Assembly: GCA_951406725.2 (NCBI GenBank)
Contig: OX597825.1
Coordinates: forward strand, 84,692,001-84,756,000
Length of the DNA stretch: 64,000 nt
Source of the DNA: Octopus vulgaris
Taxonomy: Eukaryota
Direction of reading: 5' to 3'
Both the position numbers and the translations under genes were made by a program. Shown in pieces: positions 1-64,000 of this stretch. The notes below the pieces were generated by a model. That model saw only the letters and a list, made by a program, of their open reading frames with translations, was not told the origin of the DNA and made no database searches. The first letter of the stretch is position 1. Each line of letters opens with the position of its first letter.

Positions 1-237
1 TTGTGAACATCCTGTTGTCTCGTCATCGTTGCAACCTTGGCAAGAGACGAAGCAGTCAAAGATGATAAGGATAAGAGAAAGGGCGACGGGAAGGGATGAT
101 GGGGGTGGGGAACGGAGATTAAGGGAGAAGGTACCGGCTTTATCAGCACCAGCTTTATCAGCAATAACAGCAGCAGCACTAAGGCCACATGTGTCAGCAG
201 CGACAGCAACATGTGTAGGAAAATACTTTCGCTGGAT
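1..237 (-). other. Candidate host-gene exon, truncated by window edge
   Basis: Minus strand shows a pyrimidine tract plus acceptor (ttctcttcttcctcacag|ATCC, junction at 238/237) followed by non-repetitive, GC-richer sequence. Two of three frames are open to the edge (IQRKYFPTHVAV... and SSESIFLHMLLSLLTHVALVLLLLLL...). No recognisable homology. Confidence 0.3.
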
Positions 238-386
238 CTGTGAGGAAGAAGAGAATATAGTATATAAATAGACAGCGGTTTAATAGAATGATGGAACGGC
301 AGAATGACGGAATATGGAATGAGGAAATAATAAAGTAGGGCTTGTACAGAATATCTTGTATGTATGAAGGCGTGCGTAATTCTACT

Positions 387-596
387 GGCCTGTGGGTGTG
401 TGGTACGTAGCTTGCTTACCAACCACATGGCTTCGGGTTCGGTCCCACTACGTGGTAACTTGAGCCAGTGTCTTCTACAATAGCCTCGGGCCGACCAAAG
501 CCTTGTGAGTGGATATGGTAGAAGGAAACTGGAAGAAGCCCGTCGTATACATACACAAATACATATGTACTCAAACGTACATACATACACACAAAC

Positions 597-638
<42 letters not shown>

Positions 639-841
639 CTGTGTTTGTCCCTCCCCCAACATCACTTGACAACCGATGCTGGTGTGTTTACGCCCCTGTA
701 AATTAGTAGTTCGACAAGAGAGACCGATAGAATAGGTAATAGACTTACAAAGAATTAGTCATCCGGTCGATTTGTTCGAGTAAACGCGGTGCTCCAGCAT
801 GGCCGGAGTTAAACGACTGAAACAAAAAAGAAGAAAAAGAG
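387..841 (+). mobile_element. tRNA-derived SINE family A (CORE-like) with internal (TA)n(TG)n
   Basis: A/B-box-like head (gtgtggta...gggttcggtccc), body agcctcgggccgaccaaagccttgtgagtgga, internal microsatellite, tail gctccagcatggcc...gactgaaac. Matches copies at 11468, 31873, 38250, 51083, 56072 and 58877. Confidence 0.85.
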
Positions 842-868
842 TATATCTATATGTATATATATATATGG

Positions 869-913
<45 letters not shown>

Positions 914-983
914 TAGATATATATTTTCATTAAAGCTGTAAAATTATATAAATACATGTGTGCATGTGTGTTTCTCTGAATAA

Positions 984-1030
<47 letters not shown>

Positions 1031-1155
1031 TGCTCGAGTAGATATGTGTGTTGATGGATGTGTGTGTGGGTAGACATTTTTGTGCAGATATGTCTGTTGG
1101 TATTTGTGTCTGTTTATGCATGTGTGCTTACGTCAGAGCGTGTGAAATCGTGTGA

Positions 1156-1196
<41 letters not shown>

Positions 1197-1544
1197 CGTG
1201 AGTGGGAATATCACCAGCAGTGCGTGTGTGTGTGCGTGTGTGCAAGCTTTATTGTATGCGTGTGTGTTTGGTGCATGTTTTCAGCTGGTGCGTATGTGAA
1301 TGCGCGCATGAAATTATTTGTGTGTATGTTTTCCTCCAAGTTGGAACATTGTTGTGTGTGCGTGTGTGTGCGTATTTGTTACAATTTGCGCGTGTGTATA
1401 GTATATATATACATATTTCTTTACACATACGCACGCAAATAAACACACACACACAAGTACATGTATACGTGCGTAGAGAGTGAGAGGTAGTGATGCAGTT
1501 AAACACAATTAGGGTAAATGTGTATGCATGCATGTGTGTGGTGC

Positions 1545-1625
<81 letters not shown>

Positions 1626-1804
1626 GAGATTTACATATATATAGACGCACGTTTCCTATGTCAGTGCGTGAATGCGTGAGTCCTATGTGCGTGCACGCAC
1701 GTGTGTCTGTGTGTCCTGTGTGTCTGTGTGTCTGTGTGTGTGTGTAGCGTTTGTTTGGCAGAAAATACTTCACAAATGATAACTTCACCAATTGAGGGTT
1801 GCGG

Positions 1805-1866
1805 TGTGATGGTAGTGGTGATACTAATGGTATTAGAAGTAGTGTTGGTAGTAGCAATAGTAGTAA

Positions 1867-1925
<59 letters not shown>

Positions 1926-2430
1926 ACAGCAGCAGTAGTAGTAGTGGCAGCAGCAGTAGTAGTAGTAGTATTAATATTGGTAGTGATTGTAGTAGTAGTA
2001 GTAGCAGTAGTAGTAATAGAAGTAATAACAGCAGTAGTAGTAGCATTAATACTGGTAGTGGTAGTAGTAGTAGCAGCAGCAGCAGTAGTGGTAGTGGTGG
2101 TGGTGGTAGTGGCGGTGGTGTTACTAATTATATTGATGGTTGCAGTACTAATAGTAGTGTATTCAGTGGTAGTACACTACTATAGTACTGGTGATGGTGA
2201 GTGTAGTGGTATTGGTACCCACAGTAGTGGCAGGTGACGGTGTTAGTAGTGGTACGCTTATGAGTGTGGTCGGTGGTGTTGATGTTGTAGTTAGTTGTTA
2301 AGATGGCAGTGGTACTATGACTTATAAGTCACAGTACCGTCTGTGGTGGTTTCGGTGGTGGCAGGTCTAGAGTGCTTCGTAGTAACCGTGGTAGTGGTGG
2401 TGGTGGTGGCTTTGGTGGTTGTGGTGGCGG
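1805..2430. repeat. Degenerate (TAG)n/(TGG)n/(CAG)n trinucleotide low-complexity tract
   Basis: Direct inspection; purest (TAG)n core at about 1868-1924. Confidence 0.9.
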
Positions 2431-2737
2431 TGTAGTAGCATGCATGAATGAATCATGCAGTGTGCAGTTGCATGTTTAGGTGGTAGATACTGCAACAGCA
2501 GCAGAAAATGGCGGCTGGCACTTTGTCTATGCAGTGTAGGTAACTTTACCTGCACATACGCGCTTGCACACTGGCTCACACACAAACATACATACTCACA
2601 CACGCTCCAATACGTACGTGTCTATTTATCGAGCAAGCTAGCCATATATATATGCAAGTATGCATTAAATGTATAGCTATATTTGTATATATTTATATTT
2701 ATGTATATGTATATATTTATATATGTATATATACATA

Positions 2738-2792
<55 letters not shown>

Positions 2793-2804
2793 ATATATAT
2801 ATAC

Positions 2805-2846
<42 letters not shown>

Positions 2847-3634
2847 TTATATAAATATATTCATATATACATATTTATACATTTAGTCTTATATACATAT
2901 ATATTCACATGTGTGTATATATATGTGTATAAATATATATACACGTGTGTGTATACACACACAGACGCATACGCACACTCACGCACACATACACACACAC
3001 ATATATATATATATCTGTTATATATATATATGTGTGCATGCATACACACCTACATATAGCCACAAACACGCTCACACATTCGCTCAGGTAAAGTAAATCT
3101 GACAACAGGGCAAAACATTAATTGTAATTATATACCAAACTGCTCATTAACTATTGAATAATTATTACTAAATGCATATAATTTATGTATAGGTTGCAAG
3201 TAATGAGGTACACTAAGAGACAAAACAGATTAAAAAACAATAAAATGACTTGAAATTTAAAAAAAATTGTTGAAATTCTTTATCAAAGCTCCGCCCTCAA
3301 GCCTCCTACAAGAAAGCAATAACAACGGGTATGTATCTGCCCTCTCGTCTCTAATCCTTCTTTTATATTCCAGCCTGGTTCGCCAATATGTATTTCATAC
3401 AGGTTAGTTAATGTCAATTAAAGGAGTAATTTTCTGTCCTTGTCTGATTATAATGCGGCTATCATTAGTTTCTTTAATTCTTCATTGTAAGTATGTAGAC
3501 TTAAGGATTATCAGAGTAGTGGCCATATCTGTTTCTGACTAAAAGATGCAAACCTGTTCATTTCGCAATTCTTTGGTACTTTAAATCTTAGTGCGCCGAC
3601 AACTAGTGTGTCACAAATAGTGTGTAACTAATAG

Positions 3635-4020
3635 TTTCTTTTCTACTCTAAGCACAAAGACCCAAATTTTTGGGGAGGGAGCCTGTCGATTGGATCGACC
3701 CCAGTACGAAACTGGTACTTAATTTATCGACCCACCGAAAGGATGAAAGGCAAAGTCGTCCTAGGCAGAATTTGAACTCAGAACGTAAAGACAGACAAAA
3801 TACCTATTTCTTTACTACCTACAAGTGGCTAAACACAGAGAGAGGTCAAACAGGGACGATTATATCGACCCCAGTGCGTAACTGGTACTTAATTTATCGA
3901 CCCCGAAAGGATGAAAGGCAAATTCAACCTCGGCGGAATTTGAACTCAGAACGTAACAGCAGACGAAATATCACTAAGCATTTCGCCCAGCGTGCTAACG
4001 TCTCTGCCAGCTTGCCGCCT
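3635..4020 (-). mobile_element. Composite SINE: B2 (3805-4020) joined to 3' part of B1 (3635-3804)
   Basis: On the minus strand the B2 tail gtaaagaaata is followed directly by ggtattttgtc and a second Nin-like core (gcctttcatcctttcgg..ggtcgataaattaagtaccag) ending in the B1 tail. Confidence 0.85.
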
Positions 4021-4289
4021 TGTGTCTCACTTATAGTGTCACACTAATATATCGACAAATAGTGCCTCACCTGTACCTGGGTTCGTCGCAACCCAACAAC
4101 GAATACCTCGATTCGATATCCTTTTCGTTGAGCCTTCTCGACAGTCAAAACCCATGTATGAGATTGACCTTGTTATATCGAGCTGCTGTTACCAAATTTA
4201 GATACACCTGCTGCCTTGTGATCATAGTACAGGATAACACATGATGTTTGCATCTCTGCACGGCTCTGAATGATGCTGATTTCAAATTT

Positions 4290-4492
4290 TGGCAGGAAGC
4301 CAGAAATTTTGTGGGAGTTGATATATCGATTACATCGATGTTAATGCTCAACAGGTACTCATTTTATCGACACCTAAATGATGAGAGACAAAAATCAACC
4401 CGAGTTGAATTTGAACTCAGATCGTATAGATGTCCGTAATGATGCTAAGCATTTTGTCAGGAATGCTAAGGATTTTGCTATTTCACCGCCTT
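4290..4492 (-). mobile_element. Degraded SINE B1
   Basis: Diverged match to family B (atttgaactcag, ctaagcattt, ccgcctt). Confidence 0.7.
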
Positions 4493-4770
4493 AACTGCAT
4501 TAAATGAGGCTTGACACTGCCATACCCCTGTCCAATTGGGGTCCCTTAGCCTCACCTGCTGCTCTGGTAGGCTTTCAGGGAGGATAACCCTTCATTTTCG
4601 CTCAGCTAGGACGGCACATATTGTGACATCTCTGGTGCCACAACTTGCTCGTTTCTAAATCCAAAGCAAAGGAACAGAACATGATTAAATAACTGTCAGC
4701 AAGGGACAGATTCCTTATCAGACCACACTTTCTTGATACCTTTTGCAACATGACACCTAGAACTGCTGCT

Positions 4771-5094
4771 GTTGAGCGAAGCGGTCTTCGTCCCAGAGCT
4801 CACAAGATCGCGCCTCTGTAGTGGGAGAAGTCCGAAACGTGGTCCTTTGCTATTCGTAAGACCTGCAGAAGAGAAAGCAGGTCAACCCCCGATACCGAGA
4901 GCATCGACTGATGGATGAATGCGCATCCAGGCTCAGCGGTTGCGTAGGAAGCCGGGGACAAGAAACAGGAAGAAAGAGTGAGAGAAAGTTGGAGCGAAAG
5001 AGTACAACAGGGGTCGCCACAACCCCCTGCCGGAGGCTCGTGGAGCTTTTAGGTGTTTTCGCTCAATAAACACACACAACGCCCAGTCTGGGAA
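4771..5094 (-). mobile_element. SINE D2, 5'-truncated
   Basis: Closely similar to 16619-17014; 13-bp TSD tagaactgctgct at 4758-4770 and 5095-5107. Confidence 0.85.
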
Positions 5095-5432
5095 TAGAAC
5101 TGCTGCTCTTCTCCTCCAGATTACATCTGAAGGTGTTCCAATGGCAGGAAGAGCTCAGCGAGGTAGGGAGCTTGACCCAGGTGATATCCTGGTGGTTCTT
5201 CACATCGGTGTTTTTACCATTCTTTTCGCTTGACGTAAGAGAGACATGTTATTCAACAAGGGTATTTTTGTATTTGTTTCTTTCAATAATGTCCCAGTCA
5301 GAGTAAACAGGAAGAGAATTCTGAGAGGAAAGAATTCCTGAGAAATTCCCAAAATGTTCACGTACGCTGGCAAATGGTCAATATCGGATTATTAATTGCA
5401 GCCTGTCTATACACGTTCAAGCACACACACAG

Positions 5433-5493
<61 letters not shown>

Positions 5494-5586
5494 TACACAT
5501 TCACAGGAAAAGAGAGAAAGAGAGAAATATATACCCACAAACTAAGAAACATATTTCGACACACACAAGCATAAAAATGTACACAC

Positions 5587-5639
<53 letters not shown>

Positions 5640-5807
5640 GTATATGTATATGTATATATATATGTATATATATATATATATATTAATATTGTACCTTGTC
5701 TGATTTTCACGTTTTATTTACAATCTTATAATGATATATTATAAGATAATATATTATAATTGAATAAAATAAAATGAAATAGTAGAATGTTAAATATTCA
5801 TTCTGAT

Positions 5808-5852
5808 TGAACTAGTACTTTCATGCATTGAATTCTGCAATCTTCGGGTTCA
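5808..5852 (-). ncRNA. Minimal type I hammerhead-like motif (variant core) in a probable Penelope pLTR remnant (about 5684-6290)
   Basis: Minus strand reads TGAAC-CCGAAGA-t-TGCA-gaattcaa-TGCA-t-GAAA-GTAC-TA-GTTCA: 5-bp stem I, 4-bp stem II, palindromic stem III (AGTACT). Confidence 0.6.
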
Positions 5853-6418
5853 TGTAGTAGTGTTGACAGTCATGCTTCACAATTTTTGACTGTAGCAAGA
5901 TGAGTGATTCTGTGCTATAAATACAGCTGGGTAGGCTCCAGAGTGCTAGGTTTTGCAACTGTATTCTGACCAATCATAGTATCACATACTTAACTGATTG
6001 GTTGGTTGAGCTGATTGGTTTAGGCATATGTACAGGTCAAGATATGACCCTACACAATTGTTGGGTTATTTTTAGAAATGTTGTAAATATCCTTTGTCAG
6101 AGATTTTTATATTTTTATACAATTGTCATATATATTGTCAGCACCTTAATTATTGTTGCTATGGTATATATAACCCTAAATATAAATGTATATGTGTCAT
6201 GGTCGTGCAGTGGAAGTAATACCTCTGTATTATTATTATTGCTTATTTAGCTTGGTTCGTAATAAAATTCTTTTCTCTGATTTTCCTCTCTCATATATAT
6301 ACATACACATGCATATGTACATATATGTACACACACACATATATATGAACATGTATATATCATATAAATGTATATGTGACTGAGTATGAATTCGTAAATC
6401 TCTCTTTTTCTCTCTTTC

Positions 6419-6469
<51 letters not shown>

Positions 6470-7520
6470 GTGTGTATGTGTGTGTGCGTTCGTGTGTGTG
6501 TGCGAGTGTGTGTGTGTGGATTCATATATATGTATGCACGCGTGTGCACGTACGTACGTATAAATACATGGATAAATATAAGCAGAGACCAGTGGAGCTT
6601 TTTATTGGATTTATTCTCTATACACCTGACGACTATATTTAATTCGTCACCGTTCACATCCACGCTAGACACATTGTCAGCCGTATAAACCGCCTACCAC
6701 CATTTTATTGCTAAATAAATTATGTTCTAAAATCGGAAATACATCGCTCTGTTGATTTTACACTTCTTAAACTTTACCATTTCTGAGTTCCTTTCTAAGA
6801 ATCTCTCAGATTGACTTCTCTTGCACTTTGTCTAATTTCGCGTAATTCAATTACTACCTTACCAAAGTTTCCGATACTTTTTACGACATTCTGTGTTATA
6901 TATTTGATAGAATATTGTTTTATTTTGGTCCTTCCCACTTCTATCACTTTCATATACTTGTTATTTTATGTAAATTTAGCAACCTCTGTTGGTTGTTTTA
7001 AAGATGACATAGTAACCTCCATCTTCAAGTGGAAGACGTTTTGTTAATAATAACATCTTGAACCGGATTTAGTTTCGAATTATAAGCCTTCTCTTCTAAG
7101 CCTATAAAAGTTCGTATTTGAATTCAGCTGGGTATTTCGTTCACATCCAGAAATGAAACACCTGCTGACGACGGCAGATCTCACCGATCGAAATAATATG
7201 TAGATATAAAGATTGAAGTAGGTTTTCTCTTTAAAGGTATCAAATAATTAGGATTATTAAAATTCATCTTCGAAACTTACAGGGAGTGAGAGAGACGGGT
7301 GTAGTTTAATCATGAGACTATGTACAAAGCTATGCATGTTTATGAATCGACTCATAGGAGAGGAAGAGAGAAGGAGAGAGAGAAAGAGAAAAAGAGAAAA
7401 AGAGAGAGAAAGAGAACATGAAAGTGATGGAGAGAAAATCTTATGTTTTCACTTCACGTGTATTTATACTTACAAAGTTAGAAAGGGGTAGAGAGAATGA
7501 TATAGAGAAAGAGAGAAAGC

Positions 7521-7569
<49 letters not shown>

Positions 7570-9249
7570 GAAGGAAGGAGACAGAGAAAGAAAAATAGAG
7601 ATCTGTTGTTTAACACTGCGTCTATTTACACATCAACCTAAGTGTATGTCTATGAATCTTGTCCCAATTTATTTAAACAGTGCTTAAATAATTTGAAATC
7701 CGAAATTATTGATTTGAAAAACTGCCGACGATGCGGCAGAGAACTAAGTGGTTCACATAATTTTGCTGAAAATGTATATTTCGTTGTTTAACCTAAGGTG
7801 GGTCCAGTGAACCAAACATTGGAACCGTGACCGAAAACAGTATTGAAGAATTATCATCTTGCCGCTAGATTTTCGTTCTGTCCATTGGCAGAACAATAAC
7901 GAGAATCAAAGGAGAACTGTTTCATTGTTCAATCTTCAATGGAATCTTTTTGAGAAGTATGGTAGCAAAGCTGACATATTTTGTGTATTGAGGTGATGTG
8001 TTATGGAAGAGTTTATTTAGAAATGGTAAGGAATCCCAGCGGAGCAGTGCGAGAGAAACGGCCTGAAGTATGGACAAACAAATAAAAGAAAAAGAAAAGC
8101 TGTACCACGAGATCTCTCTTGCACCTGAGTCATGTCTTACCTGTAAGGGTTCCAAAAGTACCAATTATTGTTCCCAATCTACCCAACTCTGCTCTCTGCA
8201 TGAGGTAGAGTTCTTTTGTTATGGTTGTTTTGTTGGAACCCACCCTAAAAGGTCACTGACCTCAGACGATAGAACGCATCGAAGACAAATGCTTGCGAGA
8301 AATGTCACTTCTCTTACATAAAAGAAGAAGAAAAAACCTCTTTCGAAGAGACGTTACAAAGCTGGGAAAAATTTCTTGTGAACAGTAAATTTTCAGTAAA
8401 TTTTCACAAATTGAAAGAGACAAGAAGGAAAGTAATAAATTTGTTTTGAAAATGTTCAGTGCAATATGAGAAAAGATTAAAAATCTAATAAACCAGAAGC
8501 TAATTCTATAAGCTAAATGAAGTTTCGATAACTATAGGAAATAAAAGAAAAACCAACCGATGAAATGCAGTAGACCAGAGACCAAGGCTCAAGGATATAG
8601 GTCAGCAGAGAAGAGATTCGTTGTAGGTTGTAGGGTATGGATTAGGTGCGACTGAGAAGAACGTTAGTAGCACTTTATCAGTAGAATGATTTAGCACAAA
8701 CCAAAGACCGGTTTTCGTCTGCAATTAAACTGTAGCGACAAGTTAGAGAAGAATACATTGCACATGGCAACATCCTGTGAATCGGGTTTGCGCTACATCG
8801 AGCTTACCATTTTGTTCTATCTGTCTGTCTAGCTCTCTATTTGTCTGGCTGTCTATCTATGCTTGTTTCTTTCTTTATTTCAATCATTCTTTATTTCTGT
8901 CATTCTTTTTAAACATTGTCCAATTCTCCAATTTAATCTTGGGTGAAGAAAAGGAAAGGTTAGTAAAACCATGCAACAAATGTGCGAGCTTAGTCACACG
9001 CGCGCGCACAAAAACATGCACATACAAACACATACACGCGCACACGCATATGTGTCTGTGTGTGTGTGTATGTGTGTGTATGTGTGTGTGTGTGTGTGTG
9101 TGTGCGTTGGATAAATTGTATGCCGCGTGAGTTATTATATGAGAAAAAAGTTATTGCCTTCAGCGCTTATCTATTTCCTGTTTCTAAAGAAATGCTCCAA
9201 AGCAACCACTATGTCGTCTTCCACTTCTCATAGCGCAACATAATCAACT

Positions 9250-9289
<40 letters not shown>

Positions 9290-9710
9290 GGGGGGAGTGA
9301 AGGGGAAAGAGGAGAGAGAGAGAGGTGACAGAGAAGAGAGAGGTTGACGTCGTTCATCATTCGACCTTTAAAGATCAAATTCTCGTTTGTGCTCGGTTGA
9401 TTTGAAACTCACGTTCAGTTCCAACAATTTGCTCTTAATGAAATTGTCAAACGTTTATGGGTTGCCTCTTTACCACTGCATCTGCAGCTGGTAAATTTAA
9501 ACTGTAAAGATGGCAAAAGACTGTTTCTTATCGAAATATTCCCGTTTCCAAGCGCTAATTCTCTCGTCTAGGAAGCTTTCTGCCCCGATGTTTTCTCCGG
9601 CGGTGCAACCAGCAACGATCGGTGCTAGGTCCGTCCTACATCACCTGACAGCCGAAAAATTGCAAAAAAAGAATAAAGCACCGACTGTTTTATTACGGTA
9701 GGTTTGTTTC

Positions 9711-9891
9711 CATTCCTACGACTGGGGAAATTCCATGTGTCCTTCGGCCCCCCACCCGACGCCGACCCACAAACCTACTCAATGCGGTTTGTCTTGAGAT
9801 TGCTCTTCATAGGAATGCGTGCCATGCTGTGGATTGCCAATCTTAAACGCAACTTTCCCATCATTCCTCTGGGCATTGCATTCCGCATTCC
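9711..9891. promoter_or_regulatory. Candidate enhancer: five TEAD/Scalloped (MCAT) cores and one kappaB-type site
   Basis: CATTCC at 9711, 9862, 9879 and 9886; GGAATG at 9812; GGGAAATTCC at 9725-9734. All lie in unique, non-repetitive sequence. Confidence 0.45.
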
Positions 9892-10286
9892 TTTCTCCGT
9901 AGACAATGAATCATTTACATGCCGAGAGGTAATATAGATTCTCAGGAAATTTCAAATGTATTTCTTCAATTCTATCTGCAGTACAGTATTTAGATTCAGA
10001 GAAGTGGCAGCAATAATAAAAAAAAAAAGCAAAATTACGAGTAGAATGTGGTAGACAAGGAGAAAAATAGGATAAGTTTCATTGTGCAATGCGGATTAAT
10101 TTAAAAATAACGAGTTAAAGGCATCGAATTTCTGGGGGAGGATACGAAAAAGAGAAATAATTCAAGAAAGACAGAAAAGGAAATCGTTCGATTGAGAAAA
10201 TAAGAGACATGAAGAAAAAAGAGAAAAAGTTATATTGGACATAGGTGTGTGCGTGCGCATCTGTATAGATACTTGTGTGAATGTGT

Positions 10287-10399
<113 letters not shown>

Positions 10400-10425
10400 A
10401 ACATATATATATATATACACACACA

Positions 10426-10466
<41 letters not shown>

Positions 10467-11261
10467 GTATTTATATAGCGAGATAGATTTATGTCTCTCT
10501 CCTTATATAGATTTGTATATGTATTATATATTATATATATAGATACATACATACGTATATACATTATATACATACATATATATATATATACAAATATATA
10601 TATATATATACACACACAAATATATATATTTGTGTGTTCGTTTGTCGGTGATCGTCTGTGTGTGTTTGACTGTACGTGTGTGTGTGTGTGTGTGTAAAGA
10701 AAGAGAATTCAGTTTGACGCTCAGCAGTTCTGAAACGAATGATAGCTTGCATACCTGCCTATGGTTATACATACACATATAATCATAGAAACAAAAAAAA
10801 AGAGCAAAAGAAAAGAAAACAAGAAACAAAACACAGACATATAACTACATAGATATATATGCATATAAACATATAAGAATAGCGACAGACAAGAAAGCTG
10901 AAGTAACCGCACAGGGAATGTCTCGTACCATTACAGCGCCAAAGTTAAGGGTAACACGTATGAACAGATTGATACAGATTTATTTGTCAATCAAAATAAT
11001 CTTATATTTCATTTCTTAAATCCATTTTTTAATCTATGCTGGGATCCATGTGATAGCATGTTTGGTCACGTGTTACTCCATGGTGATAACTTCTCTATTG
11101 AAGCTGGGAGATATTATTTCAGTTTAGAGAAGTTACGGAGCATGATGTCGATATGAAATCAATTTTGACTGCCCTCAGAAAATGGTGCGATGACGTCGTC
11201 GCAACGTTGAGGTAGTGATTATATACATACATGTATATATATACATACATACATACATACA

Positions 11262-11307
<46 letters not shown>

Positions 11308-11467
11308 AACAAATTAACCAATAAAAAATGGACGAAGACATACAAATTGATTTTTATATTTAATAGTTTTTGGGTTGAAATTTAAATTAAAATATGTTTA
11401 TATAATATGGTAAACAAGTTCATTGCAATAAAAAATGAGACGGCATTTCTGAAGAAAGACATACATA

Positions 11468-11623
11468 GGTGCAGGCGTGGCCGTGTGGTTAGAATCTTGC
11501 TTCCCAACCACATGGTTCCGGGTTCAGTCCCACTGTGTGTCATCTTGAGCGAGTGTCTTCTACTGTAGCCTCAAACCGACCAGTGAGTGGATTTGGTAGA
11601 CGGAAACTGAAAGAAGCCCGCCG

Positions 11624-11625
<2 letters not shown>
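11468..11625 (+). mobile_element. SINE family A, 5' half
   Basis: ggtgcaggcgtggccgtgtggtt...ccgggttcagtcccactg...gaaagaagcccg. Confidence 0.85.
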
Positions 11626-11674
<49 letters not shown>

Positions 11675-11679
<5 letters not shown>

Positions 11680-11800
11680 AATTAGAAAAAAAATATCAAT
11701 TCAACAATGAAATAATTAAATTATTTTAATATTTTTCTATATGGTATAATTTAATTATTTCCTGGTTGAATTGATAAAAGGTGTTTTTTTTCTAATTTAT
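11675..11800. repeat. Short imperfect palindrome/foldback
   Basis: tataaattagaaaaaaaa..tatcaattcaac..gaaataattaaattat is mirrored by ataatttaattatttc..gttgaattgata..ttttttttctaatttata. Confidence 0.75.
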
Positions 11801-11814
11801 ATACATATATATGT

Positions 11815-12270
11815 GAGGAAATCGTCGAATACCCATCCGTGAATTATCAGAGGATGTACGGATTAATTATGGTTCAATTCAGTCCATTGTCAGTGTAGAT
11901 TTTGGTATGAGATCTGTGCCTGTCAACTTAGCGCCAAAACTGCTTTCAGTTGACCAAAAAGACACTTGGGTTTCAGTTGCACAAGATCTCCTTGATTGTG
12001 TTGAGAACCTTTTGAAGACTTTGCGTGGGCCCCTGAATTAGGATTATCAGGTTTTTGGCAAAATTTGATGCGGATTCTCCGCTCAACTTTTCCTGTCATG
12101 GTCAATGCGACAGTCACCCGCTAGACATTTTCAAGTACTACAGTAAACAGCGGAGGTGAGCTAAGACGTTAAAAATTAGTGCGCATGCAAACTGCGTCAA
12201 GCAGCGTTAGTCTGCGTTCTATAGATTGGATACTACGGCAACAGTCCGGATACTTATTAACCAGACCATA
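11815..12270. mobile_element. Rearranged mariner remnant (MITE-like)
   Basis: Plus strand encodes INYGSIQSIVSVDFGMRSVPVNLAPKLLSVDQK..VSVAQDLLDCVEN (mariner WVPH-linker region). Minus strand encodes an N-terminus MTGKVERRIRIKFCQK. A TIR-like end (cagtccggatacttattaaccagacc) is followed by TA. Confidence 0.7.
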
Positions 12271-13435
12271 TATTGTCGAAGCGGACACAATACTGAAAAT
12301 ATGGACTATATATATATAAACATGCAGGTTGTTTACTGTATGATAATAAAATTCTTCCTGTCAGAGACGTGAAATGAAATGGTTTTTCAAGCATGCCATT
12401 CGAAGTAGATACAGCTATAAATAGTACCGCATAAAAACCGGAGAGAAAGAGCCGAAGGCTGTCCTCAGGTCACGAAACCACATCTTTTAAAAAACATGAC
12501 AAACGTCGCACCACTATACCAAATCAATCCTTCAAGTTCATCGATTTCATATGTGAAGATTGTATATATTATTAATATCCTCAGAATTTTAAAGCGAATT
12601 TTTGTTGAGGGGACGTCCCCAATTAAAATATTATCAACAATTGGAGATTTATTCTATTATAAAATTGTTTGACAGTCATTTTTGCTTAGGGACGAAATTT
12701 CTCTATCATCATATTTTCGGGTATATCATTTATTGGTGACTTCGGTACATTAATTGCTAATTACGCGCGGCAATATTCACACGGGTAAGGGAACAAAATC
12801 TGATAGATTATTTCTGCTCGATAAACTTCTAAACCATCAATTTTATTACATTTGCCTGGAATTGTATTTTTCTTGAAAAAGTCTAAATTTACCAAATTAT
12901 TCAATTTATTATAAGATGTTTTCTCTTTTCAGAGATATTTTCACTTTGTAAGGTAAATATTTGGCAACGAATCACAAATGTAAAATTAATTATTAAACTC
13001 ATTAATGTAATTGGTTTTCTATATTATCTCCTCTAGAGTCTATTCAACTGCACTATTTCACTTTTAGCATTGAACTGTGGTTGCTTTATCTGCTAATGTA
13101 CATGGATAACTGCTCCACATAAACACACCGGCGTACATATTCCGCCTTACATACAGGAAATACACACACACATGCGCACAGGCGGATACAAACATACAGA
13201 TACATAAATACACTCACACACGTACACACATATATATACGTATATAATTTTCCTAATGTACTTCCGTTAACCTGGTACTCATTGAAACTTACAATATTCA
13301 TTAATAAATGCATATATATATACATATATAAACACACACACATATATATACAACTATATTTATATAATACGATACATAATTTATTTTTATATTTTATACA
13401 AATATAATGCGCGCACACACACACATATATATCTG

Positions 13436-13475
<40 letters not shown>

Positions 13476-13533
13476 ATATAATATATACATTCATACCTAT
13501 ATTGTTTCTATATATACACACATACACAAACAG

Positions 13534-13606
<73 letters not shown>

Positions 13607-13866
13607 CCTACGTCAGGTGTATGCGTGTGCACGAAGCAGAGGGTGTTTGCATAATGTGTCAACGTTTGAAAACATTATATAACATTATGTGGAATAATAC
13701 GTCGATTATATTTGAAAATGTCAATAAATTTGTATTTCTAAAGACTTCCCTATTTCGATCTGCACCACGGTCGATACATATATACACACACACACTCACA
13801 TACGTCATGCATTTAAACTGACATACACATACATATACGCACATCTATCAATCAATCAATCAATCA

Positions 13867-13940
<74 letters not shown>

Positions 13941-13953
13941 ATATCTCTCTCTA

Positions 13954-13992
<39 letters not shown>

Positions 13993-14636
13993 CTTAGTAA
14001 AATAATTAATTAATTTTACCCTCAATTGTTGAAATTATATATATATATATATACATACACATATATACACGCACGTTTACAGTGAGCGAATATACCTGAC
14101 ACCTAATACGTTTCATGTTCACAATCTAAAGGGAATACACTTTCATAACTGCGTGTGCATGTTTGTATGTGTGTATGTATGTACGTACGCATTTTTATAT
14201 GTATGTGTAGTCATATACACACACACACACCCACACCTACACACACACACACGTTTATTCTTATATACATATACACGTTTACCTCCGTTAACAAAACTGT
14301 TACGTATCACTATTCCGCTATTTCTTCCCTTTTAATGCAACGTGGAAGACTTAGACCTTTTCCTATATCTCACCCTAACGCACGACGGCTTTTACATACG
14401 ATTTCTCTTGTTAAAAATGTTACGGATGAGTCTGTCTTCAGCTTTGTAGACTCTACAATCTGTCTTGTTTACGTTTTAAGATCTCCGTTAGTAAGTTTGA
14501 CATTTTGCATACAATCTCAAAGACACCGACATTAATCTCACCAGATTTCTTTTCCTGCACCATTTATACAAACCTATTTCTCATTGAATTTGTTCTGTCC
14601 TCTGACTTATGATCTTCCTGGCCTATATTTGGATAC

Positions 14637-15262
14637 AGTGGATGTGCAATGGCCCGGTGGTTAGGGAAGAGGACTCGCGGTTGCAGCAACGTGGTATCCA
14701 TTCCAAGGCGGCGAGCTGGCAGAAACGTTAGCACGCCGGGCGAAATGCTTAGCAGTATTTCGTCTGCGTTACGATGTGAGTTCAAATTCCGCCGAGGTCG
14801 ACTTTGCCTTTCATCCTTTCGGGGTCGATAGATTAAGTACCAGTTACGCACTGGGGTCGATGTAATCGACTTAATACCTATGTCAGTCCTTCTTTGTCTC
14901 CCTCTGTGTTTAGCCCCTTGTGGGTAATAAAGAAATAGGTATCCATTCCCAGACCGGGCGTTGCGAGTGTTTATTGAGTGAAATACCTAAAGCCCCACGA
15001 TGTTCCTGCAGGGATGGTGGAGAACCTTGCTGTACTCTTTCACCATAACTTTCCCTCACTCATTCTTCCTGTTTCTGTTGTACCTGTATTTCAAAGGGCC
15101 AGCATTGTCATACCTCTGTGTCACAATGAATCTCCCCCGAGAACTACGTTAAGAGTACACGTGTCTGTGGAGTACTCAGCCACTTGCACGTTAATTTCAC
15201 TAGCACGCTGTTCCGTTAATCGAATCAGCTGGAAACCTCGTCGTCGCAACCGACGGAATGAC
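14637..15262 (+). mobile_element. SINE D1 (same tRNA-like head as D2, different 3' half), interrupted by B2
   Basis: Head gtggatgtgcaatggcccggtggttagg and shared middle cagaccgggcgttg..tttattgag..cctaaag; diverges from D2 after ttcctgtttct. Confidence 0.8.
14707..14937 (+). mobile_element. Full-length SINE B2 inserted in D1
   Basis: ggcggcgagctggcagaaacgttagc...taataaagaaata; 12-bp TSD ggtatccattcc at 14693-14704 and 14938-14949. Confidence 0.92.
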
Positions 15263-16079
15263 ACGAATATTTGGATACATCTTCCTTTAAACTCTAATGA
15301 CGCATCTATGTCTTAGTTATAATAAATTATTTTTAATATATTTTGTTACTTGAATAATATATCTTTCTGTGTTCTAACATAATAGTGAAAGAAAAATTAC
15401 CTCTCCCACAGAGTGTGCTACGGAAGATGTTTTAGGACTTTAATGCGAGTGCTATAGGTTAACCCATATTCATTTAACCAAGGTTTGAATAATTCTTCTC
15501 ACAGCAACGTATGAAAATCACTCAATCAAAAATTCCTATTTAACCCAAGATATATCTACGAATATTCCAGATAATAAACACATTAAATTCGGAGAAACCT
15601 GACATTTCACTTGAATTACCAAAATGATGAATTGCCAATGGCTTATGTTTTGAATCTTCAAAGAATTTGTTTCTAAAATTGAGATGACCTTCTACTAATA
15701 TATATTCACTTGCCATGTAATTCAAAGATTTTGGCGTCCATCGTTTCAAAAATCGCTCGCATATATTTAACATTAAACACCAGTTTTATTGGATATCCAT
15801 CTCTTTCAATAACACCCTTCAAATATTTTGTAAATCGCAATGGGAACCGATTAACAGGATGCTGATAAGCGGTTTATATTATCTATAGTGATGCTGATGC
15901 TGTAGTTGTTACTGTTTCTCTTCATTCCTCTATTATCCAAAATCTATGGACATTATAACATTTCTTGAGCTATTCGAACCATTCATTACAATCAATAAAA
16001 ATTTGAGTTACTCAGCTTATTTTACCAAATCAATATCAATTCCGATTCCAACAGATTATTTAGCATGCTGTCCAAAATA

Positions 16080-16240
16080 CTTGGCGCTATTTCGTCCGTC
16101 TTTACTCTCCAAGTTCAAATTCCGATGAGGTCAACTTTACCTTTCATTCCTTCGGGGTCGATAACATAAGTACCAGTTGAACACTGGGGTTGATATAATC
16201 GATTTAACCCCTCCTTCCGAAATTGCCGGACTCATGCCAG
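16080..16240 (+). mobile_element. Degraded SINE B1
   Basis: tatttcgtccgtctttac..gttcaaattccgatgaggtcaactttacctttcattccttcggggtcgata. Confidence 0.75.
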
Positions 16241-16618
16241 TATTAACTTCATTCTACCCCCCCCCCATCAAATGATTTAGCACTCAGTCACACCATGACC
16301 TGCAATGGCGCTTGTTAATACTGAAATATAAACTAATTCTTACCAAATAAGTTGACTGAAAACATATTTACGACTATTCTTAATTCTCTGCGTGTAACTT
16401 TTGGATTCAAAATAAAATGGTGAGAATTCCATTTTCTGATTTTTGTTAAAAAAATGTTCTCCATGTTTTTACCGTAGTTGTTGTTGCTGTTGTTGATGTT
16501 GTTGATGTAGTTATTTATGTTGTTGTTGTCATCGTTTTTCATCAACGTCGCCGTCCTTGTTGCTGATGTTATAGACATTACTGCTATTATAGCTGTCATT
16601 GCCTCTGCTGCTGCTGCT

Positions 16619-17014
16619 TTGTTTGTTTGTTGAGCGAAGCAGTCTTCGTCCCAGAGCTCACAAGATCGCGCCTCTGTAGTGGGAGAAGTCCGAAACGCGG
16701 TCCTTTGATATTCGTAAGACCCGCAGAAGAGAAAGCAGGTCAACCCCCGACACCGAGAGCATCGACGGATGGATGAATGCGCATCCAAGCTCAGCGGTTG
16801 CGTACGAAGTCGGGGACAAGAAACAGGAAGAAAGATTGAGAGAAAGTTGGGGCGAAAGAGTACAACAAGGGTCGCCATCACCCCTTGCCGGAGTATCGTG
16901 GAGTTTTAGGTGTTTTCGCTCAATAAACACACACAACGCCCAATCTGGGAATCGAAACCGCGATCCTCCGACCGCGAGTTCCTCGCCGTAACCACTGGGC
17001 CATTGCGCCTCCAC
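16619..17014 (-). mobile_element. Full-length SINE D2
   Basis: tRNA-like head gtggaggcgcaatggcccagtggtta...ggtttcgattccc, (AAAC)n tail, TSD tgctgctgctgct at 16606-16618 and 17016-17028. Confidence 0.9.
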
Positions 17015-17460
17015 TTGCTGCTGCTGCTGTTTTGTAGCAGAAAGAACAGCAACTCCTATACTCGTTGTTGTTTGTTATAAATGTTTATTCAGCATTCCCT
17101 TTGAGCTAAACTACAATCACTAACAATCCAGATCTGACCATTTCGTTTTTCTTTCGAGTACAGTGATAAGTAAGGCTAGGTTAAGTAATGTGCCGCTATT
17201 AATTTTAAAAGGGTAATGAGAGATTTTCTGGATATTTAGCTGTTATATATAGAAGGTTGATCGATAAGGAGGTTCCCCCGACGGTTCGTTTAATCATGTA
17301 ATTGGGATGTTGCCTAAAAAACACACGAAAAAACAGAAGAGTTAAGCCGAGCGTAGCATTTGTTAACGAAACGGAAACCGCTGATGGTTTCCTACACGGA
17401 AAATGAAACCAGCGGAACGAAGATTTGGGAATCCTTAGATGCATTCATAATGAGACAATG

Positions 17461-17512
<52 letters not shown>

Positions 17513-17694
17513 TACACACACACACACACACAAAAGCACATACATACATACTCAAAAACACGTGCATATACATCCACGCATTCGCATGCGTAAGTACAAA
17601 CATAAGTATATGTGTGTGTGTGATGTGTGTGTGGTGTATGTGTATATATACATACATATGTATCTCTATCTACCTATACAAGTGCGTGTGAGAG

Positions 17695-17733
<39 letters not shown>

Positions 17734-17798
17734 CAGATATAGATATACGGATTCATACATAAACATATACATATATTTGTGTATATTTCATACATACA

Positions 17799-17847
<49 letters not shown>

Positions 17848-18075
17848 ATAAGATCGGTAATTTAAAATATAATAAAGATTTATCAAGTGGCCAGCATGGA
17901 AAAAATAACCTTCAAAGTTAATAATCATTAAAATTATAAATTAGGGTATCTACGAGATACCACCATGCTGAAAATAGCAGCCATGATCTGACTCTAAAAC
18001 CACCATAACTATCCATATAGCAACACGGAGAGAAGACAAGGAGACAAGATGAAACTAGTAAAAAATGGACTGGAT

Positions 18076-18135
18076 AATTCTAGATACCGGATTTCTGACT
18101 TTGTATTTAGGAATGCTCTACCTCGTCAGTGGATT
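18076..18135 (-). ncRNA. Degenerate hammerhead-like motif at the end of a (TA)n-adjacent insert (about 17843-18140)
   Basis: Minus strand: aatcca-CTGACGA-...-GAAA-tccgg-TA-tctagaatt; the stems are eroded. Confidence 0.35.
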
Positions 18136-18234
18136 ACACACAGAAAAGAAACATAAATACATATATATGTAAATACAACAGACGAATACTTAAATATACG
18201 AACGTATACATACATATATATGCACGTATGCATC

Positions 18235-18420
18235 ATAGGCACATGACGTCACGAAACGATTACATGGAATATCAACTATTTTTCGAACAACGAAAGACAC
18301 AAATGGAAAACAAAACAGACAACATAAAGAACGGCCCTTTCACTCGAAAGACATGAATACACACTCACCCACGTACAAACTCGTATGAAGTTGGTAACTC
18401 CGAGATTCTCTCTCAAACGT
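18235..18420. repeat. Interspersed repeat, related to 44868-45145
   Basis: Shared blocks gacgtca, aacaacgaa, caaatggaaaacaa, aacataaagaacg and aagttggtaact. Confidence 0.6.
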
Positions 18421-19479
18421 TCTGTCAAGGAATTTCCAGAGTTAGTCTTATTATCAACTGCGTGTGGCAACAGCATTGTACTAGGAAATGTTATCTATAC
18501 CGCGTATTGAGGAAGCATCCGCTCGTCTGTTAAACTAAATCGTATCTATGTGTGTGTTTATATGTGTATGCATGCATATGTGTGAATGTTTCTGCTTTTG
18601 TGTGGCTACTTTTGTGTGGTGAATGTGTGTGTGTTTGTGATAATTTCATATTATTAGACAGATAAGAAATGGCTGACTCTCCACAATTTCTGCAACTGCT
18701 ACTGTTGCTGCCGATAGTGCTGTTAATGTTGGTGACGGTACCTACTTTGCAAGCGGTGATCTCTGACAGTTGTCAGTCGAACGTTTATTGAATTCAAGTC
18801 TGCTTTTAAAATGATTTAGCATTTGTGTTATTCTTCAATTTAATTCACTAATAGTTGCAATTTTCGCTATGGAACATGGTCTACGACCTGAATGATTCAC
18901 TTTGGTAGAGACAATTCTTAGACTTCACACACCTTTAATCATTGTCTACTCATCTTTGCAGTGAATATAGACACATTCGGAGGAACTCGTAACTTTTATC
19001 TGAAACTCTTATTTATATCGACGGAAACATTAAGTTTTATCTCACAATCCCACTGAACGCTGTAACTTCAGAAAATTGAAACATTTATTCTGTAGACTCC
19101 GACCGAGCAATAAAACGTTTCATTGAAATAACAAAGAACGTGGCGTGACAGATATTCGCCATTCGTCATTATCAATTGATCAGAGGCTCAGTTAATGAAT
19201 ACGTAGGTCTGCTATGATTCTAACTTGGAATGCATCACGCTTCATAAAAAGAGAGACAAAAATCTGACATACACGCATAACCGAAAACTTGCATCGTATT
19301 CGATGCAGGCAACTGAAGAATACAATCTTTAGCTTTCAAATTCGACCATAGATCAGGCTCATACCATCAAAATAGCTATGGGAGCAACTCCGGCCTCTCC
19401 CTCCCACTCTCTCTCGGTTTGTCTCTCTGCTCGTCTCTCTGTGTCTCTGTCTGTCGCGCTGGTCCTCTCTTTTGCCCAT

Positions 19480-19512
<33 letters not shown>

Positions 19513-19619
19513 ATCACACACACAAACACACATAAACACACGCACACACACACACACAAACACACACATGCACAACCACACACAAACGCGCAAATTTATG
19601 CTCAAAAATATATTGGTTT

Positions 19620-19841
19620 CTGGCGGAAACGTTAGCACGCCGGGCGAGATGCTTAGCGGTATTTCGTCTGCCGCTACGTTCTGAGTTCAAATTCCGCCGA
19701 GGTCGACTTTGCCTTTCACCTTTTCGGGGTCGATTAAATAAGCACCAGTTCTGCACTAGGGTCGATATAATCGACTTAATCCGTTTGTCTGTCCTTGTTT
19801 GTCCTCTCTGTGTTTAGCCCCTTGTGGGTAGTAAAGAAATA
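19620..19841 (+). mobile_element. SINE B2, slightly 5'-truncated
   Basis: Family consensus match; flanked by ggttt at 19615-19619 and 19842-19846. Confidence 0.9.
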
Positions 19842-22800
19842 GGTTTATAATAAGGCAACTAACTACTGCACATTGGACAAGTTGATTATTCCAGCGGCCT
19901 TCACTACCGGGACTCTGACCCTCAGCATGAATTTCATTTTCCCGAAGATTATCTAACACGTGACCATCGCTGTTGCATTTGTTAAAAACTAACCCGTCAT
20001 CACGGTACACTCCAATTACAGAATTGTTTGTAACTAGAGTTGCCCATAAAAGTTTCTACACTACTTCCACATCATAAGCTTGAGATGATGAAGAATAACT
20101 TTCTGAAATATAATCTCACTTATGTCCATCACAACAAGACTCTTAAAATTTTCTAACTTATTGGCAAACCTATATATAACTCCATTTGATGCGAAATCTT
20201 GGAAAATATGAAATTATATGTTTATTTCCTTCTGTGAATAACATATCCCCCAACTCAAAACTACCTCATCATCTGTTGGTTTTGTGAGTTTTCTTTTCTA
20301 GTAAACGTAATCCCAGTTGTTTGCCAACAACATATGGACTACAAATTATCATTTCTTTTTTTTTGCATTCATGTTCATAGCTGCGCACACAAAGTAACAA
20401 ATGTTGGAAATTACACAAACGCAGACAAACACACACATAAAATTATATATATATATATGCATACATAACGACATACACACGCATTTATATATATAAATAT
20501 GTATATACATACATACATACACACACATACACACATGCATACACACATGTATACATACTTACGTTCCTATATACATACAAGCTTATGCATATATATCCAC
20601 ACGTGTATTAGTGATAACAAATAACCCTTCCCTAATTGGATCAAAATCACGCATCTGATTAGCTGACTGTAATGTTGTTCAGGGGAGAATAAAAAAGAAT
20701 TCATTGAGATTTTACTTAAAATGCCAATCTATATCCAGAGAGACAGGAGGAGGAAGAGAACGAGGGGAAGAGAGAAAGTGAGGTGCAGAGAAAGAGAAGA
20801 AAAGAGAGGATGAGGAAGTGTTAGAAGGAGATGGAAAGTGATAGAGAATGTTATGCACACACATATCCCATTGTATGTCTCAACTTTAAATGCACAAATA
20901 TATGTACGGCCACCACCAACCTCTCTCCCTTTCCATATTGATTTAAGATATTTTCAGATCCCAGCAATTAAAACTAGATGTAAAGAACCGTCCTGTGATA
21001 TTGTAAAACTGTAAAATATTCTACAATGAATAATAAATATTTTCTTGTAGTGTTTATCGAAAAAAAAAATATGTATTAGATCTCAAACATTCACGGATCA
21101 GTGAATGGCCGAGGTACTAAACGAAAGAGCGTCTCCATGCTGTTGCTTAGCCTGCTAGAAACAAGAGCCAAATTTCGTTCATATCATGTTTGTCCTGTTG
21201 ATTTATAGGAAAGGAAGGAATAACACGTTGGTTAATGTGGTTCTGGATACATTGTGTTTAAAACATAAAGATTGAAGGGAAAAGAAACCTGGGATGTGTT
21301 TAATCATAAAGTTTGTTCAATCAAAGGTAAATTGCAGTGAAGCAACAACATCACCGCCAACAATAACAACAGCATCAATAACAGCATCAAGAACTGCAAG
21401 AACAGCAATAACGAGGATCACCGTTCCAACAAAATCAACATTATCAGCAGTAATAGTTCCAACAATGGTGACAGAAACAGCGACAACAACATCATTTCAA
21501 CAAGAACAAAGACGTTTCAATCTCGCCAACAACAATATGAGAATCAACAAGAACAACAATAACATCGCTAACAAAACATCAACAGGGCCAATAATAACTG
21601 CATCAACATTATTAACATCAACCAATGTACGGTGCTGTTCATAATTGTGCACCAAATTTATTTGTACAGATCTTCGCAACAGAATTGGTAAATGTTCGGT
21701 GAGCTGTGCGCATGCGTCATTTTCTCTCCAAGAGTATATCTATTTCACTTCCAACTCATTTTACTATGATGGTGACAAACTTCAATTATATTCTGGACGC
21801 TTTATGATTCACATTGGAATACCGCATAGAAACCCGCCCCTACCTCCACGACCCTGGTCTTCTGTACATTTCCCATATGAAACCCTTCATCCAATCTTTC
21901 CTGTTCACAGTAGCTTCTTGGATCTGAAGTATTTTCCTGCAAATATCTTTCTACTAAAGTTTGTACGGAATACCCAGCGTCTACAACCAATAATCGGGAA
22001 CAGTCATAATGCACCATTCTTCACTCTAGAAATAACAGCCAAAGCTGCCTCAAGGCACACTATACTGCCTTAAAGCGGAGTGACACACATGTTGCAAATA
22101 CACAATGCCTAAGAGAACCGGGCTAAGAAACATAGATAGAATTTTGTCTTGGATGACGTCTCTGTACAGTTTGAACTCATCAAACGGCGAAAATAGAAAT
22201 GTTTCCTAGGAGATAGAGTGATTTTCTAAGAATTCTACACCATTTAACTGTGTTGAAAGAACATTAAGGCTACATCACGAATGAAAACTGTATAAATCCG
22301 ATCATACTTTATAAAGATTCACAATTTGTCGGTGGAAATTCAGCCACAAGTCTCATATTCCATGTGGGAAAGCAAAGTAAACGGTGCCACTATCAGACAT
22401 TTTCTAACAGTGTAAATGAAATCAGGGAAATAAATACTCCACTACAAGTGGGAGGCAAAATTCAATGGACTTCAGTATTGCCTTGTCTAAACTCTTGTTT
22501 CTATTTTTCGGTGATTGAGAGAAACGCAAGTTTACACTGTTTGAAGTACTTGGAGACCTGTAATACACATTGTGTATTGAATGCCATGTTTTATCACGCA
22601 TTTATCAGGTGTGAATGGAACATAATGCCAATTAATTCTATCATTTTCATTTGTATTAGAATATGAAGGATGGAGGTAAACGCGGTGAGACAACAATTTC
22701 TATTGAATTGATAAATCATTCGAACATAACTACAGTTTTTGCCAACGAAACATGGCTACGCCTATCAATCAATTAGGTTGTTTCGTCTTTCAGCTAGTTT

Positions 22801-23229
22801 TTCTTCTCTCTCCAAAAGAAATTGCAGTTTGTTTTTCTTATAGACACAAAAAAGAAATTATTATTCTTTCATAAGTGCGAGGGAAAGATGGCGTTTCTCT
22901 GATGTTTACAGGCTTCCCAGGAGATATAGATAGTGATTTTCTAAGAATTCCACATCATTCAGCTGTGAGGAAACAACGTTGAGGTTTCATCGCAACAAGT
23001 TGTCACCAGATCTCCACAAGATCTCACTAACAACTCATTGATACACCTATGAATGATTGGCTTACCGTAAGATTCTTGTCTGAATCTCTTTTCAATCTCA
23101 TTCCATTCACTTCACCTATGTGACTAATGCCTTTTCATGCCGTTGTTCTTTCTGAAATTTTGGCTGTGGTGCTATTTGAACCTGGACGATGTAAACTTAT
23201 CTTTAATTACTCTCAAGTAAAGACCATCC

Positions 23230-23465
23230 TGTTTTCTTTTTTACTACCCACAAGGGGCTAAACACAGTGGGGACAAACAAGGACAAACAAAGGGATTAAG
23301 TTGATTACATCGACCCCAGTGCGAATCTGGTTCTTTGTCTATCGACCCCGAAAGGATGTAAGGCAAAGTCTACCTCGGCTGAATTTGAACTCAGAACGTA
23401 GCAGCAGACGAAATACCGCTAAGCATTTCGCCCGGCACGCTAACGACCTGCCAGCTCGCCGCCTT
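23230..23465 (-). mobile_element. SINE B2
   Basis: Full head-to-tail match on the minus strand. Confidence 0.9.
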
Positions 23466-23725
23466 GAGTTTTTAAGGAATAGTGTACTTCGTACCGCTTC
23501 CAAGGACAAATAGCATGTGTTGCAAGGTGTAAGGTGAGGCACGTTTGACTGCTATTTCAAGTAATTTCAATAACAATCTAGATGTTCTGCCGTTGTCTTT
23601 TATTTATTTATGTTTTTTAGGGTAACTCAACACTCGAGGTAAACTCTTGCAAACTTGAGACCAAATTCCAGTTTCTGATTAACGTCTTTGCAATAAATTT
23701 TTGAATCGACCAAGAAAGTCGACTA

Positions 23726-24903
23726 TTAACAACTAAATCCCTCAAATCACCTCCCTGTCCCTTATGCCGGTCTCCGCAAAACCTTCTACCCGCTAACCGG
23801 CATGCTCGCTAGCTAGCCTAGCTTCCTTATAAAAACCTGGTGATTGATGTCAATAAATCTGAAACAAAGAATCAATACAGCAACGATAAATATGATTTTC
23901 TTGAATGTTCTTTCTTCGTTTTCTTACTTTCAGATGAATGTCATGAAAAAAGTTACTGCCCAGACATGGAGGGAAGAAAGAGAAAAACAACATGCTTTAA
24001 ATATTATATGAAAAAGCAACAGTATAAGTTTTGCGATAAAAGGAGGCATCTAACGGAATATTTCATATGCATGTAATAAATATTCAGATGCTAGTTGTAA
24101 GCCAAGCCTTGTTAGATAAGGATAATAAATTACGATAATCCGGTGACGTCGTAGACACTTGTGAAATCCTCTATATTCGTATATGACTACTAATAACCAT
24201 CAAACCGCTCGATTATCGATGAATAAATAACACTACCAGAAACGGTATTAGCATCTTGTGAATAATAAAATAAAAGCTAAATAAATCAAAGAAATATATG
24301 TTCTTAAAGAAGTCTTTATAGATCAATGGAACTGGATGTATATTTTGTCTCTAAGTCAGTTACAGCTTCAGAAATTCTTCGGTGTTGCTACAATTTCTAG
24401 ATTTATGACGAGAGAAATAACTAAAGAACAAGGACATTTAACAAAAAGATTTTACCTTAATTAACTTAATTATTTTGAGATAAAATTTCCTGGGATTGAT
24501 TTTAATTGTAAGGCCTTAATTTTCGGACCTCGCGTAATACATCAACAGAACCGAATTAATTACGCTACAGCTAATAATTAATTACTTCAATAAAGAAATT
24601 AGTATTTTAAAATTTTGGCACAAGGTCAGAAATTTTATGGGAGGGAGGTGTAAGCCGATTACATCGACCCCAGTACTCAACTGGTACTTATTTTATCGAC
24701 TTCGAAAAGATGAAAGGCAAAGTCGACCTCGGTGAAATTTGAACTCAGAACCTAACTGAATAAAATAATGACTTGAGATAGATATATGAGTTATCTGGTG
24801 AAGGTTTGTTTCCGCAAACACTTAATAGAATGAAACTAGGCAGAAGGTTTTGCGGAGACCGGCATAACGGACAGGGAGGTGATGTGAGGGATTTAGTTGT
24901 TAA
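23726..24903. repeat. 65-bp inverted repeat pair about 1.05 kb apart (possible TIR element)
   Basis: 23726-23790 matches the reverse complement of 24839-24903 at 62/65 positions by eye. Confidence 0.75.
24612..24752 (-). mobile_element. SINE B1 3' fragment
   Basis: ggcacaagg...cgattacatcgaccccagtactcaactggtactta...gaactcagaac. Confidence 0.8.
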
Positions 24904-25121
24904 ACCCTAGTTTTTGGAAGGTTTCTTGCCTGGTGTTCAGAGCTGTTTGAATTATGTTTAATATTTATAATTCACGCATGTCTATCATCCTTCAAATACT
25001 CCTGGATTTAAAAAAATTCGATTTCCATACGCCTGAAGTAATTCGGGCTTTAAGCCTCTCTTTCTCCCACTCATTCACTCTCTCTTTCTCTCTCAATCTC
25101 CATCTATCTATCTATCTATCC

Positions 25122-25182
<61 letters not shown>

Positions 25183-26136
25183 GTTACATTTCTGCCTGTC
25201 TATCTATCTCAAAATACTTCCCGTTGTAGCTGTTACAGTTGCTCGGTAAAGATGAAGATACTAAGGAAGATATATCTGTAAAAAAAATACAAAAAAAAAA
25301 AAAACAAGTAAAAATCCATTGGATTATGTGGAGAATATCTGCGTATATCTTGTTTTCTTTCTACCACATGGGGATTAAATGCTATGAAGAAGGTTTGTTA
25401 AGAGATGAAAGAATCAACATTATCGGCAGCAGACGACTGCCACATTCAATTACTCCTCGCCTTAAAATACTATCGAATTCTTTACATCTAATATATTTTT
25501 TCTCTATTTGGTTTTTATTCCAAACTTATTTCTTAAAATTAGATCCAAATAATTTCTCAACGTCGCTTAAGCTGATTTTCTATGGATTCCACCTTGATTT
25601 ACTGAAGTGTTCCAGATCCTGTAATCCTTTATTCGCTACTTAATGCCATCTTCCACAAAAGAATCGTTAAATTTATTTTATGAGCTTCCGAATTTAAAAG
25701 CTGGTTTCCTTTATATGTATGTGTGTGCGTGTGTGTGTGCATGCAGATATGTCTGTATGTATCTGTGTCTTTACTTGCGTATATGTCCGTATATGCGTGG
25801 CTGTGTTTGTACTTGGTGTATGTGTGTAGGAGTATGTGTGCTATTGTTTGTAGTAATCTACAAAGTTGTTAAGACTATGAAGTCCTACCAGTCATATGCG
25901 GGGTCAAATCTATCAACTCTTCGGTGATTTACATCTATAATTGAGTTTCAAAATCGATTAACTTTGAACAGGTAAGAGAATCGGGTGCAACTATCTTCAA
26001 CAGGGGGGTCTGTTGCACGTCAGGGGATCTAGCAACTTGTAGTTTTTCTTCGTCTTAAGTAAAAGAGATGACATTATGAAATAAAATAGATGTTCCTCGA
26101 ATGAAATGTATTATTTACTCCTGAAATAATCCCTCC

Positions 26137-26498
26137 TATTATAGGCACAAGGCCCCAGTACGAAACTGGTATTTAATTTATGAATCTCGATAGGATGAAA
26201 GTCAATGTCAACCTTGGCAGAATTTTAATTGAGAACATAAAGTCAGACGAATTACCTAATTCTTTACTACCCACAAGGGGCTAGACACAGAAGGGACAAA
26301 CAAAGACAGAAAAACGGATTAAGTCTATTATATCGACCCCAGTGCGTAACTGGTACTTAATTTATCGACCCCGAAAGCTTGAAAGGCAAAGTCAACCCCG
26401 GCAGAGTTTGAACGTAAATACGAGTTTGAACGTAAATACTGACGAAATACCGCTAAGTATTCCTCCCGGCCTGCTAACGATTCTGCCAGATCGCCACC
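26137..26498 (-). mobile_element. Composite SINE: B2 (26257-26498) joined to B1 3' part
   Basis: Minus-strand junction gtaaagaatta|ggtaattcgtc. Confidence 0.8.
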
Positions 26499-26975
26499 GT
26501 TTTTGCTCCTGAAATAATGTAAGCGTCTGAATGGTGCAGCGTCATGTGCACTCTTAGGTAATTCCCAGGCAGAACCAATGACATATGGTGTGTGACAAGC
26601 GTGTGTTTGTTTTTAATTTCATGTACTTCATTGAATTTAATTCAGTTTGTGTTTACACAGTATCAACCGCAAGTGATAAGTCAACTTGAGTTTATAAAAA
26701 AAAATATCCTTTGCACAAGGTACCATGCAGTAGCATCAAACAAGGTACCTCCTCGTGGTTTGCAATGCAATCTCCTTAACCATTCGAACAAAGAGCTACA
26801 GTCTACCATATTGTGGTTATGTAAAAGACGAAGGTTCCATGCCTGTATCCTTTCATGTATTCTTGATAGAATGCTATGAGATCGGTTCTTATTGTTGACA
26901 GTAGTAGTCATATATAAGATGGAGACGAATTCCAACGTTCAATGTGGCAGGCTTGTATGTATGTATGTATGTATG

Positions 26976-27006
<31 letters not shown>

Positions 27007-27128
27007 GTGTAAATGTAAGTATGCATGTATGTAAGTTTATATATGTAGATATAATTACATACCTACTTACATACATACATACATTGATACGCGCACTGCA
27101 TAGATGTATTGGTTATTGATCCGAAATT

Positions 27129-27439
27129 ATACCCCATAATTCATTAACAATTTTCTCATGATTATAATTTTAGGCTAGATTTTCATTTAACGATAATTCA
27201 ATTTTTGTCAGTTTAAGAATTCATATTTTTCAATAAATTTTCAATAAATATATAACAAATAAATATTGTAAATAAACATAATGAATATATAACGAAAAAT
27301 ATAATAAATATATAAATAATAAATGAAATATATAAATATGTATATCAGGTATGTTGAATAAAAAGATAATAAATAGACAAATATAATAGATATATAATGA
27401 ATAAATATAATAATTAGATAAATAGATATAATATATATA

Positions 27440-27496
<57 letters not shown>

Positions 27497-27679
27497 ATAG
27501 TTAAAGATAATAAATCAACCAATATAGGGAATCTATTCTTTATTGATATATTTTCATGGTTCAAGAAATATCACTGGAAACGAAATTCCTCAAAAGCGAT
27601 ATTTATTTCATAAAAACGTTAAATAAACGAAATTTTATTGCGAGAAATAAATAACAAGAAAGGTGTAATTTTGGGGTAT
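27129..27679. mobile_element. Old MITE-like element with imperfect long TIRs
   Basis: taccccataatt versus aattttggggta, with further mirrored blocks (tttctc/gagaaa, atttaacg/cgttaaat). Confidence 0.45.
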
Positions 27680-29129
27680 GTGAGCGAATGTGAGATTGGG
27701 TTTGCATGTGTTGTTTAGAAATTTTAATAATTTAATCGTATACATGTAATGAAATTGGATGTTAATTACTCTTAGCTGTCACCGATATTGTCAGTAATTA
27801 TAAGATATCTAGAAAAGTTAATCTTTGTTGAAAAGAGGTAGAAAAAAAATTTACTTACATAACATTTTAATCTGATTTATTTCCATTCTGTTTACGTGGT
27901 ACACTTCTGTAGATTCACTGAGATAAACACATACATAAATACAAGCATACATATATACATATATATATATTAGAAGAAATGAGGTACTCAGAAATCTGGA
28001 TGGTTTTATATTTACAGATGTTTATTAGTGCTACATGTTTTTATAAATCATATATCACATTTGGCAATTCCGCACCGGAGGAACTGGCCTTCGCTTTTCT
28101 CTGACCGATGGAGACACAAGTGTGAGAATGTTACCCTTGATAAGTGTGTGACCACCCATGAGGTATTAAATAATTTCTGGTTTAGATTAACTCCATCTTC
28201 TTTAAGGTATTTTCGATGGAGTTGGTTGGTAAATAGAATCACCGATAGGTTGTACAACATAAAAGAAGACAAAATTAATGCGACAGTTTGCCATCAGTTT
28301 CCGTTTTCTCTCTCACCATCACAAGTTCACGTAGGTGCCACGCAATGGAATTGAACCTGCAATAGGGTGAAATTTGATATTTGAACTTAGCTGTCATAAT
28401 TGTATTTACCTTTTGTTTTTCTGTCGTCAGACTTTATAAATCAAATAGCTGTTATAAACTTAGGTCCATCAATATAACATATTTCGCTAATAAGTTAACT
28501 ACATTGAAATCAATGTTAGAAATCAAATTAATGATCAATAAAGTTATCTTCGATCTTATCAACTCTGCTTTGATTGTTACTTTTCTCCTTCTACTTGAGT
28601 TTCACGTTCTTCAATCATCTTCTATCTCTTATTATAATAACAACTTATAAATCTTTATTTCTTTGATTGAGCAGCGTTAGTTCATTAGCGTATTACATTA
28701 ATCAAAATCCAAATTACCTGATAAGGGTTTTGTCTCCTAACAGAATTTCTTCGTCACAACCTCCATACAAATTATCTGATGACAAAACACAAACACCATT
28801 ATTGCATTTCTATAAGTCTTTTGTTGCTGAGATACCATAATGAATGGGTCTGCAGAAGTTAACAGAAGTTAAGCACTTGGCTATTGCCGATGTGTATAGA
28901 GAAGACAGGAACTGGCTGAGATTGTTTACGCTTTGTTAGTCTCAGTATTAATGGATTTCACCATGGTTTTCCGCCGAAGTACCTTGAGAATATTTGTGTA
29001 CGACGAACAAGATAGTCAAGTGCATCATTGAAGATTCACACTCGCAATATCCAAGATGAATAACACATCCTTGCCGACACTCATACATAAATCTATTATG
29101 CATACATACACACATTGATATATATATAG

Positions 29130-29194
<65 letters not shown>

Positions 29195-29228
29195 CATATA
29201 TATATATATACATATATATATAGACATA

Positions 29229-29353
<125 letters not shown>

Positions 29354-29531
29354 TACATATATATATACACGCGTATATACATATATATAGGAGAGGTTAT
29401 GTGTGTATCTGTACATAGAGATACACACACACAAATACACACATACACAGTCGCATATATGAATATGTTTACATTTCATAATATGCGTAAAACTGAAGAA
29501 ACATATACATACAAACGCACACATTTATACA

Positions 29532-29580
<49 letters not shown>

Positions 29581-30099
29581 TTATATATGTGTATATGGAT
29601 ATGTGTGTGTATGTGTGTATGTGTATGGGTGTATGTGTGTATGTGTATGGGTGTATGTGTGTATGTGTATGGATGTATGTGTAGCTTATAACGTATGTCT
29701 CAATGAGATTTCTGAAGATATCCTAAGGCAATGACTTAGTATTTTACAGACACAAACTGCATCAATTAATATGTCTGCCGTGTGTATCATACTTCGTTTC
29801 AATTGAGTTCTGCCTGATTGCTTGACAGTATTGAAATGTTAATAACCTCCAAATGTTAATAACCTTGTTTGCGTTCGAAAGTCCTTTCAATATTTCATCG
29901 TATCGTATTCTATGTGTCTCCCTTCTACACAAAAACATAAATTGTGGAATAATGTGGATTGCTCGTAATGGGGGGCTCATGAGTTTAGTCCGACTACGCA
30001 TTATCTTCTGAATGTTTTTCACAATATTGCGTTGACTAAGTATTTATGAATGAAATTCCATCGACGGGAATTTTTTCAGAAGACAGTCGTTTATCTATC

Positions 30100-30191
<92 letters not shown>

Positions 30192-30750
30192 CACCAACAC
30201 GGCAAAAATTGCCGAAAATCTTCAAATTGCTCTTGCTACTGTTAATAGAATTTTGGTGCAATTCAAAAGACAAGGAAAAGTATCAACAGATTCTCGTCCC
30301 GGCCGACCTGGGCTCTCGGAAAAGAAGCTTCGCTGTTTGAAGAGAATTGTGGAAAACGAACCCCGTTCGAAGGCTTCTGACATTGCAAAGCAGTTAGAAG
30401 TTAGGCCCAGACGTGTGTTACATATCTGCATAGGCTTGGGTATTATGGATGAGCAGCTAGAAGAAAACCTCCCCTTCAACCAATTAATATCATGAAAAAA
30501 GAAAGAAATTGGCTAAGGAGATGTCAGAAATATCCAGTTCATTTTGGGATACAGTGATTTTCTCGGATGAATTCAGATTTGCAGTATTTTCAGACAGTGG
30601 ACGTGTTTGGGTCTGGAGGCTTTCCAATCAAGAATTTGATTTGAAACGACTCCAGCCAATTGTGGAACATGGCGGTATCTCGGTTATTGTATGGGGAGCT
30701 GTCACCAGAAATGAACGTTCTGAGCTGATCGAATGTGTTGGAACCACATA
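30192..30750 (+). pseudogene. Tc1-family transposase fragment, frameshifted
   Basis: HTH region with GRP motif (SRPGRPGLS), then [12 protein letters not shown] and [16 protein letters not shown] (first catalytic D and the KHGGG-V-VWG-type motif). Confidence 0.88.
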
Positions 30751-30813
30751 CTCCTATGTATGTATATATACATTCATGCATGCATTCCCTTCTCGGGATC
30801 TTTCCTTCTCCTA

Positions 30814-30850
30814 TGTTTCCGATGAAGAGCTCCTATCGAGACGTCAAACA
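30814..30850 (+). ncRNA. Degenerate minimal hammerhead-like motif in a short repeat ending at (TA)n (about 30755-30952)
   Basis: TGTTT-CCGATGA-agagctcctatc-GAGA-CG-TC-AAACA; stem I intact, GAAA mutated. Confidence 0.5.
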
Positions 30851-30947
30851 CTCCTTCTTCCCTTCTTTCCTGAGCGTCCAATAATACTTTATTTGTTCCA
30901 CGTCCTTGCGTTGTTCTTTTTTGGTTTTTGTTTTCTTGTTTGGATTA

Positions 30948-31007
<60 letters not shown>

Positions 31008-31026
31008 CATAGGTGTATGTATGTAT

Positions 31027-31129
31027 GAGGGAGCAGTGCATGCCATCAAAATGACACTGGGATACAAATATACGAAGTCCAGTATACCTATCATGACTAC
31101 CCGTCTGATAAGGGTACATCAGGCACATG
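31027..31129 (-). repeat. Interspersed repeat family C (inverse of part of 57390-57560)
   Basis: gagcagtgcatgccatcaaa..gactacccgtctgataagggtaca mirrors 57455-57556. Confidence 0.75.
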
Positions 31130-31872
31130 TATGTATGTATGTATGTATGTATGTACGTATGTATGTATGAATGTATGTATGTATGTGTGTTTATGTACGC
31201 AAATAACAATCGCTTCGGAGGAGAAGAGAACTAAATTCATAGACGCAAAATTGAGAAAACAGACATGGGTTGTGTTCAGAATCAATGTTATTCGATTGGC
31301 GATCAGTTAAGAAAGAGTTTATATTGGTAATATTTACACCGCTTTCGATGTCATTCTTTGTATAGCAGAAAGAGAGGCTGAGAGGGTAAGAGAATCTGGT
31401 AAAAGAAAGAAGACGGAAAAATTCACAAGTGCAATCTCAACGAAAGAAGCCAAATTTATATATGACTCGTCGCATATTGGTAAAACACTTCATAGATTTA
31501 AATTTTGTATTTCCTACCTGTCGGTCAAACAAAAACGTAAACATACTCGTCCTATGCTGTTGACGTCTGACTGGAAAAAGAACGGATGTGATTCTCTTGA
31601 CGAATCGTTTCAAGGTTTGTTTGTTGATTACTCAGATTCCTCCTTAAAATAATTAAAGCATCTCTTATATATATAGCAGTCATCAATTTATATATAAATC
31701 TGTGTGTGCTTGTGTATCTATCTCAATATGTATGTTAATATCTTTTGGTGCTTTGTGATGAGGAAAGCTGCCGGAATTATTAACAAATCCGAAAGCTATA
31801 ACTGTGGGTTCCGGAAGAAGTGGAGCTAAATATTTGGTCCACATCTCAGCCACTTCTTCACGTTTCTGTCTA

Positions 31873-32002
31873 TGAAATCCACTCACAAGGATTTGGCTGG
31901 TCCGAGGTTATAGTAGAGACACAAAGACTCAAGGGTCAGGGAGACTGAACTCGGAACCATGTGGTTGCGAAACCAGCTTTTACAGCACACCCTTGCGCTG
32001 CA

Positions 32003-32004
<2 letters not shown>
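31873..32004 (-). mobile_element. SINE family A, 5' half, diverged
   Basis: aatccactcacaagg..ttgg..ggtccgagg..ctgaactcggaaccatgtggttg. Confidence 0.8.
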
Positions 32005-32066
<62 letters not shown>

Positions 32067-32079
32067 CATGTATATATGC

Positions 32080-32112
<33 letters not shown>

Positions 32113-32142
32113 CATATATATATACATGTATATATGCATATA

Positions 32143-32186
<44 letters not shown>

Positions 32187-32201
32187 TGTATATATGCATA
32201 T

Positions 32202-32264
<63 letters not shown>

Positions 32265-32287
32265 ATGTTACATTACTCGGTAGTCAA

Positions 32288-32348
32288 GATAAAACTCTGA
32301 GTTTCAGATGCCGAAGTGGAAATCCACAACACCATCTCTTCGGTTATC
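32288..32348 (-). ncRNA. Hammerhead-like motif in the PLE 3' pLTR
   Basis: Minus strand: GATAA-CCGAAGA-GATG...CATC-t-GAAA-CTCAGAG-TT-TTATC; near-palindromic stem III (AAACTC-A-GAGTTT). Confidence 0.6.
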
Positions 32349-32544
32349 AGGCTATTTGAAAACGTTATGAAAAAATACCGTTAAAAATGAAGGGAAATTA
32401 CTCTGTTATAACTCTGCTTTGCCTGCGTACTTATACATCGCTCGCATTTTTCGTCATAAAAATTATATAAAAATACATAAAAATATATAAAAATATATAA
32501 AAAATATATAAAATCTTCTTGGGACATAACACAGAAAGCATGTT

Positions 32545-34293
32545 CTATCCGTTTTCTTTAGGGGACCAAAAACGTAACAGAAATTTAGTCACATGTGGGC
32601 ATAATCCGAAAAGCTCTGTCCTTGTATTTAGACATGTGGTAGGGTCTAAGCTGCTTTTCCAGATAAGCCATCTCTCCATGTCGCATAAACCGCACCTTCC
32701 GCTGCCGTTAGTGTAGGGCTTACATCTGGCCAAAATCTTCCATTGTATGTTATAATCGACACCTTTATCTCTTAAAGACCAAATATGATTGGATAATTGT
32801 GTCGCTTTTCTTTTGTTCCAGTGCCTAAAGCTCAAAGTGTGGTTATTGAACCTGGCCTTGAAATTACCCTCTGTCAGGCCCACGTATTTCTTCGTCGAAA
32901 CGGTGTCTTTAGTGGTTATAGAGTTTATGGTAGCTTCATATATGATGGTCTTGGACATGCAAGCTCCATTTAGCGGGCACAATTCTTTATTCCTGCATGA
33001 ACAGCTGTTTTCTTCTTGTGTTTTTTGTATGTTATGATTGATTATGTTTTTAAAATTGGTAGTTGAACTAAAACTAATTTTTAAATTGTGTCTATTGAAG
33101 AGTTTCCTATAAGCATGGTTAACTGGAAAATGTCTATCTATCAGTGCTAGGAAATATTTACCTATATTGAAGGCCACCTCGGGTGAGTAAGGGGGCGTAA
33201 ACCAGATGACCTTCCTATTTCTATTATTCCTTTTCCTTACTGTTGGGCTGGTGATAGGTGTATATTTTATTTTTTCGCTAAAACCACTATCTTTTAAAGC
33301 TTTATTATAAACTGGGGCAACGCTATTGAAGATGTCCTCATTAGATGAGAGGCTAGAAATCCTCTTACTAATATTTTTAACTAAATTTTTGAATACTATA
33401 GGGGGATGGCATGAACCTACATTAATATAACTTAGTCTATCATTGGGCTTCCTATAAGGCTTATAAATATTATTATTAAGATCTAAGGAAACGTCTAAGA
33501 AATTGACAACCGTCAGGTTAGTATCTATAGTTATACTAAGTCCGAAGTGTTTCATTAACTGGATAATATCCTTCCTAAAACGATCTTGTGCTGGTCCATT
33601 TGTATTAGCTGTTAAGGCGAGGGCATCATCTTTGTAGATGGCGAAATGTACGTTAGGGAATGTCTTACCGAAGGTATCTAGGAGAAAGAGTCCAATTAGA
33701 TCACAGATGCCTGCCCCATCATATGAACCCATGCTCACATCGAAAGCGCCCTCCGTGTCGGTGTTTTTTACCCACTTTGCATTCTCACTGAAAAGTAATG
33801 TCTTTCTAGCATGGAAGATTATATCCTTATCATTGGTACTAATTTCTATGAAGTCACTAGCGAAGATTAGGGCTTTATCTAGCAGTTCTTTAGAGATAGA
33901 AGCATAAAAATCAACAATATCGAATTGTGTAAACCTCGCTTTTTTCTTATTCTTAATAGCTTTAAACCAGTCTACGACTTCTATACTATTGGACCATTGC
34001 ACTAGTCTAGTATCGGTCTTAATTTTCGTATTTATTTTATCTAAAATTTATTTGCTAATAATCCCTAGTTCTGACTTGGCTGGGTTGATAAGCCTACATT
34101 TAGGGTTGGAAAGGAAGTTTTCTTTGTGATCTTTAATAGTAATAAAGGCCTCTTTTTGGGGGAGGGTTTCTATTTTTTTATCTAATTTAAGTTTAGCGGC
34201 GATGACGCTAGCTTCTTTATTAATTTCGTTATATGTCTGTGCCCTAGCCTTAGTATAATTATTAGTAATGCTGTTGTGTAAGAGTTGTGTGTA
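32545..34293 (-). pseudogene. PLE reverse transcriptase / GIY-YIG endonuclease ORF with one in-frame stop
   Basis: ORFs 34048-34311 and 32545-34002 are in the same frame (ISK*ILDKINTKIKTDTRLVQW). Motifs: KDHK, CRLINP, FDIVDFY, SMGSYDGA, YKDD, FLDVSLDL, YRKP, CSCRNKELC, IIYEA..YVGLT..FKARFNNH, CGLC..ER, LNTRTEL. Confidence 0.93.
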
Positions 34294-34436
34294 GGTGTTG
34301 TGGATTTCCACTTCGGCATCTGAAACTCAGAGTTTTATCTTGACTACCGATTAATGTAACATATTGTATAGATAAATTTCCTCTATTTACATAATATTGA
34401 GGTCTCTTTCTTTCTTTTGTTATCTTACCGTTTTAT

Positions 34437-34483
<47 letters not shown>

Positions 34484-34609
34484 CATATACATATATATAT
34501 TTATATACATATATATGTGTATATACATATATATGTATATATATATATGTATATATATATCCATATCTATCTATCTATCTATCTATCTATATATATATAT
34601 ATCTATATA

Positions 34610-34650
<41 letters not shown>

Positions 34651-35236
34651 GGGTATACACAATTATCTGAGTTTGAGGCAATGATCGATATCGTCTGCTT
34701 CGTTAGATTTATATATTTTAATTATTTAACGCATTAGAAATCGTTAGCTAAGTAGCTAAGTGTCGGTGTTTATGAGGCTTTCAATCTTTGAAGTTATTAC
34801 AGCGATGCTTTATTGCTAAGAAATGTTAGAAAGAACCATTTAGCGGAGATTAAAACGTTTTAAAATGTATAAAACTTGTAAATATTCTCCTGTGACACAC
34901 AATTTTCATATTGATATATAGTTTTTCAATGACATCATATAATTGATGTTTTACATTTTTGAAATGATGTTGTGACAGGCGTCGTGAAGTTGTTACAATT
35001 TGAATATATAATGGAAGTTATTGACCGTTTGCTCGGAGTATGAAGTAAACTCGTCCAACTGCTGCCTCATGGTTGATATGATGTGTATAAATAGCCAAAT
35101 GATGTGTATATATGATGTGTATAAATAGGCAACAGCAAATACCAGCTGAAAATAGTAACACTATGATGTTCGTTTCTTTGTATAGACACACGGAAATATA
35201 TTCTGGTATCTCTCTATTTGTCTGTCGGTCAATCTA

Positions 35237-35283
<47 letters not shown>

Positions 35284-35468
35284 ACGTATATGTCTGTCTG
35301 CCTGCCTGTCTATCTGTCTATCTACCTATCCATCCAGCTGTTCATCTATCCATCCGTCCGTCCGTCCATCCATCCATCCATCTATCTGTCTGTCTATCTA
35401 CCTATCCATCAATCCATCCATTCATCCATCTATCTATCCATCCATCCATCCATCCATATGTCTGTCTG

Positions 35469-35522
<54 letters not shown>

Positions 35523-35541
35523 ATATATACATACGCATGTA

Positions 35542-36793
35542 TTAGGTTGCCAACTAAGTTCCTGCGGTTTTTTTTAAAGGTTTAATAATAAATAACGACT
35601 AATTAATCAATAATGCATTCACCCTTGTTGCTTTTACAACTCCTTCCCAAAGTTCCACAATATTTTCAATTCCTTGTTGGTAGAATTCACCCGATTTCCA
35701 CTCGAAAAATTGATCAAACTAAGCTCTCAATTCTGCATCAGTATTGAACAAAGCTCCGTGCATAGCATTTGAAAGAGATCGAAAGAGGTGGAAATCCTTT
35801 GGTGCCAAATCAGGGTGTGGCAGCACTTCCCAGCCATGCGTTTGAATGGCTTCCTTGGTCATATTGGTAATATGAGGGCGGGCGTTGACGTGCAGCAGAA
35901 GAACTCTATGCTGCCGATTAAGTCTTTTATCTTGAGTAGCCGCGTTGAGTCGTTCCATCTGCTGAACATAGAGTTCTGCGTAAATCGTTTGGTTTCGTTC
36001 AAGCAAATCGTAATGGATAATTCCTTCCTAGTCCCACCATACACTCAACATCGTTTTTCGCCTGATGAAGAACTTGCTTCACGCGCGGTGTCGCTTGTTA
36101 CCGGGGATAAGCCATTCCTTATACTGCTTCATATTGATGTACAGGCACCATTTTCGTTGCCAGTAACGATTCGGTAAAGAAATCGTTGCTTGTGTCCATG
36201 AGTCGAACGGAGATGAACACGCAAACCAGAGGCGATTGTGACTCGTTGATTTTTGTTGTTGTCACTTAAAGCATGCGGCACCCATGCTCCATACTTCTGA
36301 AACTTTTCCAATGAGTGAAGATGCTTCTCTATAGCAGTGTGGGAGCATTCCATTTTCTCTGTGTGTTCCCTTGTCGTTTGACAAGAATTTTCGTGCAAAA
36401 GTTGGTTTAATCACTCTTCATCGAAATCAACTGGACAGCCAGAAAGAGGAGCGTCTTTGACGTCAAAATTTCCATTCTTGAACTTGGCATACCAATCACG
36501 ACCGGTTCTTTCAGCTATGGTACCCTCTCCATACTCAGCACAAATGTTGCGATCAGATTTTGCGGCCTTAGAACCTTGATTAAAAGCAAAAAGGAGGTGT
36601 CGAAAATGTTCATTTTTTTCTTAACTTGAAATTCCATTTTAATGATCTGAAAATAAACAAAAATTAACTAAATTTAACTAGAAAAAAACACACACAAAAT
36701 AGATTCCAAGATGATTCAAAAATAGAATTCTCGAAACTGAAAATAGATTCCAAAATTAAAAAAAAGACGGCGGGAACTTAGTTGGCTGACAAA
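35542..36793 (-). mobile_element. Full-length degenerate mariner; transposase pseudogene about 35603-36637
   Basis: TIRs ttaggttgccaactaagttcc / gggaacttagttggc, with TA at the left end. Translation gives HFRHLLFAFNQG, WYAKFKNGNFD, GAWVPHALS, RIVTGNE, LLHVNARPH and PDLAPKDFHLFRSL, with stops and frameshifts. Confidence 0.92.
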
Positions 36794-38249
36794 ACTGCGT
36801 GATACGTTTTTGTCTCACAAGAACATCGAATATGACTGTTGTTCGTAAAGATCGGTTATTACAATGTTTTGCAGTGATTTATGTCTTTGAGGAGACAACA
36901 TAACGCCCAGATAGATTAAAATTTTCATCCTCTACACTTTAGAAAATTTTGCGCATTATTATTATTATTATTAATAATAATAATATTAGAGGAATTATAT
37001 ATTAATTTATCTATTATCAAGGGCATTGTTATATATATGTTATGTGTGTGCGTGTGCGCGCTTTTGTGTGTGTGTGTGTGTGTGTTTGTGTGTGTGTTTG
37101 TGTGTGCGCGTGTGTATGTGTGTCCGTATGTGTTTGGACTAAGCCTTCATTTCTTCTACATGGCCGCAGTCCAATGACAAAAACAGGTCAAATCGAATAG
37201 AGAAAATATAGACGACAGATTAATTTCTCTGTGCATGACATTTGCTAACCTTTATAGCAGCAAATTAAAATACGATGACTGACCTACGTCAATACGTTTA
37301 CAGACATTTTTGCGTATATAAGGTCACGCTACTTCCATTCTTGAAATGGTTTAACAGTCGGCAACTCGAATCTCAAAGCTTCACTTTCTCTGTTCCTATT
37401 TTATTTTTTATTCTCTTTTAAATTTATTGTCTATTTTTATTTTTATTTGAGACTTGTATCCGTTGTTACCTGTGCTCATAGTTGTTTTGTTTGAGTAGTT
37501 TTTAGTCTTGGTGACAATCTATGTTCTTTTTGCAAAACTGAAGAATTTCTCTGTGACTGAGAAATTTTTCATCTCCTTGGTTTGCTTTTCATTCCTGTTG
37601 TTCCATATTTGTAAAGTCGTGTCTTCACTTCCTCGCTTTTACACATCTCCATTCAGCTGCATTATTCTTCGTTTCCTCACGTATTGCATTATTTACATTC
37701 TTCCCCACTTTCAATTCACTCCTAGACATTATTCCAGATATGTGTCACCAGTAGATCCATGAAACCTTTTTCTCAACTATGCAACAGCGATAAAAATAGT
37801 GTCTCTACATCAAAGAGCTTGTCTCCCAATATTAAATGTGTATAACCAAATCGTGTAAAAGAGAAAACCTTCAATAACTAGAGAATGAGAAGAAAAAATT
37901 ACTTACAAAATGTGATTCGACACATAAACTCTTTATCTTCTCACAATTTCAAAGGGAACTCTAACAAGATTTTAAGTGGCAAAAACCCCACACGTTCTTA
38001 CCAAAAATATGTTACAGTAAGCTATTTAAAGAGACGTGTAGCTTTAACTGCGGGTTTTGTCGTTAAAAATAAATCACCTACTTTATTCCCTGCTGATCAG
38101 GCTTGGAAAAGATGAAATGTATCCATGGCAACATGACTGTGGAGGAAGTTATATTGACATTTCCACATCATAATAGAAACAAATATTGCGTTATAGGAAA
38201 ATGGTAAAATAAGAGAAACCAAAGACAACCATTACAAATAATGTAATGG

Positions 38250-38436
38250 GGCGCAGGCGTGGCTGTGTGGTAACAGGTCTGCTTCCTAACCAACCACATG
38301 CTTCCGGGTTCAATGCCACAGTGTGGTACCGTGTGGAAGTGTCTCCTATTATAGCCTCAGACAGACCAAAAACTTTCAGTGGATGACAGGCACTTGCCCT
38401 ATACATACATACACACACACATGCACACATACGTAC

Positions 38437-38479
<43 letters not shown>

Positions 38480-38484
38480 CATAT

Positions 38485-38516
<32 letters not shown>

Positions 38517-38757
38517 GCATATATTTTTACATACATACATATATACATACATATATACAACCTCACGTATACACACGCATAGTATGTGCGCGCGCATTTA
38601 TGTTTGTGTTTGTTCGCCACCGTCGCTTCACAACTAGAGTTGGTGTGTTTACATCTCCATAACATAGCAGTACAGCAAAAGATACCGATAGAATAAGTGC
38701 CAGGTCAGACTGTACCACAGAAATAATAACTGCTGTTGTCGATTTGTTCAACTAAAA
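38250..38757 (+). mobile_element. SINE family A with expanded internal microsatellite
   Basis: ggcgcaggcgtggctgtgtggtaa head; 3' part tggtgtgtttac..accgatagaataagt. Confidence 0.8.
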
Positions 38758-38804
38758 TTCTTCAAAGCATTATGTCATGAAATCTGACAATATAACAGTT
38801 GTAA

Positions 38805-39203
38805 GAATTGTTTGTACTCTAGACACAAGGCCCGAAAGTTTCAGGAAGTGGACCAGTCTAATAGATCGACCCCAGTACGCAACTGGTTCTTCATTTATCG
38901 ATCCCGAAAGCATATAAGGCACTGTCGACCTCGGCAGAATTTGAACTCAGAACGTAACGGCAGACAAAATACCTATTTCTTTACTACCCACAAGGGGCTA
39001 AACACAGAGGACAAACAAGGACAGACAGACGGATTAAGTCGATTACATCGACCCCAGTGCGTAACTGGTACTTATTTAATCGACCCCGAAAGGATGAAAG
39101 TCAAAGTCGACCTCGGCGGAATTTGAACTCAGAACGTAACTGCAGACGAAATACGGCTACGCATTTCGCCCGGCGTGCTAACGTTTCTGCCAGCTAGCCG
39201 CCT
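38805..39203 (-). mobile_element. Composite SINE: B2 (38974-39203) joined to B1 3' part
   Basis: Junction gtaaagaaata|ggtattttgtc; whole unit flanked by 14-bp TSD tataacagttgtaa (38791-38804, 39204-39217). Confidence 0.9.
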
Positions 39204-40414
39204 TATAACAGTTGTAATAATTGATAAATGTTTGTATATAAATATATTATTAACACCTTAATTCTATGCAAATTTAGAAACACAATATTATCACTAATTA
39301 ACTATTGGTATCTACCAATCATATAAATCAATTTAATCCCGAAACAATAGTTAACGATTTTTGCGTTCACGTAATTAGCTAGAAATAGGAGCCAGTTCAC
39401 CCTCACAACTGTATCTGACCGTCTTTCACCGACACATCTGATAATGTAACTCAATTGGTGTCGTTTGAAAAATTAGAAGGGATAGTCACAAATGGACCGT
39501 CAGTGGTTTTATTTCTTCCGTTTTCTCTTGATTTAGGGCTTTTCATCTTCATCACCACCACTACCACCTCCACCACCATCGCAAAAGGAACAACCTCTTA
39601 CACATAGTAATATAGGTTTTTCTATATACTGAAATTCAGATTGTATTGAAATCGTATGTGTATTTTTTTTTTTTTACTTTTCCCATTACTTTATTTTGTT
39701 TACTTATTCACTACTTTATTCCGTTCATATTTTAGCTGTTAAATTAACCATTCTCCGAATAGCTATTCATCACCATTGTAATTCGGTTTAACGGCGTCTC
39801 TTTGCAATACTTCACAAATATTTCTTTCATATTATATATTAAGTTTATGTCTACATCGAAATATTAACCACTGCTTAAAGTTATTATTTTCAATTGAAAG
39901 ACTAAACAACTTGTTAAGAATACATGTAATATTCCACGACTATTTATTGATTCTATTAAAATACACCATATGTTAATGTCAGACGATATTGTAAAATACA
40001 TAGAAATTAATAAGTTGAGATTCGCTATTCGCAAACTAAATTTTTCATTTATTCTAAACTAGTGTAATTGGAATATTTTATATATACTACAAAATGAATG
40101 CCAAATAAATTCATACAAGAGAATAGAATTTCCTGGGGAAGATAAAATGAATGTAGATATATATGCATGTATGTATATACGTCTGTGTCATGTATATGTG
40201 CTGTGTGTAAGGTGTGTATAAGTAGGTATGCATGTATGTTCTGTTTTTGATTATTTGAAGTTTTCTTGTAAGGAAGAACTTGGTTACTCACTAAAATATC
40301 TTCTCACAAATATATCACACAAAGCACAATCGGTTGCTTGTTGGTAACAAAAGCAATATTAGAAAATTACTATCTGTAAAATTACTATCTGTAAGAGATA
40401 TTGAGCAACAGTAC

Positions 40415-40665
40415 TTTGGAGTATAAATTATTTGCCAACATAACACGGCAGTGCTGGTTTAGGACGAATGTTGCTGTAATTTAGCCTCAGGTGACATCGT
40501 CACGAGCTGGCTATACTACACGATCTGTGTCCTTATATTTTCGAACAAGGGAATCTATCTATCATAAAGTCAGCTGGAGACGATGTTTCCTCGGGCTAAA
40601 TTACAGCAACATTCGTCCTAAACCAGAACTGCCATGCTATGTTGGCAAATAATCTTTACTCCAAA
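40415..40665. mobile_element. Foldback/MITE-like element with arms of about 98 bp
   Basis: 40415-40512 is the approximate reverse complement of 40568-40665; spacer about 55 bp. Confidence 0.8.
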
Positions 40666-40913
40666 AGCAATATTACTTGTTGAGCTTTAGAAAATTCTTG
40701 TATATGTTTACTCTACGCTTACAAATTGTATTAATAATGTGACAGTTAGCTGGTTCCCATTTTTAAATGAAAACTGTAGCCTTTCTAGATTGTCACTTAA
40801 GCATTTACGCACAGAAGCAAGAATCCCTGTTATTAATGGCATTTTTGAAAGAAAAGCGGAGGGGCAAAGCAGCAGGAGAATTTAAAGTCCCTGTGTGCTT
40901 GTATGTATGTGTG

Positions 40914-40959
<46 letters not shown>

Positions 40960-41128
40960 AGTGCGTGTGCATTTGTTAGGAAGTTAAAGAATTAGGGAAA
41001 GTAATGCGGAGGGTGGGGTGATAAGTGGTGGGGCAGAAAAGGTGTGAATTGTAACTATTAGTCTAACCAGGTATTGCGAGGTGCACAAGAATGTGTGTTA
41101 AATAAATATATACGCGTGTATGTGAATT

Positions 41129-41191
<63 letters not shown>

Positions 41192-42793
41192 ATGCTGTTG
41201 TATACGTGGGAAAGAGTAGCAATGTCTACGTAAGAAAATGACCAAAAGTTACTTGGTCAAAGTTCCAAACTTGCCAATACTGTTACACGGCAACTCCCAA
41301 AAGCACAGCGAAGAAAAGCCGATCGAAATATTGTAATAAATTTTTAATGTTAATCGTCCATCTTTACTGTAAACACGATAGGATTGTCTCTGTAATGCTA
41401 AAAACTTGTGTTTTTCATTGATAATTGAAAATGCTGTACATCACAGTCTGTAAAGCCTGTCACATTTAGTGGACAGTAATGTCTGAGATTATTAATATAG
41501 TTCGCTATTCAAACTTCACTTGCAGATAACAGTTTACTCGAAGAAAACTTTCCGAGTTGCGGAAGCCAGAAATATACTTTCGCACAAACAAAACCTTCTA
41601 TTAAGATACCTGTATTCTGTTCGCAATCACCTCAAATCTGTAGATATACATAAATACATACATACATACATACATACACACACACACATTCATATATACA
41701 TACATACGCACACGCACACATACTTATTTATATATATACACACTATACACATATATAAATTAAAATAAGTACATGTATATATATATATACATATATACAC
41801 ATATATATAGATTCATATATGCACATATATATATATATATATGCATAACAGATTTAATATATACTTTAACCATATAATAACAGTCTTCTGTAATTTTTTT
41901 CACTCTATTTTGTCTTTTATATATCCACCCACGTGCTTTCACAAACCAGCACACACACCTACACCCCCCCCCACACACACAGACATTTGATATTTAATTA
42001 ATATTATATAATTTCTATTATATAATATTATATAATTGACAAATTAAACTTAAATGTTGAAGTGAATCGAACGGCTTTTGTGTGTTTCTTAAATGGCTTA
42101 CAAACACCTTCCACGCTGCAATTGTTTTGGTTTCAGCACACGATCTCAGATCAAGTCACTCGCTATGCGAGTACATCTCCGTAATATATAAGTTCTATAC
42201 GATACTATAATAATACTATAATAGATCCATAGCGTCCCTTAATTCTATTCCTTTCTCTCAAGGTTCCTTTTTCTCTACGTTATGCATTTGCTTTACGTTT
42301 GGCTAAGAATGAGTCAGGCGAATTCCTATGACAGAAATAAGGTATTTCAGATGGGTGATGATGAACTCTGCTCAGCAAAACAACGCACGGTCGTTCGAGA
42401 CCAGAGCCAGTCACGTAGTGATTATCTATACATTAGATTTACCACTAGGCTGCGCAACGTCACACACACACACACAAACGTTTGCGCGCGTGCAAATGTA
42501 AATGTTCATCATATTAATCTTGGTACGACCGTGATATCTTGTAGTCTATATACTAGAAATCTATTTTCCCACCAAATATGAATAATTATTTACATCGCCT
42601 TTCCTCTTACGAATATCTCCCTTCATAACATCCACTTAATGCTACACACACACGCATGTATATACATGTGCGTATGTGTATATATATATGTATGTATGTA
42701 GATATATATATATCTAAGTATTTGTTTATCGCATATCAATATGTGACCACTTCTTATATTTTTATGTAGATATATATATATCTAAGTATTTGT

Positions 42794-42937
<144 letters not shown>

Positions 42938-44025
42938 GGCACCGCGAGTGTCGCGTTGCTCTCAAGCAACTCTGCCGTCCTGGGTCGACCTTGAGTGACT
43001 TCAACACAACCAAAGCATTCTATATGGGTTTAGTGGAGGGGAGGTACGACGACGAGCTCGGGGCGAACCTGGACGTCGACGAGGAGTACCTGACCCGCCT
43101 GTTCAGGACGACTTTCGGGCCAGGGCCCATGGACAACTTCCAGAGATCCCTGGCCTGGCAGTGCTACCGAGAAGCGCTACCCGTTCGGGATAAGCTCTAC
43201 AGACACGGCTCGAGAAACACGGGGCCGACCTGCCCGAGATGCGGTCAGAGCGACGAAACCGTTCTGCACGCACTCGTGCAGTGTCCAACAATTTCCGACC
43301 TGTGGGCTTGTGTCGAACAACTGCTGTCACGTGTGGGACGAGTCGGTTTATCAGCTGAGTCTATCGTCAATATTGTCACGCCTCCCTCTTTCAAACGGGA
43401 AGGAAGAGCTATTTTCATCATCCTTGTGGCTATGGCGAAAGAATGTATCTGGTGGACGCGTCTGAAAGGATTGGAGACAAACACTTTCCTCTCTGGTCAA
43501 TCTCTCATCAACTTCTTCAAGTACCACTTGAAAAGGAAAGTGAGAGTAGAGAGGCAAAGTTTTGTCTAGCGAATGTTTTAAAAAAAGATGGGTGAATGTA
43601 GCAAGAATGGCACGTATGAATGACGAAGCCACCTTGAGCATGATCCTATGAACCCAGAAATTGAAAACAGAGAGTTGCTTATTTGCAAAAAAAAAAAAAA
43701 AGAAATATAACATGTGACTCCATTGACCGAGGTTACCGTGGTCTTTTCCGTAGGCTCTTCTTTCCACGGGTAAACCTCACCTGTCCTCCCCTGTACACTT
43801 CATATTGACATTTCTGTGATAACGATCCCTATTGATCAATTTTTTTTTCCTCTCCCCCTTTTTTTTTAACCCCCCTTTTTTTGTCCTCTTTCTCTCCTTT
43901 TACGATCCCTTTTGATCGAAACTCCCCTTCCTTTTTTTTTTTTTTTTATAAACCTTCAAAAGAAAAGCTCTACCTTGTAATTTGTTCTATCTGTGTGCAG
44001 CCCTGTGTGGCTAATAAAGAAACAT
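42938..44025 (+). mobile_element. Tx1/L1-clade LINE, 5'-truncated: ORF2 C-terminus (zf-RVT) and 3' UTR
   Basis: AWQCYREALPVRDKL..CPRCGQSDETVLHALVQC (CCHC zinc knuckle) and MAKECIWWTR. A frameshift near 43557 extends the frame to about 43650. Pyrimidine-rich UTR ending aataaagaaa. Confidence 0.88.
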
Positions 44026-44087
44026 ATCTATCTATCCATCTATCTAGCTATTTATCTACCTACCTACCTACCTACCTACCTTCCTAA

Positions 44088-44139
<52 letters not shown>

Positions 44140-44160
44140 ATATCTATATATCTATATCTA

Positions 44161-44208
<48 letters not shown>

Positions 44209-44415
44209 CATATCTTTGTATGTATGTATCAAAGTATATGTGGTTACGCATATGTGTTTTACCTGGAAAAGCTCTGAAACGGTGGCTTCTCGAGAAAAAT
44301 GAATTTGTTTTGCACAAAATGTCTCCTAAAGAGAAGGTCATCCTTAAATGATAATAAAGATATGTAATTTTCTACTGGAAGTAAGGAAAACGGTACTACT
44401 CGCTATCTGTCACCA

Positions 44416-44449
<34 letters not shown>

Positions 44450-44704
44450 CCTCTGTATATGTATAGTCGTTCACGCATTGGTTTCATTTTGTTTAAAACC
44501 TTGTCTTCTAATGTTTACTTTCATTTTATCACAACTATCACATTCAAAACCTGTTTTCTGATTGAGTAAAAATGATCAAGCTTCAAAACACTAGAATTGA
44601 ATAAGTGTGACTGGGAGAATCAACATACAACTCCGCTAAAATGACAACTAAAAAAAAAAAGTATGTATATTTTAAACAACTTGTACATGTATGAAATTAC
44701 TTAC

Positions 44705-44816
<112 letters not shown>

Positions 44817-44820
44817 TTAT

Positions 44821-44863
<43 letters not shown>

Positions 44864-44867
44864 TATA

Positions 44868-45145
44868 TGGGTACAGGACGTCATAGAACGTAAACAGCAT
44901 TAAAAAACGAAATACGAAAACATGGAAGGCGAAGTTTCTTTGCAAACAACGAACGAAGCAAATGGAAAACAAGGCAAGTAACATAAAGAACGACCCGTCA
45001 TCAGTTGTCGGCTGTTTTATCTACTCCGCATTTTCGAGCAACTACGACAAGATACCCCTTCGTTAAAACAGTTGATCCTGCAAAGCAAATTAAATACAAT
45101 TTTCGATTTGCGTAGGGTCAAAGTTGGTAACTAAGACAAGACAGA
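44868..45145. repeat. Interspersed repeat between (TA)n tracts, related to 18235-18420
   Basis: Shared sequence blocks with the 18.2-kb copy. Confidence 0.6.
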
Positions 45146-45207
45146 GAAAAGAAACTGTAAGGGCTGCTAAGCAATATCGAGGTGACGTGGCGAACTCAGG
45201 AGGTACA

Positions 45208-45247
<40 letters not shown>

Positions 45248-45252
45248 AAAAT

Positions 45253-45288
<36 letters not shown>

Positions 45289-45298
45289 TTGTGTGTTG

Positions 45299-45477
45299 TA
45301 TATGAATAAATGAAAGGATGGGTTGAAGGAGGCTCCCTTGCTTTCCCGATGAGAAAATTGCATAATGCACCCTTTATTCCTTTGGAATGAAAACATGTTG
45401 ACTTCGAAACATATGTCGAGAGTAAATGAATTTTGTTAACATCTTCGTTCGACTCCATTCTTTCATTTATTCATATA
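45299..45477 (+). mobile_element. About 180-bp PLE-type mini-element with inverted ends, in (TA)n
   Basis: Imperfect terminal inverted repeat of about 29 bp (tatatgaataaatgaaaggatgg / ccattctttcatttattcatata) enclosing a hammerhead motif. Confidence 0.75.
45338..45425 (+). ncRNA. Type I hammerhead ribozyme candidate (U4C core variant)
   Basis: TTGCTTTC-CCGATGA-GAA...TTC-GAAA-CATATG-TC-GAGAGTAA: 8-bp stem I with two G-U pairs, palindromic stem III, GUC site at 45415-45417. Confidence 0.72.
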
Positions 45478-45480
45478 TAT

Positions 45481-45535
<55 letters not shown>

Positions 45536-45539
45536 CAGC

Positions 45540-45750
45540 AAGGCCGGTTAAGGGGATTACTTTATGCTTCCCGTCCATAAAATGTTTAGCTTTATGGCGT
45601 ATCATCAGATCCCAAAAACATGTTGGCCCATGACCCCTTAAAAATATTTTAAGAGTTCATGGGCCAACAAGATTTAGGGATCTAACAAAGCACCTTAAAG
45701 CTAAACCCTTTATGGACAGGAAGCCTAAGGTAACCCCATAACTTGGCCTT
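45540..45750. mobile_element. Spacerless foldback palindrome (MITE-like)
   Basis: Arms mirror around aaaatatttt at 45641-45650 (for example tgttggcccatga / tcatgggccaaca, and aaggcc / ggcctt). Confidence 0.8.
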
Positions 45751-45827
45751 CCCATTTTTAATATATACTGATCTACATATTAGAGCGTGCTTCTTTCGGA
45801 TTGATGTTTTTTACAAAGGATATATTT

Positions 45828-45905
<78 letters not shown>

Positions 45906-46246
45906 CACAGAAGTTAGCGTGTTATATTTGAAGTCCCTTAAAATAGTTTTGCGTAGGTGATTCGCATACAATATTTTGGAATTTACGCGTTTCTGAATGT
46001 AAATAATAGCTAGAAACAGTGACGTACATTATTGACAACCATTGTGGCGAGATATCTTGTATCAAATCACATGTACAAACTGCTTGAAACTGGCGTATAT
46101 TCTTTTTCACACCCACTCAAAAAAGTCATCTTGACATTTATGACGTCGACGTATTTATATATCTATAGCTATATATATCTATATCTTTCTCACATTGTCA
46201 CTCTTCACACATACATACACACAAACACATTCCTCTTTCTCTCTCC

Positions 46247-46302
<56 letters not shown>

Positions 46303-47069
46303 GTTTAAATATTTATTGGCTAAACTGGCAAAATGACCATTCCGAAATATAACAATATATATGTGTGTGTGTGTGTGTATGTATATATCCATACATATGT
46401 ATGTATGTATGTAAAAATGTCTGCACGTAAATCTTGTTGCTGAACAAATTCATACATATATGCTTGTATTTACGAATGTAGGACATCATAAACGAAATCG
46501 ATTATTATACATCTTCAAAAGTTGTTTATCACATTATTATTCTCATTAAATTCACTTTAAATTCCAGACCAACAGATGTTTCTGCTGCTTATATGTTCTA
46601 ATATGCTTTTGATGTGTCATCTCTGTGCATTTTTTTAATGCAGTGTTATTGCCAATTGAAATATGCTTGTGACATGTTTGAAGCAAGCCATTCACTGTAG
46701 GTACACTTAAAGCAGATCGCAGTGCCACCTATCCAGACTGTGAGATGGAAATATTTCGGAGCAGTTATCTCCTCTTCAATCCCAGGGTCAGCTGCGCGAT
46801 GATACGGAAGGTTTTCTTTCTTTTGCTAATGCTGTCATCGTGCAAAGACTGGTAGCACTTATCGACGGCTCACTGGGTACAATTTACGGGTTGAAAGCGT
46901 TAATCAGTGATGTGCATAAATGTAATGTTCTTAGCACTTCAAATATGACGGTGCCACGTTCGAACTCGTAAGCAAGCCATTTAGTGTGTATGTATGTATG
47001 TATGTATGTATGTATGTATGTATGTATGTATGTATGTATGTATGTATGTATGCATGTATGTATGTATGC

Positions 47070-47147
<78 letters not shown>

Positions 47148-47199
47148 GCTATCTATCTATGTATGTATGTATGTGTATATGTGTATCTCTTCTATATTT

Positions 47200-47750
47200 T
47201 AATTGTTATAAATCTTCCACTGAGGGGAGAGCCGGTTTCTAACAGAGATACCAGGCTCCGTCTTCGAGACGTAGTAAACACAGACAAATTCACACTTGGA
47301 ACTTGAGAAAAGTTTTGCATATTTTTACTGTTCCACTCACAGATCGCACTTGTAATGTACGAATTAAGTGGTAGACTTCTCTTTCTTAAAATCGCAGTTT
47401 ATGAAGATTCTCATTTAAGCATTTACTAACAAAACCTAGTACTTCAATTATTATGGGTATGAATATGAATTCATAGTCTGGATATAAAAGCTGGAGGCTT
47501 CGAAGCAGTTGTCCATAGATATCCCATTTTTCTTCGATTTTGAAATAAATATTTACGTCTGAAGGGCGATAAACTCTATGACGATACATACCTTTGCCCC
47601 TCTATCCCAAACAATATCCGGCGTGGTATGTTTACATTTGACAGACGTTTTGGTGGGAATATTCCACCAGTATTCCTTGAGTTGGTGTTTATGAATGTAT
47701 TCCATAAGAGAGGGATTTTCCAAGTTTGTTTCAGGACGGTCGTTTTGTGG
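47200..47750 (-). mobile_element. RLE-type non-LTR retrotransposon 3' remnant (R4/Dong or NeSL-like)
   Basis: Minus strand EYWWNIPTKT..KHTTPDIVWDRGAKVCIVIEF, frameshift, PSDVNIYFKIEEKWDIYGQL..IPIIIEVLG: PD..E..K-K-Y restriction-like endonuclease signature. Confidence 0.8.
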
Positions 47751-47904
47751 ATAGCATTGTAAATGCCGAGGTCAACTTTACCTTTCGTGTTTTCGAGTTC
47801 GAAAAATTAAGTACTAGTTGCATACTGAGGTCGATCTACTGGTCCCCTCCCCAAAACTTCGAGCCTTGTCCCTAGAGTATGAAAGAACATTGCTTTGTTT
47901 ATCG

Positions 47905-48513
47905 GGAGACGAGCTAGGAGAAGCGTTAGCACGCGGTTAACGGTATTTCGTCGGCGAGCTGGCAGAAACGTTAGCGCGCCGGGCGAAATGCGCAGCCGTA
48001 TTTCGTCTGCCGTTACGTTCTGAGTTCAAATTCCGCCGAGGTCGACTTTGCCTTTCATCCTTTTGGGGTCGATAAATTAAGTACCTGTTACGCACTGGGG
48101 TCGATGTAATCGACTTAATCCGTTTGTCTGTCCTTGTTTGTCCTCTCTGTATTTAGCCCCTTGTGGGTAGTAAAGAAATAGGTATTTCGTCTGCCGTTAG
48201 GTTCAAATTCCGCCGAGGTCGACTTTGCCTTTCATCCTTTCGGGGTCGATAAATTAAGTACCTGTTACGCACTGGGGTCGATGTAATCAACTTAATCCGT
48301 TTGTCTGTCCTTGTTTGTCCTCTCTGTGTTTAGCCCCTTGTGGGTAATAAAGAAATAGGTATTTCGTCCGTCTTTACGTTCCAAGTTCAAATTCTGCCAA
48401 TATCAACTTTACCTTTCAGCTTGTCAAGTTCAATAAATTAAGCACCAGTTTCATACTAACGTCGATCTAATCGACAGGCCTCTTCCCAAAACTTCGTGTC
48501 TGGAGTAGAAAAG
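47905..48513 (+). mobile_element. Triple nested SINE: B1 host containing B2 + B2
   Basis: Old head 47905-47952, full B2 47953-48180, B2 body 48181-48357, B1 remainder from 48358. ggtatttcgtc is repeated at 47942, 48181 and 48358. A separate B1 fragment lies at 47763-47887. Confidence 0.9.
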
Positions 48514-48826
48514 ACTTTCCTCAATTTGTTTTATGGGTCAATTTGCGAGGATTTGTTCTTTCGCTATATATTTTCCTTAAACTTTTACACATAGAGAGAC
48601 CGTAGTTGCGCTAAAACGACACACGCTGCTTCAATGGTAAGGGCAGAGAATAGCAAACTAGGAGTGCATCCACCCCTAGAGCTAGGATGGTGTATGTGTG
48701 TTTAATGCTATACGCAAGGAGGAAAATATGGAGAATATATCATGCGTTTAAGTCAATGCATTTATGCATGTGTATGAGGGGGGTATATATATTCCTCTCA
48801 TATTGGCATAATATCAATCTATCTAT

Positions 48827-48868
<42 letters not shown>

Positions 48869-48951
48869 ATCTATCTATCTGTCTGTCTGTCTCTCTCTCT
48901 CTCTTTCTCTCTCTTTATATATATATACATACATACACACGTACACACGCA

Positions 48952-48997
<46 letters not shown>

Positions 48998-49116
48998 TAC
49001 ATATACATGAGCATGCATATACATTTATATACATACATATTTGCACAACTGCACAGACACACATACATACATAAACACACCCATATACACATATGTATGT
49101 ATATATATATGTATGC

Positions 49117-49226
<110 letters not shown>

Positions 49227-49786
49227 GGATTCTCGGCAGATAATTAGATCTCTGGTTAAAGCATGTTTTTCAGTAAGTAGTTCGTGACTAAGTTTTTCTT
49301 TAGGTTCTCAATGAGATTTCACTGGCAGTAATTACTCTCTATCGCTATTCGAATATTTCTTCTAGTAACATCCTTCTCCTCCCCTATACACACACACACA
49401 GGCACTCCCACACTCCCACACACATACACATACACACATTGACACATAAAATATGTATTCTGCATTAAGGGGAATTAGTATTGTGTTCGAATCAACGTTA
49501 ATGTGTCAGGGTTACAACAGCTCGGTATCGCATACCAAGTTCTATTAACTCTACGACTAATTTCTCAGAACTAACCATGAATACCACACAGCATCTCCTA
49601 TATCACCAAGTTCAGTGGATTGGTAATCTTGGTAGGAAGAATTTAATAAGAAACCAGTGGAAAATTTAAGTACAATTATTTGATTTTAGTGTCTGTCTGT
49701 CTGTCTGTCTCTTTTTCTCCTTCTCTCTGTCTCTCTATCTATCTTTTTTATGTATGTATGTATGTATCGATCTATCTATCTATCTA

Positions 49787-49837
<51 letters not shown>

Positions 49838-49974
49838 ATCTATTACCTACCTACCTATCTATCCATCTATATGGATAGATGGATATCTATCTACCTATCT
49901 AGCTACCTATCTATTTAAATCATCTATCTATCTATCTGTCTATCCATCCATCCATCCATCTATCCATCCACCCA

Positions 49975-50017
<43 letters not shown>

Positions 50018-50049
50018 CTATCTCTCTATCTATCTATCTATCTATCTAT

Positions 50050-51010
50050 CTATCAATTCCTTTCAGCGATGAAGGTAAAGTGAAGCGGCTCTTCACAAGC
50101 TGTTCCAATATACACCATCCATTAATATGAGATTTTCTTCAGATCCCGTGATTGTGGGTACTAATCCAAGTAGTCTGATTCATTTTTGTGCTCTTCTTTT
50201 GTGCAATTATCGGTAGCATTATCCATTTGAGTCGATGAAGTATTGTCCCGCAAGAATGAGCAATCATTAGTAAATAATGTATCTTCAGATGGACATAGCC
50301 TGACAAAATACTTATATAATCATTAGTAGTCATCTTGCCATGTAGAAAAACAGTTTCCAGGGAATTTATTGATATCATTGCCCAAAGCTTCACTGTTCCA
50401 ACTCCATGCCTCAGGGTAAGGTCCAAACATTAACGGTTAAAAGTTTTTGTGAGCTGTCTCCATATATATACTCGTCCCAATGTTGGAAAATGCCGAATAA
50501 TGATGAATCAGTGAAAATGACATAGTTCTCTTGAACCGGTGAATACCTCTAATAAAATAGACATCATATTATCCGTTAACTGATGTTAACTGAGGGCAGA
50601 AGTGACTTAACAGTTGCAGTCCTCTCTTGATATCTAGCATTCTGGATCTCACCACGAACGGTTTTACCTGACACACAGTTGTCAAGATGGCGTCTTAGTT
50701 CAGTTAACAATTTTGCTTCTGTTATTCGCTGGTTTCTAGACAATGCTTTTGGTTATTTTGCGATCCTTATCTGTGAGGCTTGACATTAGTACAAATTTGT
50801 GCTTCTTCATTCTGGATTTTATCATGATGCTAACGTTGTTTTAGAGACTTTAACATTCGCAGATCTACAGTTTAATTGATTGAAGCCAAGCCGTCCGTGC
50901 TTCAAAGACTGCTCTGTTTGTAAATCAGATACGTCGCACATTTTATGTCATTTTGAAACTAATATCCCAAAACAGTGGAGGGGCCAGGAAAAAAACAGTG
51001 AAATAAAATG
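50050..51010 (-). pseudogene. Highly degenerate Tc1-family element
   Basis: VIFTDSS..YIWR..LTLRHGVGTVKLWAMIS..HGKMTTNDYISIL resembles the Tc1 DDE core. Confidence 0.7.
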
Positions 51011-51082
51011 CATACATGGTGTATAGGAACCACATCTACATGGCTGAAATGAGTAAATAAAAGAATATATATATATATATAG

Positions 51083-51240
51083 CTGCAGGCGTAGACGTGT
51101 GGTAAGAAGCTTCCTTTTCCCAAGCATATGGATGTGGGTTCAGTCCATCTGCGTGGCACTTTGGGCAAATTTTTTCTACTATAGCCTCAGACCGACCAAA
51201 GCCTTGTGTGTGGATGGAGGTGGAAAGAAGCTCGTCGTAT
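51083..51240 (+). mobile_element. SINE family A, 5' half
   Basis: gcaggcgtagacgtgtggtaagaagctt..ctactatagcctcagaccgaccaaagcc. Confidence 0.8.
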
Positions 51241-51438
51241 ATATATGTGTATACACCCGTGTATATATATATATATATATATAAAATAAATATAAGAGAG
51301 TGGTCACTATATTGATCACTCTAGCACCAGTTAATCCAAAAGGTTTCAACCACGAAAACACATGTTTCCCATGAAAGCCAGTACGACTGTTAGCTCACAC
51401 GGACAGGGCAAATAAAAATAACAAAAATACAGATTATT

Positions 51439-51514
51439 TCGGGACAATTGTTTCGCTATTAATGAATTAAATGTAATATTACTTACAATAATCCATTTGT
51501 AGCTCGTCAGCCAA
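51439..51514 (-). ncRNA. Type I hammerhead ribozyme, minus-strand copy
   Basis: TTGG-CTGACGA-GCTA...TAGC-GAAA-CAATTG-TC-CCGA; one G-U pair in stem I. Confidence 0.82.
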
Positions 51515-51613
51515 GACTATCTGGATGAAATCCACTCAATCACACGCCAGATTTTACCATAACGATAAATACGCGTGTGGTTCAATTGATTACATCATTT
51601 CATCCAGATAGTC

Positions 51614-51689
51614 TTGGCTGACGAGCTACAAATGGATTATTGTAAGTAATATTACATTTAATTCATTAATAGCGAAACAATTGTCCCAA
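51614..51689 (+). ncRNA. Type I hammerhead ribozyme, canonical core
   Basis: TTGG-CTGACGA-GCTA-(41-nt loop)-TAGC-GAAA-CAATTG-TC-CCAA; predicted cleavage after C51685; palindromic stem III ACAATTGT. Confidence 0.87.
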
Positions 51690-51966
51690 AATAATCTGTA
51701 TTTTTGTTATTTTTATTTGCCCTGTCCGTGTGAGCTAACAGTCGTACTGGCTTTCATGGGAAACATGTGTTTTCGTGGTTGAAACCTTTTGGATTAACTG
51801 GTGCTAGAGTGATCAATATAGTGACCACTCTCTTATATTTATTTTGTGAAAATATTATAATATGTTATAAAATATTATAATAATCCAGGTTTCTCGTAGC
51901 ACTAGGCCACTTGGTGTGGAATAAATATACTATTAAATTAGTATCTAATTCTCTCACCCTTATTAA

Positions 51967-52009
<43 letters not shown>

Positions 52010-52019
52010 CACGGAACAA

Positions 52020-52275
52020 TCTCCTCTTGGAATACACGTGCAAATCGTTGAACATTGCACAGGCATTTGTACGCTTAGCGTTGCACTCAGTGACGTTCAG
52101 AGTGACAGTGATTATAACATTGATGGCCCTTTTAAATTACTGGTACAACTGCTTTCTGCCAGCTGAGTGGATTCGAGGAACGTGAAATAAGTTGTTGCTT
52201 AATGACAGACGCGTTGCCGGGAATCGAACCTTCAACTGTACGCTCGTGCGTCTAATACTTTAACCACTAAACTAA
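52020..52275 (-). mobile_element. Old tRNA-derived SINE
   Basis: Minus-strand head tagtggttaaagt...ggttcgattccc (A/B boxes). Confidence 0.65.
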
Positions 52276-52306
52276 GCGAATAATACATTAATCACGGGTA
52301 AACATA

Positions 52307-52582
52307 CAGGGGTGTGTGCAAAAGTAGGTACACCGTTATGAAAAAAGAAAACACATATAATTCTCCTTTATTTTTATCAAAAAAATTATAAGTTTGCCTA
52401 ATTTTTGATATTTTCAGTTTCATTAATCATAACAATGCATTTAACGTTACTATAATACTTTTATCATCGGTTCTAATATTTTGATACTTTTATCGTAACT
52501 TATATAATAGTTTTATGGTAACTTTTTAAATTCTGTGTTTTCTTTTCTTAATAACCGTGTACTTATTTTGCACCCGCTTCTA
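52307..52582. mobile_element. Tc1/mariner-type MITE
   Basis: Imperfect TIRs of about 48 bp (gtgcaaaagtaggtacac..gaaaacaca / tgtgttttc..gtgtacttattttgcac), TA-flanked. Confidence 0.7.
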
Positions 52583-53358
52583 TATCTCACTTACTCATTT
52601 GGGAACAAGATTAGTTGGTCAGCCAATCGCACGGTCGGTCAGTCTGGTGGTGGGAGAGTTGGTTTGTGGCCAGTAATCTTCATTATAGTTTTTGTCGTTG
52701 TTCTACTTGAAAGTAAAAGTATTAATGGCTGATGGTCGAAACGCTGATAGTTTTTGTTTTTACTTTGAGATCCGTAAACTGAAATTAGCAAGATGGTCAA
52801 ACTAATTATACGTTTGAGAAACATCTACAGTGATTGCTGCCTGATTAAATTTCGATAATGGCGAACAGAACAAAAAGAGGAAGATTTAAGTTTATACAGA
52901 GACAGCTACACATACATATACAGACACATATACGCATATACCAACACACACGCACACACACTTACATACATATATTCACATACACAAAACGTCTCTCAAC
53001 ATTTAACTACTTATAATGTTTTTTATCAAAATCATTATCAATCTATCTCATTAGTTACACACATACATGTACACACACACATGTAAATATATATATATAT
53101 GTGTGTGTGTGTGCGTGTGTGTCTGCGTGTGTGCGTGCGTGTGTGTGTGTATAATGTACATATACTTATATATATATATATGTATACATGTATATATATA
53201 TATAATATATGTATGCATATATATATACATATAGATATAGATAGATAGATTTATATATATATATACATATATACATACATGCATACATACATACGTACAT
53301 ACATATATACATACATATATATATGTATATATATATACATGCAAATATATATATATAC

Positions 53359-53435
<77 letters not shown>

Positions 53436-53543
53436 CATTGACAAGTAAATATATAAGTGGCTAATTAGGTAGATTGGTAATAATTTTGATAGAGCGTGAG
53501 AGAAGTCGTAAATGTATATATATATGTATATATTCTTTATATG

Positions 53544-53614
<71 letters not shown>

Positions 53615-56071
53615 TTATATATATGGAAATAGATGTATACATATGCGTATACATATACATGCATATAAACGTGTATGTCTGTGTCTGTTTCTGTGCCTGT
53701 GTCTTTGTCTGTGAGTGAACTTAGCCATTTTATCTTCATCCACCTTCTCTCTCTCTCTCTCTCTCGCTCTCTCTCACTCTCTTCAGTTCCATTCCCTTTT
53801 TCTAAAACTTATTTGGTCAACTAATTGCTATCCATTTGATGAAGGAATGGTAACAATTTGGGAAAATAACTGTCAGCATCTTGTAATTCTTCGAAGGCAA
53901 TTACGAAATTCCTCGTAATTCCTCGTAAAGGATAAAATAACATCGAAAAGAAATTTGTTGTTGTATCATTGTACCCAGAGATTTATACCCAATACCATTT
54001 CTGTGGTATGTAATGGTAGAGTAAATATTTGTTTCCTGAAGTAGCCGATGTCCGTAGTAAGTTGTATCTCTTGATCAGAGCTATTTTACCTACCCCGGGT
54101 AAATAAGGTTTGTAGCAAAGAGCGATCTCGTTAAGAATTGAGATTAAAACTAATAAAATGGGTTTGTTTTACAGAGAAATAACGTTTCATTGCTGTAATA
54201 CAAAAGAGCATATTCCTCTCCGATTCGGCTCTATCAGTATGTAAATACAGCGATTAATGTTAGATGTATGAACGGGGCGTGGACGGTCTTCGTTTATCCA
54301 ACATATCACTTGTACATTATGCAAGGGCCAAGGACCTTTTAGAGACGGAAATATCGCAGTATTCTAAGAACATCATGTGAAATCCGGATTCTGTACATGC
54401 ATTGATCTCTGAAGTTCTAAATCTGTTAAAAATTATACTTACTGATTCCTGTAAGAGACCACCGCTAATTTTTAAAACATCATAAATCGATAAATATAGT
54501 TTAGATACATACATGTCTATGTCTATAGATTTGATGCCAATGAGAAGTTATATATATATATATGGTCACTCGACTTACTAAAATAACAACCAATTCTCGT
54601 TCACAGATTATTGTCTTGATAGAAAAAACGTTTTGAATGATGTGCTTTGAGATACATTACATCTGGTTAATCAACGAGGATGGTCGTGACTAGAATACTT
54701 CTGATTTTCACCCTGTTGAATCAGCATTGATCTGTAGATCATCAGTAGCAGCAACTGCCACGACAGTAGACACCGAAACATTTTAATGAGGTAAGAAAAT
54801 GCATTTGTTTTTTATATTAACGGAAGTATATCACGGATGGTTTTTCTCGTCCCGAGAAGACAGATGTCACTTTTGATCTTAATTAGATATGTATCCAACA
54901 GGACGGAGAATAAATAAAATATTTATTCTGATGCAGTTACTGCAATGTTCTTTCTTATATCTACTAAATTGCCTCTTTCTTACATTAGTAATTTATGTTT
55001 TTAAAAAGGCCCGGTTTTAATATTTTTTGATCACCGTTCAATTCGTAATGTTCCCAAGTGCATTCTTGTAATAAGCGAAGTGAAATGCATTTCAACCAGT
55101 CTTTGATGCTGTCTTGGATTTGTCTAAAAAGACAGGCACTTACTTCCTGAATCTCTTTGCAATTACAAGGAGCGTTTATTTTGGCGTGAAATGAACTGAA
55201 AGCGGCAAGGTCGTTCAGCTAAATCGTTTGGCACGTTATCGTTTCGAATTCACCATCGATTTTTCTCGATTTAAATACAAAAGAAATAATGACAAATATA
55301 ATGGAAGATAAAACAGACAATTATTCTGGCTGCTGTTTAAATTACAACTAATTCTGTTTATTCGACAGTATAGTAATAGCTATAGATTGTATATATAAGT
55401 TGTGTTTTTGTTCTTTAAAACAGTGTCGAGATCTGGCAGCATTTCAAAACGTTACTTAGTACATTCTCTAACTTAAAGCAGCCTTCCAGCTGAGAAACGC
55501 AGAACAATCTGTACTGAACAAACAATGTGATATTGTCGACGACTATTCTTATCTCTCATTTACATATCACATAATAAAAATAGATTTTCTTCTATTTGGC
55601 AGAGCAAAGTGTCGATCTATACCAAGAATATTTAGTCTTCTGCTAAATCCACTACGCTCTCATCGTTTGTTTCATTGTATTTTAAAATCTAATCGTTTCA
55701 ACATATTTTTCCATTACGGAGAGATATTTTCTTACCAAACAAAGGGGAAGTAATCATAACGGTGCAGTGGAAAACATTCCCACCTGCAAATATTTCCATC
55801 CCCCTATTTAGTATGTTCACATCTCCAGTGAATTATACACTTACCATGTAAAGAGGTTAAGGCGTTTATGGGGATTTAACTAATGGTTGAAGCAGAAAAG
55901 CCGCTGAACAAAACGTTCTCGGGACACTGAAACCCAAATAATCACTGGAATTAACATCGTAGAGTAATTATAATAAATCTCTTCCAAGTTCGATTATGTT
56001 TCGGCTCTCAGTCTTCATCAATTTGAAAAGATGTAAAATTTATTCAAATTTCAAAAACGATATAAACATAT

Positions 56072-56533
56072 AGGCGCAGGAGTGGCTGTGTGGTAAGTAG
56101 TTTGTGTAACAACCACATGGTTTGGTTCCGGGTTCAGTCCCACTGTATGGCACCTTGGGCAAGGGTCTTCTCCTATAGCATTGGGCCAACCAAAGCTTTG
56201 TGAATGGATTTGCTAGACGAAAACTGAAAGAATCCCGTCGTATATATGTGTGGGTGTGCGTGTGTGTTGGGGACAAACACAGACACAGACTTACACATAT
56301 ATATCTTTGTGTGTGTGTATATGTCTGTGTGTCTGTCTTTGTTCCCCCTTACATCGGTTGAGAATCGATGCCGGTGTGCCTACGTCCCCGTAACTTAGCG
56401 GTTCGGCTAAAGGGACGATAGAATAAGTAGTAGGCTTACAAAGAATAAGTCCTGTGGTGGATTTGCTCCACTAAAGGCAGTGCCCCAGCATGGCTGCAGT
56501 CAAATGACTGAAACAATTAAAAGAATAAAAGAG
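56072..56533 (+). mobile_element. SINE family A, near full length
   Basis: Head, CORE-like ggcaccttgggcaag, internal TA/TG tract, tail cagcatggctgcagtcaaatgactgaaac. Confidence 0.88.
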
Positions 56534-56712
56534 TATATGTTTTAAAAGAAACGTAGAGTTACACCGAAACATAACGCATTACGATAAAAGTATTTTTCGT
56601 GTTAATTTCAATTATATGGAAAATGATTATAATAAATGTTTAAATGAATGGGGTGGGAAGCAAGCAAATTTCTCAGGTTCCGCACCCAAGTACAAATTAT
56701 CATTAAGCTATA

Positions 56713-57223
56713 TCTATATATATAAAACTGTAGTTGTGTGAGTGTCTGCCCCCTTCGATTTAGATTCCTAACTACTCCCACATTTTGCGGTGCAGTTTAA
56801 CCAAATTCGGGTATCTTATAGTCGTGATTCATATCGAGCCCGTCTGAGTATTAGCGCGCGTCTACGATGAGTCTACGATTTTAAAAATAATTTAACATAA
56901 TTTTTTATTCCATTTTAATGCATAAAATGCATCGTGTGTCGATGGCGGCGGAGTTGGCGTCCACGCTCACAGCTGCACCTGTTTGCTTCTCCCCTTCCCT
57001 CCCTCGTGAAGCTGTGGGGAAGGGAGTGTAAGGAAATCAACGTCGTAAAGCGTTGTCAAGGAGACCAGCGTTCTTTTAGAACAACGACTTCATGGCTTGA
57101 AGACACCAAAACAGAAATGGCTAAGAAAGCCCGAATTGGCATCTATAAGGGAAGTAACTCTCTAAAAATGCTTATATAGTTATTTCCCTTACAAACCCGA
57201 GCAACGCCGGGCGATACTGCTAG
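56713..57223 (+). mobile_element. Non-autonomous Helitron
   Basis: 5' A|TCtatatatataaaa, GC hairpin cccgagcaacgccggg (57196-57211), 3' CTAG|T; no TSD. Confidence 0.85.
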
Positions 57224-57389
57224 TAAGTTTATAAGCGACATTTGTGGAAATATCATGTGTAAAGAATGTTCTTATAAGTATATTGAATTATGGCACCTTC
57301 ATGAAAATCATGTCATTTTGATAAGAATATCCGGTTAGGTTATATTACATTTTATTGTTAAGAATGTTTAAGGCTTAAAACTCGAACAC

Positions 57390-57560
57390 TTACCGTGGCC
57401 ACCGCTGTTTATCTTGATATGAGATCACAATGTCGCACACATATAGTTGTGATGCATGTACCTTGTGTACTCTTATCAGACAGGTAGTCATAATGGGTAT
57501 ATTGGGCTTTATATATTTTACCCCAGTTTCACTTTGATGGCATGCACTGCTCTCTCACTT
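57390..57560 (+). repeat. Interspersed repeat family C, followed by (TAA)n (57561-57670)
   Basis: Second copy at 31027-31129 in the opposite orientation; probably a retroposon 3' end. Confidence 0.7.
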
Positions 57561-57570
57561 AATAATGATG

Positions 57571-57637
<67 letters not shown>

Positions 57638-57639
57638 TC

Positions 57640-57670
<31 letters not shown>

Positions 57671-57673
<3 letters not shown>

Positions 57674-58555
57674 CAATCAATCATTTCTTGTATGCCACAA
57701 ATGATAAACAGCTGGAAACATCACTACAGACAGTACATGGATTTACCTAAGAAATAAATATGAATTTTGGATTAGAAAAACGTGCTAAAGCAATCTTGAA
57801 AAGAGGAAAACTAGTTAAGAGTAACAACATCATACAAGATAAATCAAACGAAATAAGAGAATTAGACCAAAGCCAGACATAGAGATACTTAGGAATCAAT
57901 GAACTAGATACGATATAACACACACGAATAATAGAAAAGATAAGAAAGGAATACTATAGACAAGTTAGATTAATACGGAAAAGAAAGCTTAATGTTATAA
58001 AACAGAGCTTAATGCTAGGAAACAAGATAATGGATATCAACACTCTAACCGTCCCAGTTATATGTCACAGCTACAATATTCTTAACTGGTCTCTAAATGA
58101 ACAAATCAAAATAGACGGGGATAACAAGAAATATAATGACAGGATTCAAGATGCATCACCCGAAATCTAACATAGAAAGGCTACATATATAATGTATCGA
58201 AAGTGGGGTGGGGGTTAGAAAGCTATTACAAAATAAGTGCCGTAGGACTACTGGAACACCTAGTTCAGAAGAAAGGAAAACTGATACAAATAGATAAAAA
58301 ACACGAACAAAACAAAAAGACTGATTTCTGTGGTTAAGGAAGCAGGCAAATACAAAAAAGAAGTCGTAGTAGCTAACAAGTATGGAGGAAAAGAAGAAAC
58401 AACAAAAGCTGTGAAACAACTGAAATCCAAACTAAAACTGGAACAGTAACGTATCGTGATAAAACGAGGGCACGAAGAGCCCCTTCATGGCAAATACTGG
58501 ATTAGGCTAAACAGATAAACAAATAGACAAAGCAAAGTCCCAAAAATGGCTCAAG
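57671..58555 (+). mobile_element. R4/Dong-like LINE RT remnant
   Basis: LYATNDKQLE..VHGFT*EINMNFGLEKRAKAILKRGK..RYLGI..IRKEYYRQVR..INTLTVPV..LNW..MHHPKSNIERL; many stops; abuts (TAA)n. Confidence 0.82.
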
Positions 58556-58876
58556 ATATACTGTGCGACATCTATAACAATAATATCTACAAGAACCACA
58601 ACCGCAACCAATAAATGGTACATATAGACGTTCCTGAGATATTGGATGTGAGCATATCAGCAGTTCTTATATACGCACCATCTCTGATACTGATGTTGTA
58701 TTAAGAATCAATTAGAGGGTTTCTGGAAGAAGATTTCGCTTTTAGTTCTTGCGAGACAAACAACTGTAGAGTCCTCGAAGGCTTGTGTATACACTTTGTC
58801 CTATATGTATTTGTGTGTATGTGTGTGTGTGTGCGTGTGCGTGTGTGTATTTTTAAAAAATATGTTACTAATCATA

Positions 58877-59155
58877 GGCACAGGGGTGGCTGTGTGGTAA
58901 GGAGCTTGCTAAACCAACCACATGGTTCCGGGTTCAATCCCACTGCGTCGACCAAAGCCTTGTGAGTGGATTTGGCAGACGGAAACTGAAAGAAGCCCGT
59001 CGTATATATACGTACATTTATATATACGTGTGTGTGTGTTTGTATATTTGTATTTGTCTCCCCAACATCGCTTGATAACAGATGGTGGTGTGTTTGCTTC
59101 CCCATAACTTAGCAGTTCGGCAAAAGAGACCGATAGAATAAAAGCGGGGCTCCAG
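58877..59155 (+). mobile_element. SINE family A, internally deleted
   Basis: Head and 3' part match the family. Confidence 0.8.
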
Positions 59156-59724
59156 AGTAATCATTGTAGTTGTTGGTGTTGTTTAGTTTTCTTAAATCTT
59201 GATTTAGCAATCAAAGGAATATGCTGCAGATACATCCCATCTCTTTTATCTTGAACCACGTGACAGTGAGGGTGACATCTGACGGCTGTTCGGATGCTAC
59301 TTCACGCAGGTTAGTCTGGTTGATGCTGCTGTTAGCCTAAAACGTACCGCACCTGCTGCTCCTACTACTGCTGCTGCTGCGGCTGTTGTTGTTGTTAAGC
59401 AACAAGACGGGTAAGGGTGATTAGGTGATGGTTTAGGGATTAGGGGCGGAAGACCCCAGACCTTGGAAAAAAAACAACTTTGGTCGTGTTGTTGTAGTCG
59501 AGGGCTCTTCATTGACGCCCGACACCACTGGGAGGTGGCCCTCGAAGGCACTGGAAATGGAGATCTCCAGGTCCAAATTCTTGAACGGCTGCTACTGCTG
59601 CTGATGATGATGCTGATGCTGATGCTGATGCTGATGCTGATGCTGATCATAATGATCATGACGATGATCATGATTATTGTCGTTGTCGTCGTCGATACAA
59701 TCTTGTTCAAAGTCGTCGTCGTCG

Positions 59725-59767
<43 letters not shown>

Positions 59768-59913
59768 GTTGCTGCAGATTGCCTTAAGTTCGCAGAAGAC
59801 CAATAACAAGAACATTCCCCGTTCCTGCCACCATCACTCTCTCCATCGTCAGAGTAATGACCAAAGATATAGGTCATTACTGGTACATCCTATACCACTT
59901 CCTCTCCTTCTTT

Positions 59914-59950
<37 letters not shown>

Positions 59951-60302
59951 AAAGATCATCCGCACACACACACACACACACAAAATGGAAGCTACTATCA
60001 CAAAGAGCCTGAAATGTGTGCTGACTTATGCAAATATTCGTCTACTTTTCAAATTCCAAAATGGTGTTTTTCTGTTCTTTATGTATTTATTTATTTATTT
60101 ATGTCTTTATTCTGTTTTAATTAAAATGTTTTCCCCATCATATTTTATTTATTTGTTTTGTCAGTATTTTTTGTTATTCTCATTCTTGAAATTCCTGTCA
60201 AACACACCTGAAATTTTATTTAATTGCAAACTACACCCACCATCAGAAACTTGACTCGTGCAAAGGAAAATGAGAAAATTCTATCAAGAACAGAACAAAT
60301 TC

Positions 60303-60755
<453 letters not shown>

Positions 60756-61314
60756 GAACAACAACAATTACGATGACGTCGACAACTGTAATCGAATAAA
60801 CACTCCATCTTCGATTAGCAAGTCTCGGAAAATTCTAATCACTGTTTGTCCCATGACAAACCATCAGAGAATTATCATAATTTTTTGGTGTTTTGTTTGA
60901 TGTCAGATTTAGTGTTGTTTATTTCGCACTTCATATATAATTTTGTTTTCTTTTGTCGAAAGTTCTAATAAATTGTCAGTTCTGTTCCACGATTCGATTC
61001 GTATTTAGATTGTGGCTGTTTCGACTCCCACAATCGCGCATTCGTTAACCGATTTTTAAACCATTTAACTGCGGCCAGTTTCGTTTCCCTCTTCAAAGTT
61101 CTAGTTTCTTGTATCGATCCGCAGGTATTTTGTGGAGCAGAAAGCATAAAGAAGTAGTTACTGGGGCATTATATTAAAGAATGAACGCCACAACTTCTCG
61201 TTTCTTTATTAGAATCGATCACTTTGCCTCTTCGCATATCTCTTTGGAGGGCTACCTGTGATGCGATCAGTAACTTTTGAAGTACTCTTTTGCCCCCATC
61301 AGTAATAATTGTAG

Positions 61315-61725
61315 CAAATTTAGGCACAAGGCAAATGATTTCGTGCGAAGGGGTGAGACGATCAAGTCGACCCCACGGGTATGAAAGGGTGAGACGATTG
61401 GCTCGACCCCTCGGGAATAAAGGAGTGAGCCGATCAGGTCGAACCCACGAGTGTGAAAGGGCGAGTCGACCAACACCCACTCCACGGGTGTGAAGGGGTG
61501 AGACGTTCAGGTCGACCTCACGGGTGTGAAAGGGTGAGACTATCATGTCGACCCTACGGATATGAAGGGGTGAGACGATCACGTCGACTAGTACTTATTT
61601 TATCGAAACTGAAACGGGGAAAGGCAAAGACGGTCTCGGTGAAATTTGAACTCAGAACGCTAGAACAGACGAAATGCCACTAAGCTATCTGTCCGGTGTG
61701 CAAACGGTCCAGCCAGCTCGCCACC
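61315..61725 (-). mobile_element. SINE B1 with an internal 36-bp minisatellite of about 7 units (about 61340-61589)
   Basis: Unit cacgggtgtgaaggggtgagacgatcaggtcgaccc; starts at 61374, 61410, 61446, 61483, 61519 and 61555. Flanked by the B1 tail (ggcacaagg) and core (gtacttattttatcga..gaactcagaac). Confidence 0.85.
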
Positions 61726-62027
61726 GTGACCACCACAAATAATATCAGCAAAATACAGCACAGAGACTAATTAACAGGAAAAGCTAATCAAATTGATTTT
61801 TATACAAATTTATCTTTTTATATTATTAAATTTTATTTGTTTTAGACAGTAGATTGCGGTCATGCTGGAGCACCACCTTCAAAATATTTGTAGTCGAAAG
61901 AATCGATCCTAGTGTGGTTAGCAGTTTTTTACTTCAGGTTAACATGGTACTTACTCTTTCGTTTTTTTTTTGACAAGTTGCTAACTTACAGGGACGTGAA
62001 TACGCCAATACCGATTGTATATATATG

Positions 62028-62079
<52 letters not shown>

Positions 62080-62722
62080 CATACATAAATACTCGAATGC
62101 ATTCATGCATACGATTCTGTTATATGTATGTCATTCTGGTGGAAAGTCTGAATACAAATTAGAAATTTACTATATACTGTTTTGTAAATATATTTTGTCA
62201 TAAATGATAAGGCTAATTACTACTAGATATTTAGAACTAGCAAAACTAATTAACGTACCAAACGTAAAAATGATAAACGAATAATTAAATATTATGCCAG
62301 CGTTTCATAGATTCGATCTGTCTGACTCTGCATTGGTATTTTATACTTTCACGAAATTATCGTCTGAAAAAAAAAAGAAAAAGAAAAAGAAAAACGTGGC
62401 TGACATAGTTGCTTCACATAGCAACGGACGTAAATACAGGAAATTATCGACTCAGCAAAATCTGTAATTTAATACCGAGCAAAACCTTTGTCTGAAAAGC
62501 ATCTGAAAACTTGAGGATGCAAATTAGAGATTATGTAGGCATTGTGCCATAGTTCTATAAAGTGGTCGTATGAATCTGTGTCATCGTTTTGTCTTATGGT
62601 TCGGTATTGTATCCCTCTTTGCCTATGGCAGTACCATACAAAAACATATCGAGATGGTAAATTGCAGCTCTAGAATCATAAGATCTCGAATCGGAGGTGA
62701 AAAGAAAAGGGTCACACTGGAT

Positions 62723-62966
62723 GAGAGGTTCTCAACTAGCTTTTGCCTTTGGGTCGCTTTGGTTCCTAATTTACGCCACTGGGCCTGCAGAGACATTCAC
62801 TGTATATAAAAGAAGTCTTGCTATATTTTTATAATCAATTATGATTAAGAATTGTATAAAAAATGTATTAGAATATTTTGTGTATTGGAGAAGAATGACT
62901 GATGTTTAAGAATAAAATCTTGTATGAATCCCTAAGGGTCACGTGAGCCTCAACTGAGAACCACTG
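62723..62966. mobile_element. hAT/Charlie-type MITE, old
   Basis: Ends gagaggttctcaac / tgagaaccactg resemble CAGTGGTTCTCAA TIRs; 8-bp flanks cactggat / cattaggt match only partly. Confidence 0.5.
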
Positions 62967-64000
62967 CATTAGGTACAAGAGGGTTAATGAAACAAGAACA
63001 ATACAAGATGAAACAGCAAGTATCGTCGGTCATTTGAATTTATGTTGAATGATGAAACGTCCGTGAGTAAGCACCACCCCTTCATGAATTTTCAGGCTCA
63101 ATCCCATGTATCCACTTGTACGCTTTCGAAAGTTAACTTACTCCTATGCATTATAAAATAGTCATTCGTGCACAAGTGGAACGGTTGGTATTTGGTTTGT
63201 GGCTCTAATGTAACTATAAACTCTAAAACCGCTCTCAATATTTTGAAGATATTTTTTGTTAGTAAGGCCGTCCATTGCTGACCTATATTTCAATAGTTTG
63301 CTGCGTTCTGAAGTTATACAAAACGCAAGAAAGATAGGATTAGAACTACTGATAGTTCTACAGCGAGGAAATTACTTAGAACACAGAAACATATTTTAAG
63401 CTGATAAATAAAGAGAAAGCATGGAACGTACAAAATAGAAAATTGAAACCTATGAAGTTAAGGTAATATTGGATTTGCAATAGAAAATACTATGGCTTTG
63501 GACACACGAGATAACACAATATTATTGCATATATGTCTGTGGTTATATGCGTGCAAACGCGTATGCATGGGCATACACACAATCAAGCACACTCGCATAC
63601 ACGCACACACATACAAACACCTATAAGTACATCTGTATGTGAGCGCGCGCGTGTTTGTGTCTGTGTGTGCATGTCTGTGTATACATTTATTTCTATATAT
63701 GGATATACATATGCATATGTATATATATATATAGATAGATAGATAGATAGATAGATAGATGTTGTAGTCAAGTGACATTACAGAGAAAACACATTTCAAC
63801 TAATGCGATGTATGTCTTAGATTTCTATGTACGCATTTAAATTTCAAATGACATCTAGTGCAAATACAAGAAACCCAAGTAGAATGAAATGCAATGCTCT
63901 GTTATCGAATCTCCCGACACTCCAACATTTTTCTATGCTTCTTACCTTGGCATTTTGGGTTGTATATTCATACCTCCTGCAAAAGTAATGATAAGTGATG

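Follow-up and report, generated by a model that had tools for sequence, protein, structure and literature searches.

Results

SINE copies and composites in the window

The 64-kb window (the whole stretch of Octopus vulgaris DNA that was analysed) carries solo and composite copies of one short element, family B, whose 232-nt consensus (built from 227 copies) consists of a tRNA-like head, a common body and one of two tails, old T1 or young T2. The T2 tail terminates in GAAATA, and T2-tailed family-B copies are labelled B2 here, a label unrelated to the rodent B2. At consensus position 50 of 232 lies site S, GGTATTTCGTC, which we place, by eye, between presumed A-box-like and B-box-like motifs. 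The relevant features are as follows.

47765..47886, plus strand: separate old family-B fragment with T1 tail, just upstream of the nest
47904..47941, plus strand: head of the host, an old family-B SINE with T1 tail, in degenerate form; from alignment to the consensus head
47942..47952, plus strand: left copy of site S, an 11-bp TSD, from the sequence
47953..48180, plus strand: full-length B2 insert, complete with tRNA-like head, body and T2 tail (96.5% to consensus)
48181..48357, plus strand: headless second unit, beginning at S (TRF period 177, 97% match; alignment)
48358..48514, plus strand: right copy of site S with the old host's body and T1 tail, 76.5% to consensus
38811..39204, minus strand: one-head composite (B2, then S, body and T1 tail), with a TSD of about 19 bp around the whole
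3637..4021, minus strand: one-head composite, join at 3804
26153..26498, minus strand: one-head composite, join at 26256, second unit incomplete
14693..14949, plus strand: solo B2 (14705-14937) with a 12-bp TSD starting GGTAT
19620..19846, plus strand: solo B2, head slightly truncated, then GGTTT
23237..23465, minus strand: solo B2, tail end degenerate

Five joins of a T2 tail to S, at 3804, 26256, 38973 (minus strand), 48181 and 48358, are real, as the original prediction had them. The 11-mer is indeed doubled around the insert at 47.9 kb (47942-47952 and 48358-48368), with the degenerate older head (47904-47941) before it; the nest had been read as having three levels, but it contains two heads only and hence two levels. 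The headless unit at 48181-48357 differs from the unit at 47953-48180 by five substitutions and a single 7-nt gap; being 97% like that neighbour and having a non-consensus base in common with it, it has probably arisen from it by local duplication. The composites with joins at 3804, 26256 and 38973 have one head each. Among the solo copies, the 12-bp TSD opening with GGTAT at 14938 and the GGTTT that follows the copy ending at 19841 are both as described; at 23229, where the flank reads GGATG, a copy is present, but its degenerate tail makes it weak as evidence for a junction. The junction GAAATA-GG-TATTTC is an inverted repeat, as read from the sequence. (A MITE-like inverted repeat with 259-nt arms, 98% complementary and 65 nt apart, occupies window positions 51273-51855.)

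Family B is short, dispersed, present in high copy number and flanked by TSDs mostly 12-22 bp long (shuffled pairs yield 0.4%), as a SINE should be. An Rfam search up to E=5 gives no match, and two words from its body are absent from the text supplements searched of PMC4758252 and PMC4824008 (superfamilies Meta, V, Deu/Nin and CORE).

Genome-wide site use and the origin of GG

Exact-pattern matching finds 95,589 T2 tails in the 2.8-Gb assembly. GG follows 55,182 of them (58%), GGTAT follows 43,602 (background 0.07% per position), and the full site S (GGTATTTYRT) follows 28,624 (30%); in 5,861 cases GGTAT is followed by a base other than T. Joins to the antisense GGTAC site of the family number 327, versus 28,624 at S. 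Insertion at GGT(A/T)T, mostly at one internal family site, had been proposed: the strong preference for S holds, but about 65% of tails lie off-site, and the motif there is a loose NNTAT.

A TSD search that ignored the first six bases of the flank found duplications in 65 of 143 solos and 23 of 54 multimers. GG is also present in the left TSD of 40 of the 47 copies that have it on the right, and it is therefore target-derived; the proposal that GG belongs to the SINE consensus and that flanks are random is excluded by the same count, and B2 insertion does show a site preference. The second G never differs between the two TSD sides, while the first differs in 7 of 47 copies, where it is present on the right only (background 3%, p=0.008, in a set partly selected on the right flank). 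The A preceding GG, mismatched in 32 of 47, is element-derived. The pre-insertion motif from 50 TSD-verified copies, unselected on flank, is NNTAT, and off-site copies sit on this loose motif with a GG bias in the younger tail variants. Solo tails at loci L012, L015, L023, L024, L236 and L240 have common flanks from other repeats (starting GGTACTGGCA or AGAAACTGAAAGA), which suggests further recurrent off-site targets.

A LINE family that ends at site S

One non-SINE tail at S, among 30 pattern-matched loci, served as seed for a LINE search (locus L357). Its last 588 bases, without the site, were used as query and gave 997 candidates; 40 of these were scored, and 30 loci were retrieved. With the seed left out, 27 of 29 LINE copies end at S (24 by a strict rule; 30 fetched of 997 candidates), the sampled loci being the closest kin of a seed copy itself found at S; of the remaining two, one is unreadable past GGTATT and one lacks a 3' end. 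The accessible text of PMC4494074 speaks of target preference when more than 20% of flanks agree, a level that 27 of 29 exceeds. The tail pattern itself is not LINE-specific (7 of 28 at S); a further search gives 34 LINE-specific places, and a presumed LINE context used as pattern gives no match. The family has detectable RVT_1 and zf-RVT domains, and its tail is 80-91% like T2 over 34-44 nt, so that the SINE has the LINE-shared 3' end expected of its class. The LINE tail is nearest to the CAAT variant of the SINE tail, though that variant mostly goes elsewhere. At one locus (L379) a SINE head and a copy of the site are kept on the 5' side of the LINE. One observation that speaks against formation in place of the one-head joins described below is that the hosts of the LINE are of greater age, and more often carry T1 tails (16 of 26), than the hosts at those joins (24 of 110; p=0.001).

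A relative of this LINE lies in the window itself:

42937..44025, plus strand: 5'-truncated LINE lying in a (TATC)n tract, with the zf-RVT end of ORF2 and the 3' UTR preserved; the final 42 nt are similar to T2

The two are about 45-60% identical, and the window copy is a relative of the site-S family, not a member of it. In the TATC family Pfam detects endonuclease (APE), RT and zf-RVT, an upstream ORF is present, and all 12 loci end in TATC. (Its copies, at loci L241-L254 and window 42937-44025, are young and near-intact, 97-99% alike over the 3' 774 bases, with no poly(A) tail.) A Pfam endonuclease is found in the TATC family only, the endonuclease of the site-S family being represented by a single tblastn match to the TATC relative (L391); Pfam finds nothing in the ORF1-like frame, nor in one short L357 stretch. 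Atlas places the LINE RT among unnamed L1-type clusters. From its domain layout and its target preference, the partner LINE is likely of 'Tx1' type; the Tx1-type machinery invoked from the window sequence gains support from this LINE, whose tail is related to that of the SINE and whose end falls on the very base of the SINE joins. A different T2-like 3' end, followed by ATT repeats, is seen at L159 (minus, 2969) and L063 (plus, 3476), and may represent a further family, kin to the old T1 tail with its ATT-rich flanks.

Probable insertion of the SINE into its own copies

The reading we favour, with a probability of about 0.65, is that the SINE inserts into its own copies at S by means of the enzymes of the LINE that ends at S. 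It builds on the joins, on a GG that comes from the target, on a LINE whose end coincides with the joins and on the ages of the units described below, and from these we infer a nick at S by a LINE protein and copying from the tail. The LINE endonuclease would nick the bottom strand at S, and its RT would copy the SINE RNA from the tail. When the cDNA meets sequence matching the host, it would usually anneal to the host overhang, and the host head would be kept; one headless 184-bp unit would be added right behind that head, with no second head. Each such step would rebuild S, making rows grow at the front and pushing older units back. Where host and insert differ more, the outcome would be an ordinary nest with two heads and a TSD, like the one at 47.9 kb. 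Inner units would later be duplicated at the DNA level, lengthening the rows, and read-through RNA that pairs with the primer may strengthen the GG bias of off-site copies.

Tail variants and a second target

Tail variants differ in what follows them. CAAT tails are followed by AGA in 5,980 of 12,990 cases (46%), versus 1,472 of 74,852 (2%) for TART tails, and many of the CAAT-AGA cases are joins to a second head position, 17 (AGAAACG; L211-L240). The left TSD starts with GGT in 11 of 26 T-variant copies versus 3 of 23 CAAT copies (p=0.03; background 1%). Mixed arrays keep the link between tail and junction, and the TG tail is at S in 154 of 154 cases.

These counts bear on a possible, though rather doubtful, alternative, in which the SINE RNA is the chief determinant of the target: sequence transcribed beyond the tail would pair with the nicked DNA, and a tail variant would inherit its target from its source array. 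Both contrasts between tail variants fit such pairing, as does a first G that is sometimes present on the right only. At AGAAACG, moreover, no clear LINE was found among 25 loci (22 with an upstream SINE, two with a SINE-type tail and one with other sequence). Yet the CAAT copies have the greater age (6.4 vs 4.4-5.1%), and the link is accounted for just as well if the partner LINE changed over time; several related LINE families are present, and all tail classes have the TAT core. The link may thus reflect either different LINEs over time or RNA after the tail helping to choose the site. Guidance by RNA is compatible with in-place LINE insertion, as a second layer upon it. A non-SINE sequence with a CAAT tail ends at AGAAACG at locus L393 (minus, about 1500), and is possibly an element targeting that site.

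One-head joins and the age of their parts

In 109 of 115 joins of B2 to S (the nest-selected set left out) there is one head and no visible inner TSD. Genome-wide, the pattern of site plus head, which marks a second head, occurs 125 times at S and 109 times at the antisense GGTAC, versus 41 and 6 at two control sites without GG and 9 at the AGAAACG site (a few short tandem repeats included). Two-head, TSD-flanked nests like that at 47.9 kb make up about 1-5% of joins (1-2% when scaled by the antisense ratio).

If one-head composites were mostly descended from multimer masters, transcribed by Pol III read-through and retrotransposed whole, the S join would have arisen only a few times. We consider this unlikely as a general account. 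The original prediction had named the same possibility, a dimeric SINE spreading as a unit, with TSDs only around the whole and halves equally diverged; on its face the first is what is seen, but the second is not. The first body in 140 one-head joins is at the level of 153 solos (3.5 vs 3.6% divergence), while the second body has diverged further (5.3%, p=3e-8); the head, too, exceeds solo heads in age (6.9 vs 5.8%, p=0.01), with the head-body correlation dropping from 0.39 to 0.15. At neutral non-CpG sites of 70 T2-T2 joins the first unit is 2.5% and the second 3.3% diverged (p=0.0005). A TSD hidden within the joint is a further prediction of insertion in place, and with 19 near-duplicate pairs dropped, rare variants at bases 50-61 are common to both units in 12 of 61 cases (9 of 53 loci) versus 49 of 711 further on (p=0.002; non-CpG p=0.012), the pattern predicted for a host-derived TSD; against it, host-type bases at 62-65 are mostly not common to both units. 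In two-head nests rare site variants are shared in 0 of 14 cases, and their inserts have a head variant mismatching the site in 10 of 22 cases versus 15 of 110 (the two-head set being selected on an exact head).

Some observations do speak for whole-unit transfer. TSDs flank multimers about as often as solos (the proportions given above), the consensus has no T4 terminator, and at L045 a TSD surrounds B2 plus 29 nt of the next unit (1 of 18), from which read-through templates probably exist. First and second units are weakly co-inherited across loci (Mantel r=0.12, p=0.014), and in 22 B2+T1 composites the two bodies are equal in non-CpG divergence (3.1 vs 3.4%), with CpG loss unequal (0.21 vs 0.34). 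Against this, the first unit is younger than the parts outside it, there is the hidden TSD, neighbours are just as similar in two-head nests, which were surely formed in place, a TSD around the whole element is expected under both models, and the LINE uses the same site. A point against growth in place is that head divergence correlates with the last unit no better than with the first; any linkage of head variants to first or last unit is too weak to call. Since head and downstream unit are older than the insert, a hidden TSD is indicated and arrays are young at the front, in-place insertion is likely the main route and unit transfer a minor one, as judged from sequence comparison; multimer transfer is probably a contributing route, not the main one.

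It is more improbable still that two-head nests form first at S and recombination between the heads later removes one of them. Such loss would equally lead to young, similar hosts at one-head joins and to old ones in two-head nests, and the near-equality of strict two-head nests at S and at antisense GGTAC looks like depletion at S. It would have to remove 65 bp from more than 95% of nests through recombination between short repeats, however, and it keeps site-specific insertion, altering its timing only.

Contigs from five other runs at two stretches, swamped by repeat copies, yield no empty site. Organisms A and C have the left joint at 47.9 kb, while organisms B and C have both ends of the 38.8-kb composite. 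For organism D the joint with the best support, 48351 to 47964, links the tail to AGAAACG via another 6-nt spacer, and use of the junction may differ between species.

Arrays and their hosts

If the SINE inserts at S in its own copies, its rows should be young at the front. In 41 arrays of at least three units the first, middle and last units are 3.0, 4.1 and 6.0% diverged, with the youngest on the 5' side, and the self-extending arrays that had been envisaged are supported; for the 21 arrays with a T2 end the same gradient falls short of significance (p=0.14). Pairs of inner neighbours tend to be nearly identical (median distance 3.2%; 45% of 56 within 2%), first joins rarely so (8.0% apart vs 9.9% between loci; 10% of 59 within 2%), which is why we take local duplication to lengthen rows begun by insertion, as far as unit similarity can tell. 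Neighbour similarity is equally high in two-head nests, formed in place. Local duplication of a solo copy by slippage or unequal crossover as the source of all multimers can be dismissed as very improbable, because the near-identity that suggests it is mostly a feature of inner units, first joins mostly link unlike units, many multimers end in a T1 tail, and B2+T1 composites refute it as sole cause. Re-priming on one RNA to give concatemers is likewise rejected as main route, first joins linking different units.

The notion that older SINEs serve as a safe haven fits the nest at 47.9 kb, where the host is old, and is wrong for most hosts: downstream units of one-head joins show 4.1% non-CpG divergence, versus 10.3% in solo old-tail copies. 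Old hosts occur mainly in two-head nests; in those nests that have an old tail, the host matches solo old copies in age (10.0 vs 9.2%, n=6).

A broader reading can be offered only tentatively. The SINE may act as its own landing pad, inserting at a base of its own head, borrowing the host's promoter head via a homology-guided 5' joint and rebuilding S, with the rows recording the order of insertion; read-through RNA would be a heritable guide that shifts the target between tail variants.

Relation to known systems

The closest parallel is the crocodilian SINEU/Tx1-Mar pair, in which, according to the accessible text of PMC4494074, a SINE and a Tx1 LINE have a common target in a Mariner element. 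As there, the SINE is less strict than the LINE (13-90% in that system), tandem insertions are sequential, and there are two preferred positions. Unlike there, where the target is a foreign Mariner and a TSD lies between tandem copies, the target here is the SINE's own head, mostly there is no second head or visible TSD, and the site is rebuilt. SINEU membership calls for an snRNA-derived head and a Mariner target; the octopus SINE has neither, and no Rfam match. The octopus system works like SINEU/Tx1-Mar but is not a member of it.

The same text cites Xenopus Tx1, which targets Tx1D, and Kibi and Koshi, which target microsatellites. The preference for repeats is that of the Tx1 clade, and the (TATC)n LINE at 42937-44025 is of such type; those elements, as described there, are without a passenger SINE that serves as target. 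Squamate SINE-derived satellites resemble the octopus rows in being tandem rows of partial SINE units at many loci, but PMC10702118 ascribes their origin to unequal recombination and same-locus insertion, whereas the octopus rows have a fixed, LINE-shared junction and a front-to-back order of age. In RTE-related SINEs, too, the RNA 3' end correlates with the first TSD bases; the accessible portion of PMC6007223 describes an RTE clade, microsatellite tails and 1-2 nt of homology, in contrast to the TSDs of mostly 12-22 bp seen here. A repeat annotation of an octopus genome lists 13 recently active L1-Tx1 families, and the word 'nested' is absent from its main text (PMC13282606, as far as available). 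In the article texts covered, a SINE that takes its own head as target is nowhere described.

With at least 28,000 junctions, the family offers a high-copy natural non-LTR case in which the passenger supplies the carrier's target. The contribution of the present analysis lies in the headless joint, in the ages of the units around that joint and in targets that go with the tail variant. The family makes several questions testable: how Tx1-type endonucleases acquire sequence specificity; how 5' homology might finish target-primed insertion without a visible TSD, which bears on retrotransposon-based gene insertion; and how dispersed SINEs are converted into tandem repeats. A TSD around a whole dimer, it follows, does not prove that the dimer moved as a unit. 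Tandem rows of the SINE head region with periods of about 64 and 121 bp are also found in the assembly, at G000:C10:17996023-17996506 and C11:81438136-81438776.
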